DNA from: Nitrososphaerota archaeon | GTDB taxonomy: Archaea; Thermoproteota; Nitrososphaeria_A; Caldarchaeales; Caldarchaeaceae | Assembly: GCA_041641305.1 (NCBI GenBank) | Contig: JBEPYN010000002.1 | Location: 160,001-224,000, forward strand | Direction: 5' to 3' | DNA length: 64,000 nucleotides | Part shown: piece by piece, positions 1 to 64,000 of the stretch | Position numbering within the stretch: position 1 is the stretch's first letter | How the letters are laid out: each line of letters opens with the position of its first letter | Program-made: the position numbers and the translations under genes | Notes under the pieces: model-generated | The model's input: the letters and a program-made list of their open reading frames with translations, nothing else | Told to the model about the DNA's origin: nothing | Database searches by the model: none

Positions 1-1
1 A

Positions 2-292
2 AGTCTCGTCGTCGAGGTCGAGGGAGTCTCCAAAGGAAAAACCGTAACCTACACAATATACACCATGATGAGCCATGAGCAAGCCAACAAATTGTTCAGA
101 GTAAACGCGACCGCTTACCTGACAGGCACCGTACCCGCGGTCGTCGCGTCAATGATTGCGAGAGGAGAGATTGATGAGGTTGGTGTCCGTGTTCCCGAGC
201 AGCTTGACCCTGTTCCAATAGTTGAGCGTCTTGCACGCCGCGAGATATTGAGTTACGTGGAGTCTTCTGAGGAAAAGTTATTGGCGGAGTAG
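2..292 (+). CDS. Saccharopine dehydrogenase / carboxy(nor)spermidine dehydrogenase family protein, C-terminal part (5' truncated by window edge)
   Basis: Frame is open from nt 2 (SLVVEVEGVSKGK...ATAYLTGTVPAVVASMIARGEI...GVRVPEQLDP), matching the C-terminal signature of the family (T-G-x-P, GV-x-x-PE-x-LDP). Confidence 0.7.
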   Translation, partial: SLVVEVEGVSKGKTVTYTIYTMMSHEQANKLFRVNATAYLTGTVPAVVASMIARGEIDEVGVRVPEQLDPVPIVERLARREILSYVESSEEKLLAE

Positions 293-307
293 TCTGCGTC
301 TCTGTTC

Positions 308-1429
308 ATGGATAGCGACCGTGCTCTCCAGCTTTTGGAGAGGCTTGTCGCTGTTCCAAGCCTTTCGGGGCATGAGGAAAAGGTTTGCGACCTTGTAGCC
401 GAACATGTGGAGTCTCTGGGGTTTGTTGTCGAGAGGCAGGAGGTGTATAAGACGGGGTATAACGTGGTGACGAGGCTCGGCGACGGCGGTGATGTGCTTT
501 TCTGCGGCCATCTCGACGTGGTTCCCGAGTATGATATGGTTGACGCTTTCAGACCACGGGTTGTCGGAGACAAGCTCTACGGCCGTGGTGCATGCGACAT
601 GAAGGGTGGAGTGGTTTCCCTGCTTCTTCTGCTCGAGGGCCTCCTACAAATGGAGCCTGAGCCGAACGTCTCGTTTGCGTTCGTGGTTGATGAGGAGATG
701 TATGGACGTGGGGCGGCTGAGCTTATGCGTCGTGGAACACGTGCCAAGATATGCATAATTACCGAGCCAACCAGCAACCTAATCTGCGTGGGCAACGCGT
801 CATGCATGGAGTTTAGGTTAACAGCGTCGGGTAAAAGCGGCCACGGAGCCTCACGCGCAGATGGCAACGCAGTCAAGTCACTTATGAGGTTCTACGAAAT
901 TTTTGAAAAACGGCTGATGACGGAGCTTGACGTAAGAGGCTCTGAGTTTCCGATGTCTCCTATCATTAACCTTGAAAGGTTTGAGGGCGGCATTGGTGGC
1001 TGGTTCATTCCATCCAAGGCCTTCTGCGAAGTATTGGTTCACATGCATCCCACGATAAGCTACAGAGAAGGCTTAGATGTTGTCCGTAAGCTGGTTGGGG
1101 AGACTGCGGCGGAGCTTGGAAGCTCTGTTGAGCTGACCATGCTCCATGGATGCGACGGATTCATCTTACCGCGGGAAAACCAGTTTCTCAAGCTACTTCA
1201 GCAGGCCTACAGCGTGGAAACGGGTCAGCAGCCCAAGACAGGTTTAATCGAGTCAGAGACTGATGGGAACGCACTCTACCACAAGGGAGGCATACCCTGC
1301 ATCGTCTACGGCCCCGGCGACATATCATACGCACACTCCAGCCAAGAACACGTCTCCATAGGAGATGTTACAGCCTGCTACAAGGTGCTTAAACGTTTCG
1401 TTGAAATGGTCAGCAATTCGCGCAACTGA
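308..1429 (+). CDS. M20/ArgE-DapE family metallo-amidohydrolase
   Basis: GHLDVV, GRGACDMKGG, DEE, EPT and C-terminal GPG...AH..EH motifs. Confidence 0.9.
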   Translation: MDSDRALQLLERLVAVPSLSGHEEKVCDLVAEHVESLGFVVERQEVYKTGYNVVTRLGDGGDVLFCGHLDVVPEYDMVDAFRPRVVGDKLYGRGACDMKGGVVSLLLLLEGLLQMEPEPNVSFAFVVDEEMYGRGAAELMRRGTRAKICIITEPTSNLICVGNASCMEFRLTASGKSGHGASRADGNAVKSLMRFYEIFEKRLMTELDVRGSEFPMSPIINLERFEGGIGGWFIPSKAFCEVLVHMHPTISYREGLDVVRKLVGETAAELGSSVELTMLHGCDGFILPRENQFLKLLQQAYSVETGQQPKTGLIESETDGNALYHKGGIPCIVYGPGDISYAHSSQEHVSIGDVTACYKVLKRFVEMVSNSRN

Positions 1430-1463
1430 TATAAGCAGCTGTATCAATAAATTTTTGAGACCC

Positions 1464-2828
1464 TTGTCGGATAAAACGTTTCTGGAAAAGTTTCTCTCCA
1501 TTACAAAGCGTAGCAAAGCCCTTTACGACGAGGCCCTCGGACTAACACCACACGGCGTTCACAGCAATTGGCGGATCTTCGACCCCTACCCGCTCTTCAT
1601 GAACAGGGGGAAGGGCTCGCGGATATGGGACGCGGATGGAAACGAGTATCTTGACTATAACATGGCTTTCGGGGCCCTCGGCGTCGGGCATGCCCATCCT
1701 GTTCTCGTTGAGGAGGTGAAGAAAGTTATCGAGAACGGTACAATCTATGGTTTCGAGACGGAGGCGTCGGTTAAGACGGCGAAGGTTTTGACTGAGAGGT
1801 TTGGCTACGAGAGGGTTCGGTTTGCCACCACCGGTCTTGAGGCGACGCTGCTTGCTGTAAGGCTTGCACGCGCCTTTACTGGACGCAAAAAGATTCTGAA
1901 GTTTGAGGGATGTTTTCATGGGACGCATGAGCCGCTGATGGTGAGCGTCAAGCCAAGCATCTACAGAGCAGGTCATCCTAAGACACCAAACTCCGTGCCC
2001 GCAAGCATGGGAATGCCGCAGGAGTTCGCAGACCTCGTCATAGCAGCGCCCTATGGAGACCTCGACGCAGTGGAGAAAATCATGCAGAAACATGGAAACG
2101 AGGTCGCGGGCATCATCCTCGAGCCAATAGCCATGAACATGGGTGTTGTAATACCCAGTATAGAGTTTCTAAAAGGGTTGCGGCAGTTCGCCGACGAATA
2201 CAACTCGCTCCTCATATTTGACGAGGTGAAGACAAGCGGCAAGTTTTACAGGGGCGTGCAGGAGTGGTGCGGGGTGAAAGGCGACATCATGGTTACGGCG
2301 AAGTCAATCGCAGGCGGATACCCGTTTTCAGCAGTTTTATCCAGTAAAGAGGTGTTCGAAGTTGTGGGCCCGAACAAGACCGCCCACGGCGGAACCTTCA
2401 ACTCCAACCCGCTATCGGTAAACGCCGCCCACGTCACACTCACAAAAATACTCACCGAGGAAAACCTCCGCCACGCCCAAAACCTCAGCAAACAACTCGC
2501 CAACGGGTACGGAGACATCCTCGAAGACGCGAAAATCGACCACAACATATCACACATAGCAACAAGCGGAACAATCTACTTCACACAACACCCTATACGC
2601 AACTGGCGCGAATTCGTTAGACACAACGATTTTGGAAGATGGCTGGCATGGGTTCTCGGAATGCTCACAAACGGCGTGCTTCCACAGGCGCTGGGCTATG
2701 ATGAGCAGTGGACCGTCTCCGTCCAGCACAGCAAAGAAGACATAGAAACCACGTTGGAGGTGATGAAAAACGTCGTTACAAGCCTCCGAGAATCACGGCT
2801 CCAGATTGGTGTTGAGGAAGTTCTCTGA
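1464..2828 (+). CDS. Class III PLP aminotransferase, glutamate-1-semialdehyde aminomutase-like paralog
   Basis: GSRIWDADGNEYLDY, FEGCFHG, LIFDEVKT, AKSIAGG (PLP Lys), HGGTFNSNP. Start placed at in-frame TTG 1464; the ORF-track start at 1365 overlaps the previous gene. Confidence 0.85.
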   Translation: MSDKTFLEKFLSITKRSKALYDEALGLTPHGVHSNWRIFDPYPLFMNRGKGSRIWDADGNEYLDYNMAFGALGVGHAHPVLVEEVKKVIENGTIYGFETEASVKTAKVLTERFGYERVRFATTGLEATLLAVRLARAFTGRKKILKFEGCFHGTHEPLMVSVKPSIYRAGHPKTPNSVPASMGMPQEFADLVIAAPYGDLDAVEKIMQKHGNEVAGIILEPIAMNMGVVIPSIEFLKGLRQFADEYNSLLIFDEVKTSGKFYRGVQEWCGVKGDIMVTAKSIAGGYPFSAVLSSKEVFEVVGPNKTAHGGTFNSNPLSVNAAHVTLTKILTEENLRHAQNLSKQLANGYGDILEDAKIDHNISHIATSGTIYFTQHPIRNWREFVRHNDFGRWLAWVLGMLTNGVLPQALGYDEQWTVSVQHSKEDIETTLEVMKNVVTSLRESRLQIGVEEVL

Positions 2829-2873
2829 AAAAACTTTATTCCGGGAATACGTCGCATTTGTAGAAGCGTAGAC

Positions 2874-3944
2874 ATGGCAGAGGTAGAGATAAGAAACGTC
2901 AAGAAAGTCTACGAAGGCGGGGTAGAGGCACTGCGGGGAGTGAGCCTCGCCATCGAGAAAAACGAGTTCTTCTCCCTACTGGGGCCAAGCGGCTGTGGAA
3001 AAACAACGCTTCTCCGCATTATCGCGGGGCTTGAGCAACAGGATGAGGGCGAGGTGATGATAGGTGGGAGAAACGTTGACAACGTCCCACCACACAAACG
3101 TGGAGTTGGACTGGTTTTCCAAGGAACGGCCATCTTCCCCCACATGACGGTGTATGACAACATAGCGTTCGGTCTCAAAATGAGGAAGTATCCGCGGCAG
3201 GAGATACGGGAAAGGATACGAAACATCCTTGAGCTGATGAACATGCCTTTCGAGAAATATGCGTGGAAGAAGTCGCATCAGCTCAGCGGCGGCGAGAGAC
3301 AGCGTGTCGAGATAGCGCGGTCGCTTGTTATTGAGCCGAAGGTGCTGCTGCTCGACGAGCCTCTTGGGCCGCTGGACCTCAAGATAAGGCAGAAGATGCA
3401 GCTGGAGCTTAAGCGGCTTCAGAAAAAGGTTGGCACAACATTTATCTATGTTACACATGACCAGACAGAGGCCTTCGCGATGTCCGACAGGATAGCGGTC
3501 ATGGAGAAGGGGCTTGTAGTACAGTTGGGTGCGCCCGAGGAGATTTACAGAAGGCCTGTGAGCAGGTTTGTCGCAGACTTCATCGGGGAAACCAACCTGA
3601 TAGAGGGAGAGGTTGAGGAGGATGGTCTCTTTGTGGCGGAGGGGCTGCCTCCTGTGAGAATCTCCCAAGAGGCTGCGGATGGCTTGGTTGGGAAGAGGGT
3701 TTACCTATCCATCAGACCCGAGCGCATTTACCTCGGCAACTCCGTGGACACAGAGAACAAGCTCACAGGCCCGGTTGTTGACAAAACCTACATGGGCCCC
3801 TACACCATGCTTAAGATTGGAGTAGGCGGCGACATGCTGCTGACCGTCCATGTCCGAGAACCCGACCTACTCCAGAGCATCAAAGTCGGCGACCGTGTCT
3901 CAATAGGCTGGAAAGCCTCAGACTCTTACCTCATAGAGAGATGA
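2874..3944 (+). CDS. potA: Polyamine-type ABC transporter ATP-binding subunit
   Basis: Walker A GPSGCGKT, LSGGERQR, LLLDEP, YVTHDQ, C-terminal TOBE region; overlaps the permease gene (ATGA). Confidence 0.88.
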   Translation: MAEVEIRNVKKVYEGGVEALRGVSLAIEKNEFFSLLGPSGCGKTTLLRIIAGLEQQDEGEVMIGGRNVDNVPPHKRGVGLVFQGTAIFPHMTVYDNIAFGLKMRKYPRQEIRERIRNILELMNMPFEKYAWKKSHQLSGGERQRVEIARSLVIEPKVLLLDEPLGPLDLKIRQKMQLELKRLQKKVGTTFIYVTHDQTEAFAMSDRIAVMEKGLVVQLGAPEEIYRRPVSRFVADFIGETNLIEGEVEEDGLFVAEGLPPVRISQEAADGLVGKRVYLSIRPERIYLGNSVDTENKLTGPVVDKTYMGPYTMLKIGVGGDMLLTVHVREPDLLQSIKVGDRVSIGWKASDSYLIER

Positions 3945-4810
3945 AGACGATGAAGCAGAGGAGGAAAACGGGGCTAATACTGTTGCTTCTTCTCCCGCCT
4001 TTTCTATTCTACATCAGCTTCTTCCTCGCCCCGTTTCTCACCGTTGTGGGTGTCAGCGTCGGCCTCATATTACCGAGCGAAGCACAGCAGGCACGCGGCG
4101 AGGTCATCACACTACGCTATTTCCAAGACGCGTTGGACCCCATCTTCATTCGAGTTCTCAGCCGGTCTCTTCTCTTCGCCCTCGCGACTTCAGCGGGATG
4201 CGTCTTGCTCGGCTTTCCCGTGGCATACTTCATAGCATTCAAAGGAGGCCGGTACAAAAACTTCCTCATACTCCTCGTCATCCTTCCTCTCTGGGTAACC
4301 TTCGTGCTTAGAGCCTATGCTGTTCTCTCACTTCTCGGACCCGAGGGGGTCGTCAACTCATTTCTCATGAACCTCGGAGTAATCAAGCAGCCCCTCTACC
4401 TCATCTACAATGAGTTCGCCGTCATGCTGGGGATGCTCTACGGATACCTGCCCTTCATGATACTCCCCCTCTATGCAAGCCTCGAAAAAATAAGCAAAAC
4501 AGTGGTCGAAGCAGCGCGAGCGCTCGGCGCAGGCCCTTTCACAGCATTTCTCAAGGTAACACTGCCGCTTAGCAAGCCTGGACTAGTCGCGGGAACGCTC
4601 CTCACCTTCATTCCCGCCGCCGGAGAATTCATCATCCCATCTTTCCTCGGAGGCCCCAACGAGGTTTTCGTGGGAACCATGATTTACTCCGCCTTCATCT
4701 CAGCACGTAACTGGAACTGGGGCTCGGCGCTTTCGCTGGTCTACATCGCGCTGGTCATCGTCGGCGTAACCCTCTACATGCGATACTCGAAAGAGGAGTT
4801 GACGATATGA
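3941..4810 (+). CDS. potB: Polyamine-type ABC transporter permease I
   Basis: Hydrophobic; YLPFMILPLYASLEKI...EAARALGA EAA loop; NW..GSAL. Confidence 0.85.
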   Translation: MKTMKQRRKTGLILLLLLPPFLFYISFFLAPFLTVVGVSVGLILPSEAQQARGEVITLRYFQDALDPIFIRVLSRSLLFALATSAGCVLLGFPVAYFIAFKGGRYKNFLILLVILPLWVTFVLRAYAVLSLLGPEGVVNSFLMNLGVIKQPLYLIYNEFAVMLGMLYGYLPFMILPLYASLEKISKTVVEAARALGAGPFTAFLKVTLPLSKPGLVAGTLLTFIPAAGEFIIPSFLGGPNEVFVGTMIYSAFISARNWNWGSALSLVYIALVIVGVTLYMRYSKEELTI

Positions 4811-5580
4811 AGGCGGGAGATATTCTGCTCAAGATTGTTGTCGTCCTCATTTTCCTGTTTCTCTACGCTCCGCTGGCTGCGATGGTCATCGGCTCTTTCA
4901 ACGCGGGACGCACTATTGTGGAGTGGGTTGGCTTCACTTTTGACTGGTATGTGAGAGCGTTCTCCAACGAGAGGATATTGGCCGCTGTTTACAATAGTTT
5001 CTGGGTGGCGGCTATCGTGTCTCTCTCAGCGGTGGTGCTGGCTCTTCTCGCGGCGGTGGCTGTGTCGAGGCTTTCGCCACGTATCCAGACCGGCGTCAAC
5101 AACGTCTTCTACCTCTCTATCGTGGTGCCTGAGATTGCGGAGGCTTTGACCATTGTTCTCTTCTTTCTCTGGGTGAATGTGCCGCTTGGCGTCGGCGCGG
5201 TCATCATAGGTCATCTGGTCTGGTTTCCGCTGGTCTATGTTGTTGTGAGGGCGCGTATGGCTGGGCTTCCGAGGGTTTACGAAGATGCTGCACGTGTGCT
5301 GGGTGCATCGGGGCTGCGGACTTTCTTCAGCGTGACGCTGCCGCTGCTCATGCCTGGCGTAATCACAGGCGGTCTCCTAATCTTCACATGGTCATGGGAC
5401 AGCTTCATCAAAACACAGTTCACACGAGGCCCCGGATTCGAAACCCTTCCAGTCTACATTTGGAACGCGGTCGGTGGCCGTGGAAGAGGCATATCGCCCG
5501 AGGTTAACGCAGTTGCTACTGTCTCCCTGCTCGTCTCGGTGACCCTTGCAATTCTTTACACACGCTTTAGGTCACGGTAG
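4807..5580 (+). CDS. potC: Polyamine-type ABC transporter permease II
   Basis: FLYAPL...SFN, FTFDWY, EDAARVLGA, TLP...ISPEVNA, all typical of PotC. Confidence 0.85.
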   Translation: MKAGDILLKIVVVLIFLFLYAPLAAMVIGSFNAGRTIVEWVGFTFDWYVRAFSNERILAAVYNSFWVAAIVSLSAVVLALLAAVAVSRLSPRIQTGVNNVFYLSIVVPEIAEALTIVLFFLWVNVPLGVGAVIIGHLVWFPLVYVVVRARMAGLPRVYEDAARVLGASGLRTFFSVTLPLLMPGVITGGLLIFTWSWDSFIKTQFTRGPGFETLPVYIWNAVGGRGRGISPEVNAVATVSLLVSVTLAILYTRFRSR

Positions 5581-6804
5581 CTAAGCAGCCAAAACTTCGA
5601 GCCACGCCTTAGTCAACATCTCCTTCTGCTCAGGCGTCCTGTTCAGCCACATCTCATATTTCGCGATGACCTCTGGCGGCGGGTAGATGCTCGTGTCTTC
5701 CTTCATGTAGTCTGGCAGCATCTCGTAGGCGAGGCTGTTGGGTGTGACGAGGCTGTTGTAGAGAACGTGCGCCACCTGGACAGCGGGTTCGAGCAGGTAG
5801 TTCATCAGAGCGTATGCCGCGTCAAGGTTCTTTGCTGACTTGGGAATGACAAGCGAGTCCTCCCAAATCTCTGAACCCTCTACAGGGGCGACGTAATCCA
5901 CGTTGTTGGCCGAGTCCTGCCAAACCCATGTCTCACTCACCCAGAAACGCGCCTCCTCGAGGCCGGGCACAAACTCTGAGGGCCCTGCGTAAGTCGCTAT
6001 GTGAGGCTTCTGCTGAATCAGTATCTCCTTTGCCTCATTTATGTTCTCGGGAGTGATGTCGTTTATCGACTTGCCCATAACCGCTTTGATGACGACGGGG
6101 ATTGTTTCGACGCCTCCGGGGATGATGGTGGCTGTTTTCACTCCGTCCCGTGGACTGTACTTGGGGAGGAAGTGGTCAAAGTCGAAGAGCGAGTCCCTGA
6201 AGCCTGTGGGCCAATCCTCCTCAGCTATTTTGTCGGTTCTGAAGGACACCCCGGTTGTGCCGAGCTCTATGGGCACGGAGTAGCCTCTATCGGGGTCGAA
6301 GGGTGGGTTGAGGATGTCTTTTATGAAGCCTGTGAAAGCGTATCTCTTGAAGTTGGGTATGCGGTTGAGGTCGAGCTTGGTGAGGTAGCGTTCATGCTCC
6401 GCCCGCGTCATGCCTCCCATGGTTACCGAGGTTACGTCATATTGCATCTGGCCCGTGAAAAGCTTGGCGTAAACCTCGTCGCTGCTCTCAAAGGTGTCGA
6501 AAATCACTTTCACACCGGTTTTCTCCTCGAAGAATGTTAACAACTGCTCGGGAAGGGTTTCGGACCAGAAGTAGAACCTTACCTCCTTGTCCTTTATCTC
6601 ATACTGGGCGAGCTTTTCCTTCAACTCGTTTATCTCAGCCTCGAGGGCGCGTATGGTCTCGTTTGCTGCTGTCGTGGCCTGTCTCTCCAACTCACTGCGC
6701 GTAATCTGCGACCCCGCAACATATCCGCCCGCAGCGCCAACTATGCCTGCCGCGACAATTGACCCAACCGTCCTGAAGAAAGAACGTCTCGAAACCTCTG
6801 ACAT
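5581..6804 (-). CDS. potD: Polyamine-binding (PotD/PotF-like) solute-binding protein with twin-arginine signal
   Basis: SRRSFF Tat motif plus hydrophobic helix and coiled linker; FEEKTGVKV, PFDP...YSVP, EGSEIWEDSLVIPK, IYPP motifs. Confidence 0.82.
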   Translation of the reverse strand: MSEVSRRSFFRTVGSIVAAGIVGAAGGYVAGSQITRSELERQATTAANETIRALEAEINELKEKLAQYEIKDKEVRFYFWSETLPEQLLTFFEEKTGVKVIFDTFESSDEVYAKLFTGQMQYDVTSVTMGGMTRAEHERYLTKLDLNRIPNFKRYAFTGFIKDILNPPFDPDRGYSVPIELGTTGVSFRTDKIAEEDWPTGFRDSLFDFDHFLPKYSPRDGVKTATIIPGGVETIPVVIKAVMGKSINDITPENINEAKEILIQQKPHIATYAGPSEFVPGLEEARFWVSETWVWQDSANNVDYVAPVEGSEIWEDSLVIPKSAKNLDAAYALMNYLLEPAVQVAHVLYNSLVTPNSLAYEMLPDYMKEDTSIYPPPEVIAKYEMWLNRTPEQKEMLTKAWLEVLAA

Positions 6805-6850
6805 TATTGAAATGACAGGCTGAACGCTTATAAATTTTTTCGCAAATCCA

Positions 6851-8014
6851 TTATGCCGGGTATTCAGTTGACGTAGTTTTTATGCCGTGTGCAGCAACTT
6901 GTTCCAGAAAAGTCTCGTGGTCTATGCATGTCTCGGGCGGCACAACGCCTCTCTGCTTAACCTCTCCCTCTGCTATCATCATCGCGGCTATCGAGGAGGG
7001 TATGCCTACGCCTGTTTGGGCGCAGCTCATTCTCCACTCGGGCTTCGGCGGAAAAACTATGTCATAAACAAGTTTCACGCTTTTTCCTGATTTTTTGCCG
7101 TGTATGATGAGACGTGTTATCTCCCAGTCGTTGGGTGTCTGGTCGCCTCTGTAGCCGAGTAGGCCGCGTTGCTCCAGCAGCTTGAGGAGAAACCTTCGCG
7201 GAGAAACCTTCACGCCGTCAACATCAATTTCCTCGGAGGATGCGAAGCCCATGTCGGCGAGTTTCTTGACAAATAGAAGCTCAGCACTACCTTCCATCCA
7301 GTCACACTCCTTCAAACCCTTGTCGTGGAAGCTTCTGGGAAAAGTCGCCAGCTCGGAGTGTATCGTGATGTATGTGTCCAGAGGGCCAACCGGAGGCGGA
7401 AAATCAACCCTCTCCATCAGGCTCAGCGGCGGCACGGAGACGATGCGGCCGTCGCGTAGCACGACGGCGTCGAGCGTCATCTCGTCGAAGAGTGTGAGAG
7501 GCGACCATGTGAAGAGAGGCGGGTTTTCGGTGAGGTCGGCTGAGCCGTCCCTGATGTAGACCGCCCGCATTTCATCCAACTGGTCGTAGGCGTGTTTTGC
7601 GACGAGGTTGGTCAACCCCGGCTGGGCGCCCATGCCAACCAAGGCTGTCAAACCCCTGGACCTGAACAAGTCATCAAGCTCAAGCTGTTTCAACGTAACG
7701 TGGTAGAGGCCGCCGTGGTCAACATAGTGGACACCGGCCTGCAAAGCAGCCTTCATCACATCGATGTTGAAGTAGTACTGGACAGCGTTGATGACGACGT
7801 CGCATCCCCTGATAAACGCGGCGGTCTCCTCAACGTTTCGCACATCGATTTTCGCGATGGATAGTTTCTCGCTTTTGACGCTGTTCGCGAGCTTATCAAG
7901 AGCCTTTGGGTTGAAGTCGCCCACACGGACATCGGAGACCTTCTTGTTCTCGAGAAGGTTTCTAACAGCTGCCTGGCCCGTTAAACCTGCTCCACCCAGA
8001 ACAGCTATCCTCAT
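6851..8014 (-). CDS. Saccharopine dehydrogenase / lysine 6-dehydrogenase family oxidoreductase
   Basis: N-terminal Rossmann GGAGLTG, HYVD.GG, GMGAQPGLTN, HSELAT, GVVPPE. Confidence 0.85.
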   Translation of the reverse strand: MRIAVLGGAGLTGQAAVRNLLENKKVSDVRVGDFNPKALDKLANSVKSEKLSIAKIDVRNVEETAAFIRGCDVVINAVQYYFNIDVMKAALQAGVHYVDHGGLYHVTLKQLELDDLFRSRGLTALVGMGAQPGLTNLVAKHAYDQLDEMRAVYIRDGSADLTENPPLFTWSPLTLFDEMTLDAVVLRDGRIVSVPPLSLMERVDFPPPVGPLDTYITIHSELATFPRSFHDKGLKECDWMEGSAELLFVKKLADMGFASSEEIDVDGVKVSPRRFLLKLLEQRGLLGYRGDQTPNDWEITRLIIHGKKSGKSVKLVYDIVFPPKPEWRMSCAQTGVGIPSSIAAMMIAEGEVKQRGVVPPETCIDHETFLEQVAAHGIKTTSTEYPA

Positions 8015-8031
8015 ACCTATCCCTGAGGAGA

Positions 8032-10323
8032 CTATTGTCTCGGGCCTGTGTTTGCAAGTTTCCAGACCACATAGGGTGTGAGCGGTGTTTTCTCTATGTG
8101 TACTCCGTGGGGTGAGAGGGCGTCTTCTACAGCGTTTACGATGGCTTGTGTGAAGCCGATGGTCGCAAGCTCACCCACACCCTTTGTGCCGAGCGGATTG
8201 GGCGCAGGTGTCTCGGTGCGTTCGAGAATCATGGGCGGGGCTTCGGCGGCGCTTGGGATGAGGTAGTCGGCGAAAGAGCTTGTGAGCAATGCTCCGTTTT
8301 CGCCGTAGACAACCTCCTCAAAGAGGGCTTGGCCAAGTGCTTGAACCGCTCCACCGTGTATCTGTCCTTCGACCAGCATGGGGTTGACGACTTTGCCGAC
8401 GTCGTTGACGAGGTAGGCTTTCTTGACCTCGACCCTACCTGTCTCGGGGTAGACCTCGACGAGGGCTAGGTATGCGCCGTATGGGAAGGTTAGCTCGGGG
8501 TTGTAGAAGCTCGTCGCAGCAAGCCCCATCTCCACATCCTCCGGCAGCTTCTCCGGGTCATAAGCCATGGACGCTACCTCTTCGAAGGAGAGGCTTTTCT
8601 CGGGCGCGTCCTTTACGTAGAACTTGCCGTCCTCGAGTGCTATGTCATCGGGGCTGCATTCAAGGTTTTTTGCCGCTATCTTCACCATCTTCGCCCTAAG
8701 CTGGTTGCATGCATTAAGTATGGCGTTGCCTCCCGATGTGAGTGTCCAGCTGCCCGCAGTCCCCCATCCATAGGGAATTGCGAGGGTGTCGCCGTGGATG
8801 ACTTGGACATCATCCATAGAGACGGAGAAGACGTCTGCGACGAGTTGTGCAAAAGCTGTTTCCTCGCCTTGTCCGTGTGGGGAGGTGCTGGTGAAGACGA
8901 GTATTTTTCCGCTTGGCTCGATGCGGACAGATGCGCTCTGGTAAGAGAAGTTGCATACCTCGATGAAGGTTGAAAGCCCTATCCCCACATAGCGGCCCTG
9001 GCCCCGAAGCTCATCACGCATTCTCTTCAACGCAGGGTAGTCAGCCGAGTTGAGCAGAGTGTCCAACGCCTTTGCATAGTCTCCCGAGTCGTAGACAAAT
9101 CCTGTCAAGGTCTTATATGGGAGCTTGTCTGAGGGGATGAAGTTTCTGCGTCTGATTTCCGCCGGGTCTATGCCGAGTTTACGGGCTATGATCTCCATTG
9201 TTCTCTCGATGATGAAAGAGGCCTCGGGTCTGCCTGCTCCCCGATAAGCGTCTGTCGCCATCTTGTTTGTGTAAACTCCGATGACCTCGAGCTCGAGACC
9301 CTGTATCATGTAGCAGCCCTGAACCATCCTAGCAGCCATTATCGGGTTATCCTGCGTGTAGACATAGTTGTATGCGCCGAGGTCGGCCAAAAGCCTGAGA
9401 CGGAGAGCGAGAACCTCGCCACTTCTCTTAACGGCTGCTGAGACATAGGCTATCATGTCTCTGCCATGGGTGGTGGCTGCGAGGTTTTCACCACGTTCCT
9501 CAAACCATTTAACGGGCCTTCCCAGCTGCATAGCCAGATAAGGTATTATGATTTCTTCGGGGTAGTGGTTTAGCTTAGAGCCGAACCCTCCTCCAACCTC
9601 TGGCGCGATAACCCTCACCCTGTTCTCAGGCATGTTCAGCGATGTAGATATCCACGTACGGAGACGGTGCGGAAACTGTGTAGAAGACCAGACAGTCAGC
9701 ATCCTGTTGTAGCCGTCATAGTGGGCTACCACGCCGCGTGGCTCCATAGCCGACGGCGCAAGACGTTGAATAACAATACGTGCATTCACGGCCTCGTCAG
9801 CGTCGCTGAACAGCTTCTCAACATCGCCGTAAACCCTCCTCCACCTAAAGCAGACATTGTCTTCAAGCGTTTCATGAACACGTGGAGCATCTTTCTCGAG
9901 AGCCTTCTCCGGGTCTACCACGGCGGGGAGAGGCTCATACTCGACTTGGATAAGCTCTGCAGCGTCTTTAGCGGTGTATAGGTCCTCCGCCACAACCACG
10001 GCAACAGGCTCGCCCTGAAACTTGACAACATCGACTGCGAGCGGCTCACGTTTGACGAACCTCTCCTCATCCATTATGGTTTCAACAACCTGCGAACCCA
10101 CCTTTCCACTCAGGTCCCGACCCGTCAAAACCGCGACAACACCCTTGACTTTTTTCGCCGCCGAAACATCGATGGACTTTATTCTCGCATGTGCGTGAGG
10201 GCTTCTCACAAAAACCGCGTAAACCATACCCGGAAGCCTGATGTCATCGACATAGGTTGATTCCCCCTTTACGAGACGCGGGTCCTCCTTCCGCTTTACA
10301 GCCGAGCCCACTAGCTTGGCCAT
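8032..10323 (-). CDS. Xanthine dehydrogenase family molybdopterin-binding large subunit (CoxL form II / CutA-like aldehyde oxidoreductase)
   Basis: RKEDPRLV.G, GGGFGSK, AYRGAGRPE, HGQG, GQIHGG, KGVGE. Start taken at ATG 10323 (MAKLVG). Confidence 0.9.
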   Translation of the reverse strand: MAKLVGSAVKRKEDPRLVKGESTYVDDIRLPGMVYAVFVRSPHAHARIKSIDVSAAKKVKGVVAVLTGRDLSGKVGSQVVETIMDEERFVKREPLAVDVVKFQGEPVAVVVAEDLYTAKDAAELIQVEYEPLPAVVDPEKALEKDAPRVHETLEDNVCFRWRRVYGDVEKLFSDADEAVNARIVIQRLAPSAMEPRGVVAHYDGYNRMLTVWSSTQFPHRLRTWISTSLNMPENRVRVIAPEVGGGFGSKLNHYPEEIIIPYLAMQLGRPVKWFEERGENLAATTHGRDMIAYVSAAVKRSGEVLALRLRLLADLGAYNYVYTQDNPIMAARMVQGCYMIQGLELEVIGVYTNKMATDAYRGAGRPEASFIIERTMEIIARKLGIDPAEIRRRNFIPSDKLPYKTLTGFVYDSGDYAKALDTLLNSADYPALKRMRDELRGQGRYVGIGLSTFIEVCNFSYQSASVRIEPSGKILVFTSTSPHGQGEETAFAQLVADVFSVSMDDVQVIHGDTLAIPYGWGTAGSWTLTSGGNAILNACNQLRAKMVKIAAKNLECSPDDIALEDGKFYVKDAPEKSLSFEEVASMAYDPEKLPEDVEMGLAATSFYNPELTFPYGAYLALVEVYPETGRVEVKKAYLVNDVGKVVNPMLVEGQIHGGAVQALGQALFEEVVYGENGALLTSSFADYLIPSAAEAPPMILERTETPAPNPLGTKGVGELATIGFTQAIVNAVEDALSPHGVHIEKTPLTPYVVWKLANTGPRQ

Positions 10324-10396
10324 GTACTTATTTGAATAATGGCGGGTATAAAAAATTCCCGGCTCATAAATGTTATATCTCTGAGGGCTGTCTGAG

Positions 10397-11740
10397 TTGT
10401 TCATGGATGACGTTGTTGAAGACACGATAAAGTACACCTATGGAACGTGGCGACGGCAGAGGGGTTGGAAGCCTCTCCACGTGGTCGATGCGGAGGGATG
10501 CTACTTCACCGATGCCTCGGGGAAAAAGTATCTCGATTTTTCTTCGCAGCTCGTCTGTGTAAACCTCGGCCACAGGAACAGAAACGTCATCGAAGCTGTG
10601 AAAAACTATCTCGAGAAAACACCGTATCTTACGCCTGCTTTCACGTGTGATGTGCGGGCGGAGCTTAGCAGGAAACTTGTCGAGATACTGCCGCCTGGTC
10701 TAAGAAAATTCTTCTACAGCACTTCGGGGACAGAGGCCAACGAGGCCGCTCTCAAAATCTCCCGCGCATACACGAGGAGGCATAAGATAATCGCGCGCTA
10801 CCGCTCCTACCATGGAGCGACAGCCGCCTCCATGGCCGTTACGGGAGAGGTTCGCCGCTGGTACACAGAGGCTTTCCACTCGGTGCCTGGAACAGTCTAT
10901 GCACCGGACCCATATTGTTACCGCTGCCCACTCAAGCTCACTTATCCCGAATGCGGTGTCGCGTGCGCTGATTATGTGGACTACATGTTGGAGCATGATG
11001 GTAACGTGGCTGCTGTGATTGTGGAGCCTGTTGTGGGGACAAACGGTGTCATCGTGCCGCCTCCCGAGTATCTGCCGAAGCTGCGTGAGATAACTCGGAA
11101 ACATGGTGTGCTCTTGATAGCTGATGAGGTGATGAGCGCCTGGGGCCGTGTAGGCGAATGGTTCGCCGTCAACCACTGGAACGTCGAGCCCGACATTCTC
11201 ACCACAGCCAAGGGCATAACATCCGCCATCCTTCCACTGGGTGTAACAGCCACCTCGGAAAAAATCAGCGAATACTTCGACGACAACCTCTTTCCACATG
11301 GTCACACATATGAGGCGCATCCGCTCACGTTGGCGGCGGCTGTGGCGGCCATAGACGAGTACAGGAGGCTTAACCTGATCGAGCGGTCGAGGAGGATGGG
11401 CGAGTATCTGGGGAAGCGGTTGAAGGAAGTGGGTGAAAGGCATCCATCGGTGGGTGAGGTGAGGGGCCTCGGCCTCTTCTGGGCGGTTGACCTCACCAAG
11501 AACCAGAGGACACGGGAGCCCTTCAACGTGCCGAAAGACAAGTACGCCGGAGCACCCCTCGTCGTCGAACAGGTCGCCGCTGAGATGATGAAGCAGGGCG
11601 TCTACACCATGTCTTGGATAAACCACCTCGTCATCGCGCCTCCACTCATAGTCGAGAAAGAGGACATCGACAAAGGCGTCGAGGCTCTTGACAAGGCGCT
11701 AAAAGTAGCTGATGAAAAAACCGAGAAAAACGCCCAATAA
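10397..11740 (+). CDS. Class III omega-amine aminotransferase (taurine/beta-alanine/putrescine:pyruvate type)
   Basis: YLDFSSQLVCVNLGH, SGTEANE, SYHG, LIADEVM, TAKGIT, HGHTY..HP. Confidence 0.88.
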   Translation: MFMDDVVEDTIKYTYGTWRRQRGWKPLHVVDAEGCYFTDASGKKYLDFSSQLVCVNLGHRNRNVIEAVKNYLEKTPYLTPAFTCDVRAELSRKLVEILPPGLRKFFYSTSGTEANEAALKISRAYTRRHKIIARYRSYHGATAASMAVTGEVRRWYTEAFHSVPGTVYAPDPYCYRCPLKLTYPECGVACADYVDYMLEHDGNVAAVIVEPVVGTNGVIVPPPEYLPKLREITRKHGVLLIADEVMSAWGRVGEWFAVNHWNVEPDILTTAKGITSAILPLGVTATSEKISEYFDDNLFPHGHTYEAHPLTLAAAVAAIDEYRRLNLIERSRRMGEYLGKRLKEVGERHPSVGEVRGLGLFWAVDLTKNQRTREPFNVPKDKYAGAPLVVEQVAAEMMKQGVYTMSWINHLVIAPPLIVEKEDIDKGVEALDKALKVADEKTEKNAQ

Positions 11741-11991
11741 GCCAAAATAAGGAAAAATAAGGCTTTCTAAGCCGCCAAACAAATTTTTAAACATTACCAC
11801 GCCTCGTTTACATGCTCTTAACTGGATGTGGGCAACGGAGAGCCGTGGCTCTGGGACGCCGGTCTAACATTTCGCGTTAAAGGGTTTTTTCCGCTATTTT
11901 CCACTGTTTTACGGCGTTTTTATTAATTTATTGGTAGAAAAAGGATAAATCTGGCAGAAAAATACATCCGCCCAGAAGGAGGTGTAGTTGC

Positions 11992-13320
11992 ATGATGAAA
12001 ACACTCCTCCACAGGAAAACCAAGTCGGAGGAGCTATTGAATGAAGCTAGAAAAATCATTCCAACTGGCGCGTCCTCAGTGATGCGCACCCGCATACCCA
12101 ACACCATGTTTGCTATCAAGGGAAGAGGCGCCCACATATGGGACGTCGACGGCAACGAATACATCGACTATCTGCTGGGCTTCGGCGCTTTGATCAACGG
12201 CCACTGTCACCCGAGGATTGTGGAGGCTGTTAAGAGGCAGGCTGAGGAGCTTCTGATGAGCGGTACACCAGTCGAGCTCGAGATGGAGGTCGCGAAGAAG
12301 ATTCAGCGTGTTGTTCCCAACGCGGAGATGGTGCTCTTCGCGTCGACCGGGACCGAGGCGACGATGGAGGCCATCAGAATCGCGAGAGCTGTGACAGGCA
12401 AGACAAAGATAATCAAGTTCGAGGGCTCCTACCACGGCCACCATGACTACGTGCTGTGGAGCGTTGAGTCATCGAACCCAGGCCTCGAGATATCACCGTT
12501 CCGGATCCCCTACTACCCAGGCATACCCGAGTCCGTTGGAAAAACCGTCACCATAGCACCGTGGAACAACCTTGAAGCGCTGCGAAAAATTGTGCGCCGT
12601 AACCGCAGCAACCTCGCAGCAATTATAGCCGAGCCTGTGATGGCGAACAACGGCGTCATCCCCCCCAAGCCCGGGTTCCTCAAGGCGTTGAAGGAGCTTG
12701 CTGAAGAGGCTGAGGCCCTGCTCATCTTCGACGAGGTAATCACAGGCTTCAGGCTTGCCCCAGGCGGCGCACAGGAACATTTCGGCGTCAAAGCGGACCT
12801 CGCCACCTTCGGAAAAGCTCTCGGAGGAGGAGTGCCAATAGCCGCTGTCACGGGCCGCAGAGACATTCTCGAAAACATAGGCCCCGGTAAGATAGGGTTC
12901 GGGGGAACATACAACGCACATCCAGTCAGCCTCGCGGCTACCTCGGCGAACCTCGACATCCTCCTCGAAAACGGCGGAGAAGCCTTCCACAGACTACACG
13001 CCACAGGCGAGAAGCTGATGCAGGGTCTCCGAGAAGCCATAGAGGACACGGGTGTCAAAGCAATGGTTCAGGGCATCGGCCCCCTCTTCCAAGTCTACTT
13101 CACAGACCTGCCTGAGATAACATCCTACAGGGAGCGGCTGGCCGTAGATCCGCAGGCCTACACCGAGTGGGCCCTGGAACTCTTTGAACGAGGTGTCTTC
13201 ATCTACGCAGACGACGGTGAGAGGATCCTGATCTCGACACAACACACAGACGAGGATGTTGAGAAGACCGTCGCCGCGGCTGAAGAGGCCTTCCGAGCTG
13301 TTAAGGCAAGGTTCAACTGA
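11992..13320 (+). CDS. Class III PLP aminotransferase, GSA-aminomutase-like paralog
   Basis: IWDVDGNEYIDY, STGTEATM, FEGSYHG, LIFDEVITGFR, FGKALGGG, GGTYNAHP. Confidence 0.88.
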   Translation: MMKTLLHRKTKSEELLNEARKIIPTGASSVMRTRIPNTMFAIKGRGAHIWDVDGNEYIDYLLGFGALINGHCHPRIVEAVKRQAEELLMSGTPVELEMEVAKKIQRVVPNAEMVLFASTGTEATMEAIRIARAVTGKTKIIKFEGSYHGHHDYVLWSVESSNPGLEISPFRIPYYPGIPESVGKTVTIAPWNNLEALRKIVRRNRSNLAAIIAEPVMANNGVIPPKPGFLKALKELAEEAEALLIFDEVITGFRLAPGGAQEHFGVKADLATFGKALGGGVPIAAVTGRRDILENIGPGKIGFGGTYNAHPVSLAATSANLDILLENGGEAFHRLHATGEKLMQGLREAIEDTGVKAMVQGIGPLFQVYFTDLPEITSYRERLAVDPQAYTEWALELFERGVFIYADDGERILISTQHTDEDVEKTVAAAEEAFRAVKARFN

Positions 13321-14614
13321 CCTGTTTAGAGACCTCTTTCAACGATTCTTCGACGGTGTCGAGACCCTTCTCCAGCGTCTCCTCCTCGATTGTAAGCGGC
13401 GGATGAAATCTTACAACGTTTGAGTAAAGCCCGGCTTTGAGCAGCAATACTCCTCGGCGTCTCGCGTTCTCCAGTAGGGCTGTCGTCTCCTTGACCGCTG
13501 GCTCCTTGCTCCGCCTGTCCTTGACCAGCTCAAAAGCCCTCATCACACCCAAGCCTCTAACGTCGCCCACGAGCTCAAACCTCTCAAGAAACTCTTCAAG
13601 CCTCCTCCCCATTTTTTCACCGAGACGCATAGCACGGTCGGCCATGTTTTCACGCCGCATTATCTCGAAGACTTTGACCGCTGCTGCGCATGAGACAGGG
13701 TTTCCCCCGAACGTTGAGCCCAGGGAGCCGGGAGGCATTCCGTCCATTAGCGAGGCTTTTCCCGCAACACCTGCGAGCGGGAGACCATTTGCCATAGCTT
13801 TACCAACTGTCACGAGGTCTGGCACCACCCCGCTGTGCTCGACGGCGTAGAAACGCCCTGTCCTGCAGAACCCTGTCTGAACCTCGTCATCTATCAAGAC
13901 TATGCCGTTTTCGTCGCAGATGTTTCGCAGCTCCCTAAGATACTCTGGCGGAGCAGGCACAAACCCGCCTTCACCCTGGACGGGCTCTATGATGAAACAC
14001 GCTATCTTATGCGGTGGAACCCTTGCCTTGAAGAAATGTTTTTTGACATAGTCCATGCATTCGAGGCCGCAGCCGGGATAGCTCTGCCCAAACGGGCAAC
14101 GGTAGCAGTAGGGGAATGGGACATGCTCAACCGCTGGTGGGAAGGGTTCGAAGTCAACCTTGTATGGCTCATACTTGCCTGTCAAGGCCATGGCGAGATA
14201 TGTGCGGCCGTGGAAAGAGTTCTCGAAAGACACCGCATAAGGTCTCTTAGTCATGTGGCGAGCTATTTTTACAGCGTTCTCAACAGCCTCGGCGCCGCTG
14301 TTTAACAATATACCTCGTTTCTCGAAATCTCCGGGAATGGTCTCGACAAGCTTCTCAACAACCTCCACGTAGCCGGGGTAGTTGGCAACCATTATACAGA
14401 GATGCCATGGGTTCTTCAACGCTTTTTCAACGGCTTCCCCTATCTCGGGGTTACCGTGTCCAAGGTTCACCACACCTATGCCCGAGGTGAAGTCGATGTA
14501 GTTGTTGCCCTCGGAGTCAATGAGCACAGCGTTCTCGCCGCGTATGATGGTTAGCGGATGGACAAGCGTAACCCCGGGAGAAACAAGTCGCCTAAGTTCT
14601 AGAAACTTGTTCAC
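13313..14614 (-). CDS. gabT: 4-aminobutyrate (or related omega-amino acid) aminotransferase
   Basis: YIDFTSGIGV.NLGH, NSGAEAVENAVK, FHGRT, EPVQGEGG, DEVQTGF.RTG, GKAMANG. Start at GTG 14614 or TTG 14620. Confidence 0.8.
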   Translation of the reverse strand: MNKFLELRRLVSPGVTLVHPLTIIRGENAVLIDSEGNNYIDFTSGIGVVNLGHGNPEIGEAVEKALKNPWHLCIMVANYPGYVEVVEKLVETIPGDFEKRGILLNSGAEAVENAVKIARHMTKRPYAVSFENSFHGRTYLAMALTGKYEPYKVDFEPFPPAVEHVPFPYCYRCPFGQSYPGCGLECMDYVKKHFFKARVPPHKIACFIIEPVQGEGGFVPAPPEYLRELRNICDENGIVLIDDEVQTGFCRTGRFYAVEHSGVVPDLVTVGKAMANGLPLAGVAGKASLMDGMPPGSLGSTFGGNPVSCAAAVKVFEIMRRENMADRAMRLGEKMGRRLEEFLERFELVGDVRGLGVMRAFELVKDRRSKEPAVKETTALLENARRRGVLLLKAGLYSNVVRFHPPLTIEEETLEKGLDTVEESLKEVSKQVS

Positions 14615-14700
14615 GTCCAAGACTATTTTCCGGTCTGAAAAAAGGGTTTCTAAACGTGCCGCTCGTGGTTTAAAACACGCCTCTAGACTGTTTACATGGG

Positions 14701-15669
14701 TTGGCGGAGACCTGGGAGCTGGCTGATGGCGTGGATGTTGTCGAGCTGGATGAGGATGTTGAATTTCCTGTCCGCTGCTTCCTGCTAAGAGACGGTGAAG
14801 CAAAAATGCTTGTTGACACAGGATATATCGAGACTGTGCCACAGCTTCTAAGCATTCTGGAAAAGCACAAGGTTTCACGCATTCTTTTGACACATCTCCA
14901 CATAGACCATTCGGGCGGAGCCCTAGCCGTGAAAAAAGCCAAAAACGCGCCCATCATCTACCACAGGCTTGAGCTGGAGAGTCTCAACACCGCCGTCAAC
15001 ATAGACAGAAGAGTTTACAAAATGTTCTCAGGCCTCTCAATTGATTTTCTCGACGATGCCATGCATCTTTTAAAAGGCTTGCCGCAGCCCGACGAATTCG
15101 TTGAAGAAGGCATGACACTATCTATGTGGAGAGTGATGCATACACCTGGCCACACTCCTGGACATGTCATCCTCGTGGGCGAGGACCACGCCATCACGGG
15201 AGACCTCATACTCATGGAGGAAACCTCCAACGTCGCCTACGTGCCCCTACCAGGTTACCATCCACTAAGGAGTTACCTTGAAAGCTTGGTAAAAGTGACG
15301 CAGCTGGATGTGGAGACGCTTGTTCCATCACACGGGCCCCTGATAAGGGACCCGGTGTCGAGAGTGAGGGAAATCTTCAACCATCATCGTGAGAGGCTTA
15401 GGCAGGCGGCGTCGGCGTTGGAGAAAGGCCGTTTATCGCTTAGGGAGGTGGCCGAGGAAATCAAGTGGTCGAAGGGCAGCTTCTCCTCTCTCACGCCGCT
15501 GGACAAATGGCTCGCACTCCTCGAAACCCTCTCACACCTCGACTTCCTCACGGAAACAGGCTACGCAGAACCAGACATCAACCTAACATACACGTTGAGC
15601 AAAAACCCTGACTGGCGAAAGGTTGTGCAAAATCTGGCGCAGCTCTCCAACGGCATATACCAGCCATAA
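14701..15669 (+). CDS. MBL-fold metallo-hydrolase with C-terminal winged helix
   Basis: THLHIDHSGG, HTPGHTPGH, GD, PSHG metal motifs. Confidence 0.88.
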   Translation: MAETWELADGVDVVELDEDVEFPVRCFLLRDGEAKMLVDTGYIETVPQLLSILEKHKVSRILLTHLHIDHSGGALAVKKAKNAPIIYHRLELESLNTAVNIDRRVYKMFSGLSIDFLDDAMHLLKGLPQPDEFVEEGMTLSMWRVMHTPGHTPGHVILVGEDHAITGDLILMEETSNVAYVPLPGYHPLRSYLESLVKVTQLDVETLVPSHGPLIRDPVSRVREIFNHHRERLRQAASALEKGRLSLREVAEEIKWSKGSFSSLTPLDKWLALLETLSHLDFLTETGYAEPDINLTYTLSKNPDWRKVVQNLAQLSNGIYQP

Positions 15670-15676
15670 CACATCC

Positions 15677-15729
15677 AAAAGCGGCTTTCAACCGTGGAGC
15701 TGATGTGTCCCGGCCACTTAGCCGCTTTT
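15677..15729. other. Intergenic stem-loop (possible terminator or small RNA)
   Basis: Perfect 10-bp inverted repeat AAAAGCGGCT (15677-15686) / AGCCGCTTTT (15720-15729) with inner GTGG/CCAC pair. Confidence 0.5.
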
Positions 15730-15796
15730 CGTTTCCCCCACCCCGGGTGAGTATCTTTTTATATCGTCGGGGCCTCTGCAGGGATAGGCGAAGCGT

Positions 15797-16354
15797 TTGT
15801 CATGGGTTGAGGACACGGTTGTTTTCCGGGGTGTTATTAGGAGAAGCGGTAACAGCTTAATCGCCACCATCCCACCCGAGCTCTCTCAGCGTTTTCTCAT
15901 ACGCGAGGGGCAGGAATACACCATAGTTGGGATGACGAGGGCTAGCCCCGATTTTGAGGGAGCTCTCCAGATATATCTCGGCTTCTTCGTAGTGCTTGAG
16001 AAGGCTCCGCGGCTTGACCTGGCCGTCGAGGGCATAGATTTCCCGACGCTCGAGCAAGTGCTGAAAAAATATGATGCAACGAACGTTGTGCCGAAAAAAT
16101 CAGACAACGGCTCTGTAGCCTGTTATGCTGTTTTCACGGCTGTTGAGAAGAACAGGGTGAAGCTGCCTAAATCTGTCGAGTCGGTGCAAGAGCTTCTGCC
16201 GACTATTCAGCGTGAGGTGGAGGCGTTGGGCGGGTCCGTCAAGTCGATGGAGGTCTCTGAAGTGGTTGTGGAGAATAGGCAGGTTGACCCAGCCATGCTC
16301 TCGAAGGCTCCATCACGTCTCGAGAAAAACTTGGCGTGGAAGTGGGAGATCTAG
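15797..16354 (+). CDS. Hypothetical protein with N-terminal AbrB/MazE-like DNA-binding domain
   Basis: IRRSGNSLIATIPPEL...IREGQE swapped-hairpin pattern; TATA-like TTTTATAT upstream. Confidence 0.6.
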   Translation: MSWVEDTVVFRGVIRRSGNSLIATIPPELSQRFLIREGQEYTIVGMTRASPDFEGALQIYLGFFVVLEKAPRLDLAVEGIDFPTLEQVLKKYDATNVVPKKSDNGSVACYAVFTAVEKNRVKLPKSVESVQELLPTIQREVEALGGSVKSMEVSEVVVENRQVDPAMLSKAPSRLEKNLAWKWEI

Positions 16355-17526
16355 GCTTCGGCGGCTTTTCTGAGCTTGGCCACAGCTTCCACAACGTCCA
16401 TAAGATCCTCACGCTCACTCAGCAGCACATACTGTGGAATCCAGACGGCCTCGTAGTGGCTTGCCTTCTCGGTGTTGTTCAGAGGCATGGGGACGCGTGA
16501 TTTCTCTGCGATGAAGCTGTAGCTGTTTAGCGGCCTGTATCCCGCGTTGCATGGTATCCCCTCGGCGTTCAACGCTTTCACAAACTCTTCTTTGGAGCTG
16601 AAGCCGAATTTTTTGAGATCGACACGCATGATGTAGAGGTGGTAGCTGTGAGCCGTCACCTGCGGTGGCTTCTCAAACGGCTCAACACCATCTATCTCCG
16701 AAAGCTTCTCACTCAGATATTCCGCCGCCCGCATTCTTCTTTTGTTGAGTTCGGGGAGTCTGCGGAGCTGCGCCCTGAGAATAGCGGCCTGGAAAGCCGT
16801 CATGCGGAAGTTCCAGCCATATCTCACATGCTCATACCAGCCACGGCGCACATCACGTCCAACGTTCACCAAGCTCCGCGCAAGCTCAGCCAACTCTTCA
16901 TCGTTTGTCGTGATTATCCCCCCCTCGCCTGCGGCCATGTTCTTGCTCTGGTAGAAACTGAACCCCGCCATGTTTCCGATGGAGCCGACGTGACGGCCTC
17001 GCCACTCGGCGCCATGCGCCTGCGCAGCATCCTCTAACACAAGTAGCCCATGTCTCTCAGCGGTGTCAAGCAACTTGTCCATGTCCGCTGGGCATCCAGC
17101 CAGGTGGACGGGGATGATGCATCTTGTTTTTTCAGTGATGGCTTTGGAGACGGCTTCGGGGGAGATGTTGTAGGTTGCCTGGTCTATGTCGACGATGACG
17201 GGTGTGGCGCCTGTGTCAATGACGGCTGTGGCTGTTGCGAGAAAGGTGTAGGCGGGGACGATGACTTCGTCGCCGGGGCCCACACCCATGGCCTTCAGCG
17301 AAACGAATAAAGCAACTGAGCCGCTGCTGCACGTGACACCAAACCGTGCACCATGAAATGATGCAAACTCCTCCTCAAACAACCTAATCTTCGACGAGCC
17401 AGCTGACCAAGGCCCTTCACGCAAAGCCTCCATAAGCTCCTTAACCTCCTCATCGTCAAAATGAGGCCAGCGATGAAAAGGCCTTCTCCTAACGGGCTCG
17501 CCCCCTCGGACAGCCAGCGAAACCAT
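16351..17526 (-). CDS. DegT/DnrJ/EryC1/StrS family aminotransferase
   Basis: GPGDEVIVP..TF.AT, EDAAQAHG, FSFYQSKNM..GEGG, GWNFRM. ATG 17526 preferred as start. Confidence 0.9.
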   Translation of the reverse strand: MVSLAVRGGEPVRRRPFHRWPHFDDEEVKELMEALREGPWSAGSSKIRLFEEEFASFHGARFGVTCSSGSVALFVSLKAMGVGPGDEVIVPAYTFLATATAVIDTGATPVIVDIDQATYNISPEAVSKAITEKTRCIIPVHLAGCPADMDKLLDTAERHGLLVLEDAAQAHGAEWRGRHVGSIGNMAGFSFYQSKNMAAGEGGIITTNDEELAELARSLVNVGRDVRRGWYEHVRYGWNFRMTAFQAAILRAQLRRLPELNKRRMRAAEYLSEKLSEIDGVEPFEKPPQVTAHSYHLYIMRVDLKKFGFSSKEEFVKALNAEGIPCNAGYRPLNSYSFIAEKSRVPMPLNNTEKASHYEAVWIPQYVLLSEREDLMDVVEAVAKLRKAAEA

Positions 17527-17586
17527 GGACAAAACACTCAAAACCACTATTAAATTTCTATGAACATTTTGTCAAGGGCCTTCTCT

Positions 17587-18720
17587 TCAGGGATGCGATG
17601 TGCTCAGAAGATGTTCGGCTACGGTTTTGTAAATTTCTGCCGCTTTCACCAGCTCCTTCACCGCGACTCTTTCTCGGAAACTATGGGCTAGACGGAGGTC
17701 GCCGGGCCCAATGATGACACCCTCCACAGGCCTAATCTTTTGTATTCGGTTTAGGTCTGTTGCAGCCTCGAACCCCGTCAAAACAGGCTTCACACCGGCT
17801 GCTCGACACGCTTGTTGGCAAGCTCTTACAAGTGCGCCGCCAAGGCTGGCCATGTATGGTGGGATGTGGGATGATATGGCTGCTTTGAAAAAAGCTTGCT
17901 TGGGCAGGGCTGGCTTGATTATTTGCTTAACCATGCGGAGTGTTTCCGCTGGTTTTTCAACGGTTGTCCTGATGTCGATGACGATGTTTGAAGAGTCGGG
18001 TATGATGTTTGGTTTCAGCCCGCCTCTTATGAGGGTGACCGCGGCAGAGGACCTGCCAAGATATCTGTGTCTTTTTCCGTAGCCCCTTTCAAGCCGTGCA
18101 AGTTTGACGCATGCTCTTGCAGCGGCTGAAACAGCGTTTACGCCTTCAAGAGGTTTCGACGCATGCGCAGGTTTTCCGTAGAAGTTGACCGTGACTTCTG
18201 TGCGGCCTCTGCTCGCGACGCATATCTTCAGCGACGTCGGCTCGCCGACAACCATGTAGTCAACATGGTCCATCAACTTGATTAGAGAGAGGGAGCCGAG
18301 CCCCGAGACCTCCTCATCAGCCACAGCCATCAAAACAACCCGGCCCATCAAGCCCTCAAACCTCAGCGTCGAGACAGCGGCAAGCATAGCCGCCAACGCA
18401 CCCTTCGCATCAACGGATCCACGGCCACAGAGATAACCGCCGCTTACACCGGTTGATAATGGATGGAAACTCCAGCGCTCCACGGGTCCAACGGGCACGG
18501 TGTCGAGATGTGAGTTGAAGACCAGAACAGGGCCCTCGCCAAAAATCAGTTCAACAAGGGCCGAGGCTCTTCCTCCTCCATGGTCTATTACACGGGCCCT
18601 CAGCCCCAGCTCCGCAGCCTTTTCCGCAAAATATCTAGCAGCATCAGACTCACGGCCTGGAGGGTTCTCGCTGTTAACTTTAACCAACCCAGAGCCTATG
18701 GCCTCGATAATCTCCCTCAA
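17587..18720 (-). CDS. M20/ArgE-DapE family metallo-amidohydrolase
   Basis: NSHLDTVP, GRGSVDAKG, DEE, GEPT, GKPAHAS, GPG..LAH. Confidence 0.88.
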   Translation of the reverse strand: MREIIEAIGSGLVKVNSENPPGRESDAARYFAEKAAELGLRARVIDHGGGRASALVELIFGEGPVLVFNSHLDTVPVGPVERWSFHPLSTGVSGGYLCGRGSVDAKGALAAMLAAVSTLRFEGLMGRVVLMAVADEEVSGLGSLSLIKLMDHVDYMVVGEPTSLKICVASRGRTEVTVNFYGKPAHASKPLEGVNAVSAAARACVKLARLERGYGKRHRYLGRSSAAVTLIRGGLKPNIIPDSSNIVIDIRTTVEKPAETLRMVKQIIKPALPKQAFFKAAISSHIPPYMASLGGALVRACQQACRAAGVKPVLTGFEAATDLNRIQKIRPVEGVIIGPGDLRLAHSFRERVAVKELVKAAEIYKTVAEHLLSTSHP

Positions 18721-18798
18721 CCCGGAGCCGAAAAACCCGGGCCAGAATATAACCTAGCAGCAGGGCCTTGGCGTGGAACAGATACGCGACCGAGCCGG

Positions 18799-18996
18799 TT
18801 AAAGCTCGATCCTGACGTACCTGTTGGTGGCTGACGGCTTCTTCTTCCGGGGGCTGTTCCGCAGCAGTATGCCGCAGTAGGGACAGCGCACGCCGTCAGT
18901 CAAGTGGTAGACCCTGCAACGGGAGCAGTATTTGTAGCCGTTTGCGTAGCTCCTTCTCGCAGATGTCTTCTGAACCAGAACTGTTTTCTGCACCAT
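18799..18996 (-). CDS. Small basic zinc-ribbon protein
   Basis: CSRC...CPYC followed by LRNSPRKKK; ATG 18996. Confidence 0.65.
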   Translation of the reverse strand: MVQKTVLVQKTSARRSYANGYKYCSRCRVYHLTDGVRCPYCGILLRNSPRKKKPSATNRYVRIEL

Positions 18997-19076
18997 TTTT
19001 ACCACTTTTGTGTGGTTTTGTCGCGATATATAGATTGCGTAAATCAATTATATACCTTATTTTTAAAACAGCATTC

Positions 19077-19093
19077 CTAATTACCGTAATTAG
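19077..19093. promoter_or_regulatory. Palindromic candidate transcription-factor site in a divergent promoter region
   Basis: CTAATTAC-C-GTAATTAG perfect inverted repeat in the AT-rich gap between the Zn-ribbon gene and gcvH. Confidence 0.4.
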
Positions 19094-19154
19094 CCCAGCA
19101 CAATAACGTGCAAAACACTTGTTTAAATAAAGCCTATTTTTGATACGTTTAGTC

Positions 19155-19577
19155 ATGTCGGAAACATATGATGTCCCCGACGAGCTCCTATACACGAAAG
19201 ATCATGAATGGGTTTTGCCCGAGAAGAAATACGTTATAGTGGGTATAACTGATTATGCGCAGAAGAAGCTGCGAGAAATTATCTATGTGGAGCTTCCGCA
19301 TATAAACACTAAGGTTCGGGCACGCGAGGTTTTGGGAACGGTTGAATCGGTCAAGTCCACAGCCGATGTTCTCTCGCCTGTTTCTGGACGGGTCGTAGAG
19401 GTTAACTCTAAGCTTCTCGACCATCCCGAGATTCTCAACGAATCACCTTACACCGAGGGTTGGATTGCGAAGATAGAGCTCTCAGACCCCTCTGAGCTGG
19501 ATAAGCTGCTCGACGCCGATGAATATCGCAGGTTTCTCGAGGAGCTCGAGGAGGAGAAAAGCGAGGAAGAGATGTAG
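19155..19577 (+). CDS. gcvH: Glycine cleavage system H protein (lipoyl carrier)
   Basis: YTKDHEWV, GITDYAQ, VESVK (lipoyl Lys), SPVSG, PY.EGW. Confidence 0.93.
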   Translation: MSETYDVPDELLYTKDHEWVLPEKKYVIVGITDYAQKKLREIIYVELPHINTKVRAREVLGTVESVKSTADVLSPVSGRVVEVNSKLLDHPEILNESPYTEGWIAKIELSDPSELDKLLDADEYRRFLEELEEEKSEEEM

Positions 19578-19615
19578 CAGCACTTATATGCAGCACGAAG
19601 ACCCGTATAGTAGAA

Positions 19616-19963
19616 ATGGTTCTGGTTAAGGTTCAGCGGATAACAAGCTACACAGACCCCGAGACTATGCGGCCGGGAAAAATCATTGAATTGGTTGAGG
19701 TGAGGAGAAGCAGCGGTTTTCAGGCCGTTGGTGTGGGTGAGGAGTCGGCGATGGTTCAGCGGATGCTTCAGACCGCTATGCTCCAGCTTCAGTCTATGGG
19801 TCTTATGCCGATGACGCGTGAAAACCTTTTCCCAAAAATAATTCTCTATGTGACTGAGCAGGAGTATGACATGTTGAATGTGAGGCTGGAGGTTAACGAG
19901 GTTTACGATGTTACTTTTAGCGACGGCTCAATTGTTTTCAAGAGACCTCAGGGCATCGGATGA
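19616..19963 (+). CDS. Arcadin-1-like protein
   Basis: Recalled similarity to crenarchaeal arcadin-1: VKV.RI.SY.DP...GK.IELVE at the N-terminus and PKIILY.TE.EY..L...L.VN..Y..TF..G.I.F at the C-terminus. Confidence 0.65.
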   Translation: MVLVKVQRITSYTDPETMRPGKIIELVEVRRSSGFQAVGVGEESAMVQRMLQTAMLQLQSMGLMPMTRENLFPKIILYVTEQEYDMLNVRLEVNEVYDVTFSDGSIVFKRPQGIG

Positions 19964-20415
19964 CCGCTTGAGTGGTTTTCGCTCCACAGGCGGATAAACC
20001 ATTCCGGGACACGTGGCTTCTCCACGATGTCATAGTAGTCGTAGGGCTTGATGTCGAGAACGGGTGTGCCTGTGAAGGCGTCCAGTCCGAGAACTCTTAA
20101 CCCATTTGTTGTGACCTCGACGAGCCTACAAAGCGTCAGCCCTATTGGGTTTGGCCGTGTAGGACCTCGGAAAGCAAAGACACCAACCTCAGGCATATCT
20201 GCTCTACCACGGGGACGGATAACAAGCTGCACACGCTTCTCGAGATGCATGTAGTAGATGACGTAGACGTGGCTGTATTCTCCAAGACCCCGCAGCCCAT
20301 CTCTATACTCCTGATAAACTTCTATGTAGGAGGGGTTGCGCCACCTGCTCCACTCAACATTCTTCTCGGCAGGCATACCCTCCACAACAACACCGATAGG
20401 CTTGAGCGTAATCAT
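19948..20415 (-). CDS. tsaA: tRNA m6t6A37 methyltransferase TsaA/TrmO family
   Basis: GVFA.R.P.RPNPIGLT and GLDA..GTPVLDIKPY. Confidence 0.88.
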   Translation of the reverse strand: MITLKPIGVVVEGMPAEKNVEWSRWRNPSYIEVYQEYRDGLRGLGEYSHVYVIYYMHLEKRVQLVIRPRGRADMPEVGVFAFRGPTRPNPIGLTLCRLVEVTTNGLRVLGLDAFTGTPVLDIKPYDYYDIVEKPRVPEWFIRLWSENHSSGHPMP

Positions 20416-20419
20416 GCAA

Positions 20420-21019
20420 TCACCCCCTCAACGCCGCAGCCGCCGCAAAAAACCGTTGAACCACAGTAATTAATGAGACAGCTGTTATGAAGACTGCTGC
20501 GGCGAAGATGGTTAACGGGTTGATGTATGCGGTGAATGTGGCAACTATAGCGGCCAGCAGCCTTACAGCTCTCTCGCCTACACCCACCTCTTTCAGGCTA
20601 ACTCCAAGCGCCTCGGCCCTCGCTCTCGCGTAGCTGACGAGCATGCTTGAGGCAAGCATTCCAAGAGCAAGCACAGCGTCCACGACACCCGACAACAAAA
20701 AACCAAACACTATCAAGGCATCTGACACCCTGTCGGTGAACGAGTCCAAGAATGCTCCGAAACGCGACTGGCTGCCGAGTAGACGGGCGAGTGAGCCGTC
20801 CAACCCATCGAGGAAAGAGCTCACCGCAAGCAACACACCCGCCAAAAGGAAATAGCCGAGGTTCTCGCGGGACAGATAATAGCAAATTGTAGCCGCGGCA
20901 GTAAGTATGAGACCTGCCGCCGTCAACATATTTGGTGTTATGCTGCTGTGTGCGAGCAGCTTGACGATGGGTGTGATGGTTTTCTCGAAGAGGCCGCGGC
21001 CTCGTCGGCTTATGGACAC
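20420..21019 (-). CDS. CDP-alcohol phosphatidyltransferase (archaetidylinositol-phosphate synthase-like)
   Basis: TPN.LT, DGLDGSLAR...FGAFLDSFTDRVSD, SYARARAE. Confidence 0.9.
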   Translation of the reverse strand: MSISRRGRGLFEKTITPIVKLLAHSSITPNMLTAAGLILTAAATICYYLSRENLGYFLLAGVLLAVSSFLDGLDGSLARLLGSQSRFGAFLDSFTDRVSDALIVFGFLLSGVVDAVLALGMLASSMLVSYARARAEALGVSLKEVGVGERAVRLLAAIVATFTAYINPLTIFAAAVFITAVSLITVVQRFFAAAAALRG

Positions 21020-21109
21020 GATTGCTTAGATGGTGTCATGGATTTATAGGCTGTGGTGCGCTGCGACAGATTTATAAGTGCTGGTATCGAGTTTTTCGCG
21101 TGGTCGGGT

Positions 21110-21457
21110 TTGGTCAACGATGAAGCCTTGATGCAGGCGCAGCGACTGGTTGAGGCCGCGAAAACCCATCCAGAAGTTTCGCGCAAAGCCGCGGGGTGGA
21201 GTAAGGTTGTCCAGTTCAAGCCCAGCGACGGCACACCGTTCTACATCCACACAACTGCCTCGGGTCTCACGGTAACTGAGGGGCTTCACCCCAACCCATC
21301 TGCAACAGTTGAGTCAAGCCATCAAGACCTCGTGTCCATACTCCGCGGAGAACTCGACGCGGTTAAGGCGTTTTTCTCCGGCCGAATTAAGATTAAGGGA
21401 GACGTGTTTGCGGCGCAGGAGCTTAACTCGCTGTTCTCGACGCTTCTGAAGACCTGA
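21110..21457 (+). CDS. SCP2 sterol-carrier-like lipid-binding domain protein
   Basis: ILRGELDAVKAFFSGRIKIKGD SCP2 C-terminal signature; start uncertain (TTG 21110). Confidence 0.78.
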   Translation: MVNDEALMQAQRLVEAAKTHPEVSRKAAGWSKVVQFKPSDGTPFYIHTTASGLTVTEGLHPNPSATVESSHQDLVSILRGELDAVKAFFSGRIKIKGDVFAAQELNSLFSTLLKT

Positions 21458-21893
21458 GTGTCTCGAGTGTTTTCAAGGCCTCCGACACATGTGTGGATGG
21501 GTTGATTGACTGGATTATCTTGACTACGCGGCCCTCGGGGTCTATGATGAGAGTCATCCTCCTGGTTACCCCAAATAATCCAGCCGCGCCATATGCCTTC
21601 ACCACCTCGCCCGAGGTGTCGCTCAACAAATGATGCGTGAAGCCATGTTTCTCGGCGAATCGTTTGTGGCTCTCGACGCTGTCGCGGCTTATCCCCAGCG
21701 TAACGGCGCCCAGCTTCTCAAACTTCTCAAAGTTATCGCGTAGAAGACAGTTTTCACGGGTGCATCCAGGAGACCCATCCTTAGGATAAAAGAACAAGAC
21801 AACATAGCGGCCTCTTAATTTCTCGAGGCTGACACGCTCACCTGTGTGGGAAACAAGCTCAAAACCCGGCGCAGCATCTCCAACCTTAACCAT
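21423..21893 (-). CDS. bcp: Peroxiredoxin, BCP/PrxQ type
   Basis: FYPKDGSPGCTRENC (CxxxxC), GISRD..ESH..F. Confidence 0.9.
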   Translation of the reverse strand: MVKVGDAAPGFELVSHTGERVSLEKLRGRYVVLFFYPKDGSPGCTRENCLLRDNFEKFEKLGAVTLGISRDSVESHKRFAEKHGFTHHLLSDTSGEVVKAYGAAGLFGVTRRMTLIIDPEGRVVKIIQSINPSTHVSEALKTLETLRSSEASRTAS

Positions 21894-21985
21894 AGCCGAT
21901 GTAACGTTGTTCCGAAATTAAAACCATGGCAACCTACTCGGATTGTTTTCTAAGCCTTTATACTTCGTTTCTGATACTGTGTTTT

Positions 21986-22567
21986 GTGCTGGATGCGATT
22001 GCTGAAGAGATCAGGTCATGTAGGCTCTGTCCGCTGTGGAGAGGTAGGAGGAATGCTGTGCCGGGTGAGGGTAACCCGCGGGCGGAGCTGATGTTTATCG
22101 GTGAGGGCCCTGGCGAGGAGGAGGATTTGCAGGGTAGGCCTTTTGTGGGGCGTTCGGGCAAGCTGTTGACTGAGGCGTTGGAGAAAGCAGGCATCAGACG
22201 AGAGGATGTTTATATTACGAACGTCGTCAAATGCAGGCCGCCGGAAAACCGTGAACCGACACCTGAGGAGAGAAAAATCTGCACAAACAATTATCTCTTC
22301 AGACAGATTGAGGCCGTGAACCCGCGGTTGATAGTTTTGCTGGGCTCGGTCGCTGTTCAAACACTTCTCGGAATATCTTCCGTAACGGCGGTGAGGGGCA
22401 AGGCTTTCGAGAAAAGGGGCCGCAGGTTTTTCTGCACCTACCATCCAGCGGCAGCCCTCTACAACCCCGGAAACAAGGAAACCTTCTTCAACGACATCAA
22501 ACAGGCCCGTGAACTTTTGGAAAGCCTGAAACCTTTCGATAAGCAGAAAACGCTTTTCGAAGTGTGA
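21986..22567 (+). CDS. udg: Uracil-DNA glycosylase family 4 (4Fe-4S)
   Basis: CRLCPL, GEGPG..ED..GRPFVG, KCRPPENR, HPAA; GTG start 21986. Confidence 0.92.
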   Translation: MLDAIAEEIRSCRLCPLWRGRRNAVPGEGNPRAELMFIGEGPGEEEDLQGRPFVGRSGKLLTEALEKAGIRREDVYITNVVKCRPPENREPTPEERKICTNNYLFRQIEAVNPRLIVLLGSVAVQTLLGISSVTAVRGKAFEKRGRRFFCTYHPAAALYNPGNKETFFNDIKQARELLESLKPFDKQKTLFEV

Positions 22568-22571
22568 GAGG

Positions 22572-23147
22572 TTGTCATTCTATCGGCTTGACCGCGGTTT
22601 CTACGACCGCGACACCGTGGAGCTGGCGAAGCTTCTGCTGGGTAAAGTGTTGTGTGTTAGACGCGGCGACATGGTCATGAGCTGCCGCATCGTCGAGACA
22701 GAGGCGTATGTGAAAAACGATAAGGCTAACCACGCCTACAGGGGAATGACTAAACGTAACAAAAGCATGTTCGGCCCGCCGGGAACACTCTATGTCTACA
22801 TGGTTCACACCCATTACTGCATGAACGTGGTGCGTGGAGGTGGTGAGGCTGTGCTTATCCGTGCTGCTGAGCCTCTTGCGAACGTCGATGGCAGGCTTGA
22901 TGGGCCGGGGAAGCTGTGCAGGGCCCTCGGCGTTGATAGGTCTTTTGACGGGGAGGACCTCTGTGTCTCGGAGAGGGTTTGGTTGATGGATGATGGCTAC
23001 AAGTTTACGAAAATCGCGGTCACGAGGCGTATCGGTGTGACCGCCGACGTTCACAGGCTGCTCCGCTTCTACATAGCTGGGTCTCCTTACGTTTCGCGGA
23101 AAAATGTTCCTGTCCGAAGGCTTCTGGATGCTAGTCGATGGTTTTAG
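22572..23147 (+). CDS. 3-methyladenine DNA glycosylase (MPG/AAG family)
   Basis: LLGK, IVETEAY, MFG.PG..YVY, AVLIRA.EP, GPGKLC.ALG, RIGV. Confidence 0.9.
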   Translation: MSFYRLDRGFYDRDTVELAKLLLGKVLCVRRGDMVMSCRIVETEAYVKNDKANHAYRGMTKRNKSMFGPPGTLYVYMVHTHYCMNVVRGGGEAVLIRAAEPLANVDGRLDGPGKLCRALGVDRSFDGEDLCVSERVWLMDDGYKFTKIAVTRRIGVTADVHRLLRFYIAGSPYVSRKNVPVRRLLDASRWF

Positions 23148-24426
23148 ACGCGGCCGCGGCGTGGCCTGTCAAGCCCTCCGCCCGGGCCAGTAACGCAGCA
23201 TGTTTGCCGAGACGCTTCGCCGCACCCTTCATCACCCGCACCTCCGTAACTATCTTCACGTAGTCGAGGATGCTCAGCCCACTTCTCACAGCCGCCTGGC
23301 CCATGGTGGGCAAAACATGGTTTACCCCCACTACGTAATCGCATAAGGCTGGTGATGTGTAGCGGCCGTAGGAGATCAGTCCCGCGTTTGTGATGCTCTG
23401 TAGGAGCTTCTCGTTTTTGGAGACGATGTAGAGATGCTCTGGTGCAATGGCCTGTATCAAGGCGGCGGCTGTCGTGGGCTTGTCGCAGACAACAGCGTAT
23501 CCGTTTTTCTGAAGAGACTCGTTCACGATCTCGCCGCGCTCCAGCCTCGGTGTAATAAGTTTAAGAAACTTGAGCACCTCGTTCACCAGCTCATCTGAGG
23601 TCGTCACCAAGCCAACCAAGGTATCTGTGCTATGTTCCGCCTGGGCACACATCTCCAGCGCCACGTTCTCGGCGTCGGCAACATCGTCAGCATATACGCA
23701 GAGCTCGGTAGGCCCCGCCAACATGTCCACTGCCACATCACGACTCACCAGCTTCATTGCAGCTGTCACATAGGGCCCCCCGGGGCCGACTATTTTCGTC
23801 ACGGGCCTGATTGTCTCGGTGCCGTAGGCCATGGCTGCCACGGCGTGTGGGCCTCCTGCGGTGTAAACTTCTTTGACGCCCGTGAGATAAAGCGCTGCGG
23901 CGACTACGGTGGGTATGTTTCCCTCGCGTGTGGGAGGTGTGAAAACAGCTATGCGTGGGACTTCGGCAACCTTCGCGGGTATAACTGTCATCAAAACGGT
24001 GCTTGGATACGCTGCCCCGCCTCCCGGAACGTAGCAGCCAACCGAGGGGATTGGAGAGGGCCGCTGAACAACGTAGACACCCTCCTCAACCCTGATACTG
24101 GAAAACAATCTCTTCAGCTGCGATCTACAAACCTTGGCTATGTTCTCCGCAGACTTTTTGAGAGCCTTCTTTGTCGCCTCGTCAAGCCGTGCATAGGCGT
24201 CGGCAAGCTTCTCCACAGGGACGTGGAGCTTCTCGAGACCTATCGCAGGTGAGTCAAATTTTTTCACATACTCGATGAGTGCCTCGTCACCCCTTGCCTT
24301 AACATCCTCAACAACTCTCCGCACCACTTCAACGTAGGTGTCAAAGGATTTCCTACTAGACACTATTTCGGCAGCCACTTCAGATATGTTCTTTGCTTCT
24401 ACTCTGTAGAACCTCAATCTACGCAC
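23131..24426 (-). CDS. hisD: Histidinol dehydrogenase
   Basis: YVPGG.A.YPST, KIVGPG, DMLAGPTE, AQAEH, APEHL, NHVLPT, EGL..HA. Confidence 0.93.
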   Translation of the reverse strand: MRRLRFYRVEAKNISEVAAEIVSSRKSFDTYVEVVRRVVEDVKARGDEALIEYVKKFDSPAIGLEKLHVPVEKLADAYARLDEATKKALKKSAENIAKVCRSQLKRLFSSIRVEEGVYVVQRPSPIPSVGCYVPGGGAAYPSTVLMTVIPAKVAEVPRIAVFTPPTREGNIPTVVAAALYLTGVKEVYTAGGPHAVAAMAYGTETIRPVTKIVGPGGPYVTAAMKLVSRDVAVDMLAGPTELCVYADDVADAENVALEMCAQAEHSTDTLVGLVTTSDELVNEVLKFLKLITPRLERGEIVNESLQKNGYAVVCDKPTTAAALIQAIAPEHLYIVSKNEKLLQSITNAGLISYGRYTSPALCDYVVGVNHVLPTMGQAAVRSGLSILDYVKIVTEVRVMKGAAKRLGKHAALLARAEGLTGHAAAASKTID

Positions 24427-24532
24427 GGGTTTGGTTTAGCCGCTTTTATGGCTTTGCTGTAAGGCTTGTGATAAAAGTGTTGTGGATGGATTATGGGCAA
24501 CGGTTTTATCGGAGTAGTTGGACGAGGGCTTC

Positions 24533-25027
24533 ATGGTTTCCGGACGCGTAGTGGTTGCTGTCGTGTTGGTGGTTCTGGTAGCGGGTATAGGTGTGCTTTT
24601 GATAGGGATGCAGCAGACACCGCCCCCGACCAACACAACCACGGCCACCACATCGGCAACAACCACAACAACCCAAACCCCAGCAACAACACAGAACATC
24701 GTATCTCTCACACTCTACCTCAACGACTACGGCTACAACGCCTCACGCGGCGGCCCAACAATCACAGCATATGTCGGCGACATCATACGCATCAGACTAA
24801 TAGGCAACAGCTCAGGACCCATAGTCCACGACTTCGTGCTCGACAAAAACAGCCCCTCACCATACAACGTCAAATCAAACCGCCTAAGCAGAGGACAGGA
24901 ACAGGTAATAGAATTCACAGCCAACATCCCCGGAGAATTCAAGTACTACTGCAGCGTCGCTCCTCCCGCTGGACTGAGCCACAGAGAACGTGGCCAAGAA
25001 GGCGTCATCAGGATACTGGAGAAATGA
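24533..25027 (+). CDS. Membrane-anchored cupredoxin (blue copper) domain protein with Thr-rich linker
   Basis: N-terminal TM helix, T-rich linker, HDF and PGEFKYYC...H...GQEG type-1 Cu loop. Confidence 0.8.
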   Translation: MVSGRVVVAVVLVVLVAGIGVLLIGMQQTPPPTNTTTATTSATTTTTQTPATTQNIVSLTLYLNDYGYNASRGGPTITAYVGDIIRIRLIGNSSGPIVHDFVLDKNSPSPYNVKSNRLSRGQEQVIEFTANIPGEFKYYCSVAPPAGLSHRERGQEGVIRILEK

Positions 25028-25407
25028 AGAACAAATCCATAGCTGCCCCGCTTGCTTTATCCATTTTCTTCAGCACAGTTCTCTTGTTAACTGATGCGGA
25101 GCTCTGGACGGTTGCGCCCTCTCACGCCTATGCATTAGCAGGGTTCATGGCAGCAGATGTTGTGGTCACAGTTCTCGCATTAAAGGGTCATCCACGTATC
25201 CCCGCCATGGGAACGGTGTATGGTGTGGGGAAGTTTGCTGTTTTCCTCGGGGACATTTTGACGGCGCCTGAATTCGGCCTAACATACGGAGAGTTCGCGG
25301 CCTACTTGTTCAGCCTCTGGGGCTACAACGGCCTCCTAGTTTCCCAGCTTCTCATAGCCGCCGGTTCGTATCTCGATTGGCGGCGTCAAACCACGACAAG
25401 GTCATAG
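25024..25407 (+). CDS. Small integral membrane protein (about 4 TM)
   Basis: ATGA overlap with the cupredoxin stop; hydrophobic MKNKSIAAPLALS... sequence. Confidence 0.7.
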   Translation: MKNKSIAAPLALSIFFSTVLLLTDAELWTVAPSHAYALAGFMAADVVVTVLALKGHPRIPAMGTVYGVGKFAVFLGDILTAPEFGLTYGEFAAYLFSLWGYNGLLVSQLLIAAGSYLDWRRQTTTRS

Positions 25408-26348
25408 ACCCTGATGACCATGCGGGGTGAAATCTCCTTCACAACCCTTGTCTCCCTCAACCGCAACCCAGAATAACCCCTCTTGATACTCTCCCAAACA
25501 CTTTCACCTCCGCCACGCTCCTCAGCCACGTAAAGATGTATGACCGCGTCTGACACACATTTTGGAAGAGCCGTGGGCAGATACTTTAGAGACTGGTGCG
25601 GCAGGTTCATGATGACGCGGTTAAACTGTTTATCCAGCTGGGGAACTATTTCGGCTGCGTCGCCGCAGAAGGGCTTGACCCGTTTCTCGACCTTGTTGAG
25701 CCTGATGTTCTCGATGAGGTAGCTGTATGCGGTGGGATTTTTCTCGACGGCGTAGACAATTGTTGATGGATGTTTGCGTGCTATTAGGATTGAGAAGGGC
25801 CCCACGCCGGCGAACATGTCGAGCACACATTCTCCCTCACCCACCTGAGATGCTACACGGAGCCGCTCTGTCGAGAGACGTGGACTGAAGAAGACCCGTG
25901 CAACATCCAGTTTATAGACGCATCCCGACTCGCGGTGAACGGTTTCCGTGACACCATCGCCCGCCAACACCCTGTAAGAAGCAACCCTCTCCTCCCCCGA
26001 CACCTCACCAACCTTCTGCAAAACAGTCCTCACACGCCTATGCCACGCCATGATAAGCTCAGCAAGCCGAGCCGCCTCCCCCACATCCAAATCCATATCA
26101 TTCAGGATAGCCACCTCCCCAACAACATCATAAGATGCCCTGAACTCGGGGCCTCTCTGCTCCGCCGGCGGCAGCGAGGCCGACACAACCTCGAACCCAA
26201 GATCCACGGGCCCCTTTACAGGAATGTATACATATTCTCCGTCTCTCACGATACGGCGGCCCCTATCCAATAAACTGAGGGCGGCTAGCTTTCTCCGAAC
26301 CTCCTCAGCATTTCTCCGGGGAACCTTAACAGCCAAACTCGGTTCCAA
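25386..26348 (-). CDS. trm5: tRNA (guanine37-N1)-methyltransferase Trm5 family
   Basis: Trm5 N-domain, FFSPRLSTERLR, DMFAGVGPF, EKNP, IMNLP. Confidence 0.82.
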   Translation of the reverse strand: MEPSLAVKVPRRNAEEVRRKLAALSLLDRGRRIVRDGEYVYIPVKGPVDLGFEVVSASLPPAEQRGPEFRASYDVVGEVAILNDMDLDVGEAARLAELIMAWHRRVRTVLQKVGEVSGEERVASYRVLAGDGVTETVHRESGCVYKLDVARVFFSPRLSTERLRVASQVGEGECVLDMFAGVGPFSILIARKHPSTIVYAVEKNPTAYSYLIENIRLNKVEKRVKPFCGDAAEIVPQLDKQFNRVIMNLPHQSLKYLPTALPKCVSDAVIHLYVAEERGGGESVWESIKRGYSGLRLRETRVVKEISPRMVIRVYDLVVV

Positions 26349-26406
26349 ACTTTTCCCCGATGAATTAAAGAGTCTTGAACCTTAAATCTATGACAACATC
26401 GCGTCC

Positions 26407-27690
26407 ATGCATAGAATGAACACAGCGGCTTATTTCTCCGGACTTGTTGTGCTGGCGCTTCTCCTTGGCGGGATGATCCTTAGGGGAAGGTTCCCCAAAG
26501 TTCCCATATGGTCCCTCATGATGTTAAGTGCCGCCATCACTCTATTGCTTGGCCTAGTTGGTGTGGATGAGGCTGTACAGCTGATAGACTTGGATGTCAT
26601 AATGCTGTTGATAGGGATGTTTGCTTTGGTGGGGATGGCTGAGTACTCTGGTCTCCTAGACTTCATCTCGAGCTACTTCCTCTCAAAGGTGAGAGACACT
26701 AGAACCATGTCTATTATGTCCTCGCTGCTTTTCGGCCTAATGGCGGCTTTCTTCGTCAACGACACAGTCGCTTTAATGGGACCTCCGATAGCTGTTCTGA
26801 TAGGCAAGTCTCTCGGCGGCAGATACGAGGCGGCAATCCTGCTTCTCTGCCTATCCATAACTATCGGCTCCGTAATGACTCCTATAGGGAACCCGCAAAA
26901 CATCCTCATCGCTCTTCAGTCCGGCATGAGGTCGCCCTTCATAGAATTCCTCACGCGGCTAGCGGCACCTACCCTGCTCTCCCTCATAATCACTCCACTC
27001 ATTATCGCCAAGCTGTACAAAATTCCTAAAGAAGGCGTCGTGGTTCCCATCGACCCGTGGGAGACTGTGAAGTCAAGGAAAGATTTCTATCTCGCTCTGT
27101 TCGGTGGAAGTGTAACTGTAGCCGCCCTCATAGTCAACGATGTCCTCGCCGCGCTCGGTCAACCGCACATCACTTCACGGGGGCTAATACCCTTCGTCTC
27201 AGCAGCAGCCCTCTGGGTTCTAACAGATTCTCCAAGAGAGATACTTTCGAGGGTTGATTTTGGCACGATCCTGTTTTTCTTAGGAATGTTTATCGCGGTT
27301 GAGGGGGTGTGGCGCTCACAGGTCCTCTCACCTCTGTTTTCTATGATGAACTCCGGCGACCCAGCAGGGCCTATGGGTCTCCTGCAGCTGACTTTCATCT
27401 CGATGGTTATGAGCCAGTTGATAAGCAACGTCCCATTCACGAAGCTGGCCATACAGCAGCTCGAGATGATGGGGGTAGGGGGTCACGATGTTAAAGTCTG
27501 GCTGACTTTAGCGGCGTCCTCAACACTGGCCGGAGGAATAACTGTCCTAGGCGCCGCCTCTAACGTGATAGTTATAGAGGTCTTGGAGAGCAGGTATGGA
27601 CAGACGATATCGTATCTCAGGTTCATGAAAGTCGGTCTCCTTGTGACTGCCGTCGCCCTTTGCATCTACTTGCCCTTTCTCCTCCTGTAA
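26407..27690 (+). CDS. ArsB/NhaD (IT superfamily) anion transporter
   Basis: Polytopic; FFVNDT, GSVMTPIGNPQN, ISNVP, GAASN motifs. Confidence 0.85.
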   Translation: MHRMNTAAYFSGLVVLALLLGGMILRGRFPKVPIWSLMMLSAAITLLLGLVGVDEAVQLIDLDVIMLLIGMFALVGMAEYSGLLDFISSYFLSKVRDTRTMSIMSSLLFGLMAAFFVNDTVALMGPPIAVLIGKSLGGRYEAAILLLCLSITIGSVMTPIGNPQNILIALQSGMRSPFIEFLTRLAAPTLLSLIITPLIIAKLYKIPKEGVVVPIDPWETVKSRKDFYLALFGGSVTVAALIVNDVLAALGQPHITSRGLIPFVSAAALWVLTDSPREILSRVDFGTILFFLGMFIAVEGVWRSQVLSPLFSMMNSGDPAGPMGLLQLTFISMVMSQLISNVPFTKLAIQQLEMMGVGGHDVKVWLTLAASSTLAGGITVLGAASNVIVIEVLESRYGQTISYLRFMKVGLLVTAVALCIYLPFLLL

Positions 27691-27765
27691 TATCGCCTCT
27701 ACCTCTGTCCTCCTCTGCTGCATAATTCCTTTTAAATAGCCATGTTGGTTAACATTTGAAGATTC

Positions 27766-28197
27766 TTGAGTTCGGCTGTTGCTTCTAAAAGGTTTAGCGA
27801 CGAGTTTGCCCTCATCTTGGATAGGGTGGTTAAGGTTGTGACCAGCTCCGGTGTTTACACCGGGCGTGTATTGGCCTACAACCTCAGCGACTACAGCCTC
27901 TGGCTCGCCGACGCCAAGGAGGAATCGGGAAACGTCTACTCCAAGATATTCTTGGCAGGTGGAAGCATCACCAGGATAGAGGTGCTTGAGACGGGGCCTG
28001 ACATGTCCGCGCTCGTCGAGAGGCTAAACAGGCTTTTCCCCAACCTCGTCGTCTACCATAAGGAATCGGACACCATAGTCGTCATGGATAGAATCAGGGT
28101 CTCACGTGAAGGCGTATTTGGAGAAGGGCCCGCCGCAGAAAGGGTCAAGAAAGTCTACGAGGAGTTCATGAGGGAGCAGAAGGCCAAAACCGGCTAG
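27766..28197 (+). CDS. Sm-like archaeal protein with C-terminal extension (SmAP3 type)
   Basis: Sm1/Sm2-like N-half (V.V....YTG.V......L.L.DA) plus RLFP..V...DRIRV...GV..EGPAAERV C-domain. Confidence 0.75.
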   Translation: MSSAVASKRFSDEFALILDRVVKVVTSSGVYTGRVLAYNLSDYSLWLADAKEESGNVYSKIFLAGGSITRIEVLETGPDMSALVERLNRLFPNLVVYHKESDTIVVMDRIRVSREGVFGEGPAAERVKKVYEEFMREQKAKTG

Positions 28198-28294
28198 ATA
28201 CATTTTTATCCACAATATGTTTCCATGGGTTAAACGTTTTATAGCGAAAATTCCCCCTTTCCGCCAAGCCTTGGGCTGAAGCAGGTGGTTGCCG

Positions 28295-29914
28295 ATGGTT
28301 AAGTGGCGGACTCTTGTCCACAATGGTGTCGCTCTTCCCCCACCCTATCAGCCGAAAGGACTGTCCATCAAGGTACGGGGTGAAACCGTCAAGCTGGACC
28401 CACTGCAGGAGGAGATGGCATATGCATGGGCCCTCAAAAAAGACACACCCTATGTCCAAGACCCAGTTTTCCAGAGAAACTTCCTCACCGATTTTCTCAA
28501 AACATTCAACGGCCGCTTTCAAGACGTCACCATAGATGACATAGATTTTTCGGAGGTTTACGAGTATGTGGAGAGGGAGAGGCAGCTTAAGGCGGATAAG
28601 GAGTATCGTAAGAAGCTTTCGGCTGAGAGGAAGAAGCTACGGGAGGAGCTTAAGGCGCGGTATGGATGGGCTGTGATGGATGGGAAAAGGTTTGAGGTAG
28701 CTAATTGGATGGTTGAGCCGCCTGGCATATTCATGGGCCGTGGGAACCATCCTCTAAGAGGCCGCTGGAAACCACGCATATATGAGGAGGATATCACGCT
28801 GAACCTCGGCGAAGACGCGCCCATCCCAGAGGGTAACTGGGGCCAGATAGTTCATGACCATGACTCGATGTGGCTGGCGCGTTGGGATGACAAGCTCACG
28901 GGGAAGGAGAAGTATGTCTGGCTCAGCGACACAGCTGACATCAAGCAGAAACGGGACAAATCCAAGTATGACAAGGCCGAGATGCTTGAGAACCATATCG
29001 AAAGGGTGCGGGAGAAGATTTTCAAGGGTCTGAGGTCCACGGAGCCGAAGATGCGTGAAATCGCTCTCGCATGCTACTTGATTGACAGGCTTGCGATGAG
29101 GGTTGGGGATGAGAAGGACCCCGATGAAGCGGACACCGTCGGCGCCACCACCCTCAGAGTTGAGCATGTGAAGCTTTTCAAGGATAGGATAGAGTTTGAT
29201 TTCCTCGGCAAGGACAGCGTTAGGTGGCAGAAGTCGATAGACCTCCGAAACGAGCCGCCGGAAGTTCGTCAAGTGTTTGAAGAGCTTCTCGAAGGCAAGA
29301 AAGAGGGTGACCAGATTTTCCAGAACATCAACAGCAGGCATGTCAACCGTTTCCTCGGAAAAATCGTGAAAGGACTCACAGCCAAAGTCTTCAGAACATA
29401 CATAGCGACAAAGATTGTGAAAGATTTTCTCGCAACAATTCCGCGGGAGAAAGTTACTTCGCAGGAGAGGTTCATCTACTACGCTAAGCTTGCTAACCTG
29501 AAGGCTGCGGAGGCCCTTAACCATAAGAGGGCTCCGCCGAAGAACTGGGAGCAGTCTATTCAGAAGAAGGAGGAGCGTGTGAAGAAGTTGATGCAGCAGC
29601 TTCGGGAGGCGGAGACGGAGAAGAAGAAGGCCCGGATAGCGGCCAGCCTCGAGAAAGCCGAGCTCAACCTCGACCTCGCCGTCAAGGTGCGTGACTACAA
29701 CCTCGCAACCTCTCTCCGCAACTACATCGACCCACGCGTCTACAAAGCATGGGGCAAATTCACGGGCTACGACTGGCGAAAAATCTACACAGCAAGCCTC
29801 CTCCGCAAATTCAAGTGGGTCGAGAAAGCATCGGTCAAACAGGTTTTGAACTATTTTGAGGAAAAACAGTTGAAGGATGTGGAAAAAGATATACAAGTGA
29901 AGGCAACTGTGTAG
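28295..29914 (+). CDS. DNA topoisomerase IB (eukaryote-like)
   Basis: KWRTL.HNGV, EPPGIFMGRG.HP.RG, RVGDEK, FDFLGKDS, AKVFRTY, NH, catalytic NYIDPR. Confidence 0.96.
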   Translation: MVKWRTLVHNGVALPPPYQPKGLSIKVRGETVKLDPLQEEMAYAWALKKDTPYVQDPVFQRNFLTDFLKTFNGRFQDVTIDDIDFSEVYEYVERERQLKADKEYRKKLSAERKKLREELKARYGWAVMDGKRFEVANWMVEPPGIFMGRGNHPLRGRWKPRIYEEDITLNLGEDAPIPEGNWGQIVHDHDSMWLARWDDKLTGKEKYVWLSDTADIKQKRDKSKYDKAEMLENHIERVREKIFKGLRSTEPKMREIALACYLIDRLAMRVGDEKDPDEADTVGATTLRVEHVKLFKDRIEFDFLGKDSVRWQKSIDLRNEPPEVRQVFEELLEGKKEGDQIFQNINSRHVNRFLGKIVKGLTAKVFRTYIATKIVKDFLATIPREKVTSQERFIYYAKLANLKAAEALNHKRAPPKNWEQSIQKKEERVKKLMQQLREAETEKKKARIAASLEKAELNLDLAVKVRDYNLATSLRNYIDPRVYKAWGKFTGYDWRKIYTASLLRKFKWVEKASVKQVLNYFEEKQLKDVEKDIQVKATV

Positions 29915-29987
29915 AGTCAGTTTTTTGTCAATTTTTTATTTAGTGAAATTATATTAGAGGATTTGAATATACTAATGTCGAGGAATC

Positions 29988-30488
29988 ATGACTCAAGCAA
30001 CAGTGGTTAAACCTGTTGAAGAAAAACCTCAAGCAAGCAAGCTCTGCATCATCCTGTCCAAGGGGACGCTTGACATGGCTTATCCGGCGCTTATGCTGGC
30101 TAACGCCGCTGCTGTGATGGGCTACGAGGTCCACATCTTCTTCACCTTCTGGGGGATGAACGTAATCGATAAGAGGAAAATCGACAGCCTCAAGGTTTCG
30201 TCGGTAGGTAACCCGGCTCTTCCCATGCCCAACCTGCTCGGTGCCCTGCCAGGCATGACCGCGCTGGTGACCAAGATGCTGAAGAACAAGATGGTGAAGC
30301 AGCGTGTCCCATCCATCAGGGAGCTCATCAAAACCGCCAAAGAAGCGGGCGTCAAGCTGCACGCATGCTCCACAACCATGGACGTCATGGGCCTGAAGAA
30401 GGAGGATTTCATACCCGAGGTAGACGACATCGTTGGCGCCGCCTCCTTCATACAGATGAGCGAAGGCGGCCAAGTAATCTTCATCTGA
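29988..30488 (+). CDS. DsrE/DsrE2-like sulfur carrier
   Basis: SKGTLDMAYP, FFTFWG, ACSTTMD.MG, GAASF. Confidence 0.85.
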   Translation: MTQATVVKPVEEKPQASKLCIILSKGTLDMAYPALMLANAAAVMGYEVHIFFTFWGMNVIDKRKIDSLKVSSVGNPALPMPNLLGALPGMTALVTKMLKNKMVKQRVPSIRELIKTAKEAGVKLHACSTTMDVMGLKKEDFIPEVDDIVGAASFIQMSEGGQVIFI

Positions 30489-30500
30489 GGTGATGAAAAG

Positions 30501-30746
30501 ATGTCCCAAGCGGTTCGGAAGGTGATTGATTCGCGGGGGAGCTTCTGCCCCGGGCCCTTGACAGACCTTTTCAAGGCCTACCGCGAAGCCAAGAACGGCG
30601 ATATTCTCGAGTTGCTGGCTACTGACCCGGCCGCGAAATCCGATGTGCAGGCATGGGCTCGCAAAACCGGCAACGTCGTAGAAGAGATTGTCGAGGAGCA
30701 GGGCTACATCAGGATTGTTGTACGTGTTACGGCGAAAGGTGGATAA
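30501..30746 (+). CDS. tusA: TusA family sulfurtransferase
   Basis: D.RG..CPGP motif, TDP....DV.AW...TGN. Confidence 0.88.
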   Translation: MSQAVRKVIDSRGSFCPGPLTDLFKAYREAKNGDILELLATDPAAKSDVQAWARKTGNVVEEIVEEQGYIRIVVRVTAKGG

Positions 30747-30749
30747 GAG

Positions 30750-31943
30750 TTGAAGCGTGTGGCTGTGGTGGGCGGCGGAACCGGTGGAACGCTGTTAGCC
30801 AACCTTCTCGCATCCAAGCTACGCAGGGAAATTGACAGCGGGAAAATAGCGGTTACACTCTTTAGCGACAACCCACACCATGTCTTCCAGCCCGCCAACC
30901 TCGAAATCGCCTTCCACGGTGCACAACCCGAAAAATACATTAGAAAAGAAAACACACTCCTCAGCCGCCGCGTCCAGTTCATCAACGAAGGCGTCGAGAA
31001 AATAAACACAGCCGACCGCCAAATACTCACATCATCGGGAAACGAGATCGACTACGAATATCTCGTCATAGCCACGGGCTCCGTCGCCGACCCCTCTCTC
31101 ACACCCGGCCTCGCAGAAGCCAGTGTAAACTTCCACACCTCACCATGGGACGCGGCCAAGGTCTGGCAAGCCCTGTCAAAGTTTGAGCGTGGAAAAGTCA
31201 TCCTCGTCATAGCCGGTGTTCCTCACAAGTGCCCACCCGCACCCACGGAGGCCATGTTTCTCCTCGACGAATACTTCCGAAAAAGAGGGATAAGAGAGCG
31301 TGTAGACCTCACTTTCCTAACACCTTATCCACACGCCTACCCCGCGAAAACCATCGCAGAAATCGTCCAGCCCATGCTCGAGGAGAGAGGAGTAAACATA
31401 GTGCCTTTCTTCAACATCGACCAAGTAGATGTGGCTGGGAAAAAGGTTGTCTCGCTCGAGGGTGAGGAGGTGCCGTATGACTTGTTGATAGCTGTTCCGC
31501 CTCACCGCGGCTCACGCGTGGCCACAGTCTCCGAGATAGGGGACAAGGATGGATGGATACCCGCCGACAAACACTACATGACAGTCAACGGCTACGACGA
31601 TGTATACGCGATAGGCGACGCAACCAACATACCCATATCAAAATCAGGCGTGGTGGCCCATATACAGGCGGGGATAGTGGCTCACAACATCGCGTCATCT
31701 ATTACGGGCACAGACGGCAAGCAGAAATACAACGGCCGAATCAACTGCCCCCTCGAGGTCGGGGGCGGGAAAGCCCTCTTCGTGTCAGGCACCTACACCA
31801 GGCCGCCTAAACACATGAAACCCACAAAGATACGTTACCTGATGAAGAAAAGCTTCGCATCACTATACTGGCTCATGCTAAAAGGCAGCCTCGAGCCAAT
31901 CTTCGACATCTACTTCAGGGAGAAGGAGGAGAACAGCTCTTGA
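30750..31943 (+). CDS. Sulfide:quinone oxidoreductase-like FAD-dependent oxidoreductase (type III-like)
   Basis: GGGTGG, KCPPAP, PPH.G, YAIGDAT..P.SKSG, second Cys in NCPLE. Confidence 0.82.
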   Translation: MKRVAVVGGGTGGTLLANLLASKLRREIDSGKIAVTLFSDNPHHVFQPANLEIAFHGAQPEKYIRKENTLLSRRVQFINEGVEKINTADRQILTSSGNEIDYEYLVIATGSVADPSLTPGLAEASVNFHTSPWDAAKVWQALSKFERGKVILVIAGVPHKCPPAPTEAMFLLDEYFRKRGIRERVDLTFLTPYPHAYPAKTIAEIVQPMLEERGVNIVPFFNIDQVDVAGKKVVSLEGEEVPYDLLIAVPPHRGSRVATVSEIGDKDGWIPADKHYMTVNGYDDVYAIGDATNIPISKSGVVAHIQAGIVAHNIASSITGTDGKQKYNGRINCPLEVGGGKALFVSGTYTRPPKHMKPTKIRYLMKKSFASLYWLMLKGSLEPIFDIYFREKEENSS

Positions 31944-32257
31944 CCCTCGAGCAGACCTTGTCAGAAGAGTTTTACAACGCGTTGGCGGAGTTCTGCAAAG
32001 CCCAAGCACATCCAAAGAGGCTAATGATTCTACACATCCTCGCCGACGGGGAGAAATCTGTGGGCGAGCTTGTTGAACAGCTCGGCATCAACCAGTCAAC
32101 CGTCTCCCAGCACCTCTCTTTCATGAAACGCACAGGCGTCGTCAAAAGCCGCCGCGCCGGCAACACAGTCTTCTACAGCCTCACCGACCCACGAATAGCA
32201 GAAGCATGCAGCATAATTTCACAAGTTGTGCGAGAAAGATTCGCACCCAAACCTTAG
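31940..32257 (+). CDS. ArsR/SmtB family transcriptional regulator
   Basis: AHPKRL.IL..L...E.SVGEL...QSTVSQHL...G.V..RR.G..VFYSL. Confidence 0.9.
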   Translation: MTLEQTLSEEFYNALAEFCKAQAHPKRLMILHILADGEKSVGELVEQLGINQSTVSQHLSFMKRTGVVKSRRAGNTVFYSLTDPRIAEACSIISQVVRERFAPKP

Positions 32258-32295
32258 CGCGTCTTTTTTAACAACTTTATCCATTTTTCACCGGC

Positions 32296-33699
32296 TTGAG
32301 CGGCGAAGTCGGCCTCATAGGTCTCGGGGTGATGGGTGAAAACCTCGCACGCAACATTGCCTCCAAAGGTTACAGCGTCACTGTTTACAACAGAACAAGG
32401 GAGAAGACCGAGAAACTGGTTGAATCGGTGAAACACATTCTGGACATTAGACCATCTTTTAGCTTGGCCGAGCTCGTGTCCAAGCTGGAGAAACCACGCG
32501 TCATTATTCTCATGGTTGAGGCGGGCAAAGCGGTTGACAGCGTTTTGGAGGAGCTTGTACCGTTGCTTAGTCCAGGCGATGTTGTCTGCGACTGTGGTAA
32601 CTCCTTCTTCAGAGATACTGAGCGTCGTCAGAAGGCTGTCGCCGATAGGGGTGTGTTGTTGATGGGCGTGGGTGTCAGCGGAGGCGAGGAGGGTGCGCTG
32701 AAAGGCCCTTCGATAATGGTCGGTGGACCGGTGGAAGGATACCGGGCCACTGAGAAGCTATGGAAAGCGATAGCCGCGAAAGCCGACGGCGAGCCATGCG
32801 CAGGCTACATGGGCTCAGGCGGAGCGGGGCACTTCGTCAAAATGGTCCATAACGGCATCGAATACGCCCTGCTCCAGCTCATAGCAGAGACATACGACAT
32901 CATGAGCAGAGGCCTCGGCAAATCAGCCGCCGAGATAGGCGAGACCTTCAGCAAATGGAGCAAGGGCCTTCTCTCTTCTTATCTGCTTGAGATAGCCTCG
33001 GACGCGTTGATGGTCAGGGATGAGGAGACAGGTCTTCCGCTTGTGGAGCTCGTTCTCGACAAGGCTGGGCAAAAGGGGACGGGGCGATGGACTGTGCAGA
33101 CCGCGGCCGAGCTGGGGGTGCCTACACCGTCTATTGACGCGGCGGTTGCGGCGCGGAACATCTCAGCCCTCAAAGAGCTACGGCAACTCGCTGCAAAGAA
33201 AACCGGGCCACTGGCAAGCAGGATAACCAGCATCAACATGGTGGAGATGCTTCACGACTCCTATCTCTGCTCAGCAATAGTCAGCTACATCCAAGGCTTC
33301 GCACTCATCAGCCACGGTTCCAAAACATACGGGTACGGAACAGTGCTCGAAGACGTCGCCAAGGTCTGGAGAAACGGATGCATCATACGAGCAGCCCTTC
33401 TCAAAAACTTCAGAGACGCATTCAAAGAAGAAGGAGCCGAAGACGAGTCACTGCTTTTCACCGACACCATACACCAGCTCATACACGACAGAGTCGAGCA
33501 ATGGAAACAGACACTCGCACACACGCACATAGCAGGCATCCCCACACCCGTCTACGACGCTTCACTCAACTACTACCTCTCCCTAACCTCCGAAAAACTC
33601 CCCGCAAACATCATCCAAGCACTCCGCGACAGATTCGGCAGCCACACCTACCAACGAATAGACAAACCAGGCGCCTACCACAGCAGCTGGAAACCGTAA
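32296..33699 (+). CDS. gnd: 6-phosphogluconate dehydrogenase, decarboxylating (long-chain, NADP-type)
   Basis: GLGVMG, YNRT, GVSGGEEGA, GHFVKMVHNGIEY, QKGTG.WT, IQA.RD.FG.HTY.R. Confidence 0.95.
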   Translation: MSGEVGLIGLGVMGENLARNIASKGYSVTVYNRTREKTEKLVESVKHILDIRPSFSLAELVSKLEKPRVIILMVEAGKAVDSVLEELVPLLSPGDVVCDCGNSFFRDTERRQKAVADRGVLLMGVGVSGGEEGALKGPSIMVGGPVEGYRATEKLWKAIAAKADGEPCAGYMGSGGAGHFVKMVHNGIEYALLQLIAETYDIMSRGLGKSAAEIGETFSKWSKGLLSSYLLEIASDALMVRDEETGLPLVELVLDKAGQKGTGRWTVQTAAELGVPTPSIDAAVAARNISALKELRQLAAKKTGPLASRITSINMVEMLHDSYLCSAIVSYIQGFALISHGSKTYGYGTVLEDVAKVWRNGCIIRAALLKNFRDAFKEEGAEDESLLFTDTIHQLIHDRVEQWKQTLAHTHIAGIPTPVYDASLNYYLSLTSEKLPANIIQALRDRFGSHTYQRIDKPGAYHSSWKP

Positions 33700-33701
33700 A
33701 A

Positions 33702-33731
33702 GTTACCTAGGTAACCAGTTACCTAGGTAAC
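33702..33731. promoter_or_regulatory. Tandem perfect 14-bp palindromes GTTACCTAGGTAAC (candidate operator)
   Basis: Copies at 33702-33715 and 33718-33731, ending 1 nt before the ATG at 33733. Confidence 0.7.
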
Positions 33732-33732
33732 C

Positions 33733-34707
33733 ATGCTGTTCGACCTAAAGCCTAAGGAGAGTCGCAGAGACCTTTTTGGGAGGGATGAGGAGTTCTCGGA
33801 ACTTGTGCGTCTTGTCGAAAGTGGTGTGTGGGTTGTTGTTTTGGGTAAGAGGATGACTGGGAAAACTTCTCTTGTGTAGACCTTGGCACGTGCAAAAAAT
33901 GGGCTTTATGTCAATTTGTTGGGTGCACGTGGACTGGACACAGTTGTGGAGAGGATTGCGTCGTCTGCCGGGCTTCATCTTCAAGAATTTGGCTTAGACT
34001 TGGGCTTGGTAAATGTTAAATGGAGTAACACGGCCTCCAATATCCTGGAAAGGATAGGAGATAAACCGCTTGTGCTCGACGAGGTTCAGGACGTTGCGTC
34101 AGCTCATTTTCTAAAAATATTGAAGAACGTGTGGGACTCTTATGGCCGGCTACGGATAGTTTTTACCGGGAGCTATGTGGGAATAATGCGCAACCTACTT
34201 GAGCCCTCTCCAAGTTCGCCTTTCTACGGGAGAAAACCGGCTGTGATTACTCTTACTCCATTTTCCAAGGAAAAGTCAACAGAGTTTTTGCGCAGAGGGT
34301 TTAGACAGGCAGGGATCACTCCGCGGGAAAGCGAGCTGGAAGAGGTTGTGGAGCAGCTTAACGGATACGTAGGCTGGCTCACCTACTATGGACATTTCAG
34401 ATGTATTCAGCGTAAAAGCCATCGTGAAGCCCTCGATGCAACCATTAATGAAGGAGAGAAAATCATGCTTGATGAGCTGCGGAATTTTCTGAGAAACAGG
34501 AGGAAAGAGCATTACATACGTGTTTTGAGGCTGGTGCGTTACGGCGCCAGATGGAGCGAGATCAAGTCGGCGACAGGCCTCAATAGTAAAGTCCTCGCCG
34601 ACGTTCTGAAAAACCTCAAATCAGCTATGCTGATAGATGAGGAAAACGGCGTCTACAGGATAAACGATTTCATAACACGGAAAGCTGTAAACAGGCTTCG
34701 CGTGTAG
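33733..34707 (+). pseudogene. Archaeal ATPase (ATPase_2/STAND-like) with C-terminal wHTH, interrupted by an in-frame TAG
   Basis: MLFDLKPKESRRDLFGR...GKRMTGKTSLV*TLARAKNG; TAG at 33877-33879 just after Walker A; Walker B LVLDEVQ, FTGS, YGR and GWL motifs follow in the same frame. Confidence 0.8.
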
Positions 34708-34747
34708 GGAGCATTTAATACGGGGTTTCCCGGAGACTCTGTGGGTT

Positions 34748-36307
34748 ATGGTCGAGACTTTGGCTCACCGCGGAGAAGACATTGTGTACAGGGCCATTTC
34801 TCCCAGCGAGTTTTTCTACAAGAACAGGGACATCGCCGGCTTCAGCAGCCCAGCCAGAAGCCTCTACATGAGCATCCGCGAGCTTGTGGAGAACTCGTTG
34901 GACGCGGCGGAGGCGGGTCGCATACTCCCCGAGATACTTGTTGAGCTGAGCGAGGAGGATGCGGAGAGGAACATTTACCGTTTGAAGGTTGTGGACAATG
35001 GAATAGGTGTACCCGGCGACAAGATTCCCTCAGCGTTTGCGACGGTGCTCTACGGCAGCAAATACGGGTTCAAACAGTCGCGTGGAACCTTCGGCCTCGG
35101 CGGAACAATGGCCCTTCTCTATGGCCAGATCACGACAAACAAGCCGGCTAAAGTGATGTCCAGCACCGACGGCAAAACCCTCTACGTTTATGAGTTGATG
35201 ATAGACGTTGTGGAGAACAAACCTCGGATAATAAGCTCCGAGAAGAGGCCGAGTCCCGGAGGCTGGCGGGGCACTTCTGTCGAGTTTAGCCTCGAGGCTG
35301 ATTATCCGGGTGCACGGGCTAAAATCCTCGACTACATCAAGCACACGGCCATCGTCAACCCACACGCCACCCTCACATTTGTCGACAGCAGAGGCCGGTT
35401 ATACCATTATCCACGCATGGTTGAGAAGGTGCCTGAGCCGCCGCGGGAGACACTGCCTCATCCGGTGGGCGTGGATGTTGAGATGATGTCGCGCATGCTT
35501 GCTGAGACCAAGGCACGCAACCTCCTCACCTTCCTCACAACCTCTTTCCAGAAAATTGGGCCTAAAACCGCTAAAGAGGTTCTTGAACTGGCTGGGCTGA
35601 AGCCGGAGACCAGCCCGAGGAAATTGAGCCACGAGCAGGTCACAGCTTTGGTCAACGCATTCAAGAGCTACGACAAGTTTAGGCCACCTGACCCCACTCC
35701 GCTCAGCCCCGTTGGAAAAGACTTCCTCGAAGCAGGCATCAAGCGAATCTTCAACCCCGACTTCGTCTACGTCGTGCAGCGTGAGCCATCATCATATAGC
35801 GGCCATCCCTTCATCGTCGAGGCGGCCGTAGCATATGGCGGCACCATACCGGTTACAGAGACCATCATGCTCTTCCGCTTCGCCAACAAGATTCCGCTTC
35901 TCTATGATGAGAGGGCTGATGTTGCGTGGAAGGTTGTTGAGGAGAGGATTGACTGGTCTAACTACAAGGTGCCCAAGCCCGCGCCCCTAGCCGTGTTCAC
36001 AAGCATCTGCTCCACCAAGATACCCTACAAGACCGTCGGCAAAGAAGCCATAGCCGACAGGCCCGAGATAGAACGGGAGCTGACCATGGCGCTCCGCGAA
36101 TGCGGCCGCAACCTCAAACTTTACCTCTCACGCATAGAGAAACGAGAAGCCGCCGCCAAGCGCCTAAGCCTCTACACAAAATACCTCCCCATGATAGCAG
36201 AGTTCGCAGCCAAAACCGCCGGCACACGCAAACCCAACATAAAACCACTCCTCAAAAAACTCGGCATAACCCAACAAGAAGACACAGCAACCAAAACAGA
36301 AACATAG
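34748..36307 (+). CDS. top6B: DNA topoisomerase VI subunit B
   Basis: SPSEFF, ELVENSLDA, DNGIG, QSRG.FGLG, RFANKIPL, GKEAIA. Confidence 0.96.
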   Translation: MVETLAHRGEDIVYRAISPSEFFYKNRDIAGFSSPARSLYMSIRELVENSLDAAEAGRILPEILVELSEEDAERNIYRLKVVDNGIGVPGDKIPSAFATVLYGSKYGFKQSRGTFGLGGTMALLYGQITTNKPAKVMSSTDGKTLYVYELMIDVVENKPRIISSEKRPSPGGWRGTSVEFSLEADYPGARAKILDYIKHTAIVNPHATLTFVDSRGRLYHYPRMVEKVPEPPRETLPHPVGVDVEMMSRMLAETKARNLLTFLTTSFQKIGPKTAKEVLELAGLKPETSPRKLSHEQVTALVNAFKSYDKFRPPDPTPLSPVGKDFLEAGIKRIFNPDFVYVVQREPSSYSGHPFIVEAAVAYGGTIPVTETIMLFRFANKIPLLYDERADVAWKVVEERIDWSNYKVPKPAPLAVFTSICSTKIPYKTVGKEAIADRPEIERELTMALRECGRNLKLYLSRIEKREAAAKRLSLYTKYLPMIAEFAAKTAGTRKPNIKPLLKKLGITQQEDTATKTET

Positions 36308-36544
36308 AAAAACGTTCATCTCAGCGTCATCTAGAACGTTATAGTAATGGGCCATTTCATGGACATAATCAATAATGCTGAGAGTCGCCACACCTATCGC
36401 GAAACAATACTGACATAAGAGCATCATAACCTACAAACAATGCATGCGAAAAATGTATTTCACTCCATTTACGTAGAGGTGAGCGAAGAACAATGTTTAT
36501 TCTCATTGGTGGCGGTTAAACGTCATGTGTTCAAAGTGGTCGGA

Positions 36545-37008
36545 ATGGAAAACCTAGAGAAGCTTTCCGAAAAGGTAGGTCCTCGAACATTCGTCGGTGT
36601 TCCGGAAAAACCCGGGGTTTATGTGGTTAGGTGGGTGGAAAATGGAAAACCGAGAGAGACACCCAGATTTAATGGCATAGATAAAAATGGAATAATTTAC
36701 ATAGGCCGTAGTAAGAACCTTAAATCCCGCATTCGGGAATTTTGGAGGGCGTTAAAAGAAGAAAAATCAGGTGATGAAGAGGGCCCCCATTCTGGGGGAA
36801 ACACGTATTCTTTTTCAAATTCGGAAAGGTAATCAAACGGAAAGACCTTGAGGTAAAGTGGCTTGTATTGAACAATGAAAAAGAAGCTAAGCATGTGGAG
36901 CATTGTCTCATTTACAAATATGTTAGACAATATTTTGACAGGACTCTCCTAAATCTCAATGCGCACCGATGGGGATCAGAAACTGAATGCAGGAAATATC
37001 GGTTATAA
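36545..37008 (+). pseudogene. GIY-YIG nuclease, frameshifted
   Basis: PEKPGVY...IIYIGRSKNLKSRI in one frame; after a shift near 36810 the -1 frame gives FGKVIKRKDLEVKW...EAKHVEHCLI...LLN (catalytic Glu and Asn region). AT-rich relative to flanks. Confidence 0.7.
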
Positions 37009-37120
37009 CAAGGTTGGTAGGTATTCTACAAAATGGGAGAGCCTTTTGCCTAGCCCCTCTCCAGAGTAACGCTATTGATTGTGAGGCCTTTTTAGGCCTG
37101 TGGTTGGCGAAGGGTTAAGA

Positions 37121-37128
37121 TTATATAG
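37121..37128 (+). promoter_or_regulatory. TATA box (TTATATAG) for the leuA-ilvB-ilvN transcript
   Basis: Canonical archaeal TATA with a purine-rich BRE-like stretch upstream, about 110 nt before the leuA ATG. Confidence 0.6.
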
Positions 37129-37145
37129 TTCCCGAGGAGTCTTCT

Positions 37146-37187
37146 TTGAGAGGAGTGAGATTATTGCTTCGCCGGTTTGCTTTCTGA
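37146..37187 (+). CDS. Putative Leu-rich leader peptide, (M)RGVRLLLRRFAF or MRLLLRRFAF from GTG 37155
   Basis: TTG AGA GGA GTG AGA TTA TTG CTT CGC CGG TTT GCT TTC TGA between the TATA box and leuA; three consecutive different Leu codons. Confidence 0.5.
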   Translation: MRGVRLLLRRFAF

Positions 37188-37235
37188 ACTCCTCTGTCGA
37201 CGTCTCCTCTACTGTGGGTTTTGTGGTGATGTGGG

Positions 37236-38759
37236 ATGGCGTGGCGTGATTTTCTCGAGCTGAAGTTACCGGGGAGAGTCTTTGTCTTTGACACGACGTT
37301 GCGTGATGGTGAGCAGACGGCTGGGGCTGCGTTGAGGCCTGCTGACAAGGTTAGGCTGGCTGAGGCGTTGGCAGATCTTGGGGTGGATGTTATCGAGGCA
37401 GGGTTTCCGCCTGTTTCGCTCGGCGAATCCTCGGCCATCAAGGAGATAACGGGCATGGGTCTCGGCGCCAAAGTCTGTGTGCTGTCGAGGTGTGAGAAAG
37501 CCGATATAGACGCCGCCGCAAAAGTGGATCCCGAGTGGATACACGTCTTCATAGCGACCTCCGACATCCATCTCCAGCACAAGCTCCGCCTCACCCGCGA
37601 ACAAGCATACGAAAAAGCCGTCTCAGCCGTAGAATACGCGAAATCATACGGCTTCACCGTACACTTCTCAGCCGAGGACGCGACACGTACAGAGCTGCCG
37701 TTTCTGCTACGTGTCTTCAGGGCAGTCGAGGATGCGGGTGCCGACAGCATCGACATTCCCGACACGGTGGGTACAGCAATACCGTTGGCCATGAAGAAGA
37801 TAGTCACGGAGGTCAAGAACACGGTCAAAGTCCCCGTCGCAGTCCACTGCCACGACGACTTCGGACTCGCGGTGGCGAACTCGTTGGCGGGTGTGGAGGC
37901 GGGTGCCGAGATTGTCCACGCAACCATCAACGGCATAGGCGAGAGAGCTGGAAACGCGAGCTTGGAGGAAATTGTCGCCGCTCTCAGGTTTCTCTACGGT
38001 GTCGAGACCGGAATAAAGTTTGAAAAAATCTTCAGAGTTTCACGGCTTGTGGAGAGGCTCATGGGCATAACTGTGCCAAAGAACAAGGCCATAGTCGGCG
38101 ACAACGCCTTCGCACATGAAAGCGGAATACATGTACACGGCGTCCTCGGCAACCCACGCACCTACGAACCCGTCATGCCTGAAGTCTTCGGAAGAAGACG
38201 CAGAATAGTTTTCGGCAAACACTCGGGAATACACGGGCTCGAAGCCTTCCTCAGAGAATACGGCTTCACCGTAGACCGTGAGAAGGTGTCGCAGATACTT
38301 AGGCGGATCAAGGAGTTCGCCGATTCTGGTGGAAAGGTTTCTGAGGAGATTGTTCTCAACTATGCGGAGGAGGTGTATGGCCGGCGGAGCCAGCAACGCT
38401 CCTATGTCAAAAACCTGTTCCTAATGCTGGCTGGAAACGTTTTCAAGGCTCAGGTTGACTTGATGGTTGCCGGCGAGCTTGTGACAGGAGACGGTGAAGG
38501 GTCATCAGCGGTAGAGGCGGCGTTAAATGCCGTGACAAACGCAGCACGGAGAATCGCAGACTTCGAGGTAATCGACTACAAGATACATTCACCGTTAACA
38601 GGCGGCCAAAGCTCCGAGGCAGAGGTCGTCCTTGGCGTCGGAGGTGTTGAATATGTTGGCCGAGGAATTGGCCCCGACCCTTCGCTAGCCGTTGTCTCGG
38701 CTCTCACGAGCGCGGTTCACCAGTTATTGTTTGAGCAAAGGAGGCTGGAGACAGAATGA
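37236..38759 (+). CDS. leuA: 2-isopropylmalate synthase (LeuA/CimA family)
   Basis: DTTLRDGEQ, PDTVG, HCHDDFG, GIGERAGN, HESGIH, C-terminal regulatory domain; citramalate synthase not excluded. Confidence 0.82.
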   Translation: MAWRDFLELKLPGRVFVFDTTLRDGEQTAGAALRPADKVRLAEALADLGVDVIEAGFPPVSLGESSAIKEITGMGLGAKVCVLSRCEKADIDAAAKVDPEWIHVFIATSDIHLQHKLRLTREQAYEKAVSAVEYAKSYGFTVHFSAEDATRTELPFLLRVFRAVEDAGADSIDIPDTVGTAIPLAMKKIVTEVKNTVKVPVAVHCHDDFGLAVANSLAGVEAGAEIVHATINGIGERAGNASLEEIVAALRFLYGVETGIKFEKIFRVSRLVERLMGITVPKNKAIVGDNAFAHESGIHVHGVLGNPRTYEPVMPEVFGRRRRIVFGKHSGIHGLEAFLREYGFTVDREKVSQILRRIKEFADSGGKVSEEIVLNYAEEVYGRRSQQRSYVKNLFLMLAGNVFKAQVDLMVAGELVTGDGEGSSAVEAALNAVTNAARRIADFEVIDYKIHSPLTGGQSSEAEVVLGVGGVEYVGRGIGPDPSLAVVSALTSAVHQLLFEQRRLETE

Positions 38760-40486
38760 GGGCGGCTGACGCATTAGTCAAGATGATGGAGAAGAAAGGC
38801 GTGGAGTATGTCTTCGGCATACCCGGCGGAGCCAACATGCCCTTCTACGACGCTTTACGCGACTCCGACATCAAGAGTATATTGATGCGGCATGAGCAAC
38901 AGGCTGCTCACGCGGCGGAGGGCTATGGACGGGTTAAGCGGAGACCAGGGGTATGCAGCGGCACATCCGGCCCCGGAGCCACCAACCTGATAACAGGCCT
39001 CGTAGACGCCTACATGGACAGCTCACCCGTCGTCGCGATAACTGGCCAGGTTGTCCGAGCCTTCATGGGCACCGACGCCTTCCAAGAAGCAGACATCGTC
39101 GGCCTCGTCCTACCCCACATCAAATACGCCGTCACCGTCAAAGACCCGCAGAGAGTGCTTCAGGAATTCGTCAACGCCTACAACATTGCAGCACATCACC
39201 GACCCGGTCCCACGCTCCTCGACCTCCCCCGCGACGTCTTCATGGAGGAGGTGGAGGAAAACTATGACATCGAGCCCGAGCCGCTTTTCAAAAGGCCTTT
39301 GCCCGAGCCCGAAATAGAGTCCATCAAGCAGGCGGCGAAGCTGATAGCGGAGGCGGAGAAGCCCGTAATCTTGGTGGGAGGCGGCGCGGTCTACAGCATG
39401 GCTGGAAAAGAAATCCTGGAGCTGGCGGAGCACATCGCGGCACCAATAGTTACGACGACGATGGGAAAGGGAGCTGTTCCCGAGGACCACCCGCTCGTCC
39501 TTGGTGTCGTAGGCATGCATGGCAGAGTGGAGGCGGACCTCGCCATCGTCGAGTCAGACCTCGTCATATGCATCGGCTCAAGACTCTCAGACAGGGCCAT
39601 AGGCCCAGCAAAAGAGTTTGAGAAAAACCGGAAAACCATCCACATAGACATCGACGCCAGCGAGTTTGGAAAAAACGTTCGCCCAACCGTTTCTCTCCCA
39701 GGAGATGCGCGGAAAGTGTTGGGCGAGCTCGTCGAATACACCAAAGCCATCGTGGCACGCAGGCCCGAGTGCCAGTTGGCGAAAAAGCTGCGGGAAATCG
39801 GAGAAGCCTACGAGGAATACATGATGTCCATGGATGACGGCCATGTTCTACATTCTTGGAAAGTTGTCTCCCTGCTGACGGACGCGGTCCCACCCGACAC
39901 GATTGTAACCACAGGGGTTGGACAGCATCAGATGTGGGCCCAGCTTTTCTGGAAAAGCAGGGCGCCGGGAACATGGTTGACCAGCGGAGGCCTTGGAACC
40001 ATGGGGTTCGGCCTGCCAGCCGCTTTCGGCGCAAAAGCAGCAGCACCCGACAGAATTGTGATGAACCTCGACGGCGACGGCAGCTTCCTGATGACCTGCC
40101 AAACCCTCGCATGCGTATCCGATTATGAGTTGCCGGTGATTACGGTGATTTTTGACAACCGTTCCCTCGGGATGGTGAAGCAGTGGCAGGACATGTTCTA
40201 CAACAAACGGTACAAGGACGTCGAATACAATGACCGGACAGACCTTGTCAAGCTCTCCGAGGCTTTTGGCGTCGAGGCGGTTCGGGTTGAAAGCTATGAT
40301 GAGCTGTTGAAGGCTGTGATGCGGGCTGTGAGGACAAACTCGGCCCTAACAGTTGATGTGCCCGTTGACACCGGTGAGCTTGTTTTCCCGATGGTTCCGC
40401 CTGGAAGATGGCTGGAGGATGTGAAGCTACCGCCAGGGTTTGACCTCAGCCAGCGCATGGTGGCCGCGGGGAGAATGTCGACTTGA
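38756..40486 (+). CDS. ilvB: Acetolactate synthase large subunit
   Basis: FGIPGG, RHEQ.A.H.A.GY, TSGPGATN, GMHG, GVGQHQMW, SGGLGTMGFGLP, GDGSF. Confidence 0.95.
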   Translation: MRAADALVKMMEKKGVEYVFGIPGGANMPFYDALRDSDIKSILMRHEQQAAHAAEGYGRVKRRPGVCSGTSGPGATNLITGLVDAYMDSSPVVAITGQVVRAFMGTDAFQEADIVGLVLPHIKYAVTVKDPQRVLQEFVNAYNIAAHHRPGPTLLDLPRDVFMEEVEENYDIEPEPLFKRPLPEPEIESIKQAAKLIAEAEKPVILVGGGAVYSMAGKEILELAEHIAAPIVTTTMGKGAVPEDHPLVLGVVGMHGRVEADLAIVESDLVICIGSRLSDRAIGPAKEFEKNRKTIHIDIDASEFGKNVRPTVSLPGDARKVLGELVEYTKAIVARRPECQLAKKLREIGEAYEEYMMSMDDGHVLHSWKVVSLLTDAVPPDTIVTTGVGQHQMWAQLFWKSRAPGTWLTSGGLGTMGFGLPAAFGAKAAAPDRIVMNLDGDGSFLMTCQTLACVSDYELPVITVIFDNRSLGMVKQWQDMFYNKRYKDVEYNDRTDLVKLSEAFGVEAVRVESYDELLKAVMRAVRTNSALTVDVPVDTGELVFPMVPPGRWLEDVKLPPGFDLSQRMVAAGRMST

Positions 40487-40722
40487 AGTTTCTCCTCTTC
40501 GTCGAGCTCGTCAACAGCCACGACGCAGTCGCCAAAATGATGCTGACAGTCAAGCAGGGCAACCTCTCCATAGAATCCATAAACATACACAAAAGCGGCG
40601 ACGACAAGCTCTCGGCAATCCTCATGCTCGAGGGTGAGGAAAACAAAGCCGAGTGGCTCGCCCACAAACTTCTCAACTTCCCCTACTACAGGTCAACCGC
40701 AATCCTCAAACAAATCAAATGA
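40483..40722 (+). CDS. Acetolactate synthase small (ACT) regulatory subunit
   Basis: 79-aa ACT-like ORF overlapping the ilvB stop; NLSIESINI. Confidence 0.7.
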   Translation: MKFLLFVELVNSHDAVAKMMLTVKQGNLSIESINIHKSGDDKLSAILMLEGEENKAEWLAHKLLNFPYYRSTAILKQIK

Positions 40723-40971
40723 CAGTAACAGGGAGAGAGTGTATCAGATCGGCGGCAGCCTTAACGGTTGTATAACCTATCGGGCGCTTAAACACAGGCT
40801 GCCTTGCGGCTTATCCTCTATTCCTATTACGGCTTTCGAGGTCTTTCTCTGGCTTTGTCTGGGTGCTTCGCGGGTTTTGATGTTGGTTGTTTATAAAAGG
40901 TAAGGCCTACGGCCTACAGCTCGCTCGTCAGGAGTGGCATCCGTATTTTGGACCTGCAATATATTAGGAGC

Positions 40972-41190
40972 TATGGTGATTGGCTCAGGAAGGTCAACAA
41001 TGGAAGAAGGGATGATAAGTCGATATTCGGGGAAGAGCCCCTCTCAAAGAAGACGAGACGGATGAACATAAAGATGGTCCAGAAGGCATTCATATACAAC
41101 CTCCTTCTGAACGCGGCATAAACCCAAGACAGAGCAAGAGCAGCAGGAGGAGAGGGCATAGAACCAAGGGAATTATGCCACACTACAAAG
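40972..41190 (+). mobile_element. IS5-family (IS903-like) transposase C-terminal remnant with possible degenerate right end
   Basis: + frame YGDWLRKV...KSIFGEEPLSKK...MVQKAFIYNLLLNAA* (stop 41119-41121) resembles the W..Y..R..K..FGE.L.SK..K..YN C-terminus of IS903-group transposases; TTATGCCACACTAC near 41173 resembles an IS903-type IR. Confidence 0.5.
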
Positions 41191-41261
41191 CAAATCAATA
41201 GAGAAGAGTACTCTCTGAAGAGGACTAAACGGCTATATCTAAGGATAAGCATGGAGATGTC

Positions 41262-42533
41262 ATGCCTTCGAGAGCGGCCCCCACCATTATCGTGGTTTTG
41301 CTTGTTGCGGTGGTTGTTTTAGGGCTTGTGACAGAGGGTGTGGAAGCAGTACATTTACGGAGGACTAGAACCGGGACAACGTCTCAAACAACTCGTTCGA
41401 CAACTTCTTCAACTACCTCGACAGCACATACAACCACCTATTCGACAACTATAACCTTTACAACAACTGTAACCCATACGGTAACCTATTCGACGACCAT
41501 AACTTATACAACGATTGAAACATATACAACGGCACCGACGACTGTGACAAGTACAGTAACCTCGACCTCCTCCACGTCTGACTACTCGGACACGTTTCCC
41601 GCCGTTAACCCACAGATACTTGGAAACTGTCCACCGGAAGTGCATGACAGGTATTTTGTAATCGGCCCGGACGGGAGAAAGTACAGGACATGGCATCCTG
41701 TCACTGTTCCGCTGGACCCGAACAACACGGCTAGAGGATACTGCACGTTTGCTCACGAGCATGGCGATAATCCTCTACAGGGTAGCTTCAATGATTTGCC
41801 GCCTTTTGGCTACGCGGCTAAAGTGGCTGGAATGGTGCAAGAGATAGCCGCTCACGCAGGGTTCAAGGTTTTCTATAAGCCGATGTCCGGTGATGGTCTT
41901 GGTAACAACGCAGAGTGGCGCATAGTTGTCCATCAGGGGACGGCTGGTGCGAGGAGGCTCACCGAGTCTTTCCACAGCATACAAATCGACATTGTCGACT
42001 CCGCGGGGAGGGTGACACGGGTTAGTTTGATGGCTCCGACTGGTGATTTGAACCCGAAGTGTGGACCACGTGTAGGTGATAGGATAATTCCCGACGAGGA
42101 ATGTGTGAGGAGGGGGCAGTACTACGAGGTTTGGTACTTCGCTGTCCGTGTAGGAACAGGTGACATCAACGGGGCAAGATTCTTCGCAGCGCCGGGCATA
42201 GGCGTATACAACCCCATGACATACTTTAGGGTAGGGGACCTGTCGAGGGTTTATCCGATATCCAGCGTTGTCGAAGGGCTTCCCATGGGAGACCCCCGAA
42301 GCTTTTTCCTCGGAAACCAGAGAGCTGTTGAGCATCCAGACTTCGGATGGGGCAATCCAGGCCCCTCACGGTTCTGGACAGACGCATACGGCCGAGAAGT
42401 AGCGGGCAACTGTGACGCCACAAGATGCATAATGCAGACAGTTCCCACAGGATACTATGCATGGTTTGACGACGACTCTGTCTTCGACTGGCCTTGGATA
42501 GACCTGCCGCTGGGCGCCCCCGGAGGAAACTAA
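41262..42533 (+). CDS. Secreted/surface protein: signal peptide, Thr/Ser-rich stalk, uncharacterised His/Cys-containing domain
   Basis: Hydrophobic N-terminus, about 75-aa T/S run, then CPPEVHD...TWHP...CTFAHEHGDNP...HAGFK...HQG. Confidence 0.8.
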   Translation: MPSRAAPTIIVVLLVAVVVLGLVTEGVEAVHLRRTRTGTTSQTTRSTTSSTTSTAHTTTYSTTITFTTTVTHTVTYSTTITYTTIETYTTAPTTVTSTVTSTSSTSDYSDTFPAVNPQILGNCPPEVHDRYFVIGPDGRKYRTWHPVTVPLDPNNTARGYCTFAHEHGDNPLQGSFNDLPPFGYAAKVAGMVQEIAAHAGFKVFYKPMSGDGLGNNAEWRIVVHQGTAGARRLTESFHSIQIDIVDSAGRVTRVSLMAPTGDLNPKCGPRVGDRIIPDEECVRRGQYYEVWYFAVRVGTGDINGARFFAAPGIGVYNPMTYFRVGDLSRVYPISSVVEGLPMGDPRSFFLGNQRAVEHPDFGWGNPGPSRFWTDAYGREVAGNCDATRCIMQTVPTGYYAWFDDDSVFDWPWIDLPLGAPGGN

Positions 42534-42618
42534 ATCGGCCAGCATAGACTGCGGCTTACGCTGGTAAGATGACTTATCCACCCTGTCCACGATGCTGATG
42601 CGAAACATGGATAGAGCC

Positions 42619-42849
42619 CTACAAGCCCTTTGAGCGGTGGAGCGTTTCAAGCCCTGTCTCACCTCTCTTCTTTTTCCGCGCCACGACAACATCCACGTCG
42701 TACCTCTTACTTATCTTCTCGAAAGTTCTTCTATCCTCTCTTGAGAGCCTACCAGAGCCGTATTAGCACTCCTCAAGTGTAGCCTTCCCATCCTTTATGC
42801 ATACGAGGTCGACGGGCTTGCTTCTAGCAGCCCTGATGACAAACAAACC
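42619..42849 (-). pseudogene. Hjc-like PD-(D/E)xK nuclease remnant
   Basis: GLFVIRAARSKPVDLVCIKDGKATLEEC*YGSGRLS...; the catalytic ExK Lys position is a TAA (42763-42765) and the N-terminus is missing. Confidence 0.65.
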
Positions 42850-42887
42850 AAATCAAATAAATATCCCTTTTTTCATGTGGATGAGTC

Positions 42888-43865
42888 ATGAAGGTGTACT
42901 ATGACAGCGACATCTCCCTCGAAGTGTTGAAGGGGAAAAAGATAGCGGTCATCGGCTATGGTAGCCAGGGCCGTGCACAGGCTTTGAACATGCGTGACTC
43001 GGGGCTTGACGTGGTTGTAGGCCTCCGTGAAGACGGCACGTCGTGGAAAAAAGCTGTCGAAGATGGTTTCAAGCCTCTGCCGATAGAGGAGGCGGCGAAA
43101 GCCGGCGACGTCATACACATCCTCATACCCGACCCCGAGCAGCCCATGCTCTACAGAGAGAAGATACAAAAGCATCTTTCGGCGGGGAAAACTCTCGGCT
43201 TCTCACACGGCTACAACATCCATTTCCGCCAAATCGTGCCACCATCCAACGTAGATGTGGTGTTGATGGCTCCCAAGTCACCGGGGCCGAGGATGCGTGA
43301 GCTCTATCTTCAGGGCAAGGGTGTGCCAGCTCTCGTCGGAGTGGGGCAGAATTATACGGGGCATGCTCTTGAGACGGCGTTGGCTATGGCGAAGGCGTGT
43401 GGATGTTCACGCGCCGGCGTGATTGAGACCACTTTCAAGGATGAGACGGAGACAGACTTGTTCGGTGAGCAGGCTGTTCTCGTTGGTGGTGTGGTTGAGC
43501 TTATCCGCAACGGTTTCGAGGTCTTGGTCGAGAACGGCTACCCAGCGGAGCTTGCATATTTCGAGGTTTTGAACGAGCTGAAGCTTATCGTCGACCTCAT
43601 CTACCAAGGCGGCATAACCCACATGCTGAAGGCTGTGTCCGACACCGCGAAGTACGGCGGTTTGACTGTGGGGCCCCAGATAGTTGATGACCATGTTAGG
43701 AAAAACATGGAGAAGGCTCTCGCAAGCATAAGGTCGGGCGAGTTTGTTGAAACATGGACAGGGAACCCGCGCAGCTACGAGATTCTCAACGACTTGATGA
43801 AGAAGATGGCGGACCACCAGATTGAGAAGGTTGGCGAAAAAATCAGGAAAATGGCGAACATCTAA
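42888..43865 (+). CDS. ilvC: Ketol-acid reductoisomerase
   Basis: [45 protein letters not shown]. Confidence 0.96.
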
Positions 43866-44338
43866 AGGCGTTTAACCCCCTTGTATAGGTAAACCATTTT
43901 TCCCTCTCTTTTTTCAGCCTCAGCGGGCATCAGTCCAGGTATGCTGAAGCCGTGTGAGACTATACGTGCTCCTCTGCTGAGAGCTGTTTCGAGACGGGGT
44001 TTTATGAGGCTGAGCACATCTCTTGTGAGGTAAAGCGTTATGACGTCTGCGTTAGGGAGCGGCACGGCTGTGAAGTCTTGTTTGACGACTTGCACCATTT
44101 CATCCAGCCGCATCAGCTTGGCTTTTCGCCTGATATGGTTGACTAAACGGGGCCGCAGCTCATAGCCTATGGCCCTTGCACCATATTCTTCGGCGGCCGT
44201 GAAAAGTATCCGGCCGTCGCCGCATCCGAGGTCTAGAACAGTCTCCCCCTCATCGACATCAGCCAGGTCAAGCATCCTCCTGACAACCGGATACGGTGTT
44301 GGGACGAAGGGGACGGGTTTTCTCAACACCCATCCCAT
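43862..44338 (-). CDS. Class I SAM methyltransferase, archaeal protein-lysine methyltransferase (aKMT/FAM173-like)
   Basis: [36 protein letters not shown]. Confidence 0.75.
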
Positions 44339-44345
44339 CCCGCCT

Positions 44346-44972
44346 TCATTCGACAATTATCCCGCGTGGTTTTGGTTTGAGATACTCGGGCATACGGGCC
44401 TCGTATTCGGCTATTTTGTCGACGTATTTTTCGAGGGTGAGCTGGATGTCGTCGAGGCCTTTTACGAGTCTTTCGCGTATGTGTGGCTCGATGTTGAAGT
44501 GTATGGTTTCTCCCTCGGCTTCTATGGTTTGGGTGCTGAGGTCTACGGCGAGAGTGAGCGGGCCTGTTTTGGCCTTGTTCCGCAGCTTCGTCACAGTTTC
44601 GTCGGGTAGCCTGATGCAGACGAGGCCGTTTTTGCTTGCGTTGGTGTAGAAGATGTCGCCGAAGCTTGAGGCGATGACGCATCTTATTCCAAAGTCTGTC
44701 AAGGCCCAGACAGCGTTTTCACGCGAGGAGCCGATGCCGAAGTTCCTTCCCGCCACAAGTATCCTGGCATCCCTGTACTCGGGCCTGTCGAGGACAAAGT
44801 CTCCCCTCAGCCTACCTGACTCGTCATAGCGCCATCGGTAGAACAGGTATTTGCCGAGACCTTTTCTCTCAATGACTTTCAGAAACTCGGCGGGGATAAT
44901 CTGGTCGGTGTCCACGTCGTCGGCCTCAAGCGGAGCCGCTTTACCAACCACACGGACAACAGGCTCAGGCAT
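44346..44972 (-). CDS. leuD: 3-isopropylmalate dehydratase small subunit
   Basis: DVDTDQIIPA.FL, NFGIGSSRE.A.WAL, SFGDIFY.N..KNGL, GLDDI. Confidence 0.93.
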   Translation of the reverse strand: MPEPVVRVVGKAAPLEADDVDTDQIIPAEFLKVIERKGLGKYLFYRWRYDESGRLRGDFVLDRPEYRDARILVAGRNFGIGSSRENAVWALTDFGIRCVIASSFGDIFYTNASKNGLVCIRLPDETVTKLRNKAKTGPLTLAVDLSTQTIEAEGETIHFNIEPHIRERLVKGLDDIQLTLEKYVDKIAEYEARMPEYLKPKPRGIIVE

Positions 44973-45019
44973 AACCAATTCAACGACCGAATGATGATTA
45001 ATAAGTTTGAGCTATGGTT

Positions 45020-45910
45020 CTAAGAGAGCGCGGTATAGACCTCGATTGCCAGCTCCTCGGCCAATTTTCTGGCGGCATCGGCCACGTAGGGAGACACGAT
45101 AGCCAGCATCGGTTTAACACCCACTTCTCTTTCGTACAGCTGTGCCTTGCGCAGAAGCTCAGCGACATCGCCTCTGCTTATGCTTGATTTAACCTCAACA
45201 AGCAGATGAGTATCATCTTTTATGATTAGGTCTACTTCGACAATAGCGGGTCTGCCGTAGACCAGTCCCTCGTAGTCATACCTCGCCCATTTGTCGACGG
45301 TTCCCCCAAACACCCTCTCCACAATATTCTTCATCGCCTCTCTGAAAGAAGATTCAGCCATAAGTCCCCATCTGGCACCTAGGGCAACCAAAGCTCGGCC
45401 TAGCTCGGCTACCTGACTCTGTAAGGCTTTGATGGCCTTGCCGTGTTCTGCGACCTGTTCCTGTAGGGCTTTGATATCTTTGCTGAGTTCTGCGACCTGT
45501 TCCTGTAGGGCTTTGATATCTTTGCTATGTTCTGCGACTTGTTCTTGTAGAGCTTTGATGGCCTTGCCGTGTTCAGCAACTTGCTCCTGTAGGGCTTTGA
45601 TTGCTTTGCTGAGTTCTGCGACTTGTTCTTGTAGGGCTTTGATTGCTCTGGTGTTTTCCGCTACTTCTTGCTGTAGGGTTTGGATGGCTTTGCTATGCTC
45701 TGTAACCTGTTCCTGTAACGTTTTGATTTCTCTGCTGTGTTGAGCCACCTCCTCTTGAAGGGTTTTGATGGCTGCTGTGTTGTTGTCTATTCTCTCGAGT
45801 ACTTCCTTGAAGCCGATTAGGCCTGCTACCGCGTATCTGAACTCCTGGTCCTCTTTGAGCAGACGGAGGAACTCTTCCTTAATCGACACCGTTATAATCC
45901 GTGACACCAA
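45020..45910 (-). CDS. Coiled-coil repeat protein with C-terminal PD-(D/E)xK nuclease-like domain (DUF3782-type)
   Basis: L.ED.EFRYAVAG N-terminus, heptad repeats, LGARWG..E..FR, EVDLII...LVEVKSS. Confidence 0.82.
   Translation of the reverse strand: MVSRIITVSIKEEFLRLLKEDQEFRYAVAGLIGFKEVLERIDNNTAAIKTLQEEVAQHSREIKTLQEQVTEHSKAIQTLQQEVAENTRAIKALQEQVAELSKAIKALQEQVAEHGKAIKALQEQVAEHSKDIKALQEQVAELSKDIKALQEQVAEHGKAIKALQSQVAELGRALVALGARWGLMAESSFREAMKNIVERVFGGTVDKWARYDYEGLVYGRPAIVEVDLIIKDDTHLLVEVKSSISRGDVAELLRKAQLYEREVGVKPMLAIVSPYVADAARKLAEELAIEVYTALS
45395..45772 (-). repeat. Intragenic 42-bp tandem repeat, about 9 copies (14-aa unit AIKALQEQVAEHSK)
   Basis: Units read directly from the protein and the DNA (TTCTGCGACCTGTTCCTGTAGGGCTTTGAT...). 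Confidence 0.9.
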
Positions 45911-46000
45911 ACCCTATAAACTTGTCTGGGCAGTGTTTTACTGCGGCGGAACTGGTTTTCTGAACTGTTTATAAAAGGGTTTTGTTGTTTTTGTGTAGCC

Positions 46001-49000
46001 ATGATGAATGTGTTGGATGTAGATGATATACTTAGCGGTATCAGGGGAGCTGTTAGCGTGGCGCAGAGTGAGGAGGATGTTAGGCTGCGTGTTTCGGGTA
46101 TTATTGAGGAGAAGATTTTGAAGCTTCTTGGGATTACTCAGGTTGGTAGGTATGAGTATACACTTGTTTCGGGTGTTAGGGTTGATGCGTTGTATGGGCA
46201 TGTTTTGATTGAGTACAAGGCTCCCGGTAAGCTTTCGAGTAGGTCTGATGTGGCTAATGCGAAGGAGCAGTTGATAAGGTATGTTGTGGAGGAGGCGGGT
46301 GTTGAGGATAGGTATAGGAATTTTCTTGGTGTTATTATTAGTGATAGGATTGCTTTTCTGAGGTATAATCCGCGGGCCCCGGGTGATAAGTGGGTTTTGC
46401 GGGGGCCTTATGATATTAACCGTGAGACTGTGGTTAAGCTTGTTGAGGCGTTGCGTGGTCTTCAGAGGAAGAGTCTTGGTGTCGAGTCGCTTGTTAGGGA
46501 TTTTGGGCCTCAGTCGGATGTTGCTAAGAGGATGGTGAAGCTTCTGTATGAGCGGTTGAGGGGTAGCAATTCGGCGAAGGTTAGGGTTCTTTTTGAGGAC
46601 TGGTTTAGGCTTTTCTCTCAGACTACTGGTTACTCGGCGGAGAGGCTTAGGGAGTTGAAGGAGTTGGTTGATAGGTATGGTTTTAAGGGTAAGGTTGATT
46701 ATGATTCGCTGCTTTTCTGTCTCCATACTTATTATGCTTTTGTGATGAAGTTGTTGGCTGCGGAGATTGCTTATTTGTATGGTTCTGGTAAGTGGTTGAA
46801 GTCGTATGTTGGTGAGTTGGAGAACGCGTATCTTCAGGGTGGGGTTGACTCGCTGCGGCAGGTTTTGAGGGAGCTTGAGGAGGGCGGGGTTTTCACCAAG
46901 TTGTTGAATATTGTTAACTTTGTTGAGGGTGATTATTTTTCATGGTATTTGGATGTTTTGGATAAGGATTTGGGGGATGCTGTTGCGGAGGTTGCGAGGA
47001 GGTTGTCGGATTATGAGCCTGCTACTCCTCAGCTTGAGCCTGAGTCTGCTCGTGACTTGTTGAAGCGGTTGTATGAGTCTCTTATTCCGCGTGATGTTCG
47101 TCATAAGCTGGGTGAGTTTTATACGCCTGATTGGTTGGCTGAGCTTGTTTTGGATGAGGTTGGGTTGACGGTTGAGCGGTTTGAGGAGCTTGGTGCTGAG
47201 AATTCTTTGAGGCCTCTTGAGCTGCGTGTTTTGGACCCTGCGTGTGGTTCTGGGACGTTTCTGGTGCTTTATCTGCGTAGGTTGAGGGAGTATGCTGAGG
47301 AGCATTATATGGTGGACCAACTTGTTGATTATGTTTTGCGTAATGTTGTTGGGTTTGATTTAAATCCTTTGGCAGTTTTGGCCGCTCGGACCAATTATCT
47401 GCTGACGATAGGGGATTTGCTGACGCATGCCAAGGGGACTGTTGAGATTCCTGTGTATTTGGCGGATTCTATCATGGTTGAATCTAAGAGTGATCTTCGT
47501 GGTCAGGTTTATGTTTTGAGGTCGGCTGCGGGTGTTTTTGAGATTCCTAAGGCTGTTGTTGATGGTGGTTTTCTTTCGGATGTTTTGAATGATGTTAAGA
47601 TGGCTGTGGCGAATAGGTATACTGTGGGCGAGTTTAAAGGTTTTGTGTGTTCGAAGTATGGGTTTTCTGATGTTGATGTGGATGTTTTGGGGAAGTTGTT
47701 TGATGTGTTTCTTAGGCTGGAGAAGGAGGGGAAGAATCATGTCTGGGTGTCGATTGTGAGGAATGCTTTTGCACCGATTCTGAAGGGGAGGTTTGACTAT
47801 GTGGTCGGTAATCCGCCGTGGGTTGCATGGGAGAATCTACCTGCTGCATATAGGGAGGTAACCTCCGATATCTGGGGGAAATATGGACTTGTTAGCCGTG
47901 GTGCTGGTCGGTTTAAGCGTGATTTGTCTATGTTGTTTCTTGTGAGGTGTTTTGATCTCTATTTACGGGATGGTGGGGTTTTGGGTTTTCTTCTGCCGTT
48001 TACTCTGTTTAAGACGCAGGCGGGGGCGGGGTTTAGAGAGTTTGTAGCCAAGTGGCAGGTTAAGAAGATTCATGATTTGGTTACTCTTTATCCGTTTGAG
48101 GGGGCTGTTAATAGGTCGGCTGCTATCGTGGTGGCCAAAATTAGGGAACATGCGGGACAACATGCCTATCCTCATGTCATTTGGAATACACGTGACAATA
48201 GACCGGTTCCTCCTGATTCTACGTTTGGAGACGTTTTTAGGATGACAGACAGGCATGAAGCGCTTATGGCTCCGTTAATTGAAAATAATCCTGGCTCTCC
48301 GTGGGCCCAATCAACTCCATTAGTAATGGAGGCTATGAGAAAAATCTTGGGGCGTTCAGAATATCGAGCATACGAAGGGGTCTTATTTGCTTTGAATCAG
48401 GTATATTGTGTCAGGATTTTAGAAAAAGATAAAGATGGTTTGCTTCTGATAACCAATCCAGAGGAAAGCGGTCAAAAGAAAACAGTTAAAACTATACACG
48501 CAAAAATAGAGCCAGACCTTGTCTATCCCATTATAAGGGGGCGTGACGTAAAAAGATGGTGCGTAAACTACAAGGGGCTATACACTATCATACCCCACAA
48601 AACTGACGGACAACCAATCTCTCATCATGAGATGAAAAAACGTTTTCCAAAAACTTGGGATTACTTTTATACTTTTTTTAACGAGTTGATAAATAGAAAA
48701 GGAGGATTTTTAGACCAAAAAATGAAGCCTTATAGAACCTTGAAGTTAGAATCAGCTGAGAAAAAAACCGTACCCTTCTATTATGTAATGAACAAAGTTG
48801 ACGCTGCCTTCTCCCCTTACAAGGTTGTCTGGAAGGCCATCTTTGGTGCAATAACGGGAAAAGCTGTTGATTTTGCATGTTCAGTTGTTTTCACAATTAA
48901 AGACACACTTCTAGGAGAACGCCCAGTAATCCCAGAGCATTCACTGATGTTGGTTCCATTAAAATCAAAAGAAGAGGCATATTACCTAGCAGGAGTTTTA

Positions 49001-49630
49001 AACTCAACCCCACTAAAACTAGTTATAGCATCATATACATTCGAGCTGGGCGGATACACACATATATTGGATTTTCTGAGAATCCCAACGTACAACGGAG
49101 CTCCACTACAAAAAACAATCGCGGCAATTAGCGAAAAAGCACACGAAATAACTAAAAAGATTAACGAGAAAAAGCACGACCTTACACATGAACTGAACGA
49201 AATAGAAGAACAGCTGGATAAAGCGGTTGCTGAGCTTTATGGTTTGTCTGATGTAGAGCTTGCGGATATTAAGCGGTTTTTCGCAATCCTCGCCGGCGAA
49301 GAAATCTCCGAGGAAGAGACCGTTGAAGAGGAGGAGGCGGAGCTGAGCATAACTTTCCCCAAAACCGTCCTAACACCCAACCAACCCGAAACAATAACCA
49401 TCCACATTACCAACCCCGACAGCCAACCCCTCACAATAACCCTCAACCTCCCAGACAACCAAACAACAACAATCACCACAAACAACCAAGAACACACAGA
49501 AGACATCCCCATAAACCCCCTCCCACCAGGCACATACACACTCACCTACACCATACAAACAAACAACCAAACAATCAAACAAGACACAGTAGAAATAACC
49601 GTCACACAGCCAAGGAGGTTCAGAACATAA
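46001..49630 (+). CDS. Type IIG-like fused restriction endonuclease / N6-adenine methyltransferase with TRD and C-terminal Ig-like tail
   Basis: N-terminal EEDVR...VDALYG..LIEYK nuclease motif; GEFYTP, LDPACGSGTF, GNPPW (gamma-class MTase); TRD with RGRDV..W and YYL.GVLNS; acidic linker then a beta-rich T/N/P domain. Confidence 0.9.
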   Translation: MMNVLDVDDILSGIRGAVSVAQSEEDVRLRVSGIIEEKILKLLGITQVGRYEYTLVSGVRVDALYGHVLIEYKAPGKLSSRSDVANAKEQLIRYVVEEAGVEDRYRNFLGVIISDRIAFLRYNPRAPGDKWVLRGPYDINRETVVKLVEALRGLQRKSLGVESLVRDFGPQSDVAKRMVKLLYERLRGSNSAKVRVLFEDWFRLFSQTTGYSAERLRELKELVDRYGFKGKVDYDSLLFCLHTYYAFVMKLLAAEIAYLYGSGKWLKSYVGELENAYLQGGVDSLRQVLRELEEGGVFTKLLNIVNFVEGDYFSWYLDVLDKDLGDAVAEVARRLSDYEPATPQLEPESARDLLKRLYESLIPRDVRHKLGEFYTPDWLAELVLDEVGLTVERFEELGAENSLRPLELRVLDPACGSGTFLVLYLRRLREYAEEHYMVDQLVDYVLRNVVGFDLNPLAVLAARTNYLLTIGDLLTHAKGTVEIPVYLADSIMVESKSDLRGQVYVLRSAAGVFEIPKAVVDGGFLSDVLNDVKMAVANRYTVGEFKGFVCSKYGFSDVDVDVLGKLFDVFLRLEKEGKNHVWVSIVRNAFAPILKGRFDYVVGNPPWVAWENLPAAYREVTSDIWGKYGLVSRGAGRFKRDLSMLFLVRCFDLYLRDGGVLGFLLPFTLFKTQAGAGFREFVAKWQVKKIHDLVTLYPFEGAVNRSAAIVVAKIREHAGQHAYPHVIWNTRDNRPVPPDSTFGDVFRMTDRHEALMAPLIENNPGSPWAQSTPLVMEAMRKILGRSEYRAYEGVLFALNQVYCVRILEKDKDGLLLITNPEESGQKKTVKTIHAKIEPDLVYPIIRGRDVKRWCVNYKGLYTIIPHKTDGQPISHHEMKKRFPKTWDYFYTFFNELINRKGGFLDQKMKPYRTLKLESAEKKTVPFYYVMNKVDAAFSPYKVVWKAIFGAITGKAVDFACSVVFTIKDTLLGERPVIPEHSLMLVPLKSKEEAYYLAGVLNSTPLKLVIASYTFELGGYTHILDFLRIPTYNGAPLQKTIAAISEKAHEITKKINEKKHDLTHELNEIEEQLDKAVAELYGLSDVELADIKRFFAILAGEEISEEETVEEEEAELSITFPKTVLTPNQPETITIHITNPDSQPLTITLNLPDNQTTTITTNNQEHTEDIPINPLPPGTYTLTYTIQTNNQTIKQDTVEITVTQPRRFRT

Positions 49631-51076
49631 ATGAGCTCCCACGACCTCTACAGAAAAATCCAAATCTTCCTCGGAGACCTCGCAACAAACAAACACCTCG
49701 CATCAACCAAAGAATACAACATGCTCCCCCGATACGTCGTCGAATACCTCGTCAGCGAATTCATAAAAACACACGGCCCAACAAACTACGCACCAAAACT
49801 ATCCGAATACATCGCAAACCACTACCGAGAAGCACGGGAAAAAGACAAAGTCCTCCACGAAACCATGAACGGAAACACAGTCCACCTCATAGACGAAATC
49901 AAAGTCGAAACAGACGTAACCATAGAAAACTACCGAACACACCTCATGAACCTAGGAATAAAAGACGCCATGATAGCCAAACCAGTAATAGACAGCTACG
50001 AAAACCTCCTCGTCACAGGGATGTGGGGAGAAGCAAAAATCCAATACAACCCCGAAATAGTTCCCCGCAACATAAAAGGCGAACCACTCCTCACGCCCAT
50101 AATCATCACAGAATTCAAACCATTCCAAAGCCCGGTAACAGACCCAACAATCCTAAAAGACGCAAGACAAGCATTCACCTTCGACGAATGGCTCGACACA
50201 CTCATAAACACCATAGGCCTCAACCACGAAAGATACAGCAAACGCCAAAAACTCATCCTACTCTCCCGCCTAACACCACTCGTCGAAAACAACACCCACA
50301 TAATAGAACTCGGCCCAAGAGCAACAGGCAAAACATACCTCTACAGAAACACAACATACTACACAAGAATATTCTCAGGAGGAAACATCTCCCCCGCAGT
50401 CCTCTTCTACCACATAGCAAGACGAAGCCTCGGAGAAATAGCCGTAAAAGACACAGTCATATTCGACGAAATAAGCAAAATCAAATTCAACAACCCCGAC
50501 GAAATGATGGGAAAACTCAAAGACTACATGGAAAGCGGCCACTACGAAAGAGGCCCCAAAAAAGCATACAGCACATGCTCCCTCGTATTCATGGGCAACA
50601 TAACAGTCGAAACAAGAGGAACAGCCTACGCACCCATAGAAGAATTCACATACGTCCTCCCAGAAGCCATGCGAGACAGCGCATTCATAGACAGACTCAA
50701 CGCCATAATCCCCGGCTGGGAACTCCCAAAAATAAGCCACTCAGCCCTCCACCTAAGCAGAGGATACGGAATAGCCAGCGACTACTACGCCGAAGCCCTC
50801 CACGAACTCCGCAAACAAAACTACCAACACATCATACAACAAGAAACACAGCTCATAGGCAACTACACAATAAGAGACGAAAAATCAGTCCTAAAAATAG
50901 CCAGCGCCCTCCTCAAACTCCTCACACCCAACGCCGACAGAGACGGAATAGCCCGCGACGAACTCAAACAAATAATGGACATAGCCGTAGAATACCGCAA
51001 CCAAGTAAGAGAATGGCTACGCATCCTCCAGCCCGGCGAATACCCCAAAGAAAAACTACACTACAAAACATCCTAA
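49631..51076 (+). CDS. brxL: BrxL-family MCM-like AAA+ ATPase lacking the Lon protease domain
   Basis: NLL..GMWG, EWLD.LI.TIG, ELGPRATGKTY.Y, FDEI, LKDYMESG.YERG, DSAFIDR....PGWE.PK, G.A.DY..E.LH; 481 aa with no Lon Ser-Lys domain. Confidence 0.85.
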   Translation: MSSHDLYRKIQIFLGDLATNKHLASTKEYNMLPRYVVEYLVSEFIKTHGPTNYAPKLSEYIANHYREAREKDKVLHETMNGNTVHLIDEIKVETDVTIENYRTHLMNLGIKDAMIAKPVIDSYENLLVTGMWGEAKIQYNPEIVPRNIKGEPLLTPIIITEFKPFQSPVTDPTILKDARQAFTFDEWLDTLINTIGLNHERYSKRQKLILLSRLTPLVENNTHIIELGPRATGKTYLYRNTTYYTRIFSGGNISPAVLFYHIARRSLGEIAVKDTVIFDEISKIKFNNPDEMMGKLKDYMESGHYERGPKKAYSTCSLVFMGNITVETRGTAYAPIEEFTYVLPEAMRDSAFIDRLNAIIPGWELPKISHSALHLSRGYGIASDYYAEALHELRKQNYQHIIQQETQLIGNYTIRDEKSVLKIASALLKLLTPNADRDGIARDELKQIMDIAVEYRNQVREWLRILQPGEYPKEKLHYKTS

Positions 51077-51419
51077 ACACCACCCCTAATCCTCAAATCA
51101 TCCCTCAACACGACGCCATGTTTCAAAGCCTCCACCCCAACGGGTTCCGCTTCTCCACAAGCCGTTTAAACTCCGAAACCGTAAGCGGAATGACTTGGAA
51201 TCCCGGCGGCGGGTCGAGGGTTTCCAGCCTTTTGAGCGGGTTGCCGCCGAAAACATCGGACACGAGGACTATGTCGACGTCGCTCCATAGGTTGAAATCT
51301 CCTCGGGCGTAGGAACCTACGAGAAACGCCGAAACCTCGAAGCCAAGCGACGAAACCCAGCTCCTCGCCAACTCAATCACAGCCTCCCGCCGCTCTCTCC
51401 GCCGCCTAACGATTTCCAA
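51073..51419 (-). pseudogene. Minimal nucleotidyltransferase (MNT) antitoxin with 3' frameshift
   Basis: GSYARGDFNLWSDVD motif; ORF ends NPLGWRL*, but a 1-nt shift in the G-run near 51136 restores VEALKHGVVLRDDLRIRGGV*. Confidence 0.72.
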
Positions 51420-51560
51420 ACCCTAACCACCCAGCCCAGTATCCTCTCCGCCCACATCATAGTCAGCGGGAACCCCCTCAAACCATGCATCAGGATAACA
51501 TGTGGGAACGTATAATTGTCAAGAGCCTTAGCCTCATCCAGCAAACCAGTCAAATCATTT
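51410..51560 (-). pseudogene. HEPN domain remnant (partner of the MNT)
   Basis: Fragments LLDEAKALD, YPDAWFEGVPADY and AERILGWV in shifting frames, directly upstream of the MNT. Confidence 0.6.
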
Positions 51561-51616
51561 GCGGAAGCCTGATATAAGCTTCAAAAATTTTTAAGACATT
51601 TCCCACCGTTCTAGGC

Positions 51617-52546
51617 ATGGGTTCCGTGGCAGTTGCAGTCGAGGGGCTTGTGAAGCGTTACGGTGAAGTGACCGCTGTTGACAGTGTTTCCTTCAAGGTG
51701 TATGGCGGCGAGATTTTTTCTCTTCTTGGCCCCAACGGCGCCGGAAAAACAACCACAGTCGAGATTCTCGAATGCCTGAGGACGCCGACAGCCGGCGACG
51801 CCTTCATCAAAGACCTTAGCGTGAAAAACCCTGACGACGTGAAAAAGATTAAGCAAATCATCGGCGTGCTTCCACAGGACTTCAACGCCGTCGACAACCT
51901 ATCCGTGCTGGAAAACGTCCAGCTCGCCGCAGTCGCGAAAAAAGCCGACAACATACGTGAGGTTCTCGAGCAGCTGGGGCTGTGGGAAATCAGGAACAGG
52001 ATGTTCTCGAAGCTATCGGGCGGATTGAAGAGACGAGTCGGCATAGCCATGGCATTGGTTGGAAATCCAGAGATAGTTTTCCTCGACGAACCAACCACAG
52101 GCTTCGACCCAGAGGCCCGACGCGAGACATGGCTCTACATAAAAAACATCAAAAAAACTGGGGCCACCGTTATTCTGACCACTCATTACATGGAGGAGGC
52201 GGAGAGGCTCAGCGACCATGTAGCCGTGATGGTCCGTGGGAAGATAGCGGTCGAGGGAAAGGTGCGTGAGCTTGTCGCCGAGCACGGGGGAAGAACACGT
52301 CTCATCTTCGACTTTCTCGAGCCGGAGGCCGCGCAACTTCTACAAGGAAACGGATACATGGTGGAGCAGGCCGCTGGGGGAAGGGTGGTTGTTAAGGTTG
52401 AGAAGGAATCGGATGTGTTTGATGTTGTGGCTCTGCTGAAAAGAAACGGGTTCAACGCGTATCCCGAGGTTAGGCAACCGGGGCTGGAGGATGTTTTTCT
52501 CTCGGTCATAGGCTCGAGGCTCTCGGAGACGGGTGAGCTGGTTTGA
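51617..52546 (+). CDS. ABC-2 type exporter ATP-binding subunit
   Basis: GPNGAGKTT, LSGG.KRR, FLDEPTTG, TTHYMEEAE, LEDVFL. Confidence 0.92.
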   Translation: MGSVAVAVEGLVKRYGEVTAVDSVSFKVYGGEIFSLLGPNGAGKTTTVEILECLRTPTAGDAFIKDLSVKNPDDVKKIKQIIGVLPQDFNAVDNLSVLENVQLAAVAKKADNIREVLEQLGLWEIRNRMFSKLSGGLKRRVGIAMALVGNPEIVFLDEPTTGFDPEARRETWLYIKNIKKTGATVILTTHYMEEAERLSDHVAVMVRGKIAVEGKVRELVAEHGGRTRLIFDFLEPEAAQLLQGNGYMVEQAAGGRVVVKVEKESDVFDVVALLKRNGFNAYPEVRQPGLEDVFLSVIGSRLSETGELV

Positions 52547-53787
52547 CCACGGTTCCAAAAATTGTTTACCTGTTGTTCAAATCTTGGATGAGGGATAAGG
52601 CAAGCCTCTTCTTCGGCTTCGCCCTGCCCATCATGTTTCTGCTCGTCTTCGGCACAATCTTCGGCGGGCCTACGCAGCCCAACTACAGCCTCTACATACG
52701 GAACCTTGACGTGGACCAGCAGGGCAACCCAGAGCCACTCGCCGACGCATTCATCCAAGCCCTGAACGCTAGCGGTGTCTTCGACATCAAGCTCCTCAAG
52801 CCTGAAGAACCCGCACCCAAACCCACAGGCTTCGCAGCAATACGAATACTCACGATACCGAAGGGGTTCACCGCATCACTTCTAAACAACACCATAGCAA
52901 CCCGGATAGAAATCACCGCCGACACTTTACAGAGATTGATAGAAATGGCCGGTGAAAACATATCCCCCGAAGCGCGGGCAAACATAACTCAAGGCTTCAA
53001 CGCGATGAACCAGGTAAAACAGTTCTTCAAAACAGAGAAAAAACCCATAATCCTCGAGGGAAGCCCCGACGACAAAATACTCCAACCAATAGAGGGCATA
53101 ATCAACACCGTAGCCGACAGGTTTGAGCTGGCTCTTCTCAACGCCTCCTCCACAATCGAGATAGACACAGTCTACAGTGAGGTAAGGCGGCTTAGCTCCG
53201 TGGACTATTACGTGCCGGGGTTGGTGGCGGCGTTTATCATGACCAACGGGTTGATCGGTGTCTCCTCTTTCACGTCTGAGCTGAGGCGAAACGGTGTGAT
53301 GAAGCTGCTTGCATCCACTCCTGTTTCACGGACTGCGTGGATGATTTCCATCATAACTGTGCAAACCATAGTAGCCCTCATCTTGACCGCTGTAATGATT
53401 GCCGTGGGCTTGGCTGTTTTCCGGCTGACAATAATCCCCGCCCCCTTCAGCATCATTATCATCTTGCTTGGCGCCTTTGCTTTCACAGGCTTCGGAACAT
53501 TTATTGGCGGAGTGTTGAAGACGCCTGACGCTGTGACGGCTCTCGGAAACTCTCTGGCTTTTCCCATGATGTTTCTCTCAGGCGCTTTCTGGCCCCTCGA
53601 GATAATGCCGGAGTTCATGCAGCAGATTGCACGGTTCACGCCTCTCTACTACTTCCACGTCGCGTTGCGGGAATCGCTGGTAATCGGCTCGGTCTCCACA
53701 GCTCTCCTGCCCACAGCAATATTGGCAGCACTGGCATGCGTCGGCATGGCTCTGGCCGCCTACGCGACCAAGTGGAAAGACTTCTAG
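52543..53787 (+). CDS. ABC-2 type exporter permease
   Basis: N-terminal TM, large extracellular loop, YYVPGL, FLSGAFWP...P.FMQ.IA...PL.Y. Confidence 0.9.
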   Translation: MTTVPKIVYLLFKSWMRDKASLFFGFALPIMFLLVFGTIFGGPTQPNYSLYIRNLDVDQQGNPEPLADAFIQALNASGVFDIKLLKPEEPAPKPTGFAAIRILTIPKGFTASLLNNTIATRIEITADTLQRLIEMAGENISPEARANITQGFNAMNQVKQFFKTEKKPIILEGSPDDKILQPIEGIINTVADRFELALLNASSTIEIDTVYSEVRRLSSVDYYVPGLVAAFIMTNGLIGVSSFTSELRRNGVMKLLASTPVSRTAWMISIITVQTIVALILTAVMIAVGLAVFRLTIIPAPFSIIIILLGAFAFTGFGTFIGGVLKTPDAVTALGNSLAFPMMFLSGAFWPLEIMPEFMQQIARFTPLYYFHVALRESLVIGSVSTALLPTAILAALACVGMALAAYATKWKDF

Positions 53788-54662
53788 CCAAACTCTTCGA
53801 CGAGAACAGGGACAACCCTGTCCCTCAGCACCTTGGCCGCATCAACCGGGTCGTCTCCTAGGGGATGGCCAAAGCAGATGTGTGATACCCCTGCTCTAAG
53901 AAGCTTGGCCGCCTTCTCCACGAGCGTGTCCACGTCACCGTAGATAGCCAGGTTTTCGGCCATCTTTTCTCCAGCGCCGGGTTCACTGGCCAGCAGGTCT
54001 CTGTATTCTATGCCCGCGGCGGCCAGCATGGGAGAATCGCCGACCAGCTCGGGAACATAGCTCCACAGCGCTTCGAGCAGTTTGTCGGTGTCTTCGCCTA
54101 TGTAGGTGAAGGGCCTCGCTATCAGGGGCAGGTTTCTTCGACCTGTTTCGTCGATTATGTTTCGGAGCTGCTGTGCGTATCTTGGGTTGGCTAGGTTGTC
54201 CACCACTATGCCTTTCACACAATCCAGCGTGGCGGCGGCCCTCACCAGCCGCGGCCCACTCGTCCCAACATAGACCTCAGGCTCCGAGGAAAATCTCCAA
54301 CTTATGCGGCTGTACTCGTCGACTATCATTCGCACCTTTTCAACCACTTCATTTATCGTGGCACGTTTCTCAGCCATGTAAGCTCCCCTCGAAACGCCGA
54401 GAACAGCTCCGGGGGCCAAGGTGTTCAGGTAGGCGAGGAACCGTGCGTTGACCACTGGATTGTATAGGTTGGCGGGAACGGTGACAGGGCCCACTCGGAT
54501 GTGTTTGAGATGGGGCGCGACTGCTGTGGAGAGGCTCCAAGCAGGTCTCCATGGAAGATGTTCATAGAAGTGTAGAGAGTAGAAATTGTCCCCGTCTATG
54601 GTCTTGGCTACGGCGAGACACGTATCAAAATCCTTGTCTCCCTCGAGAGCCACGCTGAACAA
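53784..54662 (-). CDS. Luciferase-like (LLM) flavin/F420-dependent oxidoreductase, Mer-like
   Basis: YEH, GP.TVP, LGVSRG, VYVGTSGP, CFGHPLG; start uncertain (TTG 54662). Confidence 0.7.
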   Translation of the reverse strand: MFSVALEGDKDFDTCLAVAKTIDGDNFYSLHFYEHLPWRPAWSLSTAVAPHLKHIRVGPVTVPANLYNPVVNARFLAYLNTLAPGAVLGVSRGAYMAEKRATINEVVEKVRMIVDEYSRISWRFSSEPEVYVGTSGPRLVRAAATLDCVKGIVVDNLANPRYAQQLRNIIDETGRRNLPLIARPFTYIGEDTDKLLEALWSYVPELVGDSPMLAAAGIEYRDLLASEPGAGEKMAENLAIYGDVDTLVEKAAKLLRAGVSHICFGHPLGDDPVDAAKVLRDRVVPVLVEEFG

Positions 54663-54728
54663 AGCCTTCTGGAGAAGTAAGGTCTGCGAAATACAAACAT
54701 TTACAAACGACAAGCACTGTAGAGGTTC

Positions 54729-55682
54729 ATGGAGTTCGTAGACGTGGTCGGCGCTGGGAGGATAGGCCATGGCATAGCTCTATGCGTTGCGATGCATGGT
54801 TTCAGGGTTAGGCTCAGGGATGTTAAGCAGCGAACGCCTGACGAGAGGGAGATGCTGCGAGAAAAAATTTTAAGCCAGATTAGGGAGAGCCTGAAACTCT
54901 TTGAGGAATGTGAATTTATTCACGAACCTGTTGACGAGGTGGTTAATCGGATAAATTTTGTCGGCGGATACGTTGGTCTCGAGGATGCTTTTCATGTTGT
55001 TGAGGCTGTTCCCGAAGACGCTGCCGTGAAGAAACAGGTTTATGGTCTGGTTTGTGAACGGCTTGGCAGCGATGCTTTACTGGCGTCGACGAGCAGCAGC
55101 ATGAGGCCATCAGCATTGGCAAAACACGTAAAACATCCGGAACGATTTCTCGTAACACATTGGATTAACCCCGCCGAGCTCATCCCCCTTGTCGAAGTCT
55201 CGCCATCTCCTCAAACATCACGGGAAACTGTGGAGGAGGCTGTCGAGTTTCTCCGTAGATGTGGCAAAAGGCCCGTGGTGTGCGGCGATAGCCCCGGCTA
55301 TGTCTCGGCTCGGCTGCAGGCTGCGTTGATGAATGAGGCTCTTAGGCTGGTTGAGGAGGGTGTGGCCTCACCGCGGGATGTTGATGAGGCGTTGATGGCT
55401 GGCATAGGGTTCAGGCTGTCGGTGCATGGGCTGCTTGAGTTCGTGGACTGGGGTGGCGTCGACATTCTCTACAAGGTTGACGAATATCTCGCCTCTGAGC
55501 TGAAAACAGAGCGTTTCAAACCACCAGCGCTGCTAAGGAAACTTGTCGAAGAAGGGCGTCTCGGCATGCATGTTGGGCGGGGAGTTTTCGACTATGAAGG
55601 CGTGAATGTTGAAAATCTAAAGCTGCGCCGCAAAAAAGCGATGGTTAAAAGATTGAAGCAGCTAAAGGATGAACAGGGTTGA
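54729..55682 (+). CDS. 3-hydroxyacyl-CoA dehydrogenase family protein
   Basis: GAGRIG.GIA, EAVPE...K, ASTSS, HW.NP..L.PLVE, PGY...RLQ. Confidence 0.88.
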   Translation: MEFVDVVGAGRIGHGIALCVAMHGFRVRLRDVKQRTPDEREMLREKILSQIRESLKLFEECEFIHEPVDEVVNRINFVGGYVGLEDAFHVVEAVPEDAAVKKQVYGLVCERLGSDALLASTSSSMRPSALAKHVKHPERFLVTHWINPAELIPLVEVSPSPQTSRETVEEAVEFLRRCGKRPVVCGDSPGYVSARLQAALMNEALRLVEEGVASPRDVDEALMAGIGFRLSVHGLLEFVDWGGVDILYKVDEYLASELKTERFKPPALLRKLVEEGRLGMHVGRGVFDYEGVNVENLKLRRKKAMVKRLKQLKDEQG

Positions 55683-57040
55683 AGACTAAGATAGCTTGTA
55701 CACTGGGGCCTTCGCTTCGAGAGGTTACGGATATAGAGAAAGCCATATCACTCGGTTGCCGTATCTACCGCATAAACTTTAGCCACGGAAACTCTGCTCT
55801 CTGGCGACAGTTGGCAGAAAACGCACGCGAGGCCGCGGAAAAACATGGTGAGGAAATTGTGTTGATAGGTGATTTACGCGGGCCCTCTATCAGGGTTTCA
55901 GGTTTCGAGAAAAGCATCATTCTCCGCGTAGGTGAGAGAACAAAGTTTTCTCTGGACGGGCCGCTCAGCCTCCCTTATCCACGTTTCTTCCAAACAGTTG
56001 ACATAGGCGACACACTCGTCTTCGACGACGGCCGAGGCATGCTCAAGGTTGTCGCAAAAGATGAAACATCCATCGAGGCCGAAGCCATCAGACCGGCCAC
56101 AATTTCTCCCAACAAATCCATAGTCATTAGGGGAAAGGAGGTTCAGGTGTCTGATTATCTGGAGACATGTAGAGAACAGCTTGAGGATGCTGCTGACATG
56201 AGGCTCGACTATGTTGGTTTGAGTTTCGTGACGAAAGCTGCTGATGTCGATGCGGTGAAAACGTTTCTGCTTGAGAAGGGTGTGGCGACGGGTGTGATAG
56301 CTAAGATTGAGACACCTTCAGGTGTGAAAAATGTTGATGAAATAAGTGAGAGAAGCGACGCTGTGTTGATTGCGCGGGGGGACCTCGGTATGCATTTTCA
56401 TCTCGAGTATGTGCCACGTCTCCAGAAAACAATCATCGACGCGGCCTATTATGCATGTAAACCAGTCATAGTCGCCACCCAGCTTCTCGGCTCCATGGTG
56501 AACGAGCCTGTTCCATCGCGGAGCGAAATCGTTGACGTGATGACTTGTGTGGAGGATGGGGTGGATGTGTTGATGCTTACCGCGGAGACAGCCGTGGGCC
56601 ATTATCCGCTTGAGTCTATACAGTGGCTGGCAAACATCGCGGAAACCTATGAGAAGGGGATTGAGCCGAGGCGAACTCTATCACCCGACGCCGACGTGGT
56701 TGACCGGTTTGCATTAGCCGTCGTACACCTCGCCGAATCACTGGCTGCGAAGATAGCGATTTTCACGATGAACGGAAACATGGCGCGGCGCATAGCGCGT
56801 TTCAAGCCCGTGTCCGGAATAATTGCGGCGACGCCTAACAAGGATGTGGTTCCGCGGTTGATGCTGCTGTGGGGGGTTACACCGCTTGTTTTGGAGGCTC
56901 AGAGCTATGCGGAGGGGTTGGAGCTGTTGGAGAAGAAACTGGAGGAGGAGAAGCTGGCCGAGCCGGGAGACACCTACGTGCTTACCTACGGGTTAGTGAA
57001 AGAGCCTGTTCACATAGTCAAGATGAAAAAATTCACGTAA
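55679..57040 (+). CDS. pyk: Pyruvate kinase
   Basis: TKIACTLGPS, RINFSHG, AKIET, IARGDLG, ATQLL.SM, ETAVG.YP. Confidence 0.95.
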   Translation: MKTKIACTLGPSLREVTDIEKAISLGCRIYRINFSHGNSALWRQLAENAREAAEKHGEEIVLIGDLRGPSIRVSGFEKSIILRVGERTKFSLDGPLSLPYPRFFQTVDIGDTLVFDDGRGMLKVVAKDETSIEAEAIRPATISPNKSIVIRGKEVQVSDYLETCREQLEDAADMRLDYVGLSFVTKAADVDAVKTFLLEKGVATGVIAKIETPSGVKNVDEISERSDAVLIARGDLGMHFHLEYVPRLQKTIIDAAYYACKPVIVATQLLGSMVNEPVPSRSEIVDVMTCVEDGVDVLMLTAETAVGHYPLESIQWLANIAETYEKGIEPRRTLSPDADVVDRFALAVVHLAESLAAKIAIFTMNGNMARRIARFKPVSGIIAATPNKDVVPRLMLLWGVTPLVLEAQSYAEGLELLEKKLEEEKLAEPGDTYVLTYGLVKEPVHIVKMKKFT

Positions 57041-57042
57041 GG

Positions 57043-58044
57043 TTATTTTGTTTCTTGCAGGTCTTCGATGCCTTTCTCGGTGATTTTGAAGTATGCCTCG
57101 GCTGTGGGCGGGTGGTAGGGGCTGTCGATTATGCGGGCGAGTCGTGTGTTGTTGGCGGCTCTTCTGATGAAGATGCGGTATGTGCTGCTGTGGGCGAGGA
57201 CGTGTCCTCCGCTGGGTTTGTTGGGGTCGCCGAAGAACTGGTCAGGGTTGGCCTGCACCTGATTAGTAACCACGACAGCGATGTTGTGAACCTGAGCCGT
57301 CCTAAGCAGCCTGTGCAACAGGTCGTTCAACCGCTGCTGCCTCTCAGCCAACGTCCCGCGGCCGATAAACTCCGCCCTAAAATGCGAGATAATCGAGTCG
57401 ATTATCACAAGCCGTGCCTTGTATTTCTCCACGTAGCGTCCGAGCTCCTTCACCGTCAGCTGTAGATGGCTCGAGTTGTAGACGCTTGCGAAGATAACGT
57501 TCTCGAGTATTTTCTGTGGGTCGAGACCACGTGCCTCTGCTATCTGGCTTATCCTCTCAGGCCTGAAGGTTGCCTCCGTGTCGATGTAGATGGCCGAGCC
57601 CTCGAGCCCTCCTTGTTCACGGGGTAGCTGAGCCATGACACACAATGTGTGGGAGACCTGTGTTTTTCCGCTGCCGAACTCTCCTATAAGCTCCGTGATG
57701 GCCTGCGTCTCCACACCGCCTCCCAGCATCGCGTCGAGGGCCCGCGAACCCGTGGTAAGCCTCTGCATGGATTTCCGCCTCTCCAAAACCTCTGTCGCGG
57801 GGACAAACTCTTTGTCGAGAAAACCGCTCTCGATGAGGAGCAGACGGGCCTTGAGGCAGAGCTCCTCAGCCTTCTCGGCGCTGATACCCAGCTCGACAAG
57901 CTCCCGTGGAGTGGCTGCCGCGAGGTCGAGAACAGAGGTTATGCCCGCGGAGTTAAGCTTCTCCTCCGTAGCCTTCCCAACACCCTCAATACTCTGCAAA
58001 TCGAAAATATCTATCTCCTTCTCGGCGGAGGATTTCTTGGTCAT
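57043..58044 (-). CDS. radA: DNA repair and recombination protein RadA
   Basis: N-terminal HhH, GEFGSGKTQ, IDTE.TFRPER, FRAEF.GRG.LAERQQ, TNQV; no intein. Confidence 0.96.
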   Translation of the reverse strand: MTKKSSAEKEIDIFDLQSIEGVGKATEEKLNSAGITSVLDLAAATPRELVELGISAEKAEELCLKARLLLIESGFLDKEFVPATEVLERRKSMQRLTTGSRALDAMLGGGVETQAITELIGEFGSGKTQVSHTLCVMAQLPREQGGLEGSAIYIDTEATFRPERISQIAEARGLDPQKILENVIFASVYNSSHLQLTVKELGRYVEKYKARLVIIDSIISHFRAEFIGRGTLAERQQRLNDLLHRLLRTAQVHNIAVVVTNQVQANPDQFFGDPNKPSGGHVLAHSSTYRIFIRRAANNTRLARIIDSPYHPPTAEAYFKITEKGIEDLQETK

Positions 58045-58111
58045 GCGTCTGTTTTCATAGAAGGTGGTCTGGTATAAAAAAGATGGTGCTGGTTTGTGAA
58101 GGGGGAGGGGG

Positions 58112-58738
58112 TCACGGTTTCTCAGCCGTCGCCAGACGGGGGCCGAGTGCTTTCCGGAGCGTTTTCACCAGCCCGTGGCTCAGGGGGACGAGGTAGGCGG
58201 CCGAGATGGCGTTAAAGAGTGCGGTCAAACCTGTTATCAGAAGGGCCACGGCTAGGTCTGTCTCGGCCACGAAACCCACCGCCGAGAGTGCTCTTTTCCC
58301 AAACGGCAGATAAATCTGAGGAAACAGCAGATAATACAGTGCGAAGGTAACGGGAGCCATAACACCAGCCCTAACAAGCACACCGCCAACCGTCGACAAA
58401 ACAACGGCTCCCCGGCCAAGCCTCCTCGCAGCCCAAAGCCCGGCATATACACCGAGAAACATCGCCAAAACAGCTGTAAGCTTCATCAGCTGAGGAATAG
58501 GAGGCGGAGCAAACACGCCTGCGGCGGTTATCACCAAGGCATACCAGTGCGCCAACGCTGTCACAAGCCCGTATTTCCAGCCGAGCAGCAGAAACGACAG
58601 CATGTCCGGTATCTCGGCGAGGTCGAAACGTAGAAAAGGCAAAAGCGGAAAAGGCATGCTCGCAGGAGCCAACCCCATTACATAAGCCAACGCCGCCAAA
58701 GAAGCTGCCAAAGCCAACTTTTGTCTACTGTTCATCAA
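58112..58738 (-). CDS. ECF transporter S-component-like membrane protein
   Basis: FP..PFLRFDLAEIP signature; about 6 TM. Confidence 0.75.
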   Translation of the reverse strand: MMNSRQKLALAASLAALAYVMGLAPASMPFPLLPFLRFDLAEIPDMLSFLLLGWKYGLVTALAHWYALVITAAGVFAPPPIPQLMKLTAVLAMFLGVYAGLWAARRLGRGAVVLSTVGGVLVRAGVMAPVTFALYYLLFPQIYLPFGKRALSAVGFVAETDLAVALLITGLTALFNAISAAYLVPLSHGLVKTLRKALGPRLATAEKP

Positions 58739-58805
58739 GCTATGAAGTTTTTTAGTCTTATATAAATTTGCTTTTAGTAATCGCTATTTTTACTTTTAAG
58801 TCAAA

Positions 58806-59129
58806 CTATTTGCTCGTTGAGGTTATATCTTTTCCAAAAAGCGTTATTTTTCTGAAGAGTTCCGGATGTTTGGGCGCAACCACTCTAGAGCGGCCGACCT
58901 CGTAAATCGTGACTAAACCTGCTTCTTGGAGGGTTTTGACATGCTTGTATGTGATGGCGTAACGTGTTTTGATGAGCCTTGCGATGCCTCTGATGTGTAG
59001 AGGCCGCTGACTGCTGGACACGAGGCTCAGTATCCGTAGACGCACAGGGTTGGAGAGAGCCATGAAAAGCCTGGAAAGCTTCTCAATCTCTTCACTAGGA
59101 ACAACTTGAGCAGCCACACATGAAAGCAT
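58806..59129 (-). CDS. ArsR-type winged-helix regulator
   Basis: F.ALSNPVRL.IL...H...L.EAGLV; divergent from cdc48. Confidence 0.8.
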   Translation of the reverse strand: MLSCVAAQVVPSEEIEKLSRLFMALSNPVRLRILSLVSSSQRPLHIRGIARLIKTRYAITYKHVKTLQEAGLVTIYEVGRSRVVAPKHPELFRKITLFGKDITSTSK

Positions 59130-59269
59130 ATTTACCTACATGTAAACATTTGCATCCCCATCATCAACACTCATCCAAAGGCAGGGTCGGCGGTGACGCG
59201 GCAGAGGTTTGCATGTTTCTTGGGATGTGTTGTGATATTTATATGGTGCATGATGTGTTTTCTTGATGA

Positions 59270-61450
59270 ATGAGCGTTAAGGAGCTGCGGCTTCGTGTAG
59301 CCGAGGCTAAGCAGCGTGATGTAGGATATGGAATCGCCCGTATAGATAGGTCGGTGGGCGCCGAGGCAGGGCTCTCGACAGGTGACATTATCGAGATACG
59401 TGGAAAGAAGCTCACCGCCGCGACAGTTTGGCTGGGCTACATGGAGGATGAGAAGGAGAAGGACATCATCAGGATAGATGGCCACATAAGAAACAACGCA
59501 GGCGTCTCCCTCAACGACTACGTCATAGTGAGAAAAGCGAACGTGAAAGAGGCCCAGCTCGTCGTCCTCGCGCCCTACAACACCTCCATCAAGGCTGATG
59601 AAAATTTCACAAAACTTGTGAAAAGCAGGCTCATAGAATATCCCGTCGTCCACCGCAACATCATCCCCGTACTCTTCTTCGGCAACCTCTTCACATTCGC
59701 AGTTGTGCAGATGAGGCCTACGGGGGTTGCGAAGATAACGCCGAGAACCAAGCTCGTGATACAGAGCAGGGTTGTGCAGGAGAAAACCCTGCGCACAAGC
59801 ATCACATACGAGGACATAGGTGGGCTGCAGGAACAGATACAGCGGGTTAGGGAGATGATTGAGCTTCCGCTCCGCTTCCCCGAGCTGTTCCAGAAGCTCG
59901 GAATAGACCCGCCTAAAGGTGTGCTGCTCTATGGGCCACCTGGCTGCGGAAAAACACTCTTAGCGAAGGCGGTTGCGACCGAGGCGGAGGCAAACTTCAT
60001 CCTCATCAACGGCCCCGAGATAATGAACAAGTACTATGGCGAAACCGAGGCTAGGCTGCGTGAAATCTTCCGCAAAGCCGAGGAAGAGGCGCCCAGCATA
60101 ATCTTCATCGACGAGATTGACGCGATAGCTCCCAAGAGGAGCGAGGTAACGGGCGAGGTTGAGAAGAGAGTTGTGGCCCAGCTGCTTGCGTTGATGGATG
60201 GTTTGGAGGGCCGCGGCTCCGTAATCGTCATCGGTGCAACAAACAGGCCAAACGCGCTCGACCCCGCGCTGAGAAGACCCGGAAGATTCGACAGAGAGAT
60301 TGAGATAGGCATCCCTGACAAGAGAGGCCGCATCGAGATACTTACCATACACACACGTGGAATGCCACTCGCAAAAGACGTTCAAATAGAGAAGCTCGGC
60401 GAAATGACCCGCGGATACACGGGAGCAGACCTTGCGGCACTATGCCGCGAAGCCGCCATGAAAGCTATCAGAAGAATCCTGCCCAGCATAGACTTCTCCA
60501 GCGAAAGAATCTCACCGGAGATTTTGAACAGCCTCGAGGTAACCATGAAAGATTTTCTCGACGCATACAAGGAGATAACGCCGAGTGCTTTGAGAGAGGT
60601 TGAGATTGAGACGCCGACGGTGAGGTGGGAGGACGTCGGGGGGCTTGAGCAGGTGAAGCAGAAGCTAATCGAGATGGTGGAGTGGCCTCTCAAGTATCCG
60701 GAGAAGTTTGAGAAGCTCGGCATCAAACCTCCCAGAGGCGTGCTGCTCTACGGGCCTCCAGGCTGCGGAAAAACACTTCTCGCAAAAGCAGTAGCCACCG
60801 AGAGCGAGGCAAACTTCATCACCATCAAGGGCCCTGAAATATTCTCCAAATGGGTCGGCGAATCAGAGAAAGCCATCCGTGAAATTTTCCGCAAAGCACG
60901 TCAAGCGGCTCCGGCTGTGATTTTCTTCGACGAGATTGAGGCGATAGCTCCGCGGAAAGACTTGGCCGAGGACAGCTCCGGTGTGACCAACCGTGTCGCC
61001 AGCCAGCTGCTCGCCGAAATAGACGGCATAGAGGAGCTTAATGACATCGTTGTCATAGGTGCGACAAACAGGCCCGACATGCTTGACCCCGCGCTCCTGA
61101 GGCCGGGCAGGTTTGACAGGCTTCTCCTTATACCGCCGCCAGACGAAAAAGCGAGGGCCGAAATCTTCTACATCTACACACGTAAAATGCCTCTCGCCGA
61201 CGATGTAAACATCGAGGTCCTCGCCAGCCGCTGCGAAGGATACTCCGGCGCAGACATAGAGTCTGTATGCAAGGAAGCGGCTCTCGCGGCCCTGCGACGC
61301 GACATCAACGCCGACAAAGTTACCAAAAGAGACTTCGAAGAAGCGCTAATGAACGTCAAGCCGAGCATAACTCCGCAGATGATGAAGGAGTATGAGAAAG
61401 TGGGTGACATGCTTAGGTCGTCTGAGAAGCCTCTGATGATGATAGGCTGA
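59270..61450 (+). CDS. cdc48: CDC48/VCP family AAA+ ATPase
   Basis: N-domain plus two AAA modules (GPPGCGKT twice, DEID/DEIE, RPGRFDR). Confidence 0.96.
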
Positions 61451-61456
61451 GCATCC

Positions 61457-61675
61457 TTGTCAAAATATGGCGAGGTTCTTGAGACGCTGCGGAGAATGGG
61501 CGGCAAAGCTATGCTGCAGAACCTGTTGGACGAGATGAAGAGGCATCAGTCCAAGCTCTCTACCATGGAGCTGCTACAGATGCTGATGAAGCTGGAGATA
61601 CACGGCAAAGTCCGCGTCTCAACCCTTGATGAGGAGAGGAAAGTCGTCGAGCTACTCGCCGAAGAAAGCGTCTAA
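61457..61675 (+). CDS. Small winged-helix-like protein downstream of cdc48
   Basis: 72 aa, LLQMLMKLEIHGKVRV helix-plus-hairpin pattern; 6 nt after the cdc48 stop. Confidence 0.6.
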   Translation: MSKYGEVLETLRRMGGKAMLQNLLDEMKRHQSKLSTMELLQMLMKLEIHGKVRVSTLDEERKVVELLAEESV

Positions 61676-62686
61676 ACTGCTCGACCGCTTGGACAACGTC
61701 TGCCGCAGCTCAGTCAACGCTTTTCCCACACGCTCCCGTGAAAAATCAAACTCCCCGACAAGAAGCTCCGTCACCATATCCTCTGACGGCTCCCGCCAAT
61801 TCAGCACATAGTCATCAGTCACCTTCGGATGCAGGAAAAGCTGCCTAACAGCCTGTATATCGAACTCGACCTCCACCACACCGGCCTCCACAGCCTTCTC
61901 CAGCGAGCCATACTCCTTCACAATCTTCAACGCCGTCTTAGGGCCAACACCCTTGACCTGCGGAGAATAATCCGTCCCCACCAAAAGACCTATGTCTATC
62001 AGCTGCTCCCTCGTCAACCCAAGTGATGCAAGCAGCTTATCGAGATAGATTATCTCCGGCACCACCTCAACATACTCTTTCCGCCCAGGGAGTTTTCTCC
62101 GCCCCACGATGGAGAGGTTTCTGACAAGACGTGGAGAGCCGAAGAGAAGCGAATCCATGTCTTGGGAGCCGGCGGCGTAGACAGAGCCTTTGGCTGCCAT
62201 GTAAGCCGCCTGGGCCTCACCCTCCGACGGAGCCATCACATAGGGAACGCCCATGGCCCGTAGAAGGTCGGCGGCGCTCTCCACCATGTATTTCTCTAGG
62301 CTCGCGGCACGCTGAGCATAGCGTCGAGCCGCCTCTAAATCTCCCTCGGCCAAAGCCTCCTCATACAGCCTCCCAGCCTCTTCACGAGCGATCGCCCTCT
62401 TCTCAATCGTTCGGTACTTTTCCTCTGGGGGCCTACCGTCGAAAACATAGACGGGCAGCAGCCCCTCTTCAAGAAAGTTGATGGTTCTGAAGAAGAGGCC
62501 GCTCAAGTGGCTTGTAACCCTGCCTCGTCTATCCATCAGAGGCCTTCCATCGGGGCCACGGATGGTTGCGAGAAACTGGTAGAGAATGTTGTATGCGTCA
62601 AACGCGATGGCCTTACCCGACAACCTCTTCAAAGAAGTCTGCTCAACAGCCTCACTCGGAATGATGTCCCCAATCTTTACACCCAT
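61652..62686 (-). CDS. fen: Flap endonuclease 1
   Basis: MGV, DAYN.LYQFL..IR, VFDG.PP..K, APSEGEAQ, SQD.D.LLFG, GTDY, C-terminal PIP-like SLDAFF. Confidence 0.96.
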   Translation of the reverse strand: MGVKIGDIIPSEAVEQTSLKRLSGKAIAFDAYNILYQFLATIRGPDGRPLMDRRGRVTSHLSGLFFRTINFLEEGLLPVYVFDGRPPEEKYRTIEKRAIAREEAGRLYEEALAEGDLEAARRYAQRAASLEKYMVESAADLLRAMGVPYVMAPSEGEAQAAYMAAKGSVYAAGSQDMDSLLFGSPRLVRNLSIVGRRKLPGRKEYVEVVPEIIYLDKLLASLGLTREQLIDIGLLVGTDYSPQVKGVGPKTALKIVKEYGSLEKAVEAGVVEVEFDIQAVRQLFLHPKVTDDYVLNWREPSEDMVTELLVGEFDFSRERVGKALTELRQTLSKRSSSLDAFFGE

Positions 62687-62752
62687 CCCAGATAAACCAT
62701 TTCACAGATGATTGATAAACATAAATGAGACAGATAATCAACTAATCTGGTC

Positions 62753-63706
62753 ATGCGGGTTATTGTATACGCGGCGATACTTTTCCTAGTTGGATTAGGA
62801 TTGTTAAACGCTGCACAGACGCAGTCAGTCATCACCACAACAACCACGAGAGTTGTGACGATCAGTCCCACAACATACACAACGGTGATAACAGTCTCAG
62901 CCACAACAATTGTAGTGACCGTGGAAATTCCCGGCTACACAGTGTATGTCGCGGTCTATGAGCCAGACCAGACACGCACAATCACATTCACGGCACAGAG
63001 CCCGCCCAGCGTGGTCACAATCGCGTTCCCCGGAACAACGATAGCTTTTCCCGGCACAACATTCACCACTGTAGTCAACACACAGTCATACGCCACGACA
63101 AGGGTCTATGAAAGTGGTGGAACAATTGTCACCCGAACAGGATACGATATAGTAGAAGTTGCCACAATGGGTTTCACCGTGACTGTGCCAGCCTACGGAG
63201 TATTTGTAGAGAGATGCGGCACCATAACGATTACTGAAATTCTTACGTATGTTCTCGAATCTGTGCCCGCTACCATGAGACTTGGGATACAGGGTCTCAC
63301 GACAACAATACAGGGGACCACGACAACCTTCACTATACAGGGAGATATTCCGACCATTGATATGACAACAACCTACACAGAGGTGAGAAGCGGCACAACA
63401 TACACCGAGACAGAGACGCACACCGGAACCACATTCGCCACCACAGAGACTATCTCACAGACCGCAACCACGCAAACAATCGTCAGGCCCGGAACAACAA
63501 TCACCGAAACAATCACAACAGTGATAACTCTTCAGCAACAGACCACGCCAACACAAACAACAACGGTCCAGCAAACAACGCCACAGACAACAACGGCTCA
63601 AACACAGGCCCAAACAGGGCTGTCGGCAGCGGATATAGTGATACCGGTCGCGATAATAGTGGTTCTGCTGGCGGTTGTGGTTTTCGCTTTAAGACTCCGT
63701 CGATGA
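62753..63706 (+). CDS. Thr-rich cell-surface protein with signal peptide and C-terminal TM anchor
   Basis: Hydrophobic N-terminus, very high Thr content, TIAFPGT repeat, C-terminal TM followed by RLRR. Confidence 0.8.
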   Translation: MRVIVYAAILFLVGLGLLNAAQTQSVITTTTTRVVTISPTTYTTVITVSATTIVVTVEIPGYTVYVAVYEPDQTRTITFTAQSPPSVVTIAFPGTTIAFPGTTFTTVVNTQSYATTRVYESGGTIVTRTGYDIVEVATMGFTVTVPAYGVFVERCGTITITEILTYVLESVPATMRLGIQGLTTTIQGTTTTFTIQGDIPTIDMTTTYTEVRSGTTYTETETHTGTTFATTETISQTATTQTIVRPGTTITETITTVITLQQQTTPTQTTTVQQTTPQTTTAQTQAQTGLSAADIVIPVAIIVVLLAVVVFALRLRR

Positions 63707-63949
63707 GAGCTCCGCGGCCTGTGTCGCCTCTTCCTCCGCAGCCGCTGCCTGCTGCTTCTTCAGCTCAAGCTTCTTCAACGTCACCAAATAGCCGGCGATA
63801 CGGTTGGACAGCTTCTTCGAGAAACGCCCCTCCAAAACCTCTCTAACCAGCTTCTTGTTCTCCTCGAAGCTTGTAGAGACACGGTCGCCGTAGAGCTCGT
63901 TCACCGTCTTGGCCAAGGTCTTCACCTTACGCGTCCTAACCTTACCCAG
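63689..63949 (-). CDS. rps17e: 30S ribosomal protein S17e
   Basis: GKVRTRKVK.LAK...FEENK..V...SKKL.NRIAGYLV; start probably CTG 63949 (ORF track uses GTG 63973). Confidence 0.92.
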   Translation of the reverse strand: MGKVRTRKVKTLAKTVNELYGDRVSTSFEENKKLVREVLEGRFSKKLSNRIAGYLVTLKKLELKKQQAAAAEEEATQAAELSSTES

Positions 63950-64000
63950 AACAGCTTCACCTAAACCACCCACAGCAAATCCGGCGATTTAAAGCTAAAG

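Follow-up and report, generated by a model that had tools for sequence, protein, structure and literature searches.

A conserved, apparently translated leader upstream of leuA in the Caldarchaeales and its possible role in translational leucine attenuation

Is an archaeal leuA gene controlled by a leader peptide through which ribosomes sense leucine? The question arises from a locus in the window, a stretch of 64,000 nucleotides that derives from the genome of a thermophilic archaeon, a close relative of Ca. Caldarchaeum subterraneum. The leuA gene (37236-38759, plus strand; 2-isopropylmalate synthase of 507 aa; NCBIfam NF002085, 554.6 bits against a cutoff of 517) is first in the gene order, followed by ilvB and then by a 79-aa ORF. 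A sequence-only reading of the locus had named these genes leuA-ilvB-ilvN and had placed a leucine-sensing leader peptide ahead of them. The identities of ilvB and, farther along, of ilvC were confirmed and leuA likewise was borne out, but the 79-aa ORF taken as ilvN matched no Pfam or NCBIfam entry. When the sequence was re-read, all of the sequence features that had been described were found in place.

The TATA box of the leuA promoter, TTATATAG, is located at 37121-37128 on the plus strand. The usual archaeal promoter geometry places ~30 nt between the TATA box and the transcription start, and transcription is predicted to begin at 37148-37152, ~30 nt past the first TATA base, which coincides with the onset of near-identity to relative L002. 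In comparison with a 95%-identical relative, similarity is kept at the TATA box, is low from there to ~37148 and is near-complete thereafter. The AGGCCT-TTTT-AGGCCT hairpin read in the window at 37084-37099 is missing in this relative, which diverges upstream of ~37148. At the distal end of the leader, the leuA Shine-Dalgarno (SD) sequence GGUGAU (37225-37230) and the start codon ATG at 37236 together span 37225-37238 on the plus strand. The SD is a perfect 6-nt match to the anti-SD, which was read directly from the 16S 3′ end of the window genome, GGAUCACCUCCC; because the 16S rRNA ends in this way, GGAG and GUGA are treated as SD-like. The ATG is the first start past an in-frame TGA at 37227, and the N-terminus of LeuA, MAWR, is conserved.

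Conservation of the block GAGGAGTGAGATTATTGCTTC reaches far beyond the genus of the window and is more than expected by chance. A class-level genome search returned the same 75 genomes as the order-level search, and genera of the order Caldarchaeales are numbered here with the window's genus, Caldarchaeum, as g1. The motif precedes leuA in 45 of 45 genomes from 11 genera (g1-g5, g8 and g10-g14), and a position table was built on 44 distinct leaders from 11 genera. In the 45 genomes an SD-like G-rich box is situated 12-21 nt past the predicted transcript start, and the invariant U-AUU-GCU-Y begins 5 nt past the conserved G of this box. Seven positions of U-AUU-GCU-Y are identical in all 44 leaders, and a pyrimidine (U or C) occupies the eighth throughout. 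The box of the window forms part of a 5′ purine strand, strand A (GAGAGGAGUGA; 37148-37158, plus strand), which was delimited from the position table and from pairing, and its G at 37157 (−6 from the A of AUU) is present in 43 of the 44 leaders. The invariant motif itself occupies 37162-37169 on the plus strand and contains the overlapping codons AUU (37163) and UUG (37164). The arrangement that characterizes the family, in which a TATA box is followed by an SD-like box 5 nt before U-AUU-GCU-Y and by leuA downstream, is found in the window at 37121-37169.

UAUUGCUY was not found in the 330 nt upstream of leuA at 67 archaeal loci from outside the Caldarchaeales, two Asgard MAGs included, and the motif was absent from all 11 other Thermoproteota families that were sampled. 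Motif and SD-like box occur together once in the window genome. A second copy of ATTATTGCTTCGC was noted at ~80.8 kb on the minus strand of G000 C2, inside a 17-codon ORF that is not followed by any clear gene. In most relatives the invariant AUU is preceded, at a distance of 41-51 nt, by a TTTAWATA-like box. This variable spacing, combined with the fixed spacing between the SD-like box and AUU, argues for an element that functions at the RNA level rather than at the promoter level.

Two overlapping frames pass through the invariant motif, of which the AUU frame begins 1 nt upstream of the UUG frame. The UUG frame of the window contains a putative short ORF of seven codons (MLRRFAF; 37164-37187, plus strand). 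Extended to GUG 37155 or UUG 37146, it becomes the mini-ORF described previously, with TTA-TTG-CTT at 37161-37169 and a TGA stop at 37185-37187. This frame closes after 5-10 codons in 45 of 45 leaders, the window copy included, although the type and position of the stop vary between genera. The product of the chance probabilities over genera for this limit on length is ~1e-5, a significance that is overstated as the genera are not independent. The TTA-TTG-CTT stretch, which had been regarded as the leucine run, sits within the invariant UAUUGCUY, and the latter is kept though TAG directly precedes TTA in genus g5 and also where GTA or ATA stands for TTA. Thus, TTA-TTG-CTT is not conserved as three sense leucine codons; instead, the comparison supports a run of CUY codons at the 3′ end of the longer ORF in the AUU frame.

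In the window this longer frame is open across the leader for 28 codons (IASPVCFLNSSVDVSSTVGFVVMWDGVA; 37163-37249, plus strand), running through the leuA SD and ATG to a stop 14 nt inside leuA. All 45 leaders keep the AUU frame free of internal stops, compared with 1-5 such stops when the UUG frame is read. Shuffle probabilities calculated per genus multiply to ~4.5e-6, which again overstates the significance given that the genera are not independent. Within g1 alone the probability of an open frame is 0.3-0.7 per sequence, and judged from this genus alone the case for translation of the long ORF is weak. Outside g1 the frame stops 5-16 nt (mostly 9-11 nt) upstream of the leuA ATG, and this position holds while leader length, taken as the distance from AUU to ATG, varies from 80 to 155 nt. 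In most genera the stop falls inside or just upstream of the leuA SD. The long frame is without a canonical start in most genera, and AUU is the only conserved candidate; to our knowledge, initiation at AUU has not been documented for an archaeon, and in g7 the corresponding codon is AGU, which is unable to start translation. An upstream GUG was rejected as a common start for the frame since g5, part of g8 and subgroup g1d are the only groups to have it in this frame. Termination-reinitiation at the codon that overlaps the short-ORF stop also was discarded as a general way for ribosomes to enter the long frame, this codon being mostly CUA, GUA or UUA when inspected by eye.

A leucine-codon run of the kind expected of a leader-peptide sensor thus is present in relatives, in a frame other than that first proposed. 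The last eight codons of the long ORF are rich in Leu, Ile and Val in 8 genera, with 3-6 Leu in nearly every leader. Overall, Leu accounts for 46% of these last eight codons, against 9% in the remaining peptide. CUU or CUC is used for 108 of the 125 Leu codons, and ARAGORN detected 35 tRNAs in the window genome, including a single tRNA-Leu(CAG). An in-frame insertion of 3 nt in one g5 leader adds a Leu codon. The independent leader type of genus g7, described below, also has a long ORF that ends in a Leu run, in support of a ribosome-read leader. Among 141 unrelated leuA loci that served as negative controls, a Leu-run ORF is located near the leuA start in only two; 80 distant LeuA loci, obtained by a metagenome scan with universal peptide patterns and free of Caldarchaeales, were used exclusively as negative controls. 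The background of Leu-run ORFs in the window genome is ~8 per 3000 ORFs. A genome-wide scan for upstream ORFs (uORFs) ending in amino-acid runs produced 47 noisy matches and no sign of other attenuators. The three Leu matches that were checked corresponded to an ornithine cyclodeaminase-family gene, an aspartate kinase gene and an MFS transporter gene; two of the three fit their profiles only from position 24-31 onward, so that the real gene start probably is farther upstream.

The Leu run is missing in g1, and in g3 and g4 too. The long ORF of the window has one Leu codon and no run, its tail (VVMWDGVA) contains no Leu, and its two CUCCUCU boxes encode Ser-Ser in the long frame. As a leader ORF the window copy combines an SD with UUG or AUU; the run is found in relatives, and the window is left with UUA-UUG-CUU alone, located at the start or ahead of it.

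How might such a leader act? The sequence-only reading had proposed that the short ORF starts at GUG 37155 or UUG 37146 and that low leucine causes ribosomes to stall at UUA-UUG-CUU, which would switch the RNA between AGAGGAG:ACUCCUCU and AGAGGAG:CUCCUCU helices or would control termination at a U tract, as in transcription attenuation. The pairing of the SD-like 5′ strand with downstream CUCCUC boxes is supported by the comparison. The proximal partner of AGAGGAG(T) (37149-37156) is the complementary ACTCCTCT at 37188-37195. This pyrimidine strand, strand B (ACUCCUCU; 37188-37195, plus strand), lies directly 3′ of the short-ORF stop and pairs with 37148-37156, the duplex of strands A and B being valued at −15.4 kcal/mol. 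RNAalifold analysis of 11 g1 leaders recovered the A:B helix as a consensus helix with compensatory A-U/G-C and G-C/U-G changes, the three covarying pairs within the genus being more than expected by chance. The distal partner did not fare as well: the second CUCCUCU copy (37204-37210, plus strand), although complementary to AGAGGAG, is confined to L001, L002 and L031 (the C. subterraneum clade) and is without comparative support. Thus, of the two mutually exclusive helices one covaries and the other is clade-specific.

The same model draws on an in-frame GUG or UUG 3-5 codons before the invariant UUG in family f1 (except g1d), g10, g11, g13 and g14, from which peptides of the type M-x-L-L-L or M-V-G-I-L-L would be produced. 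It also accommodates the Y at +6, which fits a CUY leucine codon and is without rationale in the AUU frame, the conserved length of the short ORF, and the position of the short-ORF stop abutting the proximal helix partner. However, g8, g12 and g1d are without an upstream in-frame start, g5 bears the UAG directly before UUA, and CUA, GUA or AUA substitutes for UUA elsewhere. Termination also fails as a shared mechanism. The U4 tract at 37219-37222 (plus strand), upstream of the leuA SD, corresponds to U4-5 tracts in g1 leaders that are lacking in g5 and g8, and no terminator formed by a hairpin plus T tract was found on the plus strand. Moreover, the minimum free energy of 37140-37245 equals that of shuffled sequences (z −0.07). 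The model in this form is considered unlikely.

Pairing was assessed similarly in the other genera. Local folds in g2, g5, g10 and g14 pair the pyrimidine tract with the leuA SD (mean z −1.2 to −1.8), whereas the 3′ part of the window leader folds no better than shuffles (z +0.85) and does not display this pairing of pyrimidine tract and SD. Long-range helices between the 5′ strand and positions −20 to −45 are stronger for the cognate than for a foreign partner in g2, g4, g5, g8 and g14, but no better in g1, g3, g10, g12 and g13. The g8 consensus has compensatory changes in 10 of 30 pairs and includes a CCUC/GAGG hairpin that sets the Leu codons against the leuA SD. Masking of the 5′ strand lowered the predicted accessibility of the leuA SD in g5 and g14, and partition-function modelling of a stalled ribosome gave small and mixed changes.

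Overall, the leader upstream of leuA appears to be a real and conserved regulatory element that apparently is translated and that is kept in three families of the order. We therefore view 37148-37249 of the window as the Caldarchaeum copy of a conserved, ribosome-read leuA mRNA leader that probably is a translational leucine attenuator, a reading to which a probability of roughly 0.55 is assigned. An anti-SD would be formed by the pyrimidine-rich Leu codons together with the bases immediately 5′ of them, and would have two alternative partners, the 5′ SD strand of the leader itself and the leuA SD. Under a shortage of charged tRNA-Leu, a ribosome would stall on the run and cover the anti-SD, and the leuA SD would be left free for translation of leuA-ilvB. 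When leucine is plentiful, the ribosome would leave at the stop and the anti-SD would re-pair. The window's genus retains the SD box, the invariant motif, the short ORF, the open long frame and the A:B helix, and the window copy probably still ties leuA translation to translation and structure of the leader. If this copy senses leucine at all, it could do so only through the UUG-CUU (UUA) codons at the start. With the Leu run gone from Caldarchaeum and the long frame overlapping the leuA start, leucine sensing by the window copy is unproven.

A leader that is not read by ribosomes, in which UAUUGCU and the G-rich box are the target of an RNA-binding regulator or belong to a fold that binds a small molecule and the open frames are by-products, would account for seven invariant bases, including the U at −1, that exceed the needs of a start codon. 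The long-range closing helix and covarying internal hairpins also resemble riboswitch architecture. Yet the conserved unpaired bases of a ligand pocket within a multi-helix fold were not found: no such bases are conserved beyond the motif of 7-8 nt, the invariant positions are all at the putative start, and the interior varies in sequence and length. The window matched neither RF00512 nor any other Rfam family (cmscan, E ≤ 10). Nor does this explanation, which we hold to be improbable, account for the way in which the motif and a stop at about −10 stay locked in frame across 80-155 nt, for the C-U-Y periodicity of the tail, or for the short ORF. A protein regulator was favoured by the authors of the LEU element study (PMC1262725).

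A more specific and quite speculative version of ribosome-based control, for which the odds appear long, treats U-AUU-G-CU-Y as a leucine-sensing frame selector. A ribosome would start at UUG, so that the Leu codon CUY occupies the A site; with charged Leu-tRNA the peptide of 5-10 residues would be made and the ribosome would leave, and with an empty A site the initiator tRNA would re-pair one base upstream on AUU, after which GCU would be read and the ribosome would enter the long frame toward the Leu run and the leuA SD. The initiator tRNA matches two of three bases on AUU and on UUG alike, both codons are invariant, and the Y at +6 is sensible only as the wobble base of CUY. Genus g7, the leader of which is an independent leader type with a different 5′ box, again pairs a canonically started, Leu-containing short ORF (MSQLE) with a startless long ORF, 1 nt upstream in frame, that ends in LLLL at −11. 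However, re-pairing in g7 would be poor, and no slippery heptamer is evident. Alternatively, AUU and UUG might be competing starts served by one SD. Finally, a DNA operator for a transcription factor (e.g., of Lrp type) just downstream of the start site is highly improbable: the block is invariant at the DNA level and occupies positions of about +10 to +20, a frequent site of repressor binding in archaea, but its distance from the TATA box varies by 10 nt against a fixed distance from the SD-like box, dyad symmetry is lacking in the motif, and the downstream ORF and Leu-run signals are left unexplained.

Ribosome-mediated amino-acid attenuation is a textbook mechanism in bacteria, and coupling of transcription and translation occurs in archaea also. 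A full-text literature search retrieved no published report of ribosome-mediated amino-acid attenuation in archaea, and for a 'leuA-Halobacteria' RNA motif no paper was found in a full-text search. The frame-locked leader, which extends across the order and places a Leu run beside the leuA ribosome-binding site, offers a concrete archaeal candidate in the TACK lineage. The long conserved ORF without a canonical start, which overlaps a short one at an invariant AUUG, bears on non-AUG initiation and frame choice in archaea. Loss of the Leu run in Caldarchaeum with retention of the remaining leader may show how such sensors decay or are rewired.

The ermC and cat leaders are examples of translational attenuation by stalled ribosomes; they were demonstrated experimentally, possess AUG or GUG starts and respond to a different signal from that proposed for the Caldarchaeales. 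In mycobacterial poly-Cys uORFs, ribosomes stalled in the poly-Cys tract unmask a downstream ribosome-binding site (bioRxiv 10.1101/834739). These uORFs have AUG or GUG starts, are leaderless and also were shown experimentally, whereas the Caldarchaeales case is inferred and involves another signal. With leuL (Rfam RF00512, Leu_leader) the candidate shares a leader ORF that is rich in codons for the end product and in which the ribosome would sense charged tRNA. In contrast to leuL, the host is archaeal, the Leu run lies at the extreme 3′ end beside the SD and not in region 1, and the window has, in place of a terminator/antiterminator hairpin pair and U run, only the genus-specific U4 tract.

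The attenuator reading is closest to the actinobacterial LEU element, in which the leuA SD is paired by a run of Leu codons (Seliverstov et al., 2005, PMC1262725). As reported in PMC1262725, mutation of Leu codons in the Streptomyces leuA leader did not have the effects expected under classical attenuation, and pairing of a Leu run with an SD therefore is no proof of sensing by ribosomes. The LEU element is bacterial and has no sequence similarity to the Caldarchaeales leader, which differs further in its invariant UAUUGCUY, two overlapping frames, long frame without a canonical start, uORF stop inside the leuA SD and, in the window copy, absence of the Leu run. Nevertheless, in the LEU element and in those Caldarchaeales leaders that carry the run, a Leu-run uORF directly precedes leuA, pairing between the run and the leuA SD is predicted at the foot of a compact leader fold, no terminator is obvious, and control is proposed to be exerted at translation initiation.

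Upstream of leuA in the window, every coordinate of the sequence-only reading proved correct when the sequence was re-read. On the forward strand, a TATA box (37121-37128) precedes a mini-ORF that begins at TTG 37146 or GTG 37155, runs through TTA-TTG-CTT (37161-37169) and ends at TGA (37185-37187). AGAGGAG(T) at 37149-37156 has two complements, ACTCCTCT (37188-37195) and CTCCTCT (37204-37210), which are followed by a TTTT tract (37219-37222), the leuA Shine-Dalgarno (SD) sequence GGTGAT (37225-37230) and the leuA ATG at 37236. The product is a 507-residue 2-isopropylmalate synthase including the C-terminal regulatory part, with 94-95% identity to LeuA of Ca. Caldarchaeum subterraneum MAGs. 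The acetolactate synthase large subunit gene, two unassigned ORFs and ilvC (42888-43865) lie downstream. The 79-residue ORF previously called ilvN (40483-40722, overlapping the ilvB stop) and the 423-residue ORF that follows it (41262-42533) have no Pfam or NCBIfam match at E<=0.01.

Of 75 Caldarchaeales genomes, 68 provided a region 5' of the leuA ortholog for comparison; in GTDB this order also comprises the entire class. The sequence U-A-U-U-G-C-U followed by U or C (window 37162-37169) was invariant in 45 of 45 genomes of genera g1-g5, g8 and g10-g14, where g1 is the genus of the window; these span three families, with LeuA identities down to about 51%. The last G of a G-rich SD-like box 5' of the motif, at -6 from the A of AUU, was present in 43 of 44 distinct sequences. 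The 16S rRNA of the window genome ends in GGAUCACCUCCC, so that GGAG, GGUG and GUGA count as Shine-Dalgarno-like. The match to the 16S gene itself (G000:C2:678829-681974, on the same contig) is 3.1 kb long against a 1.48-kb model, so that the gene probably carries one or more large introns. The TATA box lies 41-51 nt 5' of AUU in most leaders, which places the predicted transcript start 12-21 nt 5' of the motif; in the window it would be near 37149-37151, exactly where near-identity to a 95%-identical relative begins. As spacing to the motif is variable from the TATA box but fixed from the SD box, the element probably acts in RNA rather than as part of the promoter. Neither 67 other archaeal genomes nor 20 genomes from 11 other Thermoproteota families had the motif upstream of leuA, and the short or AT-rich upstream regions of genus g15 and family f3 have no such leader.

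The motif with its SD box occurs once in the window genome. A 13-mer of the leader, ATTATTGCTTCGC, is shared with a 17-codon ORF, MASIIASLMLVLDILLWY-stop, on the minus strand of the contig outside the window (G000:C2 about 80,780-80,850); this ORF begins 3 nt after a TATA-like box and has no clear gene downstream. In one MAG (G004) leuA is present twice at full length; both copies have complete leaders, but of different g1 subtypes (GAGGAGTGAGATTATTG versus GAGGGTGGGGTTTATTG). Either the bin mixes strains or the gene is truly duplicated.

Two overlapping frames begin at U-AUU-G. No sequence has a stop in the AUU frame (AUU GCU, Ile-Ala) anywhere along the leader, compared with 1-5 stops in the UUG frame and 0-4 in the third. 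Outside g1, this long ORF of the AUU frame finishes 5-16 nt ahead of the leuA ATG (9-11 nt in most cases), its stop embedded in YCUCU-UGA/UAG/UAA-GGUG. The stop keeps nearly the same place although AUU and ATG are 80 to 155 nt apart, so the frame is locked irrespective of leader length. In the last eight codons of 34 distinct non-g1 peptides, pooled, Leu accounts for 46% of residues and Leu, Ile and Val together for 65%, against 9% Leu in the remainder; the Leu codons are CUU (54), CUC (54), CUG (8), CUA (5) and UUG (4). Typical tails, each ending at the stop, are LLVLLLW, PLLLL, LLLLLVVL, LIIIL and VLLIIIIL, and in one g5 leader an extra 3 nt add one Leu codon. The run is present in eight genera; it is lost from g3 and g4, but kept in g2 of the same family. 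Among 141 unrelated leuA loci a Leu-run ORF near the start was found in two, and the background in the window genome was about 8 per 3000 ORFs, none meaningful.

In all leaders the UUG frame is closed by a stop after 5-10 codons (MLRRFAF in the window); which stop codon it is, and where, varies between genera. Multiplied over genera, chance probabilities come to 4.5e-6 for the open AUU frame (from shuffles) and, given that frame, to about 1e-5 for a UUG-frame stop within 10 codons (0.25-0.59 per genus), both values being overstated as they assume independent genera. The differing stops, lengths and helix sequences argue for repeated maintenance.

The long frame lacks a canonical start (AUG, GUG or UUG) in most genera, from the upstream stop to a dozen codons past the motif, and g12 has UGA three codons 5' of AUU. 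This leaves AUU as the sole conserved candidate for a start; the U at -1 is invariant as well. In g7 the corresponding codon is AGU, which is unable to initiate, and the pyrimidine at +6 is accounted for by a CUY Leu codon of the UUG frame but by nothing in the AUU frame. Two entry routes were considered in view of this problem. Initiation at AUU and UUG possibly competes from a single SD; the other, novel possibility is that the long frame is entered by a one-base leftward shift from the canonical start.

Genus g7 has no UAUUGCU but its own 5' box, GGUGAGCAAAGUGAGCCAACUCGAAUAA. Its short ORF, GUG AGC CAA CUC GAA UAA (MSQLE), has a single Leu codon, and its long ORF, in the frame one base upstream, includes SVGEQSEPTRISL and ends in ALLLL with the stop 11 nt before leuA in seven of eight species. 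Seven g7 leaders (L021-L023, L025, L030, L204 and L205) have a 5' box GGTGAGCAAAGTGAGCCAACTCGAATAA and a palindrome, GAATTAGTTCAGCA...TGCTGAACTAATTC, 5' of the TATA box; L021 can form a 13-bp long-range helix, GAGCAAAGUGAGC/GCUCGCUUUGCUC, and in L030 the 5' box and the terminal ILL are not in the same frame. In another Thermoproteota family (f10), the conserved leader of leuA is a different one, about 170 nt long (L236-L238), with GAGGAGGUGU near the 5' end, a hairpin GCCCGAAGGGGGC and no Leu run; it may be another regulatory RNA.

In most non-g1 leaders the best partner of the 5' purine strand that includes the SD-like box lies 20-45 nt 5' of the leuA ATG, at or just before the Leu run, with different sequences in different genera (GUCUGAGGG/CCUCAGAC, GCGAAGGG/CCCUUCGC, GCCGGUGG/CCGCCGGC and GGCGUGGUGGGA/UCCCGCCACGC). 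Cognate pairing was clearly above foreign pairing in g2, g4, g5, g8 and g14, but not in g1, g3, g10, g12 and g13, in which the generic complementarity of purines with pyrimidines gave equally good pairing. Of the 30 pairs in the g8 consensus fold, 10 show compensatory changes, and the fold contains a CCUC/GAGG hairpin of Leu codons with the leuA SD; in local folds of g2, g5, g10 and g14 the pyrimidine tract likewise pairs with the SD (mean z -1.2 to -1.8). When the 5' strand was masked, mimicking an initiating ribosome, predicted accessibility of the leuA SD fell in g5, g14 and some others; with the first Leu codon masked it rose slightly, with mixed results. Together, these results favor a scheme with three elements (SD-like strand, anti-SD/Leu run and leuA SD) but are no proof of a direction of response. 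Leaders of g10, g14, g11, g8 and g1c (e.g., L192, L195, L193 and L006) also have AAGCG or AGCAA just 5' of the SD box, which can pair with the invariant UUGCU(U) to give a small hairpin whose loop holds the SD (consensus fold; MFE of L006). This third alternative pairing may contribute to motif invariance.

Genus g1 retains the promoter, SD box, invariant motif, short ORF and open AUU frame (window 37163-37249). The g1 leader is shorter, with AUU 73-88 nt from ATG, and the long frame passes through the leuA SD and ATG to a stop 14 nt into the gene, or 22 nt in a single leader. Taken alone, g1 provides weak evidence that this frame is translated (open-frame P 0.3-0.7 per sequence). A Leu run is missing from it. 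In the window, the two CUCCUCU boxes encode Ser-Ser in the long frame; only the third frame would make them Leu-Leu, and its ORF (37177-37263) lacks conservation within the genus. Among 11 g1 leaders the helix of 37148-37156 with 37188-37195 shows A-U/G-C and G-C/U-G compensation. The window leader alone folded no better than shuffled sequence (z -0.07) and matched no Rfam family at E<=10; it has no hairpin-plus-T terminator.

The AGGCCT hairpin (37084-37099) and all sequence further upstream are not common to the window and its closest relative. Directly 5' of the promoter, an AT-richer segment (36440-37069) contains a 130-residue ORF that matches GIY-YIG weakly (E 0.004, short of the Pfam cutoff), then short ORFs in other frames, and resembles the remains of a GIY-YIG nuclease gene. 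In the 95%-identical relative the sequence at this place is unrelated, indicating a synteny break or insertion that ends at the TATA box.

Overall, the original observation was confirmed and its interpretation is supported in part. Judged from sequence, the window leader belongs to a conserved leuA leader family that very probably is translated and that, in most Caldarchaeales, looks like a leucine-responsive translational attenuator; the window copy is derived and has no such run of Leu codons. A full-text literature search found no archaeal leader-peptide attenuator, and an archaeal Ribo-seq paper mentioned uORFs generically only. The enterobacterial leuL type is unlike the window leader, which has neither an Rfam match nor a terminator. 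Of the systems described so far, the actinobacterial LEU element comes nearest: a Leu-run uORF precedes leuA, and its run can base-pair with the SD of leuA (PMC1262725). According to the same paper, mutations of the Leu codons in Streptomyces departed from the predictions of classical attenuation. This caveat extends to Caldarchaeales. Mechanistically, the closest demonstrated case is that of mycobacterial poly-Cys uORFs, at which ribosomes that have stalled block a duplex sequestering the following gene's ribosome binding site (bioRxiv 10.1101/834739).

What the first reader, a model, noticed from the sequence alone, without database searches (positions are those of the whole stretch)
46001..51076. 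Two-gene defence unit: Type IIG-like REase-MTase with Ig-like tail coupled to a protease-less BrxL, no other BREX genes
Seen: a 1209-aa protein with nuclease (D...ExK), gamma-MTase (DPACGSG, NPPW), TRD, acidic linker and a roughly 95-aa beta-rich tail. Its TAA is immediately followed by the ATG of a 481-aa BrxL ATPase with no Lon domain. No brxA/B/C, pglZ or brxP gene is present in the window, and the unit is bounded by a divergent gene and a convergent decayed TA pair. Known: BrxL is an MCM-like AAA+ DNA-binding ring found in BREX systems, which are defined by PglZ plus BrxC; Type IIG enzymes normally act alone and without ATP. Inference: a minimal hybrid system in which the IIG enzyme marks and recognises sites and recruits a BrxL ring through the Ig-like tail (PglZ proteins also end in a beta-sandwich domain). 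Alternatively it is a BREX-like locus reduced by deletion.
Basis: partly seen in the sequence, partly recalled or inferred. Interest (0 to 1): 0.85.

Follow-up and report, generated by a model that had tools for sequence, protein, structure and literature searches.

The report
Restriction enzyme paired with BrxL motor
A one-protein restriction-and-methylation enzyme with an extra Ig-like tail sits in a tight operon with a BREX-type ring ATPase (BrxL) in a hot-spring archaeon that has no other BREX genes. The pair recurs across many archaea, looks like an undescribed ATP-coupled restriction system, and offers a minimal setting for finding out what BrxL does.

Summary
Window 46001-49630 encodes a 1209-aa Type IIG nuclease-methyltransferase. 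Its stop codon abuts the ATG of a 481-aa Lon-less BrxL (49631-51076).

The 99%-complete genome has no PglZ, BrxA, BrxB or BrxC. This is not a decayed BREX locus:
- The same cassette occurs in dozens of loci from several archaeal phyla and Thermotogaceae.
- None of 32 BrxL-bearing genomes in a 400-genome sample of the window's own phylum has a real PglZ.

In a set anchored on the enzyme alone, all 20 loci with the ~110-aa tail have BrxL directly downstream. None of about 25 tail-less loci with enough downstream sequence has it. Tail and BrxL were lost together at least three times, and in this lineage they moved together relative to the enzyme core. The tail folds as an Ig-like sandwich. A complex prediction with BrxL gave only weak support.

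Most likely this is a two-component, ATP-coupled restriction-modification system. The searched literature does not describe it and calls BrxL BREX-specific.

This scan found the same cassette before in three other genomes (e1-2617224, e1-2602955, e1-2776353). My results agree with those.

Side findings:
- A swapped specificity cassette.
- An extreme mirror-image codon skew.
- A C-terminal peptide shared by unrelated BrxL partners, PglZ included.

The parts
45968..45977 (+). TATA-like box TTTATAAAAG, 24 nt before the ATG. It suggests a leaderless operon transcript.
   Evidence: Read from the sequence. This is inference only; no transcript data were available.
46001..49630 (+). Type IIG restriction endonuclease-methyltransferase, 1209 aa, with a C-terminal Ig-like tail.
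   Evidence: ORF. PADLOC PDLC03630 at 1216 bits over residues 11-1098. Pfam Eco57I, N6_Mtase, MmeI_Mtase.
46184..46219 (+). PD-(D/E)xK nuclease motif D62-x8-E71-x-K73.
   Evidence: D, E and K are invariant in alignment A2. The motif is kept in 29 of 32 tail-bearing relatives.
47234..47821 (+). Gamma-class N6-adenine methyltransferase core, from motif I DPACGSG (47234-47254) to motif IV NPPW (47810-47821).
   Evidence: NPPW was found in every relative checked.
48101..49225 (+). Target-recognition region. It includes a cassette (48526-49202) that is replaced by 680 unrelated bases in an otherwise near-identical allele from another hot-spring study.
   Evidence: read-laying run X2, record 11. Residues 701-1075 are 43% identical to locus L002, against 81-91% in the flanks. 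Codon skew is neutral here.
49298..49627 (+). Add-on tail: acidic linker (residues 1100-1114), Ig-like beta sandwich (1115-1203) and basic C-terminal peptide PRRFRT (1204-1209).
   Evidence: Model pLDDT 77.6. Foldseek matches Ig-like, CARDB, PKD and MG domains. Its presence tracks BrxL. dN/dS is 0.13 against L002.
49614..49619 (+). GGAGGT Shine-Dalgarno-like site, 11 nt before the BrxL ATG, inside the end of gene 1.
   Evidence: Read from the sequence. Inference.
49631..51076 (+). Short, Lon-less BrxL AAA+ ATPase, 481 aa. N-terminal DNA-binding region (residues 20-139). AAA+ core (158-475) with Walker A GPRATGKT (50312-50335) and Walker B VIFDE (50456-50470).
   Evidence: TIGR02688 at 469 bits, PF20442 and PF13337. 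8EMC at E 3e-69. Walker A is kept in 33 of 33 and Walker B in 31 of 33 enzyme-linked BrxL proteins. dN/dS is 0.14.

Best explanation
This is a self-contained two-gene defence cassette that is independent of BREX.

Gene 1 is a complete Type IIG enzyme. It reads a DNA site through its swappable recognition region, methylates host sites and carries an intact PD-(D/E)xK nuclease.

Its added C-terminal module is an acidic linker, an Ig-like sandwich and a basic end peptide. This module is the adaptor that couples it to gene 2.

Gene 2 is a short BrxL ring ATPase of the MCM-like AAA+ type. That type encircles DNA.

Proposed working: the enzyme bound at an unmethylated site tethers or loads a BrxL ring on the flanking DNA. 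ATP-driven movement or clamping by BrxL then has one of two effects. It may bring enzyme-site complexes together and so trigger cleavage, or it may block replication of the invader.

What is shown:
- The gene pair and its motifs.
- Recurrence of the pair.
- Absence of BREX core genes.
- Strict co-occurrence and shared history of tail and BrxL.
- Purifying selection on all parts.

What is inferred:
- Physical binding.
- ATP dependence of restriction.
- What BrxL does to the DNA.
For: Families and motifs.

No BREX core genes:
- No PglZ, BrxC, BrxA or BrxB in the 99.3%-complete genome.
- No PglZ over cut-off in five other carrier genomes, including complete Pyrobaculum oguniense TE7.
- In 400 genomes of the same phylum, 32 have BrxL. 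About 11 of 23 full-length copies lie next to this enzyme family. Only weak partial PglZ-domain hits (26-35 bits, in proteins of 368-500 aa) occur, in 9 genomes. Two of those genomes carry BrxL, and there the hit lies more than 100 kb from it.

Recurrence:
- The enzyme lies upstream of BrxL on the same strand in 24 of 80 BrxL-anchored loci, from several archaeal phyla and Thermotogaceae.

Tail and BrxL go together:
- In the enzyme-anchored metagenome set, all 20 tail-bearing loci have BrxL 0-51 nt downstream. None of about 25 tail-less loci with at least 1.5 kb downstream has it.
- On the enzyme tree, one tail+BrxL clade (100*) holds at least three nested joint losses.
- BrxL proteins linked to the enzyme form two starred clades.
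- The window's enzyme core groups with one subgroup, while its tail and BrxL group with another. Tail and BrxL therefore moved as a unit.

Selection: dN/dS against the nearest relative is 0.22 for the core, 0.13 for the tail and 0.14 for BrxL.

Complex prediction of BrxL with the tail: weak support.
- Score 0.60; best of 3 controls 0.00.
- The runs agree in at least 60% of contacts; partner pLDDT at least 72.
- The mark was reached by 58 of 80 solved complexes and 2 of 110 mismatched pairs.
- A score of 0.60 or under was seen in only 7 of those 80 solved complexes and in both mismatches that passed.

Background: BrxL is a DNA-encircling, ATP-dependent ring (PMC10164562).
Against: - No experiment and no transcript data exist for this cassette.
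- The complex prediction is only weak support and gave no interface.
- The phylogenetically independent test of tail against BrxL has only 3 pairs. All agree, but p = 0.25.
- Type IIG enzymes normally work alone and without ATP. Tail-less close relatives at about 50% identity evidently do so.
- In Salmonella BREX, BrxL is dispensable and its loss can even raise defence (PMC11341690). A helper role in cutting is therefore not the only reading.
- The window's tail ends at PRRFRT. It lacks the hydrophobic half of the C-terminal peptide seen in most other BrxL partners.
- In 12 loci, one to four unrelated genes sit between the two genes.
Confidence: 0.6

Rival explanations
1. BrxL is a regulator rather than a helper in cutting. 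Docked on the tail, it restrains or times the nuclease, as a restriction-alleviation or anti-autoimmunity control, or it shifts the enzyme between methylation and cleavage.
For: - In Salmonella BREX, deleting brxL leaves methylation intact and can raise defence up to 10,000-fold. The authors suggest a modulating role (PMC11341690, read).
- The co-occurrence and shared history of tail and BrxL fit a regulator as well as a helper.
- Tail-less relatives work without BrxL.
Against: [quoted passage not shown]
- A pure brake would be expected to be lost more easily than its enzyme. Here both are lost together or kept together.
Confidence: 0.2
2. The locus is a remnant of a larger BREX locus that lost pglZ, brxC and the other genes by deletion.
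For: BrxL is otherwise described only in BREX types 1 and 4 (PMC12839542). The enzyme's methyltransferase core shows weak similarity to PglX models.
Against: - The two-gene form is the conserved state in dozens of loci across phyla.
- No PglZ or BrxC is in this genome. No PglZ over cut-off is in five other carrier genomes, and no real PglZ is in the BrxL-bearing genomes of the phylum sample.
- PglX models score 21-51 bits against cut-offs of 400-900.
- The enzyme keeps a nuclease domain that PglX lacks.
- All parts are under purifying selection.
Confidence: 0.02
3. The two are independent defence genes that merely sit side by side in a defence island. The tail has another role, such as DNA or surface binding.
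For: Defence genes cluster. Other genes (PIN, MazF, an extra methyltransferase and others) are inserted between the two in some loci. Ig-like domains are generic.
Against: - Tail and BrxL co-occur strictly (30 with both, 25 with neither, 0 with tail alone) and are lost jointly.
- Stop and start codons abut or overlap in most loci.
- The BrxL clades are specific to this context.
- Tail and BrxL share a history distinct from the enzyme core.
Confidence: 0.03

Closest known systems
Single-chain Type IIG / IIL restriction-modification enzymes (Eco57I-domain enzymes, MmeI-like; PADLOC model PDLC03630)
   Same: One polypeptide holds an N-terminal PD-(D/E)xK nuclease, a gamma-class N6-adenine methyltransferase (DPACGSG, NPPW) and a swappable recognition region. 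It matches the model end to end at 1216 bits.
   Different: It has an extra ~110-aa linker, Ig-like domain and basic peptide beyond the model's end. It has an obligate-looking AAA+ partner gene. Tail-less relatives are the ordinary stand-alone form. No close solved structure exists.
BREX types 1 and 4 (BrxL with PglZ, BrxC and PglX or BrxP)
   Same: It has a BrxL of the short, Lon-less kind that the literature assigns to type 4 BREX (PMC12839542). It pairs a site-specific adenine methyltransferase with BrxL.
   Different: It has no PglZ, BrxC, BrxA or BrxB. The methyltransferase is a true restriction enzyme with a nuclease, not PglX. It has two genes instead of four to six.
NTP-dependent restriction systems with a separate or fused motor (Type III Mod/Res, Type ISP, McrBC)
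   Same: The proposed logic is the same: a site reader or nuclease is coupled to an NTP-driven DNA motor or ring. McrBC likewise pairs an AAA+ ring with a nuclease subunit. This likeness comes from general knowledge and was not tested here.
   Different: The motor here is an MCM-like BrxL ring. It is not an SF2 helicase or a McrB GTPase. Nuclease and methyltransferase sit on the same chain. ATP dependence is not shown.
DUF499-centred 'BREX-related' systems (Hma / MANTIS-like: DUF499 ATPase + DUF1156 methyltransferase + helicase; PMC12839542)
   Same: Short BrxL also occurs in archaeal operons with a DUF1156 methyltransferase and a DUF499 or DUF499-sized protein. BrxL is therefore a module shared among methylation-based systems.
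   Different: The partner proteins differ. Those BrxL proteins form separate clades. The cited paper does not list BrxL among the components of these systems.

Membership tests
Type IIG restriction-modification enzyme | Nuclease and methyltransferase in one polypeptide, with the catalytic motifs present | tested here: met
   D62-x8-E71-x-K73, DPACGSG and NPPW are present. The residues are invariant in A2. PDLC03630 scores 1216 bits.
Type IIG restriction-modification enzyme | Own target-recognition domain in the same chain | tested here: met
   Full-length match to the model through residue 1098. The region 48526-49202 is swapped as a cassette in a natural allele.
Type IIG restriction-modification enzyme | Acts alone, with no accessory subunit and no NTP | tested here: inconclusive
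   A conserved partner gene and adaptor tail argue against solitary action. Biochemistry cannot be tested with these tools.
BREX | PglZ present | tested here: not met
   PF08665 gave no match in the own genome. No match over cut-off in five other carrier genomes.
BREX | BrxC/PglY ATPase present | tested here: not met
   PF10923 gave no match in the own genome.
BREX | PglX-type methyltransferase | tested here: not met
   NCBIfam PglX models score 21-51 bits against cut-offs of 400-900, over the SAM-binding region only.
BREX | BrxA and BrxB (type 1) | tested here: not met
   No match for PF08849 or PF08747. The BrxA search rang in no control genome, so it is weak evidence.
BrxL (short form, TIGR02688) | Scores above the curated cut-off over the full model | tested here: met
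   469 bits against a cut-off of 329, positions 6-448 of 449.
BrxL (short form, TIGR02688) | N-terminal BrxL domain plus an AAA+ core with Walker A and B | tested here: met
   PF20442 and PF13337. GPRATGKT and VIFDE are present. It aligns to 8EMC residues 29-459.
BrxL (short form, TIGR02688) | Forms a DNA-encircling hexameric or heptameric ring with ATPase activity | not testable with these tools
   Known for Acinetobacter BrxL (PMC10164562). Inferred here from 237-bit homology.
NTP-dependent restriction (Type I/III/ISP) | SF2 helicase-type motor | tested here: not met
   No helicase domain was found in either protein. The only NTPase is the AAA+ BrxL.

The most novel reading that the evidence does not exclude
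Short BrxL is a portable ATP-driven DNA ring that plugs into at least four unrelated DNA-modification-based defence systems. These are the Type IIG enzyme, DUF1156/DUF499 systems, a Nitrososphaerales-specific partner and PglZ of archaeal BREX. Docking would be through a partner's C-terminal adaptor, a basic-then-hydrophobic end peptide that in the IIG enzymes is carried on an added Ig-like domain. The IIG-BrxL pair would then be a new class of NTP-dependent restriction-modification. It would also be the simplest system in which BrxL's long-unclear role in BREX can be worked out.
Probability: 0.45. Interest if true: 0.85.

Novelty: new variant of a known kind. Interest (0 to 1): 0.7.

Why it matters
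What BrxL does is an open question in BREX biology. It is essential for defence in some systems and dispensable or even inhibitory in others. BREX needs five or six proteins, which makes dissection hard.

Here BrxL has a single partner with well-understood activities: site recognition, methylation and cleavage. Binding, loading on DNA, ATP use and the effect on cleavage could all be tested with two proteins.

The result also corrects annotation. Tools call this 'Type IIG RM' plus an orphan 'BREX' gene. The recent literature I could search states that BrxL is specific to BREX types 1 and 4. In the 400-genome sample of the window's own phylum, however, BrxL was found in 32 genomes and never with a real PglZ.

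Tried and rejected
- Contexts came from the search for related loci and the genome search instead.
- **Transcripts:** no RNA holder was listed for the stretch, so co-transcription could not be examined.
- **PglZ beta-sandwich likeness:** Foldseek of the tail against the PDB gave only generic Ig-like matches (Brr2 Sec63 unit, complement MG domains, transglutaminase barrels, CARDB, PKD). No PglZ chain was among the 50 listed. I did not run a direct tail-against-PglZ comparison.
- **Independent-pairs test:** the test of tail against BrxL has only 3 usable pairs (3 of 3 concordant, p 0.25). It is too few to count as a test.
- **Literature:** searches for BrxL with 'type IIG', 'MmeI', 'DUF499' or 'orphan', and for TIGR02688, found no description of this pairing. 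The library lacks most subscription journals, so this is not proof of absence.
- **Loci L016 and L037:** a tail-less enzyme lies 2.4-3.4 kb from BrxL. I first counted these as the cassette and then dropped them. Their BrxL proteins fall in the DUF1156 clade, and other genes, some on the opposite strand, lie between.
- **MNT partner:** I could not identify a HEPN-type partner of the MNT-like ORF at 51123-51419.
- **Skew and transcription:** a transcription-coupled explanation of the codon skew was considered and set aside. The sign of the skew relative to the coding strand differs between genes.
Full report
**1. What is in the sequence**

Two ORFs are exactly as reported. The first is 46001-49630 (+), 1209 aa. 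The second is 49631-51076 (+), 481 aa. The TAA of the first is directly followed by the ATG of the second.

A TATA-like TTTATAAAAG lies 24 nt before the first ATG. A GGAGGT lies 11 nt before the second.

Protein 1:
- It matches PADLOC's Type IIG model PDLC03630 at 1216 bits, over residues 11-1098 of a 1100-position model.
- It carries Pfam Eco57I, N6_Mtase and MmeI_Mtase.
- Its motifs are D62-x8-E71-x-K73, DPACGSG and NPPW.
- Residues 1099-1209 lie beyond the model.

Protein 2:
- It passes NCBIfam TIGR02688 (short BrxL) at 469 bits against a cut-off of 329.
- It has Walker A GPRATGKT and Walker B VIFDE.
- It aligns to residues 29-459 of solved Acinetobacter BrxL (8EMC) and stops where that protein's Lon-like domain starts.

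**2. Not a BREX remnant**

The window lies in a 1.66-Mb, 99.3%-complete genome. Its nearest BrxL relatives (85-92% identity) are from Candidatus Caldarchaeum.

- PglZ, BrxC/BrxD, BrxA and BrxB were not found, and there is only one BrxL.
- In 400 genomes sampled from the same phylum, BrxL occurs in 32.
- In that sample, the only PglZ-domain hits are weak partial ones (26-35 bits, in proteins of 368-500 aa). Two of those genomes carry BrxL, and there the hit lies more than 100 kb away.
- About 11 of 23 full-length BrxL copies in the sample lie directly beside a member of protein 1's family. Several others sit at contig ends.
- Five further carrier genomes have no PglZ over cut-off. They include complete Pyrobaculum oguniense TE7 and two Thermotogaceae.

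**3. The pair is a conserved cassette**

I anchored on BrxL and fetched 80 genome loci. In 24 of them the enzyme lies upstream on the same strand. In 12 it abuts BrxL. In 12 it is separated by one to four unrelated small genes: PIN, MazF, an RNase H-like exonuclease, an extra methyltransferase and domains of unknown function.

On a BrxL tree, the enzyme-linked copies form two starred clades:
- One has 11 of 11 enzyme-linked rows.
- One has 8 of 10. The other two rows are at contig starts.
- They are separate from clades tied to DUF1156/DUF499 operons, to a Nitrososphaerales partner, to another partner, and to long BREX BrxL.

**4. The tail goes with BrxL**

I then anchored on the enzyme alone and fetched 80 metagenome loci.
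- All 20 loci whose enzyme extends at least 110 aa past residue 1098 have BrxL 0-51 nt downstream.
- None of about 25 tail-less loci with at least 1.5 kb of downstream sequence has it.
- Pooled on an enzyme-core tree, the states (tail, BrxL) are (1,1) in 30 loci, (0,0) in 25, (0,1) in one distant locus and (1,0) in none.
- The tail-bearing clade (100*) holds at least three nested lineages that lost tail and BrxL together.
- Only three phylogenetically independent contrasts exist. All agree, which is too few for a test.
- The closest tail-less relatives (about 50% identity) have unrelated downstream genes. They are ordinary stand-alone enzymes.
- The nuclease motif is kept in 29 of 32 tail-bearing enzymes, so BrxL does not replace a lost nuclease.

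**5. Tail and BrxL share a history**

Compared with the window, subgroup A has an enzyme core at 55-58% identity, BrxL at 58-61% and a detectable tail. Subgroup A comprises Bathyarchaeia, Methanodesulfokora and Thermotogaceae.

The Pyrobaculum-type subgroup B has a closer core (60-65%), a more distant BrxL (48-54%) and no detectable tail similarity.

Both trees show this with starred branches. A recombination in or near the recognition region therefore joined a B-type core to an A-type tail plus BrxL.

Against the nearest relative (L002):
- dN/dS is 0.22 for the core, 0.13 for the tail and 0.14 for BrxL.
- Residues 701-1075 are only 43% identical and saturated at synonymous sites.
- In another hot-spring study, a contig matches 47101-48525 and 49203-49432 closely but has 680 other bases in place of 48526-49202. 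That is a swap of the specificity cassette.

**6. The tail itself**

With a 35-row alignment, the region models at mean pLDDT 77.6. It comprises a helix, a disordered acidic linker and a seven-strand sandwich.

Foldseek finds generic Ig-like folds: the Brr2 Sec63 unit, complement MG domains, transglutaminase barrels, CARDB and PKD. No PglZ is among the 50 listed.

A complex prediction of BrxL with the tail gave weak support:
- Score 0.60; best of 3 controls 0.00.
- Runs agree in at least 60% of contacts; partner pLDDT at least 72.
- The mark was reached by 58 of 80 solved complexes and 2 of 110 mismatched pairs.
- A score of 0.60 or under was seen in only 7 of those 80 solved complexes and in both mismatches that passed.

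**7. A lead found late**

The proteins encoded immediately upstream of short BrxL belong to unrelated families, yet many end in a similar peptide. It has basic residues, then S/T, then W/L/F, then D/E, x and two hydrophobic residues.

Examples:
- ...RRSWDRLL in the ~1087-aa partner.
- ...ARSWDSLVENF in the Nitrososphaerales partner.
- ...KRTLEDLV in DUF499.
- ...KLDELL in A-type enzymes.
- ...PRRRSTL in B-type enzymes.
- ...EEFDKLV and ...EVFDKIL in two true PglZ proteins.

A regular expression written after seeing these hits 17 of 60 upstream proteins against 2 of 813 other ORFs, and covers 14 of 32 upstream families. The pattern is post hoc and needs an independent test. The window's enzyme ends at PRRFRT, which is only the basic half.

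**8. Reading**

The best explanation is a two-component restriction-modification system. The enzyme's tail couples it to a BrxL ring that uses ATP on DNA.

- BrxL may help cutting, for instance by bringing sites together.
- BrxL may block replication.
- BrxL may regulate the enzyme.

These cannot be separated by sequence. Published BREX genetics point both ways (PMC11341690, PMC10164562, PMC12839542).

**9. Novelty**

The searched literature does not describe this pairing. A 2026 survey calls BrxL specific to BREX types 1 and 4.

This scan reported the same cassette in three other genomes. My enzyme-anchored test, trees, allele data and complex prediction agree with those reports and extend them.

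Noticed in passing
window 46001-51076; also L002:6323-11446: Extreme mirror-image codon skew. Third codon positions are about 90-97% G or T in the first 2.1 kb of gene 1 (keto3 +0.68 to +0.94). They are neutral across the recognition region. They are about 90-100% A or C in the tail and BrxL (keto3 -0.78 to -1.00). The nearest relative shows the same pattern. Bathyarchaeia loci L003-L005 and L009 show it partly; Pyrobaculum and Thermotogaceae loci do not. The switch coincides with the recombination joint between the core and the tail+BrxL. The cause is unexplained. Candidates are strand-specific deamination of single-stranded DNA on either side of a recombination hot spot, or long residence in a replicon with asymmetric replication.
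   Followed up: partly
G000 C1:442722-443528, C1:452146-453045, C1:832464-833426, C2:234170-235096 (outside the window): The genome's other ORFs with extreme third-position G+T against A+C skew (|keto3| 0.6-0.8) include cas6, csa1, cas1 and a Cas_APE2256 gene, with either sign. A few housekeeping genes (AlaX-like, Obg-like GTPase, NAD(P)HX dehydratase, a radical SAM gene) are also affected. BrxL is the most extreme ORF of 1352 (-0.90).
   Followed up: partly
window 48526-49202: Specificity-cassette swap. A contig from another hot-spring study is near-identical on both sides but has 680 unrelated bases here. The nearest relative is 43% identical over residues 701-1075, against 81-91% in the flanks.
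   Followed up: yes
C-termini of genes just upstream of BrxL in L002-L081, e.g. L027:6728-9991, L050:4553-5761, L018:6496-9945, L043:7343-9997, L070:4026-6464: Unrelated partner proteins, including two true PglZ proteins, end in a similar basic-then-hydrophobic peptide (such as RRSWDRLL, KRTLEDLV, KLDELL, EEFDKLV). A post-hoc pattern hits 17 of 60 upstream proteins against 2 of 813 other ORFs. This may be a BrxL-docking peptide. PglZ before a long, Lon-bearing BrxL (L080) lacks it.
   Followed up: partly
L027:3339-12764 and 11 similar loci; L018:3526-12683 and 3 similar: Short BrxL also sits in conserved archaeal operons with a DUF1156 methyltransferase, a ~1087-aa protein with no Pfam match or a DUF499 ATPase, and two small proteins (272 and 172 aa, or 304 aa plus DUF7680). 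BrxL appears in place of the helicase of DUF499-centred 'BREX-related' systems.
   Followed up: partly
L042, L047, L049, L050, L052, L056: In Nitrososphaerales, a ~305-415-aa protein with no Pfam match precedes a ~500-aa BrxL as a two-gene unit. An earlier scan note (e1-3730983) calls the partner a SWIM zinc-finger protein; I did not test that.
   Followed up: no
L125:2086-10158, L138:757-9295 and about 12 similar metagenome loci: A more distant, tail-less branch of the same enzyme family (34-37% identity) has its own recurrent neighbours. These are a ~380-aa and a ~560-aa protein with no Pfam match, often with a B12-binding/radical-SAM-like gene and a ~465-aa protein.
   Followed up: partly
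L003:9995-11890, L004, L005:9995-11929: In three Bathyarchaeia loci, the enzyme-linked BrxL is 632-646 aa, about 160 aa longer at the C-terminus than the usual 470-480 aa. The extension was not identified.
   Followed up: no
window 45020-45910 (-) and 51123-51419 (-): The cassette is flanked by a coiled-coil DUF3782 + PDDEXK_10 nuclease-family gene and by a 98-aa MNT-like nucleotidyltransferase ORF without a recognisable partner. Both are typical defence-island company. Half of the genus members sampled lack the cassette.
   Followed up: partly
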